Shown here piece by piece: positions 1 through 64,000 of a stretch of 64,000 bases of DNA; the first letter of the stretch is position 1, and each line of letters begins with the position of its first letter. The stretch is from assembly GCA_951406725.2 (NCBI GenBank), contig OX597818.1, forward strand, positions 31,434,001 through 31,498,000, read 5' to 3'. This DNA is from Octopus vulgaris (taxonomy: Eukaryota). The notes under the pieces were generated by a model. It was not told where the DNA came from and did no database searches. It saw nothing but the letters and a program-made list of their open reading frames with translations. A program made the translations under genes and the position numbers.

Positions 1-62
1 AAACTAACAGCCTAACAACATTTCATTAATATTCATAATGACCCAAAACTAAATGAAATCTA

Positions 63-225
63 CGTGGGGTGCTGAAAAGTTCCTGGCTTTGGGTAAAAGA
101 AAATACAAGATTTAATTATAATTTTAGTCAACATATTCCCCTCTCAGATTCACAAACTTATTGCCGTGGGCCTTCAGTTTAAAAGAATTTTGAAGTTTGA
201 GCGATACCCCTAAAGCCAGGAACTT
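63..225. mobile_element. Tc1/mariner-type MITE (copy 1)
   Basis: After TA, left TIR GGGGTGCTGAAAAGTTCCTGGCTTT; partial right TIR AAAGCCAGGAACTT (212-225); non-coding; homologous copy at 13459-13650. Confidence 0.65.
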
Positions 226-242
226 ATGTAACAATTCAATCC

Positions 243-635
243 TTACTCTTTAGCTTGCTTCAGTCATTTGACTGCGGCCATGCTGAAGCACCGCTTTTAG
301 TCGAGCAAATCGACCCCAGGACTTATTCTTTGTAAGCCTAGTACTTATTCTATCGGTCTCTTTTGCCGAGCTGCTAAGTTACGGGGACGTAAACACATCA
401 GCATCGGTTGTCAAGCGATGTTGGGGGGACAAACACAGACACACAAACACACACATACACATATATACATATACATATATACGACGGGCTTCTTTCAGTT
501 TCCGTCAACCAAATCCACTCACAAGGCTTTGGTCGGTCCGAGGCTATAGTAGAAGACATTTGCCCAAGGTGCCACGCAGTAGGACTGAACCTGGAACCAT
601 GTGGTTGGTAAGAGCAAGCTACTTACCACGCAGCC
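243..635 (-). mobile_element. tRNA-derived SINE, family A
   Basis: Reverse strand reads GGCTGCGTGGTAAGTAGCTTGC...GGTTCAGTCC (A/B-box-like head), CCTTGGGCAA (CORE-like motif), an internal (TA)/(TG) microsatellite, and the conserved tail CAGCATGGCCGCAGTCAAATGACTGAA. Present in more than 12 copies in this window. Confidence 0.85.
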
Positions 636-739
636 AATCTATGTTCAAAGTATAAGCTTAGTAACCAGATTTCATGAAAAATCACTATAATTTGGAAGAG
701 CTTTACATTGGAAACCGAACACATTAATATCGATATTGT

Positions 740-1090
740 GTATGTGAAAAAATAAAAAAGAAAGGTAATTGATCTCTCTTTGGAAATCGTGGAGAAATCT
801 CTGGTATGAAGTTGGAAAAATATCACCCAACAGATTACGTATTTTATACTTCTTGGACGCTATGTTGTGAGGGCTCTCCCAGAATTTCTGTATATTTTTT
901 GAGTAAATCGAGGGAAAAAATCTATCGAGGTTGTATTCACTTTCTGTATTTTCTTCAAGAAATGTACAGAAAAACAGTAAGGTATGTACTTTGTTTTGTA
1001 GATCTTACCAAAATCTTTGATACAGAATATAGAAATATTTTTTGTAGCGTTTTAGGCAGAAATGGTTGACCTCTCAATTCTACTGTTACA
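740..1090 (+). mobile_element. Degraded RTE-clade LINE reverse transcriptase fragment
   Basis: Translates to KKKGN*SLFGNRGEIS and LQEMYRK...LCFVDLTKIFDTEYRNIFCSVLGRNG*P, matching the RTE RT motifs KKKGxRSDCGNYRGISLL and LQEKCREQ..FVDLTKAFDTV.R..LW..L...GCP; contains stops and frameshifts. Confidence 0.65.
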
Positions 1091-1257
1091 CCAAGTAATG
1101 CGCTTTGTCAATCCAGCTGATGGTATTCGAAATCATTGTTACCCAATACAGCAGTCTCTTAAATCCCAGTCATATAGGATTTCTTAGGTGTCATTGAAGA
1201 TTCATTCCATTACCTCGTTTATCCGATGTTTAGCAACCAAGAAGCAACATCAAACAT

Positions 1258-1260
<3 letters not shown>

Positions 1261-1348
<88 letters not shown>

Positions 1349-1361
1349 AACACACACACAC
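1261..1361. repeat. (CA)n microsatellite
   Basis: Read directly from the sequence. Confidence 0.95.
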
Positions 1362-2469
1362 AAATACAAACACGAGCGCGCGCTTAGAGGGAATTGAATC
1401 TTAAACAGTGCTGTATTCAACTAATGGCGACATCTGTGGATATCGAAAAACATTATAGAAATAAAAAAAATAAGCATATTTAAGAAAGACCATTTTTGTA
1501 TTCAACTATTGCTGACGTCAGTGGATTACAAAACAATAAAAGAATTAAACATATGAATTCTATATTATGACAATTAGAAACATGGAAAAATATAATTTAA
1601 AAAGGCTATTTTCGTATTCAATGATTGGCGACGTCACTGGATAACTAAGGAATAAAAAGTAAACGTAAGAATTCTGCGTTGTGATAATTAGAAACACAAA
1701 GATTTTTACGTGACAACAATTAGTTATCTATTTTTTAAATGTAGTAAGGCTTTTAGACAAATTAACCTCAATATAAATAACATGAAAAGCTATCATATTT
1801 AAGAACTGAAATATCTGAATATCTTTCGATATTTATGGCAAGATCTTATTCTAAAGCTCACATTAAAATTCCATAAGATTCATTCTTCAAGGCAAAAGCC
1901 ATATGTAGAATTACCAAAATTGTACGATGTAGCTCTAGGTAGGTATTTCCTAACTTTAAGAGAATATGGATAATTATTTAATTGCCATAGTAATAAGCTT
2001 TCGTATTCAACCACTAGAAATTTAGCTGAGATTATAACAGCACACAATACACAGCGAATTGGGGAATATCTCAATTTGAAATCTATAAACAAGAGTAGAA
2101 TAGATGATGTGTATTATGAAAGTAACTCTAATGATAATGTTTTTGAACTAGGTTTCGATTCTATAATTAATTCAGAAGAATTATATAGTAACTTTCTTCA
2201 AGAAAATACAGTCAGGTTATCATCCAACTTTAATATTAATTGTAATAATAACAAATTCCACTTTAACGCCTAATTTTGAGAGGAGAATTAGTAAAAAATT
2301 TTTTTAAATATGAACACCAAATACAATGAATAAATGTCTGTGTAATCGTAAAAACAAGATTTTATGCCATTTAGAAAATCAGTGTTGAAGGAAAAATATA
2401 ATCTTTCAGTGTAAGGTAATAACAGTGTAATTATTATTACATTGGTTCACCTGGTATATGCTATTTTTA

Positions 2470-2556
<87 letters not shown>

Positions 2557-2749
2557 GTGTGAATGCAATAGAAACGATTCTGCTTTATGGGGTAAGATCT
2601 ATAACAAAGATGTAATTTTTTTCTATATGTCAAATACTCTGAATTTCTCGAAATTCTGGCATAGGATATTTGTATCTACTTGTCATGCATAAGATCTGTA
2701 TTCTACTTACGTTTACTGATGTCTTAATGTTGAATATTGATGACCTCTA

Positions 2750-3066
2750 GGAGCACTCCGTCGGTTACGACGACGAGGGTCCCAGCTGATATACGATCAA
2801 CAGAACAGCCTGCTCGTAAAATTAACGTGCAAGTGGCTGAGCACTCCACAGACACGTGTACCCAACGTAGTTCTCAGGAGATTCAGCGTGACACACAGTG
2901 TGACAAGGCCGGCCCTTTGAAATACAGGTACAACTCATTTTTGCCAGCTGGTGGACTGGAGCAACATGAAATAAAGTGTCTTGCTCAAGGACACAACGCA
3001 TCGCTTGGAATCGAACTCACGACCTTGTACGTGCCGAATGCCCTAACCACTAAGCCACGCGCCTCA
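2750..3066 (-). mobile_element. tRNA-derived CORE-like SINE, family C
   Basis: Reverse strand has GGCGCGTGGCTTAGTGGTTAGGG (A box), GAGTTCGATTCC (B box) and the GTGTCCTTGAGCAAGACACTTTA core. Full copy at 27862-28184, fragment near 11873-11995. Confidence 0.8.
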
Positions 3067-3134
3067 CATATTGATGACAGATTATTTTAATACAGTATAT
3101 TGTTGATATATGCCAGGATTTTTAATCGCTTATT

Positions 3135-3170
<36 letters not shown>

Positions 3171-3178
<8 letters not shown>

Positions 3179-3480
3179 ATCACGTGACCGACCAGACCAT
3201 CAGATGTTGTTACACATCGCTAGTCACAATGCGTTCGCATAGTTTTAGCCTTCGAATGACGCCACCCCGCTGGCTAAGCGAGCAGGCCAACAGAAGAAAG
3301 AGTGGGCGAAAGAGTGGTGAAGGAGTACAGCAGGGATCACCCCGCCCCCTGCCAGAGCCTCGTGGAGCTTTTAGGTGTTTTCGAGTCAATAAACTCTCAC
3401 AACGCCCGGCCTGGGAATCGAAACCGCGATCCTACGACCGCGAGTCCGCTGCCCTAACCACTGGGCCATTGCGCCTCCAC
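3171..3480 (-). mobile_element. tRNA-derived SINE, family E (tail type 1)
   Basis: Reverse strand has the tRNA-like head GTGGAGGCGCAATGGCCCAGTGGTTAGGGCAGCGGACTCGCGGTCG...GGTTTCGATTCCC; head and body are homologous to 59128-59431. Confidence 0.8.
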
Positions 3481-3481
3481 A

Positions 3482-3567
<86 letters not shown>

Positions 3568-4582
3568 TATATATATATATATATATACTAGGAAACGCAC
3601 TCTTCGTTTGGACATTTTAAGTTGCTTTGGTGGTATTTTTTCATCAAACAATTGACCTTAACGGGAAGGGTTATGAGTAGCACGGCAATCTATGTTTCTG
3701 ATTAATCTAGGTCCAGAAAACCAAATTGAAGGCTGGTTATTGTGGAGATCATTGCACTTTGACGATCATAGAACGTATAAGTTTGCAAGCGATGCAAAGC
3801 AGAACTACTGAAGTGTTTTGAGAGTAGATTACAGACAATAACTACAAAATATAGTGGTTTTCATGAAAGCGAAATTTCTTGTCAGAAACAGTCATATAAA
3901 TTGGTGTTAAGAAATTGAAAGAAGACGTTGAAACTTCCCCTCTGCGAGTTTATTATATTCAACTGCAAAGGGAGCTACTTTTTCGGAGAGCAGTATGATT
4001 GGTACGTGTAAAATATCTACTTGAAAAAGTAGAGTTTAAGGAATGTATTTGCCACATGCTTATAGTGTACGACCACTCTGAAATTGACTTCAGGTAACGA
4101 AAAAGGAAGACACGAAGAGTTTGACCTCAGTCCATGAATACTGTTTTGAATCTTTAGCAGTTCGCAGTGAAAAGATGTCGCGCTCGAAATATCATAATGG
4201 ATGGGTAAATAAATATCTTTAAAGTGAAACAACGCATTTGTAGTTAAACAAATGTATCAATAAATAGAAGAGAGGGAAGGGAACATCACCTTTCAAATAA
4301 CTCATAATAGGTAAAGGTAAGCTTGCCAAAGTTTAATGCAGTTTAAATATGAAGATTAATATTGTTTGGTATTGGGTATTCATCGTGAACAGTGTTCCTA
4401 GTCAATTTAATCACAGTCGCAGGTGGACAGTCGAAATAAATAGACAAATCCTTTCACTTTTATAATATTCTATAACCAAGTAATAACACACAATTACAAC
4501 ATATAGATGAATAATAAATCAAGAAAATGTGAAAACCACTAAAAATTTTCTCTATCATGCCAATATACGACCATATAGATTA

Positions 4583-4654
4583 AAAAGTATGGAAGACCCC
4601 ACTTACAAAAAACTATGTAAAAGTATGGAAGACCCCACTTACAAAAAACTATGT
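4583..4654. repeat. Perfect 2 x 36-bp tandem duplication
   Basis: AAAAGTATGGAAGACCCCACTTACAAAAAACTATGT at 4583-4618 and 4619-4654. Confidence 0.9.
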
Positions 4655-4922
4655 ACATACAACGAATTAGAGAAAAAACCCATGTGAACCACCGTTTTCC
4701 CCGATTTGTTTATTTACGTGGGAGCTATAGAGCATGACTAACTATCCTTGGGGCATCAGTAATGCGTGAGTAAATTTTGGTGAACATCGTTAGAGAATTG
4801 GGGAAATGTATGCGTTAGTCAATATAAACACACATACTGTGATTTATATATACTAGGTATGTGTGTGTTGCGTATATACATATATATATATACACATATA
4901 TGTACGTGCATATATATATAAG

Positions 4923-4965
<43 letters not shown>

Positions 4966-5299
4966 TTACATGTACACACACATATATATATACATACACT
5001 AATAGATGCACACACACACACATATATATATATTTGGATATGTTACGTCATAACAACTTTGTCAAAGAATTAATGATGTTATTTATTTTGCTGAATTTAA
5101 TTATGAAGTTTACAATTAATGATAGCTGCCAAAAGTGTATATTACTGATTGTAAATGACTTTGGAAAGGATTGAAGTTTTCTTCGTTAGATTAGAGCATT
5201 CATAATTCCCCTAAAAACGAACGTAAACAATGTGGAAGGATCCAGGCAGCTTCAGGTAGACAGTTTAATTACAATTTAGCATAAGGTTAAGTTAGACAA

Positions 5300-6040
5300 T
5301 TGGTGATGAAAGGTTGACAAGAAAGGCAAACTTTCTATCTCATTCGAACTTATTCTGATCTACGGTCATATGTTGTGTAATGACCGAAAGAGTGCGATCA
5401 CGAATACAAACGACCGCAATGGTGTTCCTCCGAAAGTTCTCTAAAGTAACGCTACTCAACAGGGTGCGTAGTTCGCAAATTAAATAGTTTTTTTTTTTCA
5501 GGTCGAGTCACTACCTCTCCATACTAAAAGGTCACAGCTTTTGTACGACAGACCTGTGATTACAAGGTCGCAAGGAAGAATCGCAGGAGATGATTCTTTA
5601 AGCCGTACTAACCTATTTCTTTATTACCCACAAGGGGCTAAACATAGAGGGGACAAACAAGGACAGGCATAGGTATTATGTCGATTACATCGACCCCAGT
5701 GCGTAACTGGTACTTAATTTATCGACCCCGAAAGGATGAAAGGCAAAGTCGACCTCGGCGGAATTTGAACTCACAACGTAACGGCAGACGAAGTACCGCA
5801 AAGCATTTCGCCCGGTGTGCTAACGCTTCTGCTAGCTCGCCGCCTATTTTAAGCCGTACTAACCACCTGGAGACCGAGCAGTGCACAAAGAACAAGACGA
5901 CTTGATAATATCCGTAGTCCCTCAGTTAGTCGCGTACGGGAATCTATGCGAAAAGTTGCTTCTAATAGGACTATGTAGGAGGTACCTGAGAATTCTGTCC
6001 CCATGACTCACCCAGGAATAGTGGGCGGAGAAAATGGATA
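5300..6040 (+). mobile_element. Degraded 3' end of an RTE-clade LINE (Expander/Rex3-like), interrupted by a SINE
   Basis: Frameshifted translation KAKL...YGH..VMTERVRSRIQ....MVFLRK...TLLNRVRSSQI....QVESL.LH.KRSQL, then PR...RTRRLDNI after the SINE; ends in GAAAATGGA, as expected for an (ATGG)n-type tail. Confidence 0.7.
5614..5844 (-). mobile_element. SINE family B (Nin/Deu-domain-like), tail B1, with 17-bp TSD
   Basis: Reverse strand contains GAGTTCAAATTCCGCCGAGGTCGACTTTGCCTTTCATCCTTTCGGGGTCGATAAATTAAGTACCAG; TSD TTTAAGCCGTACTAACC at 5597-5613 and 5848-5864. Confidence 0.85.
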
Positions 6041-6258
6041 CTCTTTTACTCTTTTACTCTGTACTTGTTTCAGTCATTTGACTGCGGCCATGCTGGAGCA
6101 CCGCCTTTAGTCGAGCAACTCGACCCCAGGACTTATTTTTTTGTAAGCCCAGTACTTATTCTATCGGTCTCTTTTTGCCGAACCGCTAAGTGACGGGGAC
6201 GTAAACACACCAGCATCGGTTGTCAAGCAATGCTAGGGGAACAAACACAGACACACAA

Positions 6259-6311
<53 letters not shown>

Positions 6312-6476
6312 CGACAGGCTTCTTTCAGTTTCCGTCTACCAAATCCACTCACAAGGCATTGGTCGGCCCGGGGCTATAGCAGAAGACACTTTGCCCAAGA
6401 TGCCACGCAGTGGGACTGAACCCGGAACCATGTGGTTGGTTAGCAAGCTACTTACCACACAGCCACTCCTGCGCCT
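6041..6476 (-). mobile_element. SINE family A, full length
   Basis: Full head-to-tail match to the other family A copies; short TSD ATGGATA (6034-6040 and 6477-6483). Confidence 0.85.
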
Positions 6477-6960
6477 ATGGATAGAATTTTCTTATATGTT
6501 TTATAAATTTGCGTTTTTTAAGCTTCCTCACTAATATAATGCCTTCTCGCAGTTGATGCGGTAATCGATCAACAAATAAGCTGTTATCTATGCAATGGAG
6601 TTTCTAAATTCTTTGGAACGTTGTTTCCTCACCAAGTACGGCCTAAATCCAGAGTTCCCATAAAGTTTTATTGAAATTTACTTCAGCTTAAGTTGTACAT
6701 TAATACCAGTTTAATGAACAATGGTACTGAATTACAAATTCACCTGGTTGTCATTAGGCAGAAGTTAATTTTATATGTATGACACCTCTAATATTCAGTA
6801 AAATTGTTTTGTAATGTCAGTCAACAAACCATAGAGTCAAGTACTGAAGATTTTCGGCTTACAAGACAGTTAACTGTATGTGGGTTGCTCAGGGTAAGAA
6901 CAGCTAACAATATTCATGTATAATCTCCTTAGAAAAAAATCTTGTAAATTTGTATATAAC

Positions 6961-7517
6961 GATGTATTATTTAGTAGTTATCGCCAAGCTAACATGGCAG
7001 TCCAGATAAATAGTACGAATTCTGCTGTTGATTAGCTCCAAGAGGCTATCGCCTCTAGTTAGCTATGTGACACACAAACCTGTCGATAACTATTAATACC
7101 CAGTACCGCTGCCGTAGTCTTCTTTAGAGAGAATTAGAAATAATGATATTTCTATTTTTGAAAACCGGTGGATGTATTCCACTGAATTTAGGTAAATAAT
7201 CCTTCGAACAGTCGGTCAGCAGCGACGCCTGCTGGGTTCGGCTACTCCACATTGATAAGAGGCAAACACCTCGAAACTAGTCTGTGGATGCCAGACCAGC
7301 AAGGGGAAGCTGCTGACGTCCCCTGTTCGAAGGTTATAATGGACACAGGTTTGTGTGTCACATAGCAAGCTAGAGGCGATGGCCTCTTGGAGCTAATCAA
7401 CGGCAGCATTCGTCCTATTTATCTGGACTGCCATGTAAGCTTGGCGATAACTATTAATATCCAGTACCGCTGCCAGAGTCTCCTTTAGAGAGAATTAGAA
7501 ATAATGATGTATTATTT
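6961..7517 (+). mobile_element. Non-autonomous foldback element (PLE pLTR-like) with central hammerhead
   Basis: About 109-bp inverted repeats 6975-7083/7345-7453; 64-bp direct repeats 7084-7147/7445-7508; 12-bp flanking duplication GATGTATTATTT (6961-6972/7506-7517); HHR at 7246-7288. Confidence 0.7.
7246..7288 (+). ncRNA. Minimal type I hammerhead ribozyme, U3-A8 variant
   Basis: TCCACA-TTGATAA-GAGG(CAAACA)CCTC-GAAA-CTAG-TC-TGTGGA: 6-bp stem I, 4-bp stem II, palindromic stem III, GUC triplet. Confidence 0.75.
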
Positions 7518-7919
7518 CTAATTACAAATGGATCTTTGTTTGATTAAATAAATGTCTGTTAATTTCGCTGTTCCAAGATTTTGCTCTATTTACTGAACAA
7601 TTACTGAATAAATTATTTTAACATTTCAGTTTGTTGATTTAATTTTTTTCACTCCCGTAGTGCTGGTTAACTCAGCTGGCAAAGATAAAAGATAATGGTA
7701 GCTATAACAGGTGAGGTCTAGAAGAGACCATAACAGCTTCAAAATTTAAGAACAAAAGTAAACATACAACTAACAAGTTAAAGAAAAATAAACCCAAATA
7801 TGTTCATATATACATACACCCAGTTCCCATTCATCTACATATTTACATACAGGAGTATAGGAATGAAAGAAATAAAGACTGTTTAATAAAAGATAAAGAA
7901 TCAGGAAATGAAATAAAAC

Positions 7920-7959
<40 letters not shown>

Positions 7960-8057
7960 ATCCAAACATGAAAACACAAAGAGAAAACACAACAACGCGA
8001 GAACGTGGAACAAGTATAGTGTTATTGGATGCCCAGGAAAGAAAGAAAGAAGGAGGA

Positions 8058-8090
8058 TTTAACGTTTCGAGCGGAGCTCTTCGTCAGAAA
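8058..8090 (-). ncRNA. Minimal type I hammerhead motif inside a non-autonomous element (about 7955-8163)
   Basis: Reverse strand TTT-CTGACGA-A-GAGC(TCC)GCTC-GAAA-CG-TT-AAA; the element's 3' end abuts (TA)n. Confidence 0.65.
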
Positions 8091-8164
8091 CATAGGAAAA
8101 GGAAAGTGCGAAGGAAGGGAAGACGGAGGAAAAAAATCGCCAACGGTACACACGCGATCACATT

Positions 8165-8527
8165 ATCGTGCAGTATATTTGCCACTTAAATGTGACTGAC
8201 CCATATGGGACGATGCTACTGTACTTTATAGCCCGAGGAAGACATCTCCTCCAGCTGGCTAACGACACACTGTCAGTGCACGATCAGTATTTGCGAAGGG
8301 ACATCATCGTTTCCATCTCTAGCCTGACGTGATACACACGAACCCGGATTTCTGGGTAGCAATCCGTCATCAGCGTGTGACAATCACCGCTCGGGATGAG
8401 AACTGATTCCGAACGCAAAATATTATATGCTTTTTCCAGTGACAAACCCTCTTCCTGGGGCTATAAACTACAGTAACATCGTCCCATATGAGTCGGCCAC
8501 ATTTAGGTGGCAAATATACTTCACGAT
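8165..8527 (-). mobile_element. Foldback element with central hammerhead
   Basis: About 78-bp imperfect inverted repeats 8165-8242/8450-8527 enclose a minus-strand HHR at 8335-8379: CACACG-CTGATGA-CGGATTGCTACCCA-GAAA-TCCGGG-TT-CGTGTG (stem II partly mismatched). Confidence 0.65.
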
Positions 8528-8627
8528 GTCGTGCTGCAACTGTTTACATCTCGCTCAGAGATTTATTATTGCTTATATATATATATATATTAGAAGGTTT
8601 GGAGACGATGCACAGGTATTTTATAGG

Positions 8628-8717
<90 letters not shown>

Positions 8718-8733
8718 GTATATTAATATTTTA

Positions 8734-9113
8734 AGGCGTAAGGGTGGCTGCGTGGTAACAAGCTTCCTTCCGAACCACATGGTTCCGGGTTCAGTTCCAC
8801 TGCGTGACCTCTTGGGTAAGTGTCCTCTACTATAGCCTTGGGCCGACCAGAGACTTGTGGATGGATTTGGTTGACGGAAACTGAAAGAAGCCCATCGTGT
8901 ATACATATATGTATATATATATATTTATGTGTGTGTGTGCCTTTGTGTCTCTGTTTGTCCGCCCACCATCGCTTGACAACCGATGTTGGCGTGTTTATGT
9001 CCCCGAAACATAGCGGTTCGACTAAAGACACCGAAAGAATAAGTACTGGGCTTACAAAGAATAAGTCGTGGAGTCGCAGTCAAATGATTGAAATATGTAA
9101 AAGAGTAAAAGTG
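8734..9113 (+). mobile_element. SINE family A
   Basis: GGCGTAAGGGTGGCTGCGTGGTAAC...GGTTCAGTTCC head, internal microsatellite, partly deleted tail. Confidence 0.8.
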
Positions 9114-9120
9114 TAAAATA

Positions 9121-9183
<63 letters not shown>

Positions 9184-9335
9184 TATGTGTATATATATAT
9201 ATACTGTTGTGTCTGTGGAGAGTTATTCACTTTCAGTGCCTTATAATTTAACACACTCACCGGTAAAATTTCTAATTTCCTTTTTTATTTTTCTAAAATT
9301 TTCGTTGGGTCTTGTAAACTTTTCAATAGTTTTCA

Positions 9336-9798
9336 TTCTGTCCGTTGAAACCCATAGCTTCAAAATATGTTTTACACAAGAACTCAGCTTTGTCACACAA
9401 CTTGAAAATTAATGTAATGATGGCAGACTTAGTTAGGATAATGAACAACGTGTTCCCGCTATGCGAACCCCATCATACGAAAAAACATATACAGAACTTC
9501 ATGCATTGCATGCAATTCTCTGGATATGATCAGAAAGATAGGGTTCGAGTGTACAGGGGTGCTAGAAAGAAATTAGACAACATTATGCGTAATGATACCA
9601 GTGGTACCTGCCCAAGATATAGAAACAAAGACTGGAATAGGATACAAAGAACTTCTGACAAAGCAAACAGGGCGAACACGTGGTATAAAACCGACAAATA
9701 TCAAGGAGTGATGCTTGTAGAGGCCACAGCCCATGGAGAACTAGCCCGTAGATTTAGAAAATCTCTGAAGGAGACCAAATTTAGCATTAAAATTGTCT
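9336..9798 (+). mobile_element. Penelope-like element RT thumb/linker fragment
   Basis: Stop-free reading KPIASKYVLHKNSALS...DLVRIMNN...FMHCMQFSGY...CPRYRNKDW...WYK...VMLVEATAHGELARR...IKIV, resembling the PLE post-RT region; truncated at both ends. Confidence 0.65.
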
Positions 9799-10173
9799 TC
9801 ACGCACGCTTGCATTCTATAAACTGTTCGGCAGTTACAAGTAGTGTTTAGTAGATTGTGTTCAAAGTGTTGGTACAATTTGCAATGAAATGTTGGAAGAG
9901 CATTTTATAAGATGTCTAGTAATGATATGCTAACATTGCAATAATCTGCGATAGTTATAACGGCTTCTCCTAATAAAGTCTCGAACCTAATGGAATGTAC
10001 CTTGTATATGTATGGACGTATGTACATGCTCATGAGTAAAAAATATAAATATCATGTACAGTCGAAACGCGCGTATCTAAAGAATACATATAATACAAAA
10101 AACCCCATTCTTGGAACTTATATATAATACTAAAAATCCCATTCTTGGACCATATATATATAAATACGCACGC

Positions 10174-10207
<34 letters not shown>

Positions 10208-10406
10208 GTATGTATTTGTGTATGTATATATGTGTGAGTGTGTATTCATGTACACATACGCAGAAACATTTATGTATATATGTAAGTTTATATATATGCA
10301 TGTATGTATATATGCATATATCTATATCTATATCTATACATATATGTATGTAAGTATGTATGTATGTATGTATGTATGTATGTATGTATGTATGTATGTA
10401 TGTATG

Positions 10407-10473
<67 letters not shown>

Positions 10474-10943
10474 AAAGTGAACATGTACATGCATGTATAT
10501 ATTCTATATACATATAAGCCTGTATGAGTTATGGGCTTGATGGCATTGAACTTTGCAGCTGTAGGCAATCATTCAAGAAGTGCGAGAAATAGTAGCTAAA
10601 GGATAATGTTTAACACATTTGTAGATATTCACAGACACAAAGATTGGATTTCAGCAAGTAAGAAATTAAGCTTTTTCTTCGGGAACATTTCTGAACAAAA
10701 CGTTAGGTAATCGTACGTCTTGTGAATTATGTGTGCGATCAGTAGCATGCATTTACATATGCAATCGTGTGAGCTTTTGGACGAGGGGCATGTTATATAT
10801 ATATAAGTATTTCGACATGTGCATATATGTGTGTGTGTATATAAGTATTTCGACATATGCATATATGTGTGTGTGTTTGTAAAATACACACACACACACA
10901 CATACACACACAAACATATATATATGCATATATACATATACAT

Positions 10944-11187
10944 CAATGGTTCCTAAAGTGGGTGGTACTGCCGCCTTAGGGGTGATGAAACGATCCTGGG
11001 GGTGACAATGGGTCAATAGATATAACCCCCGCCCCGCAAAAAGTAATTGGCTAATTAGGGTAAGTTTTATTTGTAAAATATAGTTGTTTTAAATTTGCTA
11101 TAGAAAGTGATCTACGTTTGTGGCTGGGGCTGCGCTAGAATCTAGGGTAAATTTCAAGGGGGAGGCAGCCTGAGAAAGTTTGGGGAC
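10944..11187. mobile_element. hAT (Charlie/MER5-like) MITE
   Basis: Left end CAATGGTTCCTAAAGT and right end AGTTTGGGGAC (truncated by (CATA)n) resemble the CAGTGGTTCCCAAACT TIR type; non-coding. Confidence 0.5.
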
Positions 11188-11188
11188 A

Positions 11189-11841
<653 letters not shown>

Positions 11842-12074
11842 CATGCATGCACACACACACACACACACATTACTGGCACTCCGTCGCTTACGACGATTGT
11901 TCCAGATGGTCCGATGGACTGAGCATTCCAGGGAAATTCAGCATTACAAGGCTGGCACTTTGAAATAATGGATCAACGTGAAATAAGGAGTCTTGTTTTG
12001 TGTGTGCATACATACAAACATACATACATTCACACACATACACACACATACACGCACACATTCTTTAATTCTTT

Positions 12075-12418
12075 TATTCTTTTACTTTTTTTAGTAATCT
12101 GACTGCGGTGATGCTAGACACCGCCTTTAGTCTAACAAATCGACCACAGTATTTATTTTATCGTGTCGTTTGCCGAACCGCTAAGTTACGGGGGACTCAA
12201 ACACACCTACATTAGTTGTCAAGCGATAGTTTGACAGACACACGCGCACACACACGCAACACACATACACACACACACGCGCGCGCGCACGCACTCATAC
12301 ACACACATATATATATATATATGTATATATATATACCACGGGATTCTTTCAGTTTCTGTCTACCAAATCCACTCACAAGGCTATAATCGGCTCGAGGTTC
12401 TAGTAGAAGATACTTGTA
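12075..12418 (-). mobile_element. SINE family A, diverged and 5'-truncated
   Basis: Homologous to the family A tail and middle. Confidence 0.7.
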
Positions 12419-12684
12419 CAAAAAAAAAAAAAAATTGAGAAATTGACACATAGATATCAGTTTATTTGAAGATGTTCAAATCAATATAATGTGAAATTCT
12501 TAACCCTACAACCGTTTCCATAACCAATTAATTCAATGAGAGAAATTAGATAAAATCAAATTAAATTTGATTAAAATTTTCCTATTGAAACTGGTTAATT
12601 CGATATTTCATCAAGAGATAATTTACTAGAAAGGAGTTACATTCCAACTATATATATACATATATATATATATATGTAAATAGT

Positions 12685-12848
12685 TTTTTTCTCTCCTTGT
12701 TTCTCACCTTGTTTTTTCTGTGCCCCTTTCTGTAGAAGAGCGTAGGCTCGAAACGCAAATGACTTTTTCTATTCCTGAGCGTTATACTAATACATCTGTT
12801 TGTTTGTACACCACCTGTCTTCGTATTTTTTCTTTTTTCGTAAACTCT

Positions 12849-12852
<4 letters not shown>
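12685..12852 (+). mobile_element. Non-autonomous HHR-bearing element, family J
   Basis: CTTT-CTGTAGA-A-GAGC(GTAG)GCTC-GAAACGCA at 12726-12762; conserved tail GAGCGTTATACTAATACATCTGTTTG...CTCCC then (TA)n. Homologues at about 19450-19735(+), 21845-22005(-), 31082-31287(-) and 39655-39922(+). Confidence 0.7.
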
Positions 12853-12897
<45 letters not shown>

Positions 12898-13109
12898 TAG
12901 GTGAATGAATTATCCTATGTTTATCGTCAGCATGGAAAATTCGTTTAACCGAAACCTGGGTAGCAAATTCACGTCAGAAACACGGATGAAGCGACCTGTC
13001 AAGGGTAGAAACTCCGGGTTCATGTGCAGAAATTTGTGTGTTTTATATGAATAATATATATATATATATACACATATATATATCGTTTTATTCTTTCATT
13101 CTTTTTTTA

Positions 13110-13455
13110 TTCTTTTACGTGTTTCAGTGATATGATTGCGGCCATGTCTGAGCACCACCTTAACAGGTTTTAGTCGAAGGCATCAATCCCAGGACTTATT
13201 CTTTGTAAGCCTAGTACTTATTCCATCGGAATTCTTATGCCGGGTAGCAGGGGAAGGGGAGGACAAACACAGACACACACAAATACATACGTACACACGT
13301 ACACATACAAACACACATGAAGGGGTTCTTTAAGTTTCCGTTTACCAAATCCGGTTATAGGACTTTGGTACAGGACACTTGCTGAAGATGCCACGGAGTA
13401 TGACAGAATCCGGAACCATGTGGTTGGGAAGCAAGCTTTTTACCACACACAGTCA
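13110..13455 (-). mobile_element. SINE family A, diverged
   Basis: Homologous to family A. Confidence 0.7.
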
Positions 13456-13458
13456 CAA

Positions 13459-13650
13459 GAGGGTGCTAAAAGTTATTGGCTTTGGGTAAAAAAATAGAAA
13501 GAAATACAGCAAGATCAGTTAATTATGATTTTATTCAGCACATTTCCCCTTCAGACTCACACATTGCAGTAGTCCTTCAGTTTTTCTAAGCCCTGCAAAA
13601 TATCTCGGAAGGCCGCCGACCAGCCCTTAAAGCCAGGAACTTTTCAGCAC
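13459..13650. mobile_element. Tc1/mariner-type MITE (copy 2)
   Basis: TIRs GTGCTAAAAGTTATTGGCTTT and AAAGCCAGGAACTTTTCAGCAC; interior homologous to 63-225. Confidence 0.65.
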
Positions 13651-13651
13651 A

Positions 13652-13693
<42 letters not shown>

Positions 13694-14572
13694 AACTGTC
13701 TTCGAAGACACATTATCGTTCAATGCTCGAAATGAGGAGTAGATACACAGCCGACAAATGATGAAGGGTCGTTTTTTATGTCACTTGTTCTGATTTCCAT
13801 TTGTTTCTCTCGTTTGCGTATTGAACTAATTTCTTTTCATATTTCATGTTGTTTACTGTTGGTGACGTCCTGTACCCATACATACATACATACATACATA
13901 CATACATACACACACACACGCCACGCATCCATTTCCAAGTAAGTTTATCTTAATCTTTTTGATGCGACTCTACTCTATACTGTTTTTTTCCTTCATCGTT
14001 TTCATTCTCATCCTTTCTCTAATTCCCTGTTTTCTCCCCTTCGCCGTTTTCTATATCTCTCACTCTATCCCTCTTCCTCCTTTTCTCTCTCTCTCTCTCT
14101 CGTTGCTCACATGTGACCATCGTCTATTTTTCTTATCTTCGCGTGATCATCTTTCTTTTCTTTCATGACTATCCAAAGGACTGGACGTATCCTATCTCTC
14201 TCTTCTATCTTTTCTCTTGTCAAAGAAAATATTTCTCCAGCGTTCGCTATTTTACCCTCGTTCTGGTCAAACGATCCTCCATGTTTGTTTTCGTCCGGTT
14301 TCCTTGTGTGTATCCACTGTTCTGTTTTTGTTCCCAACTTTGATCCTCCATAAATCCCAAATTTTATTTTGGTACTTATGGGAGCAACTGTCTTCGAAGA
14401 CTCACATTGTCGTTCAATACTCGAAATGAGCAGATAGACAGACGACATCTGATGAAGGATCTTTCTTTGTGTTACTTGTCCTGTTTTCCATTTGTTTCTC
14501 TCGCTGTTTGCGTATTGAACTCATTTGTTTTCGTGTTTCATGTTGTTTACTGTTAGTGACGCCCTATACCTA
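13694..14572 (+). mobile_element. Non-coding element with about 185-bp direct terminal repeats (pLTR-like), family F
   Basis: Direct repeats 13694-13880 and 14386-14572 flank a pyrimidine-rich interior; each repeat carries GAAA...(C)TGATGA in reversed order. Confidence 0.7.
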
Positions 14573-14840
14573 TATATGCATGTGTGTGTGTGTGTATGTG
14601 TGTGTGTGTGTATGTGTGTGTGTGTGTGTGTATATATATATTTTTTCACAACCTGTCACGTGGTCGGATCATCGGCAAATAAACCACTAACCTCACTGAG
14701 GTTGTTTGGTGACAAGGTTGAATTATACGGCGCCTTGTGGGAGGAAAAGTAAGAGCGTCAATGTTCATACTGAAACACGGAAAGTACGTGGAAGCCTGTC
14801 GGTAGGATACATGTCCATATACAGTATATATGTGTGTGAT

Positions 14841-14871
<31 letters not shown>

Positions 14872-15439
14872 TCACATACTATTTCTGGTTGTCATTGAGT
14901 CATATTTCTATATTTATATCTCAAATAGATGACCGAGGTGATCCATAACAACAACATCAACAACAATATCAATAACAGCAACACCAAAGGCTGGAACAAT
15001 AACACCTTCCACCGTCACCAATCGCCCCCCCACTCTCATCACCTCTACATCCACCGCCTTCAACGACAACAAACCGGACCAGAGTAATTTGCAAAGAACC
15101 ACGAAGACGTGAGGTTTACCATAATTCTATTCAGAGAAGTTAGAGTGTGGCGTTTCTTAGCTTCAAAGAGACAATTCTTGCCAATATCTAAAATAAATAC
15201 ACACATTCTTCCTTGGAATTGTTCTAGAAATATGTCTTTGCTATGTTTGCTTATTTATTTATTTATTTATTTATTCATTAAATAAATTTCCTTCTCGGAT
15301 CTTCATTCATTCATTATATACTTTGCTTTCGCTTTTTCTTTCCTTTTTTTAGACATTTCTTTTTCTTCGTTTTGATGTCACTTCAGATTTTCTTTGTGTA
15401 TTTTTTTTTTTACATTTCTTTCTATATATTATTCGTTTA

Positions 15440-16260
<821 letters not shown>

Positions 16261-16529
16261 AAATCTTATTTGGAAATTATCAAACATATTTAATCAATTT
16301 CTCTCTACAAAAGTGCAGGCATGGCTGTGTTGTAAATAAGCTTACTTTGCCACCATGCAATCTTAAGTTCATTCCCACCTGGTTACACCTTTCTCTCTTT
16401 TTGTTTCTCTTCCTTCCCTCTCAACCTTCTCTCTCTCTTTCTCTCTCCCTCCCCCTCTCGCTCTGCCTCTGTCCTTTAGTTTCATTCAGATTCATTCATT
16501 ATTCTTTCTTTCCTTCTTTTGCTTCTATC

Positions 16530-16897
16530 TTATTTCTTTACTACCCACAAAGGGCTAAACATAGAGGTGACAAACAAGGACAGACAACCGGATTAAGTCG
16601 GCCCCAGTGCGTAACTGGTACTTAATTTATCGACCTCGAAAGGATGAAAGGCAAAGTCAACCTCGGCGGAATTTGAACTCAGAACGTAACGACAGACGAA
16701 ATACCTATTTCTTTACTACTCACAAGGGGCTAAACACAGAGGGGACAAACAAGGACAAACAAACGGATGATTAAGTCGATTATATCGACCCAGTGCGTAA
16801 CTGGTACTTATTTAATCGACCCTGAAAGGATGAAAGGCAAAGTCGACCTCGGCGGAATTTGAACTCAGAACGTAACGTGTCTGCCAGCTCGCCGCCT
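16530..16897 (-). mobile_element. Two tandem SINE family B units
   Basis: Two consecutive copies of ...GAAAGGATGAAAGGCAAAGTC(A/G)ACCTCGGCGGAATTTGAACTCAGAACGTAAC. Confidence 0.8.
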
Positions 16898-18067
16898 TAC
16901 TTCCCTTATAATATTACCTTTCCATTCACGATTTAATTTAATTCCTTCCTTTAGGCTTTCTTTCCTATCGTTCTTCTCTTTCTCCTCTTTTTAATCTTTC
17001 TACTTTCTTTCCCTTCTATTTTCTTCCGTTTTTCTTTTCCTTCCCTTTATCTTTCCTTTTCCCTGTCCTTCCTTCCCTTACATATACTATTCCACCTTTA
17101 TCTTCATTTCAAATTCGATCACTATTTCATTCTTTCTTTCCTTTGCTTCTTTCTATTATATCATCTATTTCTTTCTAACCTTCTTCCTTCTTTTCCGTTC
17201 TTCCTTTTCTCTCCTCTCTTTTTTCTTCTCTTCCCTTCCTTCCTTCCTTCCTTCCTTCCTTCATTTCTTCCGTCCTCCCTTCTTTCCTTCTCTCTTCTTT
17301 TACCTTCTCATATTTCTCTCATTCTCTCTTTTTCACTTACCTCTCTTTCATCCCTTCCTGTTTTTTTTCTACAATACCTCTGTATTTTCCTTTTTTTTTC
17401 TTCTTCAATCCCTCGTTATATTTCCTTTCACTCGTTCTTCCGTTCTTTTTTTTTTTTTACTTTCCATTTTACTTTGTCACAACCAAACATTCTTTTTCAA
17501 TCTTATGCGACAAAGAACATTCCTACATTCCATTTCCTTCATAAACATATTTCACGTACCCTTCCTGTTGCTTATCAACATCGTCGACATCGTTGACATT
17601 GTCGTCTGCGTCCCCTGCGTTCTCTACATCGCTTGGTCGTCTGCGTCGTCGTTTTGATTTTAGCTGCTACAGTTTTTGTTATTGTTGTAGTGCTTTATTT
17701 CTTCAACATTTTAAATTTATTTTCTTGGCATCAAAGAATTAATTAATATGATTTATTTATCAAAAACGAAATATAAAACAAATCAGAAAACGTCATATGA
17801 AACTGCGATCATGATAATTTAACAGAAAACTACTGTTTCTTGTCGGGTGGAGTTCATTATAGAGTGAACTTACACCCGTTTAATTTCCGTAAGCAACAGA
17901 TACGACATTTTGCTACCTCGGTTAATATTTGTTTTCAATTATTTCCCATCTCTGAAACTGAGCAAGATAAATATTCTTCAAAAATTACAAGGCATATCTT
18001 TTACATAGAACTGGTAAGAAGCGCAACTTTAACAAAACATGAATACATGTGTGCAAGCGCACGTATT

Positions 18068-18134
<67 letters not shown>

Positions 18135-18178
18135 CATATGAGTATAAATTTATTTATTTGTATAAGTATGTTTCTATC

Positions 18179-18212
<34 letters not shown>

Positions 18213-18229
18213 ATGTATGTAGGTATATG

Positions 18230-18273
<44 letters not shown>

Positions 18274-18841
18274 AACATTATAGAATGTAATATATATGCA
18301 GATTAATGTATACACATTATATATATATGTATATGTATGTGTGTGTATTAGTTCAAATTGAATCACACGCACACATGTGTTATATGTGTATGAATTAATG
18401 TACATATCAAACTATTTAAATGCTTTGCATATTAGACAAGCAAATAAACGAATAAAAGGGGGAAAGAGAGAGAGGAAGAAAGAAAGAAAGAAAGAGAGAG
18501 AGCGCGGAGGAGAGGAAGGAAAGAGAACATCAAAAAGACATACAGAAAAAGAAACACAAAACTACTGTGGAAGAAATATCTGTAAGTGTTCTTTATATAT
18601 GGTTTTTGTTAATATCTACAGACAATCACTGCACACACACACTCATACTCACGTGCAAGCGCATATGAATATATGCGGTCCTTTCCGGATTATTCTTTAA
18701 AAAATATTAACGTTTTAATAAGAATTGGTATGAACATTTAGCACTTGAGTATGCAAATATTTGATTTATGCGCGCGCGTGCACACACAGAAACACACACA
18801 CAAACATGCACACACGTAATCACTTATATCTTGCTATGAAG

Positions 18842-18912
18842 ATCACACTGACGAGTTGCGGACATCTACGTAAGTGGTTATGTAAGTGTTAACAACGAAA
18901 CTGGTTTGTGAT
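18842..18912 (+). ncRNA. Type I hammerhead ribozyme with extended stem II
   Basis: ATCACA-CTGACGA-GTTG(34 nt, partly paired)CAAC-GAAA-CTGG-TT-TGTGAT: perfect 6-bp stem I and intact core. Confidence 0.75.
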
Positions 18913-19449
18913 TAATCTGTATATTTTGTATCTTTTCATTTGTCTTGCTCGCTTACGTTCTGGCCTTTGCTAAATTTTCTTGAGAACATTCATTTCTTAG
19001 TGGTAAGACCATAGGGGGTCGACTTCTAGCATAATAGATGTCCACTTAGTGGTCATCCCTCTTATAATCTTTCTGAATCTTCAGATTTTTCTATATGCTA
19101 AACAACTGGTTTTAAATTGATATTAATCAAATCAATATTCAATTTTTCACCCTTATTTTAAATTTATATATATACATATATAAACTCACTTGCACACACG
19201 AACATATACATATTCTTATATATGGTTCTTGTTAATATCCCAACGCAACCCCCTACCCACAACACACCCACATCACACACCAGCACAACCACACCGCGTC
19301 ACACCACTCCATACACGCTAGCACTGACCACTTCCAAGTACCCACACCACACACCATCATCCACACCCGCATATACTGACACACGCACACATCCACACGT
19401 CAAAGTCACTAGCCCCTATCCACATTCACACACACTTGCACATTCTCAC

Positions 19450-19735
19450 ATACACACATACGCACGGGCACCTTCGTTTTGGGATCACCAATACTTTATC
19501 ATCTCCCTTTCTTTCAACCGCTCCTGTCAAACCATTTTTTTCCTAACCAGTCGCCATGCTTGGCCACTAAATCCACAAGTTTTTAAAATTCTCTCTCTTT
19601 ATTTTCTCTTATTCCTTTCTGCTGAAGAGCGTAGGCTCGAACCGTAAAAGACTTTCTCACTTCCCTGAGCGTCAAACTAATACACCTGCTTGTTCATACG
19701 CCTGTCTTCGTCTTGTTTTTCTGTAAATTTCAACA
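19450..19735 (+). mobile_element. Family J HHR-bearing element
   Basis: CTTT-CTGCTGA-A-GAGC(GTAG)GCTC-GAAC-CG-TA-AAAG at 19615-19650; upstream TTTTGGGATCACCAAT is shared with the 39655 copy. Confidence 0.65.
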
Positions 19736-20002
19736 ATATATATACACACACATATATATATATACATAAACACACACACACATACATTTATATATATCTA
19801 TTATATGTATATAGACACATATATACATACATATATATATATATATATGAATATATATATATATGCCTATGTATATATATATATATATATATACATATAC
19901 ATCTATGTAATAATATTTATATATAAATAGATACATATATGCATACATGTGCATGTGTATACACACACACACACATACACACACACACATACACACACAT
20001 AC

Positions 20003-20037
<35 letters not shown>

Positions 20038-21552
20038 AAACTCACATATATTGAAACTTTGCGTGTGTTATTCTCATTGCCCTTAGGAATCTCCCAAGGC
20101 GCAACAATATATCCAATTTGAACAACGTACATTTTCTATAAGCGCCAGAGGAAGAGATGTTGTGGTGTTTTTTTCCGCTTCTTTACATTCTCAGTTCAAA
20201 TGTTAAGCCACCGAGTTCAAATTAGCCTCTCATCTTTTTGAGGTCGATGAAATATATCCCCATCAACTACTCGGTTTAATACAATAGATTAACAACACCG
20301 TCCAAATGTCTGGCCTTGAACCTATGTAAGAAATTATCATTTTTCTATACATAGTTGACCGTAGCCCTTGTGTCGAAAGTTGGATTTTAACGAACGATTT
20401 CTAACGGCTTTGTTATACTGTCAAAACTTGTTAAAATTTGATATTTTAAGTATGTTACATAATGTTTTCTGGCCTTTTCTTGTTCTACTCAATACTGCCA
20501 TTTGTGGATCATAACATGACACTCGGAATAATGATTTGTGATGAAATACGTTTTCCTCCTCCCCCTCCTCCTCCTCCTCCTCCTCGTCATCGTCGTCAGC
20601 GTCATCACCAGTTAACGACAGAATCTTTTTGATGCAGACTCATTTGCTTAACCCAAAAGAAATATTAACAGAATTTCCTTTAAAATCACACTCGGTTGGC
20701 CTAGAAAAAGGAAGTTCACGGATGATAACGTAATCCTTGGTACCCGGTTCTAGAAAGAAAATGGATAGTCACGACTGCAACGTCTTTGACAATAGGTCTC
20801 GTTGATCAAAATTACCTTAATGACAACCTCTTCGGCGTTATACATCATACAACAGTCCTGGGGGTACCTTTGGCGAAGTATACCCTGTACCAAGCATTCA
20901 TATCTGGTATCCAATGTTGATAAATTGTTATTTTCGTCCACCTTAAAACCTCGGGGAGGAAAGGTCATAGACATTGACATTGCGGCCCAGATTAAATCAT
21001 TAAAATGAATTCAATTAAGATCAAAACGCTTAAATGAGATAATTTAATATAACGTTAATTGATGCAGAGATAAAATGAAATAAAAAGAAATATACTACTT
21101 TTTTTATGTCTCTAGTCTTTCCAATTATATTAAAGTCGCTAGTCTTTCCAGTTATATTATTTCTTGTTTATCTATTCTGTCGACTTACTTTTAGTAATTA
21201 TTTTGAATCCGTCAATAGATAAAACTTTAAAAGACGTTACTTTAACGGAAGTAGGCTTCATGTGAGGTTTTTCTTCTAAATATTGCAAAAGTACGTTTTT
21301 TTTAAAGTTGGTATAATTTGTTTGACTTTTTGTTTCATTGACTCAATCATTATGTTGTAAAGCGATGATAAACAGAATAAACCTGGTGGTCTCTTCGTTG
21401 GAGGTGTCGGGGATTTATATAAACAAAAGTGCATTTTGCACCAAAAGCCAATAAGAGAGATTCTCTCATGTTATCTACCTCAGTATAGTTTGTTCTAACA
21501 GAACATAAGTCGGGATAAATATTACTTCTCGGTATTAATAATGCCTCGGTTG

Positions 21553-21606
<54 letters not shown>

Positions 21607-21635
21607 CATACATATACATATATATATATATATAC

Positions 21636-21696
<61 letters not shown>

Positions 21697-21844
21697 CATA
21701 CATATATATATTTTTTATTTTTGTTTTAAATAAATGTGTAATGACTAATTCAGAGAGAGGCACCATCCATGTCTTTTCATCATGGTGTCTATGACATTTG
21801 AGAGAAATATGAAGGCTTTCCTTAGATTAGAATTAGGACCCAAA

Positions 21845-22005
21845 TATAAACAAAAGACGACGACAGGTAGTGTAGACAACAAACAGATGTGTTAGTATAA
21901 CGCCCGGGAAGTGAAAAAGTATTTAACGTTTCGAGAAAGGAACACAGAAAGAAACAAGGAGAGAAAATAAAGAATGTGTAGTGGCTAGCGATCTATCATG
22001 GCGAA
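21845..22005 (-). mobile_element. Family J element with HHR core/stem II deleted
   Basis: Homologous to 31082-31287 but reads TTTCGAG-AAAGG, lacking the internal segment. Confidence 0.65.
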
Positions 22006-22007
22006 TG

Positions 22008-22055
<48 letters not shown>

Positions 22056-22548
22056 CTACGTATATGTATATTTTAGTGAAGTTTTTAAAGCATATATTAC
22101 CTGCGAACATCATTCCAATCTGGGTTTCATGTATGACTGGATCAAGACATTCGTTCCTATCTGACAGTTTCCAAGATAAGCGTTGGCCAAACATAGTAGC
22201 TGTCTATGAAGTTAAGGATAGATGAATCCCAAAACATTCTTTGAGCAGCATAATTGCTACTATATTCTACCCAGAAATACGTCTCTGAAAAAAAATCAGG
22301 AAGTGGATTTGATGGGTAAAATGGGGGATAAATTCATCATTTCCGAAAGTAGATTTATTGGTCGTGGTTGGAATAATTTTGATCATATTTCTTCTCGGTC
22401 AAGGCTAAACAATGGTAACTCATGTAGCTAAGATACTTTGAAACAGGCTAACAGTACACTAATTCATCTTCCGAAAAATTTGAAAACACCTTTATGCTGT
22501 ACAGACTTTACGATGAAGAGAAATACAAGTGACTCATATATATATATT

Positions 22549-22775
22549 GACGAGCTGGCAGAGACGTTAGCACGCCGGGCGAAGTGCTTCGCGGTATTTC
22601 GCCCGTCGCTACGTTCTAAGTTCAAATTCCGCCGAGGTCGACTTTGCCTTTCATTCTTTCGGGGTCGATAAATTAAGTACCAGTTACGCACTGGGGTCGA
22701 TATAATCGACTTAATCCGTGTGTCTGTCCTTGTTTGTCCCCTCTATGTTTAGCCCCTTGTGGGTAGTAAAGAAAC
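22549..22775 (+). mobile_element. SINE family B, tail B1
   Basis: GACGAGCTGGCAGAGACGTTAGCACGCCGGGCG...GTTCAAATTCCGCCGAGGTCGACTTTGCC. Confidence 0.85.
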
Positions 22776-22911
22776 GTATATATATTGACGATCCAGCGAT
22801 GGAATCTCTCACTGGTCGCTCAAACAGTAAGAAATGACAAATTTATCTTCATCGAATCATATTCTCAATGTCATTAAGATAAGGTCACGCTAAGCAATAC
22901 AAAAAGTATAG

Positions 22912-23240
22912 ACAACCTTCGGTTACGAATGACCATGGGATTGCACCTAAAAAGTTCCCTACCAAGATATAAGTCGGGGCAAGGTCGTTTGTGGAAGAAC
23001 AGCAGTTACCCATGCATACAAGCTTTCTCTCTCCACGCCACTGATGATGTCCAAGGGAAAGGCGAAGGCCAATACAGCGTGGCACCAGTGACGTCACAAC
23101 TCATTTCTACAGCTGAGTGAATTGGAGCAACGTGAAATATAGGGTCTTACTCAAAGAACGCAACACACAGCTCGGTCTGGGAATCGAACTCACAGCTTCA
23201 CGTTTGCAAGCCCGCCGCTCTGACCACTGAGCCATGCGCA
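22912..23240 (-). mobile_element. tRNA-derived CORE-like SINE, family D
   Basis: Reverse strand GCGCATGGCTCAGTGGTCAGAGCG...GAGTTCGATTCCC; core shared with family C but a different 3' tail. Confidence 0.7.
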
Positions 23241-25759
23241 TTTACAGCCTAGGTAATATGGTTCTAGATGTTCTTTGTCATGATAGGAGTTCCATTGGTC
23301 ATATATCTGCTCTGATAGAACTAACTTTACGCTGAACATCACCAACCAACCAACCAACCAACAAACCAACCTACCAACCAGCTCTTTAAATTCACAGTTA
23401 ATTAAGGTGATACATAATACATAATCCATGCTTGTTCTTTACTTACATAACCAATTCTCCACCATTCTTTATCTATTTAATTAATATTTTATGCACAATT
23501 ATCAACCTTCATTTCTTTTCCTTGGCGATCAAATTTCTTTACTTGAATCGTAAACATAGTCAACCAGTTTCTTCTCACGATTACACACTCTCATCATAGC
23601 TTCTCTTTGAAATATTAACTTTCCGTTGCTCCCTAAACAATTAATCTTCATACTTTCTCGTTTCCTTTGTGGAATTACTAATTAACTGTAAGTATCAAGT
23701 GTGCACCGATGGATGTATTAAAGCCTCCCTATAGACTCGCTGCCAACATTATATATTTCTTGTTTCTTTGTTACTTTCTTTCACACACTTCTCTTCCATC
23801 TCTTTCCGTACATACATACATACATACATACATACATACATACATACATACATACATACATACATACATACATACATACATACATGTACACGCATATATG
23901 TTTGTATCTTCGTTTGTATGTACACAGACACATACATTTACACTTATGCACACATGTATGAATATGCCTGTCGCGAACTGTCTCTTACTTTCTGTTTTTT
24001 TATACATACATACAGCTCTAGTATGTATAATCTAGTGCACCCACGTGATCAAAATTCACTAATGCATCAGTTATAAAGTTTTCTCGTATTTCTTGGTGAT
24101 CGTCGAAATCCAAGAGTAGAATTACAGTTCTTTCAACTCGCCTTCCTCAATTATTTAGAACTTTTGCTAAATGATCACCGATTCCTCTATACATGTCTAC
24201 AAATAATTTGCTCTGTTATGTTCTGATAAGATCGACGTTGTTTGCCTACGAATGAAGATTGAAATCATTGCTGAAAATTATTTTCTCTATACAGAATAAT
24301 TCTAAATTCATTTTTTTTTTTTGTGTGGCAATTTGAATGACGTTCTTTTAAAACTTGCCGCTTTTGCATTTTGATAATTTAGTTTGATGATCTTCTCCAG
24401 TGAAGTTCGCCTTTCACTGGTAATCTACCTACTTGCTCTCTTCATACAGAACTTCTAAGGTCAATCAAAGAACACTGCTGACCAAAGATCACCATGACCA
24501 CTAAGAAGACGTGCTTTCTCTCAATTGTTTCCCGATCAACAGGCTTGATTAGAGAATTTCTGTTAATCTCAACCATTTTTGCCAGAGTCCCGTAATTCAT
24601 TGCAAGAGAGCACATTTCTCTCTGCCCTCCCTTTTCTACTAAGTTGAACTAGAAAATCTTGAACAGAGCTTGATTGAAGAAGAAGGAAAGAAGGAATATG
24701 CTTTTATTCCTTACGGCCTCGTCCGTTCCACAGTCTTTCGACATAGTATCAAATAGAAAGAAACTGTCAGTTCAACTTCATTATTAAGAGTGGTAGAGCG
24801 ATCTTTATGATGGACTCGTCTGGTAGCCAGATCCACCCTGCTTTGAGCAACAAATATTTGATATAACTCTACAATTGAGCAATACTCGGACATAATAACA
24901 ACAGTAATATCAATTATTGGTAAGAAGAGCGTACTTCGTTTTGCAACCATGATGTACCACCAAGTATATCAACAATTCCTAAGTCCATACTGTCTCCTAT
25001 TATTTGTGTTAGCTATGTGATGTTGGTTGGTGATGTTCAGCGTAAAGTTAGTCCTATCAGAGCAGATATTTGACAAATGGAACTACTATTATGACAATTA
25101 TATTTGTAAGAACATCTAGAACCATATTACCTAGGGTGTAAATGCGCATGGCTCAATGGTTAGAGCGCCGGACTTGCAATCACGAACTTTTAAGTTATCT
25201 CTACAAGCTTTCTATAGAATTTAGAGCTAGCCACTCAAAGTCACAATATTTCATGTCACTTTTAAATTATTTCTTCAGAAAATCTGTAGAGTGTGAGTGT
25301 ATCGCACTGCTAACACAAAACATAGAACACAGTATAGACCTATCAACTTGTAATGTAATCGGTGGTAATATTCCCCACCAGCAATTAATATGTACGAACC
25401 AGTTGCCAAGAATGTGTTTGATTCGTAAATTGGTCAATCCAAACGTGGCACATCGCTAAACGTGGTGGCTATTTTAAACAATGTTTCCGGAGATGGTTAG
25501 TGGTTGGACAGGGTGCCGATAAGGGATGGGTGTCGTGCATGTACACCTATTACCTAGTTATCGTCTTCGATCGCATTGTTTCCATTGATTTACATTAGTA
25601 TACGAAACGTTGTAACATTCAGTGCTAGCTCTAAATTGTATAGAAAACATGTAGTGATAACTTTAAAATACCAGTAATATCAAAGAATAAATCTTCGGAT
25701 TAAAATTAGGATTAAGATTCAAAATATTGAGGTTTGTTGTTGGATACTTAGTGTAGACA

Positions 25760-26080
25760 CAAATACTTCTTTCAAACAGAGGCACGACTCCACTGTCATC
25801 ATTTCTACCTCTTAGGAACGCCATTTTCAGGTCAGAATACTGTAACTTCATTTGCAAAGCATTCTTACATTCTTGCTCCTTTCTTTCCACTTCATCCAAA
25901 GATTGATTTAGTGCTCATGAGTATTAATTTTCCTTAACATCAAATCCAAATTCTGCATTATTTCTCACACAGTATGCAATAGTTTTGTTGTTAATAAGTA
26001 TTGCATTGATCTATAGTTAGGTGCAGTGTCTCGTTCTTGATTTACAGGTTGTATACTAGATGTTCTGTGATAGACCTGTC
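25760..26080 (-). mobile_element. Possible highly degraded LINE endonuclease fragment
   Basis: Only scattered resemblance to the RTE APE N-terminus (..KWK...YS...RN..). Confidence 0.25.
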
Positions 26081-26263
26081 CATGGACTCTCGAAAAATAT
26101 GAACCTCTTTCTGGTGGTTTGCTAATTTGTGTTCCTACTAAAGTAAAGGAGACGGCTGGTTTATAAGTATAAATGTTACATTTTTAAAGTCATACATACA
26201 GCAAAGAAAATAGGATGCATTCACGTAGATATTCTGGAAGATTTCTCCTAGATGGTCGTCTTG

Positions 26264-26436
26264 TGCTTAGTGGTATTTCGTCTGTCTTTATGTTCTAAGT
26301 TCAAATTCCGCCGAGGTCGACTTTGCCTTTCATCCTTTCGGGGTCGATAAATTAAGTACCAGTTGCGTACTGGGTTCGATCTAAATGACTGGCCCCCTCC
26401 CACAAAATTTCGGGCCTCGTGCCTAGAGAAGAAAAG
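26264..26436 (+). mobile_element. SINE family B, tail B2, 5'-truncated
   Basis: Family B domain followed by the alternative tail TGGCCCCCTCCCACAAAATTTCGGGCCTCGTGCCTAGAG. Confidence 0.8.
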
Positions 26437-27232
26437 CGTAAATAAGATTATGGATTCCTTCTTTTTTAAAAAGAAAATGTTACTTCAATACGTGTTTAGC
26501 TGAACTATAATTTAACTTTTAAGTTTCACTTTGTAACATTGTAAAAGGGAAGTTAATTTAGGTTTCCTTTAGGTGAGAGGCAAGGCGAATTAGGAGCCAA
26601 TAAGGCTTACATACTCGATTATTGACCTAGGGCTGCAGGCGTTCATCTAACCTCAACGTCATTTAAACTCTAACAACTGTTATGGCTATACCAATGTTGC
26701 CAAACGTAATTGGTCTTTAAATTGGCAAGCCATTTTCTCATGCAGTGTCATTAGGTTAATTAATTATAATTATAAATGATCTTGAATACACTACGTTAAT
26801 TTTAAAATCAACTAGAATTTAGGTATCAGCTAGGTGACTATTTTCATTAGCTACGTTGTTTTAGAATACGCTAAATCAAGCTATAAATTAGCTAAATTAG
26901 CAATCATTATTGGAAGGAGAGAAAGTCGATGTAGTAGCGAAGAGAGTGTAAATGCAGTCCCTGCGCAAAACGTCAACATGTGAACTAAATGAATGATTGA
27001 GCGACGGCACAACCTTCCCTCTACGCAAGTATTATCGAGGCCCACTGTAGTAATTAAACCTTTAAAACAAGCATTATGAATATCTAGAATTTATTTTGAT
27101 TAATTATTTTGATGAATTATTAGCTTCTAATTTGAATAAAGTTTTAAACAAGTATCACGAACTCAGGCTGTGTTTATGCGGGAGATCGTTATGCGAAATA
27201 TTGCCGTGTATATATAAACATGCATATACGTA

Positions 27233-28290
27233 GTTGGTTGTCAGATAAATCCCAGCGTAACTTTCCATTAATTTCAATACTTATTTTACATCAACAATTT
27301 TAACAACTCAGTCGATATTATATTTTCCTTCATAGTTTCACAATTTATTGTCAGCTTTCCCCTAGCTTGTCGACACCTTGGCGATAGAAACCGCCAGGTC
27401 TTAATTCGAAGAATTCAACTAACCACGTTTTCTGCTTCACGTGACTGTTGAACGAAACGCCTCGTAGGCTGTGGAAGAGAGAGCGAAAAAGTAATAATAT
27501 GAAGGTAGAATGTCTGGCAAATAGATTGAGCGCGGTAGAACTTCTCAACCGAGAACTTAAATTGCATTTTTCATTATAGAACAAAATGGAGGCTATTTAA
27601 GTATTGTCGTATTGAAGAAGTACGCCGTCTCACTGGTCGGGTCGTTCAGCTGTATTGCCTCGTTTAGGCGGTGAATATGTCGAACGTAAAACTCTTCAAT
27701 GACCGTGTGTTTTTTACTAGCAGTTCCTGGTGTATTAGCCCTTCTCAATACCACCAAACACAAATCATCGTCATGCGTAATTGCAACTCAGGATTGTCTC
27801 GAGGTGTTGCTTACTTGTCAGGATTTAGCCGTCTTTTCCTCTGCTTCATATTCATGTAAAACTGGCACTCATTCGGTTACGACGACGGGGGTTCCAGTTC
27901 ATCCAATCAATGGAACAGCCTACTCGTAAAATTAACGCGCAAGTGGCTGAACACTCCATAGACCACATGTACCCTTAACGTAGTTCTCAGGGAGATTCAG
28001 CGTGACACAGAATGTGACAAAGCTGGCTCTTTGCAATAGAGGTACTTCTCATTTTTGCCAGCTGAGTGAACAGGAGCAACGTGAAATAAAGTATCTTGCT
28101 CAAGAACAAAACGCGTCGGCGAGAATTAAACTCAAGGCCTTACGATCGTGAACCGAATACCTTAAGCACTAAGCCACGTGCCTTACTCCTATTCATGTAA
28201 GTACATAATTTCTCATCGTAGGTGGCGATGCGGTAATAAAATCTATGTTCCCGTCTACGAGTAGCCTGGAGTCGAACGAGCAAACTATAT
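27233..28290 (-). mobile_element. Degraded mariner (DD34D) transposon interrupted by a SINE
   Basis: Frameshifted minus-strand translation gives YRIATYDEKLCTYMN (cf. RIVTGDEKW.LY.N), MICVWW, VLLQYDN (cf. LLQHDNA), EVLPRSIYLPD (cf. HPPYSPD) and LFRSL...LRGVSFN...FFELRPGGFYRQGVDKL; TIR-like TTGGTTGTCAGATAA at 27234. Confidence 0.8.
27862..28184 (-). mobile_element. SINE family C with 11-bp TSD
   Basis: Homologous to 2750-3066; TSD TATTCATGTAA at 27849-27859 and 28190-28200. Confidence 0.85.
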
Positions 28291-28447
28291 ATACTGTCAG
28301 TATAAGAAGTACACGTAAGCCCATGCTGTAGTAATACAACAATATTACAAGAGCCTTAGATTGCCCTCAGTAAATTAGACGGGGTACTAAAGAGAATGAA
28401 AGAGGCCAAATCGGCTCAGCAGGAACGGACTATATACATATACATCA

Positions 28448-28488
<41 letters not shown>

Positions 28489-28854
28489 CACACACGCGCA
28501 CACACACACATCTATGTATGTATGTGTGGTGTGTACGACCCCAGACGATGAGGTAGGCTAGCCCAATACGTAGATATATAGGGAGAAGTCTAGACGTCGT
28601 TGAGTAGCGATAGAGAAGAGCAGAGTTGTGTAGAGGTCATCCGAACGTGAGACATAACAGTATGTATGTATGTATGTATGTATGTATGTATGTATGTATG
28701 TATGTATGTATGTATGTATGTGTGTATGTATGTATGTATGTATGTATGTATGTGTATGTATGTATGTATGTATGTGTGTATGTATGTGTGTATGTATGTA
28801 TGTATGTATGTATGTATGTATGTATGTATGATGTTTGTATGTGTGTATATATAC

Positions 28855-29787
28855 CAGCTATAGAACATGTGATCCGCAGGCAGGAACTCAAGATACAGGG
28901 TGGTCCACACCAGCCCGAACCTGAGGAAATTTCTGTCGAGGAAAATTATCACAGAAAATATCGTGGGATGCACACTAACCAACTGTCTAATCAAGGACAT
29001 CAACATATACTTGTGGGCCTATGCGTATACAGAGTAGTCTGCAGTAAATATGGAGCATCCTGCATCAGGTGTACCACTAGTAAATTGCACATCTGTATAA
29101 AAGAACACATGCACACGGACACTTCAATAAAGAAACACCTAAACGTGCAAAACTCAGAATTGTATACCATTCACATTTCTTGGACCTCTCTTTCTTTAGC
29201 TCCCACTATTTCCCACTTGTTTATCTCCCCTGTACCCTTTTCTTTGTCTCTGATTTTTTTTATAATCCTTCAATCCCGCTGTCCCCTACCAATCTCTCAT
29301 CCTTCCATGTGACCGGTGTCCGGCCAGCCATGATCTTTCTTTCTTGGCCTGACTGCCGACCGCCAACACCTCTTGTGTCCATCTCCCATGTTCCTACCTT
29401 TAGGCTTTCACTTCATACATGCCAACTCAATTTGATTCGTTCTCAGTCGAAAGACCCCTGTTGTTATTACTTGTTGTTTGTATTCGTAATTGTGTACAAT
29501 GTTCTCCGTTATTTTGTATGTTTTGTTTTGTCTTTGTTGCCTTATACATTCGCTGGCTTTCTTACAAAGGGGCCTAATACTCTTAGCTTAGACTTTTTGG
29601 GGAGCAACCAGATCGAACCATCTCAATTATAAATGCCCGAAATGGTCGTGACTTCAGCAACTTGACTGATGAAAGAAAGCCACGAAGGACCCGTCTATTT
29701 TTGCCTGTTCTTCCAATTGTTTCTCTTGTCCGCATTTGTATCGTCTAACTGTCCAAACGCTTTAATGCCCTTTATTGCGTTTTTGTT

Positions 29788-29790
<3 letters not shown>
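28855..29790 (+). mobile_element. 3' part of a Penelope-like element: GIY-YIG remnant plus 3' UTR/pLTR (family H)
   Basis: CVYRVVCSKYGASCIRCTTSKLHICIKEH (about 29020-29110) matches the PLE GIY-YIG pattern VY.I.C..C...YIG.T.R.LH.RIKEH; the UTR contains reversed-order HHR strands at 29617-29672; ends at (TA)n. Confidence 0.7.
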
Positions 29791-29832
<42 letters not shown>

Positions 29833-30293
29833 CACACATATATATATATAAATGTATATATATACATATACATACATAATATATATACACATACATATAT
29901 ATATATATATGCATATACATATAAATATATATATTTAAAAATATATCTACATGTCAATCTATGTATGTATATACGTATGCATGTATATATATACGTATGT
30001 ATGGATGTATGTATATATGAATGCATGTATGTATGTATGCATATACGTATGTATGTATGTATGTATGTATGTATGTATGTATGTATGTATCTATCTATCT
30101 ATCTATCTATCTATATATATATATATATATATATACATTAGATATATCTACAAATACAAATATATATATATACATACACCTATCTATAAACGTATTCACA
30201 TGCACATATGCATATTTATATATATACATGTGTCAATGAATATATATATATATATATAGTACAAATTTACAAAGCTGTTGGGTGTGTACACGC

Positions 30294-30340
<47 letters not shown>

Positions 30341-31081
30341 TATATATATACATATACGTATACATGCATGCACAGAGACACATACATACACACTCACACA
30401 TAAATGTCATATCATATCGCATCGTCATATCGTAGCCGTATACATGGCGAGAATATATCTATAATACGTACATGCCTATATTAGTTGGTAAGTTGTATTA
30501 CATTCTAAAGTCTCGACACATGTTTACCATTATCAATTGGCCGTATAAAAAATACACGGTTTTCCGCCCCTAAAATCTGAGTCGCTGCTTTTATATATGT
30601 ATTTCGATACATATACTTTAGTCGTTTCCATACCACATCTCGGCGGGAAATCGTTTATCTCTTGCTATGTTTTTGAATTATTGCTAATTCCGCTGTAATC
30701 CAAAATCACTTTTGGTTGCAAAAATAATATTTAAAAAGTATATATGCTAAAATAAGCAACGAAACAAATAACCCTCTCTTACTATGAAATTATGACATTA
30801 AAGACGTATAATTGGTGACGACTAATTATGATTAGGCACCGCACCAATTATTTCGTAAAAGAATATGTATGCATGTGTGTGCGCGTGCATACGTGCGCGT
30901 GAGCGTGTGAGTGCGTGTAAATAATATAAAAATTTCACTAGTTTAACGAGGACGAGTCATTGAGAGTGGACTTGGTAGACGGAAACTGAAAGAAGGCCTT
31001 CCTATGCATATACATACTTTCATCCATATATATATTCGTGCATATACATACATTCATCCATATATATATATATATATATAT

Positions 31082-31287
31082 AGGGAGAATTCACGAAAAA
31101 AAAACAAGTCGAAGGCAGGTGGAGTAGAAAACAAACAGATGTATTAGTATAACGCTCAGGAATTGAAAAAGTATTTAACGTTTCGAGCCTACACTCTTCG
31201 ACAGAAAGGAACACAGACTGAAACACGGAGAGAAACAAGGAGAGAAAAAAATGTGTGCAGTGGCTACCGATTTATCATGGCGAATGT
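31082..31287 (-). mobile_element. Family J HHR-bearing element
   Basis: Reverse strand TTT-CTGTCGA-A-GAGT(GTAG)GCTC-GAAA-CG-TT-AAA at 31174-31207. Confidence 0.7.
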
Positions 31288-31356
31288 AATGTGTATGCGT
31301 GTACATATATATGTATATATATATTTGTATATGTATATATATGTAACATTATTAAT

Positions 31357-31748
31357 AATAATGATAATGGAGATTTGGGTATCAATAATATATTATACAA
31401 TTGCCTACTCCATAATAACATGTCTTACACGTGTTTCCACTGCAGCAACTGCACACTGCTGCAGCTACAACCTTGCAATATTGTCAGTGCAGATTCTAAA
31501 AGGTCTTTATCTTAGGACTGGTTCGAATAATACTGGACGAAGAAAGTGTTTCTTGTTTAGCCTTCAGCAGAAGGTAGAGGTGTTGCTATTTAGAGGAACT
31601 TAAACTAGAGCTCACCCCTGCCGCAGTTGTAGGTTGAGCAACAGTGTACAGTCGCTGCAATGAAAATCCGTGTAGGTCATGGTAATATGCAGTAGATAAA
31701 TCTAAAATAAGCTATCGATGTGCAAATATCAATACTCGTTATCATTAG
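31357..31748. repeat. Old imperfect foldback (arms about 110-130 bp)
   Basis: CATGTCTTACACGTGTTTCCACTGCAGCAACTGCACACTG pairs with CAGTGTACAGTCGCTGCAATGAAAATCCGTGTAGGTCATG, with weaker pairing further out. Confidence 0.7.
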
Positions 31749-31954
31749 TTTTATTTTCCACTCTATGGAACCATTACCGACATGAGTAGGACACACAGAA
31801 TTACCAAACGAAAACGTTTACCCATGTTTAACGACTTCTTGTAAGCACGGGCATCGAATACAGACCGCTCTGTTAGCCGGCATCTGGAACCAAACCGAGA
31901 GCAAACACGTTATCCTCGTGGATAATATGTCCCTGCAAAGTAATATGTATATAT

Positions 31955-32358
31955 ACTCTTTTACTTGTTTCAGTCATTTGACTGCGGCCATGCTGGAGCA
32001 ACGCCTTTAGTTGAGCAAATCGACCCCAGGACTTATTCTTTGTAAGCCTAGTACTTATTCTATCGGTTTTTTTTGCTGGACCGCTAAGTTACGGGGACGT
32101 AAACTCCCCAGCATCGGTTGTCTAGCGATTTTGGGGAGACAAACACAGATACACAAACATATACACACAGATACATATGTATACATATACATATATATGA
32201 TGTAATTCTTTGTTTCCATCTACCAAAACCATTCACAAGGCTTTGGTCGGCCTGAGGCTATAGTAGAAGACATTTGCGCAAGGTGCCACGCAGTGGGACT
32301 GAACCCGGAACCATGTGGCTGGTAAGCAAGCCACATACCACACAGCCACTCCTGTGCC
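31955..32358 (-). mobile_element. SINE family A
   Basis: Full-length homology; short head duplication at 32364-32380. Confidence 0.85.
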
Positions 32359-32379
32359 CATAACTTACCACACAGCCAC

Positions 32380-32662
32380 TAGAGACGGAAAATGGAATAT
32401 ATGAGACACTTTATTGCTCACAACGATCGTTTTGACCCTGTCCCTCGCCATTCCTGCTCAATGGTTTAATATTATGGTCATTAATTGTATGATGTATAAA
32501 CAAGGTTTATTTAACGAGATTCCTCTTCATGAGACGCTTCTGATCGAAGGATGCATCAGAGCCAGCTGTACAGTATCCTACCCGTTAGGGATCAATGAAC
32601 GATGGGTCGAAACGATCGTTGTGAGCAATAAAGTTTCTCGAATATTCCATTTACCATCTCTA
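32380..32662. repeat. Foldback with about 58-bp arms containing an HHR 3' half
   Basis: Arms 32380-32438 and 32604-32662; the right arm starts GGGTC-GAAA-CGATCG-TT. Confidence 0.7.
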
Positions 32663-32932
32663 TTATTTGTTATTAACTCAACGAATACTGAGGAATTCTT
32701 GAGGTAGATCTAGAGACAATTGAGTAAATACAATTGATGACATCAGGTAGCCATAGACAGCGAGCGTCCTTCGTTGGGTAACTACTAGGTACATACCCAA
32801 TACTTAAATAATTACACACACACACACGAGACGTACGTGTGCCTTTGTGCTTGCGTTTGTCCTCCACTACACTGCTTGACGACCAGTATAACGGCAGTCT
32901 AATGACTGTAACAAGTAAAAGATATATGTGTA

Positions 32933-33038
<106 letters not shown>

Positions 33039-33338
33039 TACATATACATATATATGCACATACACACACACAGATATATATGCACACACAATAAGAGTTC
33101 AGGATTCAAGTGAATCAGGTATTTAAAAAGTAAACCAGTCGTTTACAAAGCAAAATTAGAACTTATACATACCAAAGTACAGACAGATTAATACTCAAGT
33201 TGCATATATACAATAACAATTCGTGTATATTCACCTTATGAAAACGTTTTTCTTTCTTTTTCGTATGATATAATTATATTCATCAATAAAAAAAACTCGT
33301 TGTGAATGAACAAATTTCCATCTGTTGTCATTTGTTTA

Positions 33339-33376
<38 letters not shown>

Positions 33377-34879
33377 TGTGCGTGTGCGTGTGTGTGTGTG
33401 TGTGTGCGTGTGCGTGTGTGTGTGTGTGTGTGTAGCCGATTGATTGCCTTCGTTATATTAGTGATATTCAATTTATGTTCACCGATTCAAAATTACGGAA
33501 ATGCAAATTATATGGACTTTAAATCTTGAACTCCCAACATTAGTTAGTACCCCATCCAAAACAACCCCCCAGAAATCTAACATTTACCTGAACAGGATTT
33601 AAATTGAGAATGTGGAGTGGCGGAAATAAATTCTTTAATTCATTTAGTATCAAACTCTGCGGTTTCTACGATGATAACAAACAGGTTGAAAGGAAATTGT
33701 ATAAAAAGGCATCTTCGATGTAAGCGAAGGGAGATTGCTGGTCTCTAGTCAAGATTTATGTTTGTTCGGAGGTTACATCTAATCTTTAACCGAATCACAT
33801 TTCTTTAGCGTTAAACAAATGGGAATCTATTTCCTCAGGGATACGACGCCTGTCTTGTTGTAGAAAACTTTCAGTACAACCAGAAAAGTCTTATCAATTA
33901 TTCAATACAACGATAAGTTATTACAATGTGATACAGAATGCACAAGTGAATTCAATAGAAGTATTTTGGATACGAAATGTTGACCACTCATTTATTTGAT
34001 AAGCCATCGATTCGGCCATTTCCAACCGTAAAACGTTTCTCTATTTATACCTAGGTGAAATAGTTGATCTGCGTTAGAAACTATTATTTTCAATTTATCA
34101 AGTCTTCATGAAAAACAGCGTATAGATCGTTAAAAAGCATTGAATCAAGTTTGGGGTACCTTAAACATGTTCGTTTGAATCGTTCTTACAATGTTACAGG
34201 TACTTATTCTTCGTCAAATCTGACGAAATTAAATGAAAACTTAACTTCGTGTACAATTTGAAATCAGTGCATATAGACGCAATAAAGTACTGTGAAGCAT
34301 TTAGTATAATGTTCTCTTGTTTCAATAATTCACAGCGGTTCTTTGATATTGTATGACGTTTAACATATTTTCAGACCATTTCGTGTAGTATACATTTAGT
34401 GTATTTGTTTCCATTAATGACACTCTTAAATGTTTACCATATTTCCATATTTGTGTAGATATCAGAGGTGTTTTGATAGATTACCTAGATGAATTCTTAC
34501 TGAAGAAATCTTAGAAGTGCCGTGTTAGGTGTAATAATGATAATGACAAAAAGTAGAAGACGGTGGAAGAGAGAACAGTACCGGCGACAAAGACGAAGAC
34601 GTTGATGCTGCTGCTGATGATGATGATGGTGGGGATGAGGAAGAGGAGGAAGACGTTTGTTTTATTTGTCTCAAAAGCGAAAATAGATAATATTCAACAT
34701 ATAGGGTAAAGATTAAGGGAACGAAAACTATGGGAAATTAAGAACTGAAAAATGTATAGAATTTATAAACTAAAATATCCTTTAACAACATATGCCATGA
34801 AATCATAGCAGAAAATTAAGAGTGAAACAGTCCAGCTACTCTCAATTACTTTCCATAAATTTTATTGGAGCACATCCTA

Positions 34880-35410
34880 CTTCACACTCGCATTTCTTTT
34901 TAAGCGGTGTTTTGAAAGATGGATGAGGTTTTGGTCAAAGAGCAAATGTCCAGACCTTAGTTTTCATAGTTCTGACCAGAGAGAAGAAAACTACCAGCCG
35001 CTTCTTGTAAAAAGGTGGCGATGCGTTTAATGTAACTCCAAAATTCAGAAGAATTTAATACACTGAATGACAGAATGGTAATGGTACAGTGCCTCTAAAG
35101 TCTATCAAACGGCGTAGCAGATAAAAATCAACACATATCCGCAAGTAAAATTCTACACACTGAAAGGGCTGATGTTCTAAAGGCTTCATTACTTAAATAG
35201 AAGATAGCGAGCGACTGATAGCATTCCAGACGACCAAACTTCATTCATGTTGGACTCAGAGGGATGTAGATCGGTCAAATACACTAGTTACAGCTCACAA
35301 CTGCTCACTGGAAAATTTCGTCATGTCTTACCTCAGATACAGTATGCCGCAACATCTGTGCTGTGAGTGCTGGCCTTTGATGGGGCTTGAAAACCCATCT
35401 AAGGAAAGCA
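34880..35410 (+). mobile_element. Possible degraded RTE LINE 3' end
   Basis: Only scattered motifs: KRWRCV, DR..W and GLKTHLR (zinc-finger-like end). Confidence 0.3.
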
Positions 35411-36627
35411 AAACTGCAGATGTTCCTAAACAGTCAAATGCACCGGGACCAATGCAAAAAAATTAAGTGTTCACTGATTATGAGAAATATACAAGTATCT
35501 ACCATTTCCGCCCAGTCTTTCAGAGAGTGCACTCATTCGGCCAATTCCTGGTTGGTTTCAGCAACCCTTTTTATTTCAGTTGCGCTTGATGTTCCAGACT
35601 GAGCGAGAAGCTGATGATTTAACAAAGTTCGTGGTCCAGTGTCAGATGTGGGTCAGAATGGAAATGCTTCTAAGCACATACTTGTCCTGGCTTATCCTGA
35701 TTAATGATTAAATTAAAGAGCGGATGGGGACTCAAAACCAGAAAGAAATGGAAAAAAAAAACTAAATTCGAACGCAACAACGAATATACCGAAATTCTTA
35801 ATGACCAACAAGATAACGAAAATTGAAATAGACCAGCACATAGAAAGAATACACACTAAAAATAAAAACAGAACAAGTGATTGCACATAAAAAAGATGAT
35901 CTATCAGAGATCAATGAAAGCTTCAAAACAAAACCTCTCACGCGCAAAACAACTACATGAAACTCTTTTCATTATCCTAAACTCGATGAAATAGGTATAT
36001 ACATATTCAGGAACTGTTAGAGCTGTCGGAGATGTTTTTCAGTATTTGTTCTGAATCATTGCGTTTTCAATTTTTGGGTCTTTGACTTAATCCATGATCC
36101 CGTATACAACAACCACCGAGATATCAGCTGCCTCTTTAGCGATGTTCATTCGGTTGATAAGTTTTAAGACAGGTCTCTGGTTTGAGGATAACTACTTGCA
36201 TTCGTTCAACGTTTCAGATGCACTGAAGAAAATAGAATCATAGGCGCTGCCCTTTCTTCATTAACTAAACGATAAAGAAACATATATTCATGTACTTAAG
36301 AGAATTACTATGTTAATTTATAATATTGCGTCTTGGTTGGAGTAGAAAATCGAATTATTTTGAGAAAAGTCGATTAAAATCAATGTTACAAAAATTGGAA
36401 TTCTGTCATCTTAGAGAAGCTTTGAAATCGTTAATTAGATTCAGCTGTTTTCAAACAGATAAATATATATGTTTTTTTAAATGTGCTCAAAAAATTCTAT
36501 CACATCTTTAGTTAATAGGAATATAACTTCAGAAATACTTTTGTTTCTTCTTCATATCACTTTGCTCTCTATTAACACTTGTTTGAAACAAGTGACATCT
36601 TTCACTTGCAATTACTTCTGTACATTT

Positions 36628-36855
36628 ATTTCTTTATTACCCACATGGAACTGAACATAGAAGAGACAAACAAGGACAGACAAAGGGATTAACTAGTAGT
36701 TATTAAATCGACCCCGAAAGAATGAAAGGCAAAGTCGACCTCGGCGGAATTTGAATTCAGAACGTAGCGGCTAACGAAATAGCTATTTCTTTACTACCCA
36801 CATGGGGCTAAACACAGAGAGGACAAAAAGGCCAGACAAACGGATTAAGTCGATT
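36628..36855 (-). mobile_element. Tandem SINE family B fragments
   Basis: Homologous to the family B domain and B1 tail. Confidence 0.75.
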
Positions 36856-37889
36856 TCCTTTACATATTGGTGGCCTTACCCCATGTCTTTTATGAGTTCT
36901 CTGCTATATAAGATCGATGATACTTAAATATTCGGTAACTCAAAACTCTATTTTACACAATAGCATTTTACTAACTTCCTCGTACATCGTTTCTAAAGGG
37001 GAAAACTAGCGATTTATTTTAATTAAAACGAAGCTAATTTTACGTAGAATTTATTTCTTATCCATATTTTCTTATAAGAACCTATCCGGCGGTAATTTCT
37101 TTGAGAGATTTACATGCACTAGAGCACTCTATATTAACATTATTTTTTATGGAATTTACTAAAGAAAATATGGACATATGCGAAGAAATTGTATTTGACA
37201 TTGGCGCCGTCGTTTTCTTATTTAATCCCGTCATATTTTTCTCTTTTTGGTTTGAGTATGTGTTCAAAATATGTTTGGATTTAGCTTGAATATATTTTTA
37301 AGAAAACAAAATGTGACCTTTCTAAATATACCACACCGCCATAGCGCCCATTGATACTTACTTCCTCCTTGCAACTCGTAATGACGTCCAGTTTAAAGAC
37401 AGCTGCCTGAGTTCAAGCCTGTCGATTTTCAGTGAAAGAAGTTTGTTACGAGAAAAGAAAGAATTTCTAAATAACGAAATGCTTTCAGGAATTTCGTAAA
37501 AATGTAATGATTAGTACCAAAATTGAATGAAGAAGATACCTTGGATATTAAGCAAAAACAGAATCACATAAATATGCCAAGCGAATGAAAGAAAACCACG
37601 GATAAAGATAAGCACGAAATTGAATCCAGTGGAGGGATCTGTTTCGTTTTGATTTGCGATATTAGTCCCTCCTCATAAAGGAGCTCTGCCATTCTATACT
37701 TTATGAATGATTAAATAAAGCATTAATTAAGGCATTGCTTTATTATTGTTTGTGTGTGCCAATGAAAGTTATGTTCCATGTTATCATTGCAAGTATGGAC
37801 AGATTAACGATCATTTTAGTGCCAGCTATAGCGTGATAATAACAAGAATAACAGTAATAAAAAAGGGAAATAGTGAAAACAATAAAAAA

Positions 37890-38499
37890 GATGACGACGA
37901 CGACGACGACGATGACGACGATGATGATGATGGCAACGATGGTAGCGACGGTAGTGGCAATGATAGTTATGATGATAATGACGACGGTAGTAGTGATGAT
38001 GGTGATGATGGTGATGGTGATGATGGTGATGGTGATAATGGTGATGAGGGTGATGAGGGTGATGGTGATAATGGTGATGGTGGTGATGGTGATGATGATA
38101 ATGGTGATGGTGATGATGATAATTGGTGATGGTGGTGGTGATGGTGGTAGTGATGAGGGTGATGGTGATGATGGTGATGATGGTGATGGTGATGATGATA
38201 ATGGTGATGGTGATGATGGTGATGGTGATGATGGTGATGTTCATGAGGGTGATGGTGATGATGGTGATGGTGATGGTGATGATGGTGATGGTGGTTGTAA
38301 GGATGGCAATGATGACGACGACATGGCGGTGTTAGTGGCAGTGACGGTGGAGGTAGTGGTGGCATTGTTGTTGTTGGTGGTGGTGATGATGACGATGACG
38401 ATGATGACACAGGTAGTGATGATAATCATGATGACAACGACGACGACGACGATGATGATTTTGATGATGATAATGAGGATGATGATGATAATGAGGATG

Positions 38500-38555
<56 letters not shown>

Positions 38556-38560
38556 AATGA
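37890..38560. repeat. Compound (GAT/GGT/GAC)n trinucleotide array
   Basis: Read directly from the sequence. Confidence 0.95.
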
Positions 38561-39231
38561 TAGTGTCACCCTTCCCGCCGCTGCAACGCCTGTCAATGCT
38601 GTACTTCTCACGGCTGCTCTTCCTACCACTGTTTGCTACTGCTGCTGCTACCGCTGCAGATAACAAACACCAGTGTAGTAGTGGTGGGTATTTGGGGTTT
38701 ATCACGCTGGTCATCGTCGCTCTCGTTGTAGTTGTTGTTATTGCCTCTGTTGTTGCTATTGCTATTTTGCTACTGTCTTTGTCGCTTTATAACGAAATTT
38801 TTAAAAAAAACAAACACAAACGGAAAAAGCAAAAAACAAACAAAAAACAAACAAACAAACGAATATCTTGGGTTATAATAATACCAAGAATAAAACTATA
38901 AATTCTAATAAATAAAATGGATTTAATCTCCTTTAGAGCGTATTGTCAGGAAATGTTGCTAGTTTACAACTGAACGTAGGGAGCTGATTAAAAATTTTGG
39001 ATTTTATAAAAGCATTTAAATTAATCACGGAATCAACATGTACCGTAAAAAGCAACAATCTTAATTTTGAGGACAGAAAGTGAGACTTATTCTTCTACGG
39101 ATGGTTATAACTACGGCTTAAGATCTATGAAATGAAAATTACTACGGATGACCGTAAAGGCAACTTTTAATCTGGAAATTTATAAATATTTTATTTTAAA
39201 TGTGAAGCTTAAAATTCAATACAAGAACCAC

Positions 39232-39264
<33 letters not shown>

Positions 39265-39654
39265 TCTCTTCCTCTCTCTCTCACTCTGTCTATCTGTCTT
39301 TGTCTTTCCCTTTCTTCCTATATTTCTGTATATGCATGCACACAAGTGCGCAGACGTACGCACACTCGCACGCACACACACACACTCACACACACACAAG
39401 TACTCACACGCAAGCACAGCCATAATCATAAGTCAGTATTCTATTAATCATTGATTGCAGGTTCGGACACAGTAAGAGGATTTTTTGGGATTTAAATTTT
39501 GTGACTCAGAAATTGTGATCTGATAAAGAAGTTTGGACATGGTAATCATATCGATCAGAGTTGCATGTCACTGTCTGTGTTTGAGATCTAGTAATTGGAT
39601 ATACCAGCCCTCTTCCACAAGCACATACGTGCTCTCTTATACACACGCACGCGC

Positions 39655-39922
39655 ACCTTCATTTTGGGATCACCAATGCTTTATTATCTCCCATTCTTCC
39701 TAGCTCTCCTGTGTGATCCCTCTGTCCGGCATTCGACATGATAGTTCGCTAGGCACTACACATTCTTTATTTTCTCTCCTTGTTTCTTTCTGTGTACCTT
39801 TCTGTGGCAGAACGAAGGCTCGAAACGTTAAAGACTTTTTAACTTCCCGAGCGTTAAACTAATACCTCTGTTTGTTGTCTACACCACTTGGCTTCGTCTT
39901 TTGCTTTTTTGTGAATTCTCCC
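39655..39922 (+). mobile_element. Family J element with degenerate HHR
   Basis: CTTT-CTGTGGC-A-GAAC(GAAG)GCTC-GAAA-CG-TT-AAAG at 39798-39833. Confidence 0.65.
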
Positions 39923-39942
39923 TATATATATATGTATGTATA

Positions 39943-40092
39943 AGACGGGCTTCTTTCAGTTTCCGTCTACCAAATCCGATCACAAGGCTTGGTTGGCTCG
40001 AGGTTATAGTAGACGGCACTTACCCAAGGTGCTGTGGGAATGAACCCGGAACCATGTTGCTGGAAAGCAAGCTTCTTATCACACAGCCACTC
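39943..40092 (-). mobile_element. SINE family A head half
   Basis: Homologous to the family A head; adjacent to (TATC)n at 40094-40320. Confidence 0.7.
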
Positions 40093-40176
<84 letters not shown>

Positions 40177-40186
40177 GTATATTAAG

Positions 40187-40240
<54 letters not shown>

Positions 40241-40250
40241 GTATATTAAG

Positions 40251-40306
<56 letters not shown>

Positions 40307-40374
40307 TTATCTATCTATTTATGTATGTATGTGTGTGTGTGTGTATATATATATACATACACAAGCACACACAA

Positions 40375-40449
<75 letters not shown>

Positions 40450-40738
40450 TATATATGTACTCATATTTTATTCTTCCGTTAAAGTAAGCTCAACAGAAAA
40501 AGTACTCCATCCAATACGAAATAAATATCATTTTATGCATACAATATAAAGAGACGAGCTACTGATAATTTCTTGGTGTGGAAACATGTGCCTAGGCAAG
40601 ATTTTTATAACATGCCTGAAGGAGAGCCTGAATATTGCTTGGAGACACAAGGTGTATTATAATAACCAGTCTAGACAAGTGTTTTCAAAGAAACTGTTAG
40701 TAGCCCGTACCTTTATAATGTGTACAATAAATAAATAA

Positions 40739-40807
<69 letters not shown>

Positions 40808-40815
40808 CATATAAG

Positions 40816-40849
<34 letters not shown>

Positions 40850-40893
40850 TGCCATACATATAAGTATATATATATACACATACATACATATAA

Positions 40894-41280
40894 GTGCAGG
40901 AGTTGCTGTGTGGTAAGAAGCTTACTTCCCAACCACATGGTTACGGGTTCAGCCCCCACCTCACTGCCTGGTACCTTAGGTGAGTGTCTTCTACTAAAGC
41001 CTCGAGCCGACCAAAGAGTTGTGAGTGCATTTGTTAGATAGAAACAGAAAGACGTCTGTCGTATCTGTGTGTGTGTGTGAGTGTGAGTGTGTGTGTCTGT
41101 GTGTGTGTGTGTGTGTGTGCTTGTGGCTTTGTGTCTATGTTTGTACACGCACTATCGCTTGACAACCGATGTTGGTGTGTTCGCGTCTCCGTATCGTAGC
41201 GGTCTATTTCTTCGACGAAAATGCCCTTTATGGCGGTGCTCCAACATGGCCGCACCCAGGTGTCTGAAACAAGTAAAAGT
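40894..41280 (+). mobile_element. SINE family A, diverged
   Basis: Head GTGCAGGAGTTGCTGTGTGGTAAGAAGC; tail GAAACAAGTAAAAG. Confidence 0.8.
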
Positions 41281-41828
41281 GTTATGCATGGTTCTTTACT
41301 GCCTTAATTCCACCTCTAAGTTCAAGGGTGGCAGACGTAAATCTTAATTTCCAACATTTTAAAACCAAACCAAACTCACACCCAGTCCCCAACACATTCA
41401 TTTGGTACTATGGATCTATAAACCGAGTTGAGGTTTAATTAATCATTACCTAATGCTGTCGACTGGGCTTTTATACAAATTTCTTATGTCATCGAAGCAA
41501 CCCATCAGGAGACTGAGGATATAGTTACTAATATATACTGAAGGCACACTTCAACAGAGCATTTAGGAAAATATACAATCAGCAGCAGCATCCACGATCG
41601 ACAGCAAAAATAAAGATAAAATCCTACAAAAATGGTCTATAGAGCAGCAGAGGAACTACGATTATTAGTCAAATGGTTGTAGAGGCAGACTTGGTCAATA
41701 CAAAAAAGTGAACCACGACCAAGTGTGTTCTGCTCATTTGCCCATAAACAGAGGACCGCTATTTCGCTAATTCATGGAAACAACATTCCCGCAATGATGA
41801 CCCCCGCCACCCCATATACACAAAAATA

Positions 41829-41982
41829 GGTGGGGCAGTGTGGTAAGAAGCTTGCTTCCCAACCACATGGTTCCGAGTTCAGTCCCACTGCGTGAGATCT
41901 TGGGCAGTGTTTTCTATTATAGCCTCCGGTTACCAATGCGTTGTCAGTAGATTTGGTTGATGGAAACTGAAAGAAGCCCGTC

Positions 41983-42031
<49 letters not shown>

Positions 42032-42215
42032 CATACATTTTTGTGTCTATGTTTGACCCTCATCGCTTGACAAACAATGTTGGTGTGTTTACATCCCCAT
42101 AACTTAACGGTTGGGCAGAAGGGTCTGATAGAATTAGTACTAGGCTTACAAAGAATAAGTCTTAGGTTCGACTTATTCGACTAAAACCTCTTAAGGTGGT
42201 GCTCCAGTATGGACT
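41829..42215 (+). mobile_element. SINE family A, diverged
   Basis: Homologous to family A; the flanks (41400-41800, 42240-42750) may be a very old non-LTR element. Confidence 0.75.
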
Positions 42216-43002
42216 AAAATAGGTAAAAAAATTAAAGAATAAAAGATTCCACAAAAGAACACTGCGCTCTCCGGTATTTTCACTGAACCTGAGTTCGGCA
42301 GTTTCAGTGAAGTAACACCCAACATATCGTTAGTGAGGGCTTTCGGCACACCGAACATCATGGTAGCAATAAGTAAAATACAAACATTACTCCGAAGTAC
42401 GTCCCTATATATCCCTATTAGTGGATATGGCGAAACTAAGCTGTGATTTCTTTTAAGGGAATCACAAGACGCCAAAAATATCGTCTATCTCACAGTTTTT
42501 CACGAAAAAATAAATCGCTTGTAGTGGGGAAAAATACAATTAGATTTCTTTAATCCTTAAAGTATCTGATGGCGTGTTGAACTCGAGAATTCTACTCTGC
42601 ATTCTAAATTCTAGCGTGATTCTATGAATCAGAAACTACTTAAACAATTTCTTCACCACTCGGATGACATCTTAAAGATTGTGGGAGAGGACTGAAATAC
42701 AGATGAAGGTCTTCCAAAATGTTCACTGCATTATTTTGTGGTTAAAACTATTTAAATATTGCAGTGTGCAGAGAACTGCGCTGTATTAAGTATTTTCATA
42801 CGAACAGATTAAGCTCAGTAATTGAAAAGGAATCCTCCCAAGCCTGGCAAAGTCATTATTAGCTGTTGCCCGAAATGATGTGCTGAACCCACTTTTGTTT
42901 GTATACGCTAACCACATCACATGTCATAAAGTCTAAATACATGCAGATGACCTAAGATTCTGAAAATTAAAAAAAAACGAGTACTTTACCGAATTAAATT
43001 CC

Positions 43003-43090
<88 letters not shown>

Positions 43091-43091
43091 G

Positions 43092-43129
<38 letters not shown>

Positions 43130-43131
<2 letters not shown>

Positions 43132-43400
43132 ATAATATAAAATCCGTTCTGTCTGTGTGTGTGTCTTCTATGATCTCGGGCATCTTCCATACCGTTGCAC
43201 TCAAATTTGATACGTAGATACCAACGGTACCAGGGCGTGTATAAGTCTTGAAAAAAATTGCAAAAATCGATTCCGAGTGAGAATGCGATCGATAAAGCCG
43301 TGGGAACGTGCATTTGTACGCGCAAGTACATCAGCTGTTTCGATCAATACTACGCGTACGCGAGGAAAATGCACGTGCAGTTTGCGCAAAAAAGCCGGTT
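43130..43400 (+). mobile_element. Possible non-autonomous Helitron-like 5' segment
   Basis: TATAATATAAAATCCGTTCTGTCTGTGTG...CTCAAATTTGATACG pattern typical of such elements; no 3' hairpin/CTAG end identified. Confidence 0.3.
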
Positions 43401-43674
43401 GGCTTGAAATAATGCCACAAAATGCAGTATATTTAAGAGACCAAAAAAGTAAGATGCAAAAGAGATATTTTCTTCAAACTTGGCATGAAGGATGGAAAGA
43501 CTATTTGGCTTCTCAAGAATTTTTTTTTTTGCCTTAACTTCGTTTAACAACACCAAAAATTTTATTGAAATAAAGGCATGCTTAATTATTTTTTAATGAA
43601 AAGAAAACACTGATTGCTTTTTATTCGGCAGATATGATTCAGCACCGTCCATTGAACGGGGGATGTTTTGCTTG

Positions 43675-43746
<72 letters not shown>

Positions 43747-44124
43747 ATTCATAAGGTGAAAGAAAAAATATAATATAGTGCAAATCAGAGAATTTTTAGA
43801 TGATATTCTTCAGAAAAGTGATTGCGTTTAAATGTCCTTATTCTCTTGTACAGGGAGGACCTCTCAGTACATCTAACAACAACAGTCTCAGAAATATCTA
43901 TCAACTAATAACCTTAACTAGAGTGACGGTAACCTCCAATGAATATAGTACGTATGGCTCAGTGGACAAGCATTTGACTCCTCACAGCTTTGCTGTCCAA
44001 AGATCTCATATCATAAATTTTCTGCTATATTACATTGCACAATTGCGCAATTGCACAGTGTCAGTCTGAGTTCGGTTGTTCGTTGGTAAATTTCCTATTC
44101 AATACATAAAAATACACACATATA

Positions 44125-44357
44125 TATTTCTTTACTAACCACAAGGGGCTAAACTCAGAGGGGACAAACAAGGACAGAGAAACGGATTAAGTCGATTACA
44201 TCGACCCCAGTGCGTAACTGGTACTTAATTTATCGAACCCGAAAGGATGAAAGGCAAAGTCGACCTAGGCGGAATTTGAACTCAGAACACAAAGACAGAC
44301 GAAATAACGCTAAGCATTTCGCCCGGCGTGCTAACATTTTTGAAATCTCGCCGCCTT
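44125..44357 (-). mobile_element. SINE family B, tail B1
   Basis: Full-length homology to 5614-5844. Confidence 0.85.
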
Positions 44358-44380
44358 ATACACACACATATAGAGGTATA

Positions 44381-44700
44381 TGTAAACAGTAAAAATAAAT
44401 ACAGACATGGACAAGAACATGAAACATCAAAGAGACGACACAAGAACCACAGGACGGGACATTCGAAGCCCTCAGTCATCAGTCAAGAACCAGATCATCT
44501 TCGCAATTTCGGCTATATATGGGTACAGGAAATAAAAAAAAAACGTACACACAATGAGAAACGAAAACATAAAAACATAAACATAGAAAGCGAAATTTTT
44601 TTTCGAACAGCATAAAGAACATTCCTTTCATCAGTTGTGTCTGTTTCGTTCTACTCTGAGTTTCGAAACTCTCAGAGAGCAATAACGAATGATAACTAAA
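44381..44700 (-). mobile_element. Fused pLTR-like fragments: F-related (44700-44514) plus family G (44513-44381)
   Basis: 44381-44513 is a near-identical reverse complement of 45837-45970; 44514-44700 ends (minus strand) in CCTGTACCCATATA like family F and carries GAAA...CTGATGA. Confidence 0.75.
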
Positions 44701-44951
44701 CATCATAACTGCTCTGCATTGCTGGAATCATCCTGGAATACTCAAATAATTTCTCGTCAGAACAACCATAAATACTACAGCGTTTATACTCTGTGAAAAA
44801 AAAATGTGGCTTCGGAGATTCCCAAACAATGGTACAACGAACTTTCAAAACTACGTAAATCTGTGTTGCTTGACTTGAAAATAAATCGAACATGCAAAAT
44901 ATAACCACACTGCATCATATTGTTTTGCCTCTAGCTAACCTTGCTCTATTT

Positions 44952-45005
<54 letters not shown>

Positions 45006-45061
45006 TATATATATGTATACATATATATATCAGTATATATATATATGTATATACATATATA

Positions 45062-45967
45062 AATCAGCCGAAATTGCTAAGATGATCTGGTTCTTGACTG
45101 ATGACTGAGGGCTTCGAATGTCCCGTCCTGTGGTTCTTGTGTCGTCTCTGTGGTGTTTCATGTTCTTGTCCATGTCTGTAATTATTTTTACTGTTTACAT
45201 ATATAATCGGCGGCTACGTATCCACAATTGTCCTTATACGATAAGTATATTTTTTCTCTAGCATTGATACGATTCTTGATCTGTCTCTTTCTCTCTCTCT
45301 CTCTCCTCCCTTATTCCCCTTCCTTTCTTTCCCTCTCCATCCGTCTTTCCCCCCCCTTCTACGTTTCTCTATCTCTCTCACCTCCAGTCCCCTCGGTCTG
45401 TCTCTTTCTTCTCCTCCCTCGTCCACCTTCTCTCTCTTTTCATCTGTCCCTTTCTCCTGTCTTTTGTTCTCACGTGACCGCTAGCCACTGCTGAGCGCTC
45501 TTTTCGTTCCAGCAGTCGCCGAAGCAACACGTATTTGTTCGTCTCCCTGCGGCCATTAGGCACAACTTCATAAGCCAGCCCTAAACTCAACTCGTCCTGT
45601 CGAAAGACCCTTGTCCTACGTCCTGGTTTTGTTTTGTTTTTTATTTTTACCGTTATTGTTTTTACGTTTTTGTATTCTTATTGGTGTCACGTATTCTGTA
45701 TTTTTGTTCGTGTACTTCGTTCGTTTTCCGTCCTCGTGTTGTATACATTCGAAGCTTTCTTCCAGGGGATCTAATGCGCTTGGCTTAGATTTCCCTTGGC
45801 GGGCTGTCCAAATCGGAGCAATCATCAAGATTAATCAGCCGAAATTGCTAAGATGATCTGGTTCTTGACTGATGACTGAGGGCTTCGAATGTCCCGTCCT
45901 GTGGTTCTTGTGTCGTCTCTGTGGTGTTTCATGTTCTTGTCCATGTCTGTAATTATTTTTACTGTTT

Positions 45968-45970
<3 letters not shown>
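45062..45970 (+). mobile_element. Non-coding element with 138-bp direct terminal repeats (family G), flanked by (TA)n
   Basis: Apparently identical repeats at 45062-45199 and 45833-45970; the interior shares GTCGAAAGACCC and CTAAT..CTT.GCTTAGA motifs with the family H PLE 3' UTR. Confidence 0.8.
45817..45880 (+). ncRNA. Candidate non-circularly permuted hammerhead ribozyme
   Basis: AGCAA-TC-A-TCAAGA ... TCAG-CC-GAAA-TTGCT ... TCTTGA-CTGATGA-CTGA: stem III AGCAAT/ATTGCT, stem I TCAAGA/TCTTGA, stem II TCAG/CTGA. Confidence 0.55.
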
Positions 45971-46022
<52 letters not shown>

Positions 46023-46684
46023 TACGAGTACACACAGAGACACAGGCACACACACACACACACACGGCACACACATACACACGCACACACACACACACAC
46101 GCAAACGACCCTTAGGCTAGTTAAAATGTGTTTGTGACATATTTCAACTTCTCAGGGGGAAATTCACTGCAGTTACCGCCGAAAGCCCGCGTCTGCACAT
46201 GTGGTCTTGAATCCACATACACATTGTGGTCTACAACTGGGGTAACTTATATAGGTCACGCAAGAGAACGGTTAATTATGCATACATACATACATACTTA
46301 CATATACGCATACTGACAAGTACTCACACACACACTCACACACACACATGTACAGAGTGTTCAGTCGAAAAGTCAGAGTGTTTTAGAAATGCATCATATC
46401 AGTGTTGCATGTATTTATAGTAATATAGTAATATTAAAGTGACTGACTATACACCAGAAGCTGAACGGGTGACATGTATTTACTTAACGCAGAAATTACG
46501 TATGCACATGCGCAAACGCACACACATACGTAGAGAAAGGAAGAGAAACACGTACATACAAACACATACATATTGTATACCTACAAATAGGTAGATACAC
46601 ACATATAATTTACATACATACGTACTTATATATATATATATATACACACATATGAGTGTGTATGTGAGTGTGTGTATGTACTTA

Positions 46685-46748
<64 letters not shown>

Positions 46749-47914
46749 CACACATGCATAAGATATGTATAATACATACCTACAGATACAAAACGCTCAT
46801 ACATGTGTGTATGCATTTGTATACACAGTGATACATATATATATATGCACGCATGCAGGTATAGAAGGTTAGAGAGAGAGAGAGGAAGAGAGAGAGAGAT
46901 GGGGGAGGGCGAGGTACATACATATATACACATGCATGCATACTTAGATATGCACAAAGGCATATAAACACATGTCTAGATATCTATGAAAACACACACA
47001 CACACATACTTACACGCATACACACACATACATACAGACAGACATACACACACATTCACATACAGACACACACACACACATACATACAGACACACATACA
47101 CACACATACATAATACAGACATACACACACATTTACATACAAACACACACATACGCACAAAAAAATAGCCCTCGAGGTCTGTAGGTAATGTAAAACTTGA
47201 GAACAACAACCGTGTGAGCTTAGTAAATTTGTGTATTTATCCACCGGGAGCCTGTGAATGATAGGATGGTTTTTTTCCCCCTTAGTTATATAAATAAACA
47301 ATTGCGAATATAGCTGCAATAACAACACCATTTTCAGCAGTGGCACCAACATCGGCAGCAAAAGAAACAATAGTAGCAACAACATTTAAAAAAACAGTAT
47401 TTTAGCAGTAAAAAATGTAAAGGCAACAAACGTAGAATGTTAAAATGATAGGCCTGACATTTTTGTGTTTAAGTGCTTCCATATAATATTTACTCGCGGG
47501 CATTTTTAAGACGTTATCGGCGCTCATTCAACAATTTAGCTGTTCAACGAAACACATCGTTGGCCTCCTTACCGGGTAGCCACCCACAAATACTTTGACC
47601 TTTGCCACCGCTATCAGCATCAGTACCGACGCCATCGTCATACCAACTACTAATACTACCACTACAACTAGTTACAATAGCAGCGGTAGCGGCGGCGGTG
47701 GGGGTGGAACGTTCCAGCCTCCACCGTCATATCACCCACCATGAAGATTTCCCTCATCGTCAGTCAGTTTTATGATCGATACCACCATCCTTAATTACCG
47801 CTAGCAAATCCACCCTTATTACCACCACCATTCCCACACTAATCAGCCTTTATTCTCGACAACATTACACTAAAACTGATAGGCATTACCACAAATCATC
47901 TCTGTCCTCCCTAA

Positions 47915-48825
47915 CCACCACCACCATTAACACTACCGCCGCTGCAACCACCACCACCACCACCGCCCACGCTACCACCACCACCACCACCACCACCACC
48001 GCCGCCACCACCACCACCACCACCAAGAATATTACTGTCAACATCACTATCACATTACCGACACCACATTCGCTACGACCAGTTGAAGCAGCAGATATAA
48101 AATCTACAAACACCACCACTGCCGCCGTCGCTACCACCGTTGCCATCGCTGCCAGAGCTGTCACAATTGCCGTCGTTGTCACTGCTGCCCCCGCTGGTAC
48201 TGCCGCTGCCTCCGCTACCGCCGCTGCCTCCGCTGCCGCCGCTGCCGCCGCTGCCGCCGCTACCGCCGCTGCCGCCGCTGCCTCCGCTGCCGCCGCTGCC
48301 GCCGCTACCGCCGCTACCGCCGCTGCCGCCGCTGCCGCCGCTGCCGCCGCTGCCGCCGCTGCCGCCGCTGCCGCCGCTGCCGCCGCTGCCGCCGCTGCCG
48401 CCGCTGCCGCCGCTTCCGCCGCTGCCGCCGCTACCGCCGCTGCCGCCCCTCCCGCCGCTCCCGCCGCTCCCGCCGCTGCCGCCGCTGCCGCCGCTGCCGC
48501 CGCCGCCGCCGCTACCGCCGCTGCCGCCGCTACCGCCGCTGCCGCCGCTGCCGCCGCTGCCGCCGCTGCCGCCGCTGCCGCCGATGCCGCCGCTACCGCC
48601 GCTGCCGCCGCTGCCGACGCTACCGCCGCTGCCGCCGCTACCGCCGCCGCTGCCGTCGCCGCTACCGGCTCCACTACCGCTGCCGCTACCGCCGCCGCTA
48701 CCGCCGCTACAACCATTGCTACGGCCGTCACCACTACCACCGCCGCCGCCGCTGCCATTGCCGCCGCTACTTCCGCTACCGCAACCACCGCTACCGCTGC
48801 CACCGCTGCAGTCGCTGCCTCCGCT
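47915..48825. repeat. GC-rich (ACC)n/(GCC)n array with 9-bp GCCGCTGCC periodicity
   Basis: Read directly; it produces poly-Ala, (PPL)n and (GGS)n ORFs in different frames. Confidence 0.95.
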
Positions 48826-48828
48826 TCG

Positions 48829-49038
<210 letters not shown>

Positions 49039-49136
49039 AATTGAAAAAGTCGCAAAGTCTGAAACCAGTACTAAAATGTTCTTCCTGATAAAATTTCAGT
49101 ATTTTCTACCTTGTCTTATTTTCCTTATATATATAT

Positions 49137-49196
<60 letters not shown>

Positions 49197-49199
<3 letters not shown>

Positions 49200-49233
49200 T
49201 ACCGGTTTCAGTCTTTGCGACTTTTTCAACTTG
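49197..49233 (-). ncRNA. Minimal hammerhead, U3-A8 variant (inverted mutated copy at 49038-49072 +)
   Basis: Reverse strand AAG-TTGAAAA-AGTC(GCAAA)GACT-GAAA-CCGG-TA-CTT. Confidence 0.65.
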
Positions 49234-49395
49234 TAGTAGAGAATGAAAATCAGTTAAATTGTGGAAAAATTAAATGAAATATTTTTAAAAAGTATTTCCA
49301 TAGTTTTCAATTGCATGAGACATTTTCCTTTTTTTCTGTCTGTCTGTCTCCGTCTCTCTTTTTTACTCATATGAGTTCTAGGTAGTAGGCAGCCG

Positions 49396-49430
<35 letters not shown>

Positions 49431-49774
49431 TTGATATGATTTCTTGTTTTTGATTGTTTAAACAGCAGTAGTAGTAGTTGGGAAAGGAGGCGGCGGCGGC
49501 GGCGGCGGTGGCGAAGAAGAAGTAGAAGAAGAAGAAAAAGAAGAAGAAAGAAGAAGAAGAAGAAGAAGAAGAAGAAGAAGAAGAAGAAGAAGAAGAAAGA
49601 ATAATAGAAATGTAGGAGTGGTATGACAGTAACAGGAATCCGCTTAAATGGTCATGTGACCTAAAACTGACCCGTTGTAGTTGTAATAGTAGTGATTGGA
49701 ATTGTTCTGAATAAAGTCATTTTAAATATTTGCGTGGGTATTATTCTAAAGTACTTGTAATAGTGTCATTTTTG

Positions 49775-49965
49775 GTGGACGCATTCAAAAGGGGTTTATA
49801 TTTTGTAATAAAGTATGACTCTTTACTAATGCGCTGACTACAGGTTGCATCGTCCCTGAATTGATAGAGTGGAAAAATTCCGAAACCCAGTTGTTTGTTA
49901 TTGGCGCAAATGTTGATGTATTCGCTGAATGCTAATTTTCTATATTTCCAAATTTTTTTTTCCAA
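49775..49965 (-). mobile_element. Penelope-like element GIY-YIG C-terminal fragment
   Basis: YRKLAFSEYINICANNK..FGIFPLYQF......RISKESYFITKYKPLLN resembles PLE endonuclease C-termini (R..KE..FI..Y.P.LN). Confidence 0.6.
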
Positions 49966-50042
49966 AAATCTTATCAGTGGCTATCAATATTAAATCAACT
50001 TTTAAGGTGAAAATTATAACAATTATAAATAATTGTTTACTC

Positions 50043-50137
<95 letters not shown>

Positions 50138-50308
50138 ATATAAATACAGTCCGTCGATAGCTTTGCTGGCTGAAACATCGAAGTTACTGTGAATGACATT
50201 CCTGTTTCAGCATAATTTTGTACTCTACAAAAGTATAGAATAACCTGCCCTGTTAATTTAAAATTGGTTTTATTATAATTGAATTCAAAATCAAAGAAGC
50301 ATATTCAT

Positions 50309-50366
<58 letters not shown>

Positions 50367-50368
<2 letters not shown>

Positions 50369-50504
50369 CAAAATAAGCAACAAGGATATCCAAGGTAGAG
50401 TAGTACAATTGTTTCATGCTAAGTACTTACAGTGTTTAATAAAATGAAGTAGCATGAAACAATTGTACTACTCTACCTTGGATATCCTTGTTGCTTATTT
50501 TGAT
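50367..50504. repeat. Perfect 55-bp inverted repeat with 28-bp spacer
   Basis: 50367-50421 is the exact reverse complement of 50450-50504; the arm begins TAGCAT-GAAA-CAATTG-TA. Confidence 0.9.
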
Positions 50505-51300
50505 TATAATCACCCCATTTGATTTATATGGATAATACCATACAAAATTCTGGTGCCTTTAAGTTAAGTACCATATTTTTCTGAATCTAAATTTTGCTGA
50601 ACTTATATATATATTGTATTCATAACAACTTACACATTTTAAAATTTATATTTCTCTTTTGATACCAACCTCTTAAAATAACCTTTTATTCTGGGTATGT
50701 CCAAAATAATAACGGTAGCAGAAGCGCATATAATTGTTTATAAGGCCTAAGCTACACCTTTCTTTTATTTTATACTGAGATATTTTATTCGTGGATACGA
50801 ATGGAATTGAATATTAAAAAATGCCTATGTTATTATATACTGCATATGCATTTAATCATTTATGCGCCTATTTGATGCATAAACAATCTGGAAATGTTTT
50901 TCCGGGTATAAGTATGTGGGTAGATTTTAATAAAATACGTAGATGAATATGTCGTTGTTTGTAGAGAGGTGTCGATGCAAGCACGTGTAATATCGCCACA
51001 TGCGTATTTAATCATCTGCGAGTCTGTAATAATGCAAAATGAAATTTGAAATATTTTCTTTAAAAAATAGTATGTTAGTCTGTAGATTTAAAACACATAA
51101 ATGTGTGCAGAAAAGTACGTATGTAAGCATATATGTGGTACTTTTATACATAATACATACATTGTACCGAATAGCTTAGCTTAATAGCATAATCTGACGA
51201 GAGCACAGACACTAACACAAACATATATTTATATATGTAGTATATATGTGATACGTGTGTGTTTGTGTGTGTGTAGTATATATGTGATATAATACACACA

Positions 51301-51334
<34 letters not shown>

Positions 51335-51525
51335 TATATAAATATATTTGCGCAAATATATTGTTGTGCAATGTTGCGAGCGTGTATGTAAGTATCTATG
51401 TATATACAAATTATTTTCCCACCCCAGAATGCATTAAGAATGCGCCCAGTAATTAATGTATATTTTCTTTTAATATATTTATAATACTTGAATTGTTTAG
51501 TTGATTCAATTAGTACACACAGACA

Positions 51526-51640
<115 letters not shown>

Positions 51641-51747
51641 TATTTCTCTTCCCAAATCTCCCTCTTTTATGAAACTATTTCAGTCTGTCTCTTTCCCTTT
51701 GTCCCGTTCTCTCTCTCCCGTGTCTCTCCCTCTCCCTCTCTGTATAT

Positions 51748-51884
51748 GCTGGAGTGGCTGTGTGGTAAGTAGCTTGCTTACCAACTACATGGTTCCAGGT
51801 TCAGTCCCACTGCGTGGCACTTTGGCCTCAGGCCGACCAGTCTTGTGAATAGATTTGGTAGACGGAAACTGAAAGAAGCCCATC

Positions 51885-51946
<62 letters not shown>

Positions 51947-52148
51947 TTTTTGTGTGTCTGTGTTTGTCCCCACCCCAGCATCGCTTGACACCGATGCTAG
52001 AGTGTTTACCCCGTAACTTAGCGGTTCGCCAAAAGAGGCTGATAGAATAAGTACTAGGCTTACAAATAATGACTCCTGGGGTCGATTTGCTTGACAAAAG
52101 GCGATGCTCCACCATGGTCACAGTCAAATGACTGAAACAAATAAAAAA
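51748..52148 (+). mobile_element. SINE family A with internal deletion
   Basis: Homologous to family A. Confidence 0.85.
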
Positions 52149-52149
52149 A

Positions 52150-52195
<46 letters not shown>

Positions 52196-52220
52196 AGGTT
52201 TGGAGATGATGTACAGGTAT

Positions 52221-52408
52221 TATATATTAGAAAAAGTCAGGTAATCAGATCGGATGGTTCATATTTATAGATATTTATTTATATATTACATTTTTTACAT
52301 ATATATCATATCATTCAGATCGATCTGAATGATATGATATATATGTAAAAAATGTAATATATAAATAAATATCTATAAATATGAACCATCCGATCTGATT
52401 ACCTCATT

Positions 52409-52422
<14 letters not shown>
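52221..52422. repeat. Long spacer-less palindrome
   Basis: Centre between 52321 and 52322 (CAGATC|GATCTG); arms perfect for 83 bp (52239-52404) and near-perfect beyond. Confidence 0.9.
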
Positions 52423-52461
<39 letters not shown>

Positions 52462-52518
52462 GTGTGCGCGTGTATACTCACACACACATACACACAGAAG
52501 CATGTACACATAAATATA

Positions 52519-53748
52519 CGAGGTTGTACAGAAAGTAATGAGAACCTGGGTATGAATTTTTTATTAATTCACATGGGACGTTTAATTGCACATGTTAGTG
52601 ATTAAACGTCCTGTGTTTCTTAATTACTGTCAAATAATGAATTCGAAATGGAAGCTACTTAGCTGTCACCGCGATCTTGTAAAAAGTGTGGGGTATGCTG
52701 TCCGATATCCACAAAAAGCTACAGATTGTTTATACAGATGACATGGTTCATATGGGCAATGTGCACGGATTGATGAAGATGGTTAAAAAAGGGAAAACCA
52801 GCATTGAAGAAAAGTCAAGCAGTAAGAGACCATCAATTGCAAACTCTGACGCGAATCGCCAACAAGTGGACAAAGTGCTTTGATCGGATGTAAGATTCCT
52901 AATCTGTGGGCTTGTTACATATCTGGACTTTATCCATAATGCATTACAGAAGATAGTGAAAGACCCTGTCGGAAAGTGAGTGCAAAGTAAGTACCTCAAT
53001 TTGTGGGAGAGAAGAATGTATGTCTGCTCTGATGACCGAGGAAAATTTGACGCCGACGGGCATAGGTTGTTTTTACCTTCTGTGCTAAGGAATGAAATGT
53101 GACTGCATCTTTATGATCCAGAAATGAATGTTAAGACCACGGAATGGTGTCATATTTCTTTTCCAAGTACTAAGAATTTCAAGAACATGCAATCGGCACA
53201 GGAAATTGATGATGAGTGTTTTTTTCCGGATGATAAACGTATTCCTGATTTTCTGGAACATAGTAGTGCTATCAATAGCGAATGATAAACCGAAACACTG
53301 AAAATGATTAGAAGGAACAAGCCGAACAAGTGTCTGAACATGAGATACGTTCTCTATGGCAATGCGCGGCCAAACAGAACTTTGACAAAAAAATTAGGCG
53401 ACCGGCAAATAGGGTTAGTCATTGGTCTCCTATCCACCATATAGCTCAGATCTGGCGCCCTTCGCCCGTCAGATGATTGGTCCAATGCTTCAGTGTAAGG
53501 CAGTCTTCGGAGACAACGATTTGATGACATAGACAAGGTAAAAGTGGCTGCACACAGAAAGTATTCAAAGAAGATTCGAAACTTGAGCTCCGCGATGTCA
53601 CAAATGTAGTACTTACAATGGAGGCTATTATTAAGTTGTAGCTTTGTATAGTGAATGAGATACTCTATCGACATATGCAATTTTGAACCACCTATGCGAA
53701 TTAATTAAAAACTTATGCCCACTTTTGCATTACTTTCGGTTCAACCCT
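52519..53748 (+). mobile_element. Near full-length degraded mariner (DD34D) transposon
   Basis: TIRs TACGAGGTTGTACAGAAAGTAATG and CATTACTTTCGGTTCAACCCTTA; pseudo-ORF motifs IHKKLQIVY, KKGKTSIEEKSSSKRPS, LHLYDPE...EWCH, YGNARP and YPPYSSDLAP. Confidence 0.85.
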
Positions 53749-54288
53749 TATGTTATGTATACCCTTCACTTCTATCACACATTCTACTTCCTTCTTGCTT
53801 TCCTACATTCGTATTTGTTCCCACCTATTCACTTTCACGCTTTCCTCACATATTCACAATATGATTGCACACTCACCAACTACCCAGCACATCTTCACTA
53901 ACCCACACCAGTGTACTTTCACATTGCCATACTTCTACACACTTCTGCATGCCCCTAGAAACCACACACACACAGATACACAGACATACATACACGCACA
54001 GATACATACGCGCGCACACACATACACTGTACTGTATCTCCAACATAAACATAGACACACACTTTCAAATGGATGCACACGCCATCCTGCTTCACTTTTA
54101 ACTCCCACTAGAGCTGCATTTCTACCTGGCCTCCTAACACGTCATCCGTTTTCTCTCTCTCTCTCTCAACCACATTTTCTCTTTCTCATTTTTATGCTTT
54201 TCTTCTGATGAAGGACAAACGTTTAAAACGTTTAGACTTTTTCCTTTCCTTACAAGCGTTAAACTTAGTACAATATTTGTTAAAACCA

Positions 54289-54503
54289 AGGTGACGAGCT
54301 GGCAGAAACCTTAGTTCGCCGGGTAAAATGCTTAGCGTTATTTCGTCTGTCTTTATGTTCTGAGTTCAAATTCCGCCGAGATCGACTTTGCCTTTCATGC
54401 TTTCGGGGTCGATAAATTAAGTACCAGTTGCGTACTGTGGTCCATCTAATTGACTGGCCCCATCCCCCAAAATTTCGAGCCTTGTACTTAGAGTAGAAAA
54501 GAA
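54289..54503 (+). mobile_element. SINE family B, tail B2, with 13-bp TSD
   Basis: TSD ATTTGTTAAAACC at 54275-54287 and 54505-54517. Confidence 0.85.
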
Positions 54504-55931
54504 CATTTGTTAAAACCTGTCCTGATCACTTTTTGATCACTAATTCGGCACATAAATGCTTCTCTGAAAAGACCTAACAAGACTAAAACATGTCCAGAGG
54601 TGTTTCTTATACGTATCAGCTGAATAAAAACATATTAATGATTGAGTGAATGTATCAACTTTATTTGCTAAAACACTTAAAATAGTAAAAGGATATAAAT
54701 GAACGAAAACGAATGGATAGGGAAATACTGAAAACGAAATAAAAATGTGATTATGATGTTTAACTTAAAAATAATGCCACACTTTGAGGTAAAGGAAGAG
54801 TCTACTATGTTGATCCCAGAAAGTGACTGGCACTTATTTCATCGACCCTGGAGAAATAAACAGCATAGTCGCACTTGGAAGGTTAGAACTTGCTAGGTAA
54901 TTTTGTAGGAACTATCTTTCCGACAATCAGTCGTTTCTCATACAAATTGAATTATATAAAAATACCAGACTGTAAACAGTATTAGACACTAAATACAGTG
55001 AAAACATGAAAGGAAATTAAAGAACAAAAATGAGAACAGAAAGAAAATATATTATGTCAAACAGAAAAGAGAAAGAGGAGTGATGTTAGTATCGAAAGAA
55101 TTGGAGAGAAATGGAGAGAATGAGGGTGGTGGCAGGAAAGTGGAAAAACGAGAAAAATTGAAAAAAAAAATATAAAAGCAAAACAGAAAAAGGGAATAAA
55201 ACGATGGAAAGAAATTCAGAGAGACATAGAGGAAAAATATAATGAAATAGACAAAAAATAAGAATTAAAAGAAAGAAATGGATGTCAGTGAAATGTAAAG
55301 TGCAAGAAGGAAAAACTGAAATAAAAAAAAAAATGTACATTAAGAATAGAAAGGAAGAAAAGAAAGAACAAAGAGAGACGGAGAAAAATATGATTCAAAG
55401 AAGAATGGACATAACGATGAATGAGAGGGAAGGAAAGAAGAAAACAACTATAGAAAACGAGAAAGGAAAAGCTACCGGAAGAAAGAAAATATAGAAGAGA
55501 GAAGAAAAATAAATAAATAATGAAAGTCTTGCGGGGAAAAGAGAACTGGAAATAGAAATTGAAAGAGTAAAATAATACAGAAAGAAGAAAAGAAAGAAGA
55601 AGAATAAAGGTAGGAAAGAAAAAGAAATGAACCAATGAATAAAGGAATCTGGAACTATTTCCAGATCTAAAGTAGTTTGGAGAGATTGGCGGAAGCTATC
55701 ACTTTTGTTTATGATGATTAAGCTGTCATTAGGTTAACTAGCAGCATAAAGTAGCAGGAATTGGAGTTGTCTCTTCTTTCTCTCATTCTTCCACCCTCTT
55801 TTCCACCACCAACGTACACACGTAGATTAGATGTATGTATGTATGTATGTATGTATGTATGTATGCATGTATGTATGCATGTAAGTAGGTATATATGTGA
55901 ATAAGTATGTATGATTGTATGTATATATACG

Positions 55932-56027
<96 letters not shown>

Positions 56028-56038
56028 GTATATATATT

Positions 56039-56078
<40 letters not shown>

Positions 56079-56624
56079 CGTATATACATACTTATTCACA
56101 TATATACCTACTTACATGCATACATACATTAAGACATATACATGTGCATAATATATACCCACATGCATTTTAACTTACATATGTACATACATGCTGACGT
56201 AAATACATGCGAACATGCATATATGCATGCAGACATACGTACATATAATACGACACACACGCATACATTCCTCCTTACATACATACATACATACGTACAT
56301 ATATACGTACATACATATATACATATAATATATATGTGTGTTTGTTTGCAGGTATGTGTGTATATGTATCTATATATGGAAGTATGCATTTAAGTGTATA
56401 GTATATATGTATGTATGTATGTATGCAAGCAGGTATTATATAAGTGTCTGTATGTATGTAGCTATATTTATACGTAAGTATATTCCCACATCTATCATAC
56501 CCAAACGTCGTAGGCTACTTCCACCGTACAACCGTTGCTTGAATATATATTACGTTCATCGTCAGCATGGAAGCAGTATGAACACAAAATGGCGCCATGT
56601 CTTCGTCCACATATATCTTTCTCT

Positions 56625-57280
56625 ATTACTTGTTTCAGTCATTAGACTGCAGCCATGCTGGGGCACTATCTTAGAGAACCTTCTTCGTTGAACAAATGAT
56701 CTACAGTACTTCTCTATTTTTAAAGTCTGTTGCTTATTCTATCCAACTCTTGTCGAATCGCTAACTTACAAAAGATATATATATATATATTACTCTTTTA
56801 CTTGTTTCAATCATTTGACTGCGGCCATGCTGGAGCAACACCTTTAGTCGAGCAAATCGATGCCAGGACTTATTCTCTGTAAGCCTAGTAGTTATTAGTT
56901 ATTCTGTCGGTTTCTTTTGCCGAACCGCTAAGTTACGGGGACGCAAAAAAACCAGCATCGGTTGTCAAGCGATGTTGGGAGGCCAAACATACACGCACAC
57001 ATATATATACTCATACATATATACGACGGGCTTCTTTCAGTTTCCGTCTACTAAATCCAGTCACAAGGCTTTGGTCGGCCCGAGGCTACACTAAAAGACC
57101 TTTGTCTCTTATATATATATATATAATGGGCTCCTTTCAATACCCGATTACCAAATCTACTCACAAATATTTGGTCGGCCCGAGGTATCTGCCCTTGCCC
57201 AAGGTGCGGCACAATAAAACTGAACTCTGAACCATGTAGTGGGGAAGCAAGCTTCTTACTACACAGCCATGCTTGCGCCC
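56625..57280 (-). mobile_element. Nested or adjacent SINE family A copies
   Basis: Older copy at 56625-56765 plus 57127-57280, with a younger partial copy at 56791-57100. Confidence 0.75.
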
Positions 57281-57478
57281 ATATATAGAATATTCACACA
57301 CACAAATGTGCGTGCGTGCGTGTAAGTGTGTGTGTGTGCACGCCTTTACATTTGTGTGTGTTTGTGTGCGAGAAAGTTCTCACCGAGATGCATGTTAACA
57401 TCAATGATTATGTAAAAATGGAAATAGCCATCGAAGCAATTGATGGTAATAATGATGATCATGATGACGACGACGACT

Positions 57479-57515
<37 letters not shown>

Positions 57516-57717
57516 CGACAACGATGAGGCTGATGATAATGATACTGGAGGTAGTAATTTTTCGTTGTTGAGGTAGAGACGAAGAAAAATAATAAAACAT
57601 GGAAAATGTAGAGAAAACCTAAAATCCTTCAAGATATGCAATTTGTGACAACAAGCAATGAACAGGTATTACGAATATCCATTGAGATGGGAGAAATGCG
57701 AATGATTCGGGAGAGGG

Positions 57718-57774
<57 letters not shown>

Positions 57775-57857
57775 GAGAGATAAGCAGAGACTGACTAGGA
57801 GGGAAAGCTCCACCACACATACTCACACGTATATGTGTGTGTGTGTATGTGTATGTA

Positions 57858-57908
<51 letters not shown>

Positions 57909-58012
57909 GGTCCCGGGTTGATTCGGGGTTAACCACAGTAAATAAGGTACTCAATACTGAAGATTTCTCTTGAATGAAACAGTTCTAGTCCTGTAGAAGC
58001 TCCTTCTATATA

Positions 58013-58052
<40 letters not shown>

Positions 58053-58073
58053 GTGTGTATGTGTGTGTGTGTT

Positions 58074-58104
<31 letters not shown>

Positions 58105-58235
58105 TCGTGTGCGTGTGTGTGTGTGTGTGTTTGTAAGAAAAGAAAAATATAATATCCCATTCTAAAATAAGTGTTTTAATAAATCGAAAAAAAAATCCAC
58201 AAGACTATCTCTAGGAGATAATAGTCTCAAACAAA

Positions 58236-59090
58236 TCATCCGCCTTCAGCTTCCACCACCGCCTCAACACGGCTCCGGAACCTGGCGCATGCATTCATCA
58301 CTGTACCCCTGTGAAGATGTTCGAATATCTCGGCCTTGCTGCAGACAGGATGGCTGGTGTTATTCTCAATTGCACCGCCTGCATTGTAATCTGTGGGATT
58401 ACAATCGAGGGAATTAGGAGGCCAGAAATTTGGTGCTGGCGAAGTTGTAGAAATTCTCCGACAACTGCTTCTGACAGTTTCCGGAGGTATGAACAAGGAT
58501 CCGAACCTCGCTGCTACACATATGGCCTTCCTGCAGCAATCTTCTCCAGTTGGGGTTTGATTACAGTTTGTAGTAGCTTCACATAGTTGTCTGAATTGAG
58601 CCTAAGGCCCTGTTCAATTGTTGAATGAATACCTATTTCTTTATTACCCACAAGGGGCTAAACACAGAGGGGACAAACAAGGACAGACATAGGTATTAAG
58701 TCGATTACATCGACCCCAGTGCGTAACTGGTACTTTATTTATCGACCCCGAAAGGATGAAAGGCAAAGTCGACCTCGGCGGAATTTGAACTCACAACGTA
58801 ACGGCAGACGAAATACCGCTAAGCATTTCGCCCGGCGTGCTAAGGTTTCAGCCAGCTCGCCGCCTTTTGTTGAATGAATACCGACGTGCGGACGCTCTCA
58901 GAACGCCCGTTGCCTCCTTCATGCTGGACACGTCTTTATAGTCTCCGTTGCTGCTGTCTATATCACGTCTTACAGCCTTTATAGAATTCAAAGAGAACTG
59001 AGCAGCAATCATGATGTGAGCATTTTCATACTCGGCACTAATCATCATGATACAGGTAACTCTCTTCAAACATTCAAATGACTGCTAGTC
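58236..59090 (-). mobile_element. Internally deleted Tc1/mariner-superfamily transposase remnant (maT/DD37D-like)
   Basis: EQGLRLNSDNYVKLLQTVIKP..EKIAAGRPYV*Q..S.P, FWPPNSLDCNPTDY and ACARFRSRVEAVVEAEGG; N-terminal HTH-like part at 58883-59069. Confidence 0.75.
58634..58864 (-). mobile_element. SINE family B, tail B1, with 16-bp TSD
   Basis: TSD TTGTTGAATGAATACC at 58618-58633 and 58867-58882. Confidence 0.9.
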
Positions 59091-59127
59091 GTCTATGTCA
59101 GTTAACGTTTTCTTAAATACAACTTTA

Positions 59128-59431
59128 GTGGAGGCATATAGCCTAGTGGTAAGAGCAGCGGACTCGCGGTCGAGGGATCGCGGGTTCGAATCTCAGACCG
59201 GGCGATGTGTGTGTTTATGAGCGAAACACCTAAGCTCCACGCGGCTCCGGCAGAAGGTAATGGCGAACTTTCTGCTGACTCTTTCGCCACAACTTTCTCT
59301 CACTCTTTCCTCCTGCATCTTGCAGCTCAACTGCGACGGGCCGGCGTCCCGTCCAGGTGGGGAACTTATACTCCAAGGAAACCGGGAAACCGGCCCTTAT
59401 GAGACAGGTGTGGCTCGAGAAGGAACAAACA
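59128..59431 (+). mobile_element. SINE family E (tail type 2) with 14-bp TSD
   Basis: A box TAGCCTAGTGG, B box GGTTCGAATC; TSD TAA(A/G)TACAACTTTA at 59114-59127 and 59432-59445. Confidence 0.85.
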
Positions 59432-59839
59432 TAAGTACAACTTTAATCTAAATGCGCCCCAACGACATTAACTGTTCACCAATGCATCGTGAAGAAAAGA
59501 AGACATAAAGAATAGACAAAGTTAACCCGGACACTTTGTTTCATTTAATGATTTAAGTAAATTTGATATTTGTTTAATTTAGCGTGCTGACCAAGACGGT
59601 TGCCACTCGTTTCGGAAAAATCAGTACTTCGGAAAAGCTTTGAAATCAGATGCTCCGGAAAATCGATGTTGTATCTAGTAATTCATAGAAGCATAAGGAC
59701 ACAAAATTAGTTGAATGAAATTTGAATCGATCGCTAATAATTACTAATATTAACTTTACTGACCCGAAAAAAAAAAAACAAAAGAAATCCAAGAAAAAGA
59801 ACGAAAGCCAAAGTTGACTATATTAAAATCGATTTCAAA

Positions 59840-60030
59840 TGTTGGTACAAGGTCAGCAATTTCGAGGGAGGGGTAAGTCGATGACGTCGACCCCAGTGCT
59901 CAGTTGGTACATATTTTATTGACCCCGAAAGTGAACCTCGGCGGAATTTGAACTCAGGACATAAATACGGAAGGAATGTGGCAAAGTATTTTGTCCGGTG
60001 TGCTAATGATTATGCCAGCTCATCGCCTTA
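59840..60030 (-). mobile_element. Old SINE family B copy
   Basis: Contains CCTCGGCGGAATTTGAACTCAG...GCCAGCTC. Confidence 0.7.
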
Positions 60031-60059
60031 TCGATCCTTCTAATATCCTTTCTACTAAA

Positions 60060-60460
60060 GGCGTAGGAGTGACTGTGTGGTAAGTAGCTTGCTTACGAAC
60101 TACATGGTTCCGGGTTCAGTCCCACTGCGTGGCACCGTGGGCAAGTGTCTTCTACTATAGCCTCGGGCCAACCAAAGCCTTCTGAGTGGATTTGGTAGAC
60201 AGAAACTGAAAGAAGCCCGTCGTATATATGTATATATATGTATATGTGTACATGTTTGTGTGTCTGTGTTTGTCTCCCCAACATGGCTTGACAACCGATA
60301 CTGGTGTGTTTACGTCCCCGTAACATAGCGGCTCGGTAAAAGAGACTGATAGAATAAGTACTAGGCTTACAAAAAATAAGTCCTGGGGTCGATGTGTTCG
60401 ACTAGAGCCGGTGCTCCAGCATGGCCACAGTCAAATGACTGAAACAAGTAAAAGAGTAAA
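60060..60460 (+). mobile_element. SINE family A inserted into the tail of a minus-strand family B copy (to about 60660)
   Basis: Full-length family A; TAAAGGC is duplicated at both ends; the flanks rejoin as a B2-like tail. Confidence 0.85.
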
Positions 60461-61242
60461 GGCACACGGCTTGAAATTTTAGTGGAGGTAACAGGTCGAT
60501 TATATTGCTCCAGTTTTTCACTGGTACTTAATTTATCGATCCTGAAAGAATGAAAGGCAAATTTGACCTCGGCGGAATGTGAACTTATAACGTAAAGACG
60601 GACGAAATGGTGCTAACCATTTTTTTCGGTGTGCTAACGATCTTGCCAGCTCAATGCCTTAACCGACTCTACTAATATCACAAGCATCTCCATCATACTG
60701 CCATCGACAATCCATTCGATGTTAAATAGTTCTAATTTTAGCCCAAAGCCATATCTTAAGAGGAGGCGCCAAATCAATTATACCCACAACAGTAATTGAC
60801 TGGTACTTTATTTTATCGACCCTTGCAAAGATACCTTGCAAAGATGACTCAGAACGTTTAGCGCTTTGTCCTAATGATTTTGTCAGCTTGCCGCCTTATA
60901 ATAATAGGGACACTAAAAATTAATATTTAAGCTATCAAAATGATAGCTTAAATATTAACTTTTCAATCCAGTTACATTGAATATTAACTATTCCCGATCA
61001 GGTACATTGAATAAATTGTGAACGAAGCAAATATTTCTAATGTAGCGGGTAGGTTCAATAAATTTCGTCCTCAGAATAAAATCCTGCAGAAGGTCCTGCT
61101 TATTTCTGACGCTTATTTAAACAGATGCCAGTGAAGAATTGGTGTCAATATAATCAGTTATATTAATCCTATCACCCCGCACAATGTATGGCCTTGTTGC
61201 TATGGTAAAAACCAAAGTTGATACCTTTCTTGGTCAAGCTAG

Positions 61243-61274
<32 letters not shown>

Positions 61275-62224
61275 TATAGATAGATATATATATACAAACG
61301 TTAACCCTGACGAATTTGAACGCAAGAGTAAGAGATATGAAATAAAATATGGTAATGCATTCTCCTATCTCGGCTATCTCCACTGTCTACTAGTCTTGAA
61401 TAATTGCCAGGAAACGGAAGACAAATGTTTTCGAAGTATTTTCTCCAATTCCTTATTTTTCATAAAAATACGTTCGCTGAGTGTAAATCATTTACTTTCC
61501 CGTATGAAAGAGAAGAGGAACATGAAGGTTAGTGCAACAGGCAACTTAAAAACAAGATGATACATCGCAATAATTTCTCTGCTTAGTCGGACGTCCATTT
61601 AATTGGGGTTGCATTGTCGGTCATAATTCTATAGGATCTGCCAGTGGTTGTCTAGTGATGCGAAAATACTAGAATACTTTATTTATTTATTTGTGTTTAG
61701 AATATAAATGATTAGATTAGTTCTATCGTCCTAAAGGGCTATACATATTTTTTCTTCGGTATTAGTGTGTCTATATTTGTATGCCTATATGTCTATCTTT
61801 AATTTATGACAGAGGAGAGTCACTTTGATAATGTATAAACTTCCAGGAATTTCCTTATTCTCAAATATTTATAACTATTTATCCGATCGATCTAAATAAT
61901 CTACTTACAAATTAATGAAAGAACAACTTATTTTCATAAAAAGAAGAGATATTACCTTGTTATATTAACTATTGATTACATATTAATTACGTATAAAACT
62001 TAATTAGTGTATATTAATACAAATAGTTTTCTTAATAGGACTAACGAATGTTTAATGACAAAGTTACACGAAAATTAAAAGTATATCTTCGAAGAATTTC
62101 AACTTCAAAATAGCTTTTGTATTTGGTATTCAGAGTAGAATTTGCCTTGTTAGTGCTATGTTGAAATTTAGCCTACAATGTAATTTCTCGCTTTTTCGAA
62201 CTATATATATATATATATATATAA

Positions 62225-62554
62225 CTTAGGTAAAACTTCGGTATGTTTCGCCCAAAGAATGGTCCAGGTCATGTCTAACTGAATAGCACCACCTGATAGG
62301 ATTATCTAAATCCTTTTTCAGTTAAGTTTTGTGGTATTATGGTCCATTCAAGTAGTGGATTCTTGTTGAGGGAGTTGTATCCAGGTACGGGTGGCTTATC
62401 TGGTATTCCTTGAAGAAAGCTGTCCAGACTCCGTTTAAAGGCGATGTTAACTAGGGCAGGGCCTATTGAGGAAAAGAAATTATGTCGTGTACCTATATGT
62501 TGTGATCCTGAATTGGGCTGGGGACGTATGGTCCCAGCCTTGGATGAATCTTGA

Positions 62555-62558
<4 letters not shown>
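62225..62558 (-). mobile_element. CR1/L2-group LINE 3' end
   Basis: Minus-strand translation FKIHPRLG...HNFFSSIGPAL..AFKRSLDSFLQGIPDKPPVPGYNSLNKNPLLEW followed by a short 3' UTR. Confidence 0.65.
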
Positions 62559-62622
<64 letters not shown>

Positions 62623-62908
62623 AAGTGTTAAAGAAGATAAGAAACGTTCAGGCAAGACAAACATCTCAAGTCATATACGTTATTATTACAGGAAAAATTC
62701 AAAGTTTTACAGCTGTTTTGGGGATATCCCAGGATATGAGATATTCTGTCTTCGGAAACAAATAGTGAAAAAGAGAAGGATATAAATGAATTAAATGTTG
62801 GAAATCCACGATAGCTCCATAACTATCTTGGAGCCTTGGTAATCCGTTACAGCACTTACTTAGCGTACCTAGTCGTTTAGATCACATGTGAACTAAATCG
62901 TCATGCTT

Positions 62909-62967
<59 letters not shown>

Positions 62968-63007
62968 GTATGTAAATGTAATATGTGACAATTATTCGGT
63001 AGCCATG

Positions 63008-63066
63008 ATAAAACTCCGAGTTTCGGATGCCGAGGTGGAAATCCATGCCGCTATCTCTTCAGTTAT
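63008..63066 (-). ncRNA. Type I hammerhead motif with long stem II
   Basis: Reverse strand ATAA-CTGAAGA-GATAGCGGCATGGATTTCCACCTCGGCATCC-GAAA-CTCGGAG-TT-TTAT. Confidence 0.6.
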
Positions 63067-63394
63067 GCGGCCATCAGAAAAAAATGCTATGAAAAATGAC
63101 CGTTATACAAAGCCAAATTACTGTGTGATTGACCGTTATTAAGACAAAAGAGGTATTTGAATGGGTGCTAAGTGAGAGGCGGGAGTAAAAGTAAGGGGGT
63201 AAAAAAGTTCATAGTATTCGCGTAAACGCGTATGTTCATAACTACACATGCGCGCCTGTCACCCACCTGCATGCACCTAAAAGTATACACTCATTCACCA
63301 TCACTTGAAACGTACACAACCTTACCCGCACCATTCGCCACATATATATATATATATATATATATACAAACCCACACACACACACACGGGCACC

Positions 63395-63800
63395 AAAAAG
63401 GTTCATACACACGTCTATATACGCACAAACTCAAGAAAACACAGGGCTAAAGGTAACAATATAGAAAAAGGGTGGAAGGGAGTATAAAAATATGCACATA
63501 CCCGTATGTACGCACACACACATGCACGCAGAAAAAGTTCATATACACGTCTATATGCGCCTATACACAAGAAAAAAACAAGGCTAAAGGCAAGAATACA
63601 GGAAAATGTGTAAAAATCAATGAGTAAAACACGTCTATATACGCACACACTCGCATGCACGCACACACGCACACAGTTATATACGCACATACCCGCACAC
63701 ACGCACACATCCACATGCGCACACAAAGGATTCCATATATACGTCTATATACGCCCAGGGAAAATGCAGGGTCGAAGGTAGAAACAGAAAAATTATGTGT
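63395..63800. repeat. Diverged tandem repeat, about 4 units
   Basis: ACGTCTATAT(A/G)CGC recurs near 63411, 63547, 63631 and 63741, mostly followed by AAAA..CAGGG(C/T)..AAGG. Confidence 0.6.
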
Positions 63801-64000
63801 AAAAAATATATAAGCAATAAACCTATAAACCAATATCTCTATAAATATGTAAAAAAATATATGTATAAAAATATATATAAATCAAAAAATATAAGAAATA
63901 TAAGTAAAAGGTATAAAGAGATAAAAAGCTTGTACGTGGACACAATACAGAAGGCAAGTTCTATCTTTAATCGGGGGGGGGGGGACCAAAAGCGTAATAA

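Follow-up and report, generated by a model that had tools for sequence, protein, structure and literature searches.

A putative four-strand, non-circular hammerhead-like motif in a probable terminal repeat of a Penelope-like element of Octopus vulgaris

As far as its available text goes, the sole systematic study of hammerhead permutation (Eckert 2023; PMC10085705) sets out six types on the assumption that the A9/10.1 block is never interrupted. Type SGC (HRIMA-1 and variants), in which the strands with the cleavage site (S), GAAA (G) and CUGANGA (C) follow in that order, has a short linker between stems I and II, a helix that joins the outer ends of these two stems, and two pseudoknots in the core. 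Type CSG (CSG-1 and CSG-2), known from two soil-metagenome sequences, runs through the same strand cycle with a 5-nt linker, an intact block C and a chain that opens after stem III, and both RNAs cleaved in vitro, at 0.004 and 0.026 per min. The motifs described in the available text come almost all from metatranscriptomes, those of SGC order without exception, and GCS-1 alone from a known organism.

Penelope-like elements (PLEs) carry minimal type I hammerheads of the order C-G-S with a rudimentary stem III, which lie in a terminal repeat about 100 nt from the element end, have a G10.1-C11.1 pair and can accommodate, before position 10.1, a base after position 9 that stays unpaired (Cervera and de la Pena 2014; PMC4209133). 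Naiads are said to lack canonical hammerheads, and their 'HHR_core' and 'HHR_half_core' matches, with eight half cores flagged, are recorded in the available text as misfits to hammerhead descriptors, with no fold proposed (Craig et al. 2021; PMC8557442). A 2026 retrozyme preprint mentions, in the part available, type I alone for PLEs. With subscription papers and bioRxiv supplements (for example, 10.64898/2026.07.22.740005) outside the scope of our literature search, we found no paper that ties PLEs or Naiads to SGC or CSG hammerheads, and no precedent for a hammerhead opened at A9/10.1.

Here we describe a hammerhead-like motif, f29, at 29602-29672 on the plus strand of a 64-kb window of the O. 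vulgaris genome, the window being the whole stretch of DNA that was analysed. The motif shares with type SGC the block order, the short linker, the joining helix and the two core pseudoknots, but the 5′ strand of its stem II is detached from CUGANGA and placed first, and both strands of its extra helix continue into stem III by way of a kink-turn-like loop. With type CSG it has in common the strand cycle, the linker length and its occurrence in DNA, whereas its chain opens after A9 and its block C is not intact. Like the minimal type I PLE hammerheads, it lies in a terminal repeat at a similar distance from the element end, with a G10.1-C11.1 pair and the same tolerance next to it; unlike them, it has a full stem III and a non-circular order. 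It sits in animal genomic DNA, in the tail of a retroelement, in contrast to the mostly metatranscriptomic motifs of Eckert. By eye, the published tails of Naiad_Ovul and Naiad_Obim (PMC8557442) resemble it in their four strands, their kink-turn-like loop and insertion into (TA)n. We think it likely that f29 belongs to a decayed 3′ terminal repeat of a high-copy PLE family, whose intact copies would encode a self-cleaving hammerhead built from four strands.

Strands, helices and the position of stem II

The hammerhead core of f29 is complete (CUGANGA, GAAA and UH), and the three strands first picked out from the letters alone (ACCA-UC-UCAA, GAAA-UGGU and UUGA-CUGAUGA) are indeed present. The 5′ strand of stem III with U16.1-C17 occupies 29617-29622, where a cut after 29622 is predicted by analogy to known hammerheads, and is followed by the 3′ strand of stem I (29623-29628) and a linker of 5 nt (29629-29633), equal in length to that of two further families of the window, G and H, and of CSG-1 and CSG-2 (PMC10085705). 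The segment 29634-29646 holds the 3′ strand of stem II (29634-29638), GAAA (29639-29642) and the 3′ strand of stem III; the 5′ strand of stem I and the CUGAUGA core (29666-29672) lie at 29660-29672, with A9 as the end of the motif. Stems I, II and III have 5/6, 4/5 and 4/4 pairs, which become 6/6, 5/5 and 4/4 when the letters at 29627 (stem I) and 29603 (stem II) are replaced by those of the majority of copies. The order is thus cleavage site, GAAA, CUGANGA, that of type SGC, and differs from the C, G, S order with rudimentary stem III of a minimal type I PLE hammerhead. When the window was scanned for motifs of any block order whose stems I and III each had at least 4 bp, two matches were obtained, with cores at 29666 and 45869, both S-G-C, compared with 0.07 S-G-C and 0.27 any-order matches per window in 30 shuffles. 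Rfam returned no match at gathering score in the 64-kb window, and a single irrelevant one (E 7.4) for 29400-29800. The window is AT-rich, with 33-43% GC in all 2-kb bins but one and many microsatellites and repeats.

The sequence-only reading had taken stem II to be unpaired in this old copy. We find that its 3′ strand pairs with a fourth strand upstream, at 29602-29606. This partner was first noticed by eye in Naiad tails and then tested by script in f29, G, H and L008 (a metagenome contig discussed below); it is present in all four, with 4/5, 5/5, 4/5 and 5/5 pairs, and sits 1 nt before the distal helix in each. As background, local 5-mers pair at 4/5 or better in 1-5% of cases. Between f29 and G, changes on both sides that keep the pairing are found at 3/5 pairs of stem II, 2/4 of stem III and 1/6 of stem I, and family H adds further pair types. 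Since the partner of stem II is upstream, the RNA chain is open between A9 and stem II. Judged by these pairings, the motif is a four-strand, non-circular hammerhead-like layout, and stem II has not simply decayed; it had been sought on the wrong side.

We consider it very improbable that f29 is an ordinary SGC hammerhead of Eckert's kind with block C intact, whose downstream stem II has merely decayed, as the first reading implied. Some pairing downstream of the core does exist: 2/6 pairs after a 1-nt spacer in f29 (3/6 with majority letters, the change at 29633 adding one), 3/4 in H, and 4/4 in G in two odd registers that need a 5-nt spacer or a 2-nt bulge. Moreover, Naiad_Ppla and Naiad-1_Dst seem, by eye, to be true long-range SGC forms. 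Yet the bases after CUGAUGA offer no single register common to f29, G, H and L008, whereas pairing with the upstream strand keeps to a single register throughout these sequences, and f29 and G differ there by three double changes. An unbroken block C, with a stem II strand within 0-2 nt of CUGANGA, was not found in f29, and the best partner lies upstream, as judged with the window's own letters at 29674 and 29677, positions outside the majority changes listed. A downstream stem II of 6 bp, set off from the core by a 1-nt spacer, was dropped once the upstream strand proved to pair in one register.

The distal helix (29608-29613 with 29653-29658) has 3/6 pairs, or 5/6 when majority letters are used, and connects stem I to stem II at their outer ends, as the extra helix of types SGC and CSG does. 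It is separated from stem III by the kink-turn-like loop, whose short strand (29614-29616) ends in GA and whose long strand (29647-29652) is a 3-nt bulge followed by GA. From 5′ to 3′, the proposed chain would therefore run stem II, distal helix, kink, stem III, UH, stem I, 5-nt linker, stem II, GAAA, stem III, kink, distal helix, stem I, CUGANGA, which would be the strand cycle of the SGC and CSG types (PMC10085705) with its opening moved to the A9/10.1 step.

Sister families, other copies and the coding relic

The motif belongs to a high-copy non-coding 3′ part (29194-29789, plus strand) that resembles a 3′ UTR or pseudo-LTR and comprises a pyrimidine tract, a short shared motif, the ribozyme-like motif and a U-rich tail; a TATG/TA microsatellite (28659-28853, limits approximate) flanks the insertion on its 5′ side. 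The upstream homology to family G that had been proposed is borne out, at 64% identity over 309 columns (E 6e-17). On the plus strand, family G has a four-strand motif at 45802-45875 (stem II 5/5, distal helix 7/8, stem III 4/4, stem I 6/6) with an extra base after C17, within a partial tandem (45059-45976) made of a 5′-truncated copy (45059-45205) and a 770-nt unit; an inverted 5′-truncated copy lies at 44357-44514 (minus) and a G-like tail without core at 48828-48924 (plus). Family H has its four-strand motif at 14382-14455 on the plus strand (stem II 4/5, distal helix 6/6, stem III 4/4, stem I 5/6), with a 2-nt bulge and C in place of U16.1, and a truncated upstream sister (13694-13887, plus) with a decayed core, whose pre-GAAA strand would complete stem II. 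Both H copies carry CA in place of UH at the cut site (14405-14406 in the complete one). In family G, the cleavage strand can pair with the core strand in a long competing hairpin (45814-45890), a possible off state.

All three families share a YAYGTGACC motif (29306-29314, plus, in the f29 tail) 272-331 nt before the ribozyme-like motif and after the pyrimidine tract: three of the five plus-strand matches, at 29306, 45471 and 14110, have that spacing. Each family terminates at a microsatellite, 94-117 nt beyond the core. Partial tandems of pseudo-LTR type are seen in G and H, and f29 is a single unit between TA-type repeats. Partial tandems, inverted truncated copies and microsatellite targets are described for PLEs (Craig 2021; PMC8557442). 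Because of the tandems, the inverted copy, the microsatellite ends and the shared upstream motif, the PLE identity of the tail is independent of its linkage to a GIY-YIG relic. The earlier tie between motif and PLEs therefore stands on other grounds, namely the partial-tandem sisters, the TA-microsatellite flanks and published Naiad tails of the same layout, and the argument from GIY-YIG linkage proved weak. The wider proposal that a Penelope-type tail holds a hammerhead-like motif in non-circular permutation gains from these same sister copies, flanks and Naiad tails.

The starts of truncated copies relative to the predicted cut, at +6, +13, +50 and -20 nt (two of four within 13 nt), are inconsistent and lend no support to the idea that such copies begin there. 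A further motif, near 44634 (minus), departs from the four-strand layout. The window also holds a conventional minimal type I hammerhead of PLE style at 8087 (minus; stem II of 4 bp), so type I and four-strand kinds coexist in this genome, and decayed look-alikes occur in other repeat families, at 19622 and 54205 (both plus). A dispersed repeat of 400 nt is present in many copies of 75-90% identity (243-639, 6053-6486, 11336-11802, 31943-32358, 51748-52191, 60050-60460 and others), and the 346-codon open frame at 37861-38898 (plus) consists of ATG/GAT-type triplet repeats and is no credible gene.

Contigs matching the stretch at 80% likeness numbered 2,145, 3,673, 2,874 and 1,697 in four runs. 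Among the 40 of 185 differences listed, seven positions in 29603-29687 differ from f29 in more than 90% of the depth, with 61-108 contigs per run. Four of these seven majority changes fall in predicted helices (29603, 29627, 29656 and 29658) and all four turn a mismatch into a Watson-Crick pair; the other three lie in linker or tail. Taken as isolated duplexes and added up, the four helices amount to -5.6 kcal/mol with the letters of f29 and to -20.7 kcal/mol with majority letters, from which we infer that the window copy has decayed; it is probably inactive. Core position 7 is C or A in the loose ends of other copies and, by eye, U or G in Naiad tails; hammerheads vary there too, and on account of this variability a box C/D reading of CUGA/UGAUGA was rejected. 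One subfamily among the loose ends has a different stem III strand. The z-scores from nested folding, a method that cannot model pseudoknots, show no signal, at +1.6 (f29) and +0.5 (G).

Upstream of the tail, a frameshifted GIY-YIG-like relic (28857-29186, plus), probably of a PLE, a group whose GIY-YIG endonuclease has a CCHH motif, retains a thumb- or linker-like part, C-x2-C, a degenerate YIG, EH and KKHL, with the end of the domain missing; indels at 28898 and 29023-29024 are seen against other copies. The GIY-YIG remnant proposed earlier is probably real: the translation of frame 3 (28857-29198) has an atlas match of 0.94 to a cluster in which 17% of members carry GIY-YIG, and among 1.8 billion proteins the relic aligns with P0003 (38% identity over 94 residues, E 4e-4), which keeps CxxC, YIG, EH and KKHL. 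That proposal found no echo in Pfam or NCBIfam, neither of which matched the relic protein P0001, and the protein search gave no match to P0001 among longer proteins. Residues 68-125 of P0003 matched no protein, an alignment of the two sequences used as query retrieved P0003 itself alone, and no P0003-related locus was found in prokaryote or viral contigs. A second hit, P0002, is a repeat protein and was dropped as a chance match. Pfam found no reverse transcriptase family among 86 of the 222 open frames, as expected for a 5′-truncated copy.

That relic and motif lie in one element, as the sequence-only reading had it, is called into question by a breakpoint at about 29175-29194 (plus) between low-copy coding relic and high-copy 3′ part. 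Summed depth, which does not equal copy number, rises 20-28 fold at 29175 in all four runs, and contigs leave from both sides: one follows the relic to 29193 and then departs, and two follow the tail up to 29194 and continue into 182 other letters. Among the 32 contig pieces listed, with 10,514 more beyond these, none bridges the junction with 31 letters on each side. The junction is either an internal deletion within one element or a join of two elements, and the deletion is favoured because both parts are on the same strand and in the right order with no microsatellite between them; on balance, we lean towards relic and tail having been linked in one element. By eye, and with two of the four Cys mutated, the relic has a short, Nematis-like linker spacing, unlike that of Naiad or Neptune (Craig 2021, Fig. 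S2); Nematis elements combine a C-terminal endonuclease with a short Cx2-5CxxC linker. The relic looks C-terminal, unlike the N-terminal endonuclease of Naiads such as Naiad_Ovul, a clade that also has a CxC motif and a C-terminal RT; it may not belong to the tail.

A kink-turn-like joint and a candidate mechanism

In f29 and G, the loop between the 4-bp stem III and the distal helix has a 3-nt bulge and then GA opposite GA; in H the bulge is of 2 nt. By definition, a kink-turn has two helices set apart by a 3-nt bulge and, after it, G.A and A.G pairs, with an included angle of about 50 degrees (PMC4316175); the f29 and G loops conform to that definition in sequence and may fold accordingly. 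In the crystal structure considered by Eckert (PMC10085705), the ends to be joined at stem III and the joining helix are far apart; a kink would bring the chain back, and a natural kink-turn within a hammerhead would speak to this geometric problem of short links. Descriptors of the four-strand layout match three times in the window, against 0.285 (200 shuffles) and 0.19 (100 shuffles) matches per shuffled window, counts that are not valid as p-values because the descriptors were written after the copies had been seen.

In the mechanism we propose, distal helix, kink-turn and stem III would form a rod. Its top loop would pair with the free tail on either side, stem II arising from the 5′ tail and stem I from the 3′ tail, which also carries in the core. 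The kink would bend the rod back and so place the tails within reach. Most likely, an intact tail would take up this fold as a monomer, with cleavage after C17 (29622). As has been proposed for other PLE hammerheads, cleavage could release the element RNA from read-through, longer or tandem transcripts; about 15 bp would still hold the two products together, and this might favour re-ligation. Since minimal PLE hammerheads carry an unpaired base between 9 and 10.1, the backbone at this point seems tolerant, and by analogy even a full break may be accommodated.

It is very unlikely that the four strands act only as a dimer, with the tails of one terminal repeat pairing to the loop of another copy. 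Dimers have been proposed for the minimal PLE hammerheads (PMC4209133), partial tandems are present here, and kink-less variants such as the published Naiad-4_Dst would be hard to fold in cis; against this, the stable 4-bp stem III, the distal helix and the kink-turn-like joint of the window families suit a monomer, and the upstream partial copies in the window are devoid of the 5′ strands that a partner would supply.

Several features speak against cleavage: C16.1 in both H copies, the extra base and the competing fold of G, the flat folding z-scores and the inconsistent starts of truncated copies. C16.1-type triplets slow hammerhead cleavage. The motif might accordingly be a hammerhead-derived element that no longer cuts, a kink-turn or pseudoknot platform for the element's RT/EN or for a host protein of the 15.5K/L7Ae type, which would position priming or protect the 3′ end. 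We regard this as unlikely. Kink-turns are protein-binding sites (PMC4316175), the core is carried by a free 3′ tail, and the cut site is altered in both sister families; but in unrelated sequences CUGANGA, GAAA, UH and the three stems occupy exactly the places required for catalysis, position 7 is free to vary, and CSG forms of the same element class match RNAs that cleave (PMC10085705). The self-cleaving monomer thus remains the reading we prefer.

L008 and the tails of published Naiads

A pattern scan in which part of stem I, GAAA and the core were fixed returned 11 loci in three collections. Ten are without the upstream strands and appear to be chance matches. The eleventh, the AT-rich metagenome contig L008, in which there is no long open frame, has a four-strand motif at 2520-2640 (minus) with UA at the cut site, a 6-bp stem III, a distal helix and an upstream stem II, none of them fixed by the search pattern; it is without a kink-turn. 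In an alternative fold of this eukaryote-like contig, a long hairpin conceals the core (z -2.6).

By eye, we compared the 3′ ends of 24 of the 54 published Naiad consensi, chosen mostly among those flagged (PMC8557442). Six have the four-strand layout (Obim, Ovul, Esco, 4_Dst, 3_Chem and 2_Movir), which so spans Naiads of cephalopods, cnidarians and ostracods, and Bfor has it with a stem I of 2 bp. Five, four of them nematode and one spider, have a complete type CSG with joining helix (Naiad_Parc, 2_Nbra, 3_Nbra, Hpol and Smim), and two (Naiad_Ppla and Naiad-1_Dst) an apparent long-range SGC, in which the cleavage block lies 250-330 nt further upstream, beyond another conserved motif. The layout of 2_Dst and 3_Dst is ambiguous, and eight of the 24 tails have no permuted layout in the displayed text. 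The kink-turn-like loop is confined to the two octopus Naiads (Ovul and Obim), the other four of the six four-strand tails being without it; the rod of Naiad-4_Dst is a nearly straight 14 bp and may not fold as a monomer. Seven of the eight 'half-core' Naiads can be read by eye as complete permuted motifs (four CSG, three four-strand) and one is ambiguous, so that permuted layouts may explain the reported lack of canonical hammerheads.

With these tails in hand, it is scarcely credible that short motifs came to be arranged in this way by chance in the AT-rich tail of a repeat, a reading that is largely refuted already. The helices are short, the descriptors post hoc, and neither folding z-scores nor Rfam give a signal; however, compensatory changes run across families, all four helix majority letters repair pairs, L008 is an independent match, and the layout recurs by eye in cephalopod, cnidarian and ostracod Naiads.

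Taking window families and published tails together, we are slightly inclined to a broader view, in which animal PLEs would be the natural genomic home of non-circular hammerheads. The cephalopod-like families would have a seventh, four-strand type opened in the core and bent back by a kink-turn, through which a host protein of the L7Ae type could control cleavage; Naiads would use four-strand, CSG or long-range SGC forms; and tails would have been swapped between PLE clades. If this is true, a hammerhead topology exists that was ruled out by assumption in the available text of the permutation study, and non-circular hammerheads gain a named host and a likely job. It would also bear on the puzzle of how Naiads thrive without canonical hammerheads (Craig et al.; PMC8557442). 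Eckert's CSG RNAs share, by eye, the layout of the nematode Naiad tails, and we would guess that they derive from nematode Naiads. Naiads with CSG tails are a likely host class for Eckert's CSG ribozymes.

Follow-up and report, generated by a model that had tools for sequence, protein, structure and literature searches.

A probable PLE derivative of Octopus vulgaris carries a predicted hammerhead ribozyme with a split core strand and a kink-turn

Among described ribozymes, the hammerheads of type SGC (Eckert et al., 2023, PMC10085705) offer the closest comparison to the one reported here. They present the cut site, GAAA and CUGAnGA in this order, connect helix I to helix II by a short A/U-rich linker, and have a stem that joins the free ends of these two helices. 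The family G element of Octopus vulgaris shares these traits, but its helix II 5' strand and contact stem precede the cut, its block C is split at A9/G10.1 and apparently braced by two helices, P0 and P1, and a predicted kink-turn would close helix III onto the contact stem, P4. The cited sections of Eckert et al. place type SGC only in metatranscriptomes and in no genome of a known organism, and give no more than 1-2 nt between CUGAnGA and the stems in all known hammerhead alignments; the part of PMC3088659 cited here puts core insertions in known hammerheads at 1-2 nt. Hammerheads in PLE pseudo-LTRs, for which the cited sections propose a role in precursor RNA processing (Cervera and de la Pena, 2014, PMC4209133), resemble the family G motif in lying in a PLE terminal repeat about 150 nt from the 3' end. 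They are described there as minimal type I motifs with a palindromic helix III, which must dimerise and carry one additional nucleotide at 9/10.1, and in this they differ. Non-LTR retrozymes (bioRxiv 10.64898/2026.07.22.740005) are, according to the cited part, non-coding, ribozyme-bearing and PLE-derived with a head-to-tail junction, as family G appears to be. They comprise at least two complete units, and every unit holds a type I hammerhead, whereas family G amounts to 1.18 units (one of 770 nt and a partial repeat) and has no type I motif. The standard kink-turn, as set out in the cited sections of PMC5061560 and PMC4382518, runs from a helix through a 3-nt bulge, a G.A and an A.G pair into a second helix, an arrangement that the family G sequence predicts as well. 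In the literature searched, which took in few subscription papers, we found no report of a genomic or PLE-borne non-circular hammerhead, of a long 9/10.1 insertion, of a Naiad hammerhead or of truncation at the cut, nor of a natural hammerhead with an internal kink-turn.

The locus lies in a 64,000-nt window of the O. vulgaris assembly (contig OX597818.1, positions 31,434,001 to 31,498,000), and all coordinates below are those of the window. In a self-comparison of the window, the repeats 45062-45199 and 45833-45970 are identical across exactly 138 nt at an offset of 771, and (TA)-rich target arrays lie upstream (44955-45061) and downstream (45974-46020), precisely as the initial annotation had described. 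Alignment of the repeats and copies resolves the locus into a plus-strand unit of 764 nt (45207-45970), made up of a pyrimidine tract, a 3'-UTR-like body, the ribozyme and a fixed 3' end, which follows a truncated copy of its own 3' end and an AT-repeat spacer of 7 nt (45200-45206). The 5' repeat, or pseudo-LTR (45062-45199, plus strand, 138 nt exactly), is thus 5'-truncated, and it holds no complete ribozyme because the cut site is absent from it. An X7 contig (record 25) has a like repeat-spacer-body junction, 2 nt longer by the coordinates read from the contig. The unit is non-coding, in that no open reading frame of at least 100 aa was found in it. An Rfam search gave no match at the gathering score and by E-value only AT-repeat noise, and motif scans of metagenome and viral contigs gave none. 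Two solo copies accompany the element: one on the minus strand (44381-44514, 97% identical), whose start corresponds to 45837, and an old one on the plus strand (48828-48922, 79% identical), which starts near the equivalent of 45874 and ends in (AC)n. Four family G copies end at the same 3' position, with (TA)n or (CA)n beyond it, and vary in their 5' starts, so that family G displays the PLE-type combination of partial tandem, pseudo-LTRs, fixed 3' end and variable 5' truncation. The annotation had also called the element young. The absence of any difference across 138 nt agrees with this, but about 30 positions separate the unit from many family contigs, and its youth is only loosely shown.

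Two further elements of the window have a like ribozyme layout. The first, termed here the 29.6-kb element (28853-29790, plus strand), is 5'-truncated, is 64% identical to family G over 309 nt, and carries an intact AUC site with its predicted cut after 29622. The second, family F (13694-14565, plus strand), is a repeat-body-repeat element that is 62% identical to family G over 159 nt, has its predicted cut after 14406, and is older (85% identity between its repeats). A pyrimidine tract followed by a CAYGTGACC motif is common to the three related elements (45400-45620, 29190-29460 and 14000-14290). In the 29.6-kb element an open frame (28854-29189) lies directly upstream of the region held in common with family G. 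In Atlas this frame is assigned to GIY-YIG (0.94), with agreement among all 10 of the best family-bearing matches and PF01541 on 11-18% of members; Pfam and homolog searches with the frame did not name an endonuclease remnant. GIY-YIG is absent from family G itself, and homolog searches found no full-length partner with a PLE reverse transcriptase. Family G has its hammerhead core in a pseudo-LTR and microsatellites as targets, as PLEs do, and partial tandems, 5' truncation and (TA)n targets are named as PLE traits in the cited sections of PMC8557442. Given these traits and the GIY-YIG-like frame of the 64%-identical relative, the most likely reading of family G is a non-autonomous element derived from a PLE whose endonuclease is C-terminal. 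We consider it likely, taking all lines together, that the locus is a non-autonomous PLE with a rearranged S-G-C hammerhead that has a split strand, a P0/P1 brace and a kink-turn; the architecture, homology, pairing and variants can be read directly, and from them we infer the three-dimensional fold, cleavage after C45823 and mobilisation in trans. The element as such would be an ordinary kind of PLE derivative, while its ribozyme appears to be a new hammerhead variant.

The motifs of the hammerhead core occur in the order AUC (45821-45823), GAAA (45841) and CUGAUGA (45869), that is cut site, G, C (S-G-C). This block order and the I-II contact helix are those of type SGC, and the circular orders CGS, GSC or SCG that types I, II and III need are not found in family G. 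All features of the predicted fold are on the plus strand. It opens with the P0 5' strand (45745-45761), of which 45745-45759 pairs with 45878-45892 just after CUGAUGA over 15 bp (pair probability 1.0), and the P1 hairpin (45762-45799, pair probability 0.88) leads into G10.1 at 45802. The helix II 5' strand (45802-45806, paired with 45836-45840) lies upstream of the cut, as does the 5' strand of P4 (45808-45814), which forms 6 of 7 pairs with 45855-45861 and sits one base from the free ends of helices II and I, like the contact stem of type SGC. There follow the non-bulged strand of the kink-turn (45815-45817; 3n G, 2n G, 1n A), the helix III 5' strand with the AUC triplet (45818-45823), an extra A (45824) and the helix I 5' strand (45825-45830, 6 bp with 45863-45868). 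The stretch 45831-45848 contains a 5-nt linker, the helix II 3' strand, GAAA (45841-45844) and the helix III 3' strand; 45849-45854 is the bulged strand of the kink-turn (3-nt bulge, then G, A and U); and 45855-45892 contains the 3' strands of P4 and helix I, CUGAUGA (45869-45875) and the P0 3' strand. Helix III (45818-45822/45844-45848) and helix I are perfect except for A45824.

Family G keeps CUGAnGA, GAAA, NUH, A15.1-U16.1 and G10.1-C11.1; family F has C16.1, and A15.1.C16.1 occurs in both of its repeats. In none of the three window families does the helix II 5' strand follow CUGAnGA by 1-2 nt, as in the intact block C of type SGC. Instead, the strand after A9 pairs upstream as P0, and the helix II partner lies 5' of the cut in all three. 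The chain would therefore be opened between A9 and G10.1, with P0 and P1 meeting at a four-way junction that would brace the gap, and the kink-turn would let helix III fold back onto P4. With a full helix III, the ribozyme could act as a monomer. From the pairing and the core motifs, self-cleavage is predicted after C45823. The annotation had named this AUC site, and the site is supported by family contigs that lack A45824 and read AUC directly into helix I; the unusual part, the wiring of the ribozyme, had escaped it. Compared by eye with the sequence, the consensus structures of type I, II and III hammerheads, HDV-like ribozymes, twister and pistol did not fit.

Support for the layout comes from shuffled sequence and from comparison between families, with registers and descriptors that were fitted to the loci under study. 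A strict descriptor matched 2 loci in the window and gave 1 match in 200 shuffles (0.005 per shuffle). The relaxed descriptor, itself fitted to these loci, matched 3 loci against a mean of 0.22, and 1 of 200 shuffles reached 3. When the three window families were registered by hand, 95 of 110 cells were paired and 21 of 34 columns showed two-sided change. The count of 95 took in one misregistered P4 row, the correct P4 of the 29.6-kb element having 3 of 7 Watson-Crick pairs. Two-sided change in the same hand registration was seen in 5 of 6 columns of helix I, 4 of 5 of helix II and 3 of 5 of helix III. Nested folding supported P0 in all three elements and P1 in two, and gave probabilities of 0-0.26 to helices II, III and P4, pseudoknots and kink-turns being outside its model. 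Tandem G.A/A.G pairs after a bulge of 2-3 nt occurred at 3 of 3 real loci and at 0 of 111 chance loci. The complete kink-turn pattern (helix, 3-nt bulge, G.A, A.G, helix) is present in family G and the 29.6-kb element, while the bulge is 2 nt in family F repeat 2. For ion-induced folding, the cited part of PMC4382518 gives the rule that 3n is G or 3b is C, and the 3b.3n pairs U.G and C.C of family G and the 29.6-kb element conform to it. The minus-strand copy has a single change in the kink-turn region, T45849G, which falls in the bulge.

Assembled public contigs show how the family varies around this copy. Family G words were found under six organism labels, in 18 runs with at least half of the sampled words, and contigs from four runs (6358, 2294, 4116 and 4) were aligned with 45200-45315 and 45620-45663 masked; the small-share runs X19 and X20 were left out. 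A45824, missing from most family contigs, was left out in 21, 13, 9 and 1 contigs of the four runs, which represent 77%, 35%, 7% and 100% of the depth at this position, itself small. A further 44, 39 and 22 contigs, from the three large runs, break off at 45825, with the element sequence ending in the AUC triplet. These two groups of contigs indicate that most of the family has an intact AUC followed by the 6-bp helix I, and A45824 probably weakens the ribozyme of this copy. In three runs, the depth of the contigs that keep A45824 adds up to about 11,000-19,000. Depth is no copy number, and these values suggest at most that A45824 belongs to a minority subfamily whose site was disturbed when it spread. 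Majority letters of the family turn two G-U pairs of P0 into A-U, do likewise with G-U pairs of P1, and drop two bases between P1 and G10.1, so that P1 abuts G10.1. P1 also varies by G45765A and G45768A, and contigs have a loose end behind 45799. Many contigs read CUGAGGA in place of CUGAUGA. Taken singly, the common letters A45811T and T45859C leave P4 pairs unrestored or break them. Depth rises across the cut from 1.3-1.5M to 1.8-1.9M in X1, from 0.5-0.6M to 1.36-1.39M in X2 and from 0.64-0.99M to 1.4-1.6M in X3. We discounted this rise because the gradient is noisy, this copy's own changes cause a dip, and depth is not copy number. We did not take the X7 contigs that begin at 45825 for truncation points, as they carry 6 further letters and overlap the upstream contig in the manner of graph branches. 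An X7 cycle was likewise rejected as a circular RNA, as any repeat-body-repeat copy gives such a cycle. In run X1, four contigs have a 4-nt insertion in the P0 5' strand (45753-45756), and one contig joins 45756 to 45909, which removes the whole ribozyme.

A like arrangement is found in octopus Naiads. By eye, the published 3' ends of Naiad_Obim and Naiad_Ovul carry every part of the layout in different sequence: a P1 of 8/9 pairs abutting G10.1, a helix II of 6 bp, a P4 of 5 bp, the kink-turn, a helix III of 5 bp, a GUA site, a helix I of 6 bp and CUGAUGA. Their P0 is weak (3 Watson-Crick and 3 G-U pairs of 7), and the two differ from each other in the ribozyme region solely in the bulge. We viewed the last 420-600 nt of 13 of 54 Naiad 3' ends, taking the identities of the non-octopus ones from file order. 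Besides the two with the rearranged layout, 4 had the ordinary C-then-G order and 7 had neither in view, so the rearranged layout was not seen in the 11 other ends viewed. The four ordinary-order cores (Naiad-3_Nbra, Naiad_Hpol, Naiad_Smim and Naiad_Esco) have long helix II regions, look complete by eye, and were apparently missed by the descriptor of PMC8557442. The cited labels of that paper mark Naiad_Ovul as 'HHR_half_core' and give Naiad_Obim no ribozyme label, and Naiads are described there as lacking canonical hammerheads (Craig et al., 2021). Naiads are like the window elements in their (TA)n targets and partial tandems (PMC8557442, cited part), those of octopus in the ribozyme layout as well. 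They differ in having the endonuclease N-terminal to the reverse transcriptase, whereas in the 29.6-kb relative the frame would lie at the C-terminal end, directly before the 3' region; the N-terminal endonuclease that marks the Naiad clade is not found in this relative, and family G has no open frame. A short-motif search showed the octopus Naiad and window-element sequences to be unrelated. The presence of the rearranged module in a distant clade suggests exchange between clades or convergence.

We turn to the 5' ends of the short copies. The annotation had placed the starts of the 5' repeat (45833) and the minus-strand copy (45837) at +10 and +14 from C45823, which our alignments bear out. 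It had counted these as the only two examples; the third window copy, at about +51, had been overlooked, and an X7 contig (record 28) adds a fourth at +9. This X7 copy starts at 45832, is about 85% identical (10 changes in 69 nt) and has a non-repeat flank. Three of the four starts thus fall within a 15-nt window, for which the nominal chance is 3e-5 to 2e-4, with n=4, the 15-nt window picked post hoc and 258 contig loose ends left out of the count. Also left out were the family G unit body and the 29.6-kb element, both starting far upstream, and family F, at -20. Contigs cannot show the ends of molecules, and full-length bodies run through the predicted site. The claim that reverse transcription of a self-cleaved RNA left these truncations is hence borne out in part: three of four starts lie 9-14 nt past the cut, but none of the four (0/4) lies at the cut itself, one lies at +51, and in family F repeat 1 (13694) the start precedes the site by 20 nt, a caveat that the annotation had raised itself. 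A start at -20 is what uncut RNA would give.

If the ribozyme acts on such ends, then transcription through a tandem would yield RNA with a ribozyme near the 3' end of each unit, and cleavage in the upstream unit would leave a 5'-OH at 45825. The non-coding 3' region of about 770 nt would be copied in trans by a PLE reverse transcriptase/GIY-YIG protein, which would nick (TA)n DNA (or (CA)n arrays, which are also targets) and copy from the fixed 3' end. Copying of only the first stretch would leave a solo piece of 134-139 nt, and a copy that began in the downstream unit and ran on past an uncut ribozyme would be repeat-body-repeat; the extra A45824 would favour the latter if it is older than the insertion. 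Run-off of the reverse transcriptase, with 7-12 nt lost at joining, would then give starts at 45832-45837. We place this account, in which cleavage in the upstream repeat sets the RNA 5' end, ahead of each of its rivals, at somewhat less than an even chance. Stalling of the reverse transcriptase at structure is an unlikely source of the starts, since the strong helices stop at 45892 and 45799 and not at 45832-45837.

The best-surviving alternative, which we rate as possible but doubtful, accepts a real ribozyme and denies that it sets the 5' ends. The run 45830-45835 is the sole run of at least 6 A/T that starts between 45701 and 45949, and the release of cDNA, or its joining to (TA)n, could take place there. 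That none of the three clustered starts falls at the cut, and that family F starts upstream of its site, would both be expected from this. In the cited part of PMC11167929, cleavage in PAc, the single PLE analysed biochemically, is dispensable for insertion, ribozyme mutants insert normally in vitro, and no RNA ends are mapped at the cut. Joining through the A/T run fits less well with the junctions, where microhomology to the flanks is just 0-1 nt in both window copies, and with the X7 copy, whose flank is not (TA)n.

The structure might also be a protein-binding or reverse-transcription signal, or a dead relic with a core that no longer cuts. Block C is interrupted, which Eckert et al. assume to be impossible (PMC10085705, cited sections), family F has an NCH site, and the summed depth of 11,000-19,000 for contigs keeping A45824 (again no copy number) hints that a subfamily with a disturbed site is spreading. 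Loss of function is at odds with the retention of CUGAnGA, GAAA, A15.1-U16.1 and G10.1-C11.1 in family G contigs, the 29.6-kb element and two Naiads, and with helices that change while the core stays, variation falling at N7, H17 and the bulge. We therefore regard a non-cutting structure as unlikely.

Less probable again are two other sources of the 5' ends: transcription that begins within the repeat, or a boundary passed on from one master copy whose repeat began at about 45832. The sequence 45835-45840 resembles an initiator motif, and a repeat that starts at 45833 lacks the cut site, so that daughters could inherit its boundary. PLE promoters are placed in the upstream repeat in the cited part of PMC6765202. 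Against this, the starts differ (45832, 45833 and 45837); these positions and the X7 copy's identity of about 85% argue that the three do not belong to one lineage. Nor do the junctions have an untemplated G. A SINE or LINE 3' fragment with a local duplication, chance pairing and no PLE derivation is very improbable: family G has no coding remnant and SINE-like repeats abound in the genome, but the homology to an element in which a GIY-YIG-like frame lies immediately upstream, the like repeat-body-repeat build of family F and the shuffle controls all speak against it.

A broader reading joins cleavage-set ends to the Naiad comparison: an active hammerhead of undescribed architecture (its order non-circular, its catalytic strand divided at A9/G10.1 by a four-way junction, its kink-turn internal), present in several retroelement families of an animal genome and moved between distant PLE clades, namely elements with a C-terminal endonuclease and the Naiads of octopus, whose cut sets the 5' boundary of pseudo-LTRs and solo copies. 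We hold this combination to be tentative and, as a whole, rather doubtful. If true, it would add a hammerhead topology beyond the six block orders recognised by Eckert et al. (a scheme that, in the cited sections, takes the blocks to be unbroken), and an animal, genomic example of the non-circular class. The kink-turn would offer an answer to a geometric puzzle posed there, namely how a distal helix III is joined to the I-II stem. Some Naiads reported to be without hammerheads (PMC8557442, cited parts) would carry one that descriptors missed. With a ribozyme able to act as a monomer, in a family matched by thousands of contigs, the role of PLE hammerheads would become directly testable through copy ends.

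Other features of the window were noted in passing. Ordinary-order minimal PLE-type hammerhead-like motifs occur on the minus strand at about 8060-8090 and 63010-63070, so that two ribozyme architectures coexist in one window, and hammerhead look-alikes occur on the plus strand at 19622 and 54205. Two inverted-repeat pairs (6971-7083/7345-7457, 93%, and 8165-8242/8450-8527, 90%) were seen; the second lies just upstream of the hammerhead-like motif at 8087 and may be an inverted PLE arrangement. Two SINE-like families are abundant, one at 5611-5848, 16530-16877, 22551-22783, 44120-44357, 58628-58868 and other sites, the other at 243-639, 6053-6486, 11375-11802, 31954-32353, 60060-60460 and elsewhere. 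Some 25 nt separate the end of the minus-strand family G copy from a member of the first of these.
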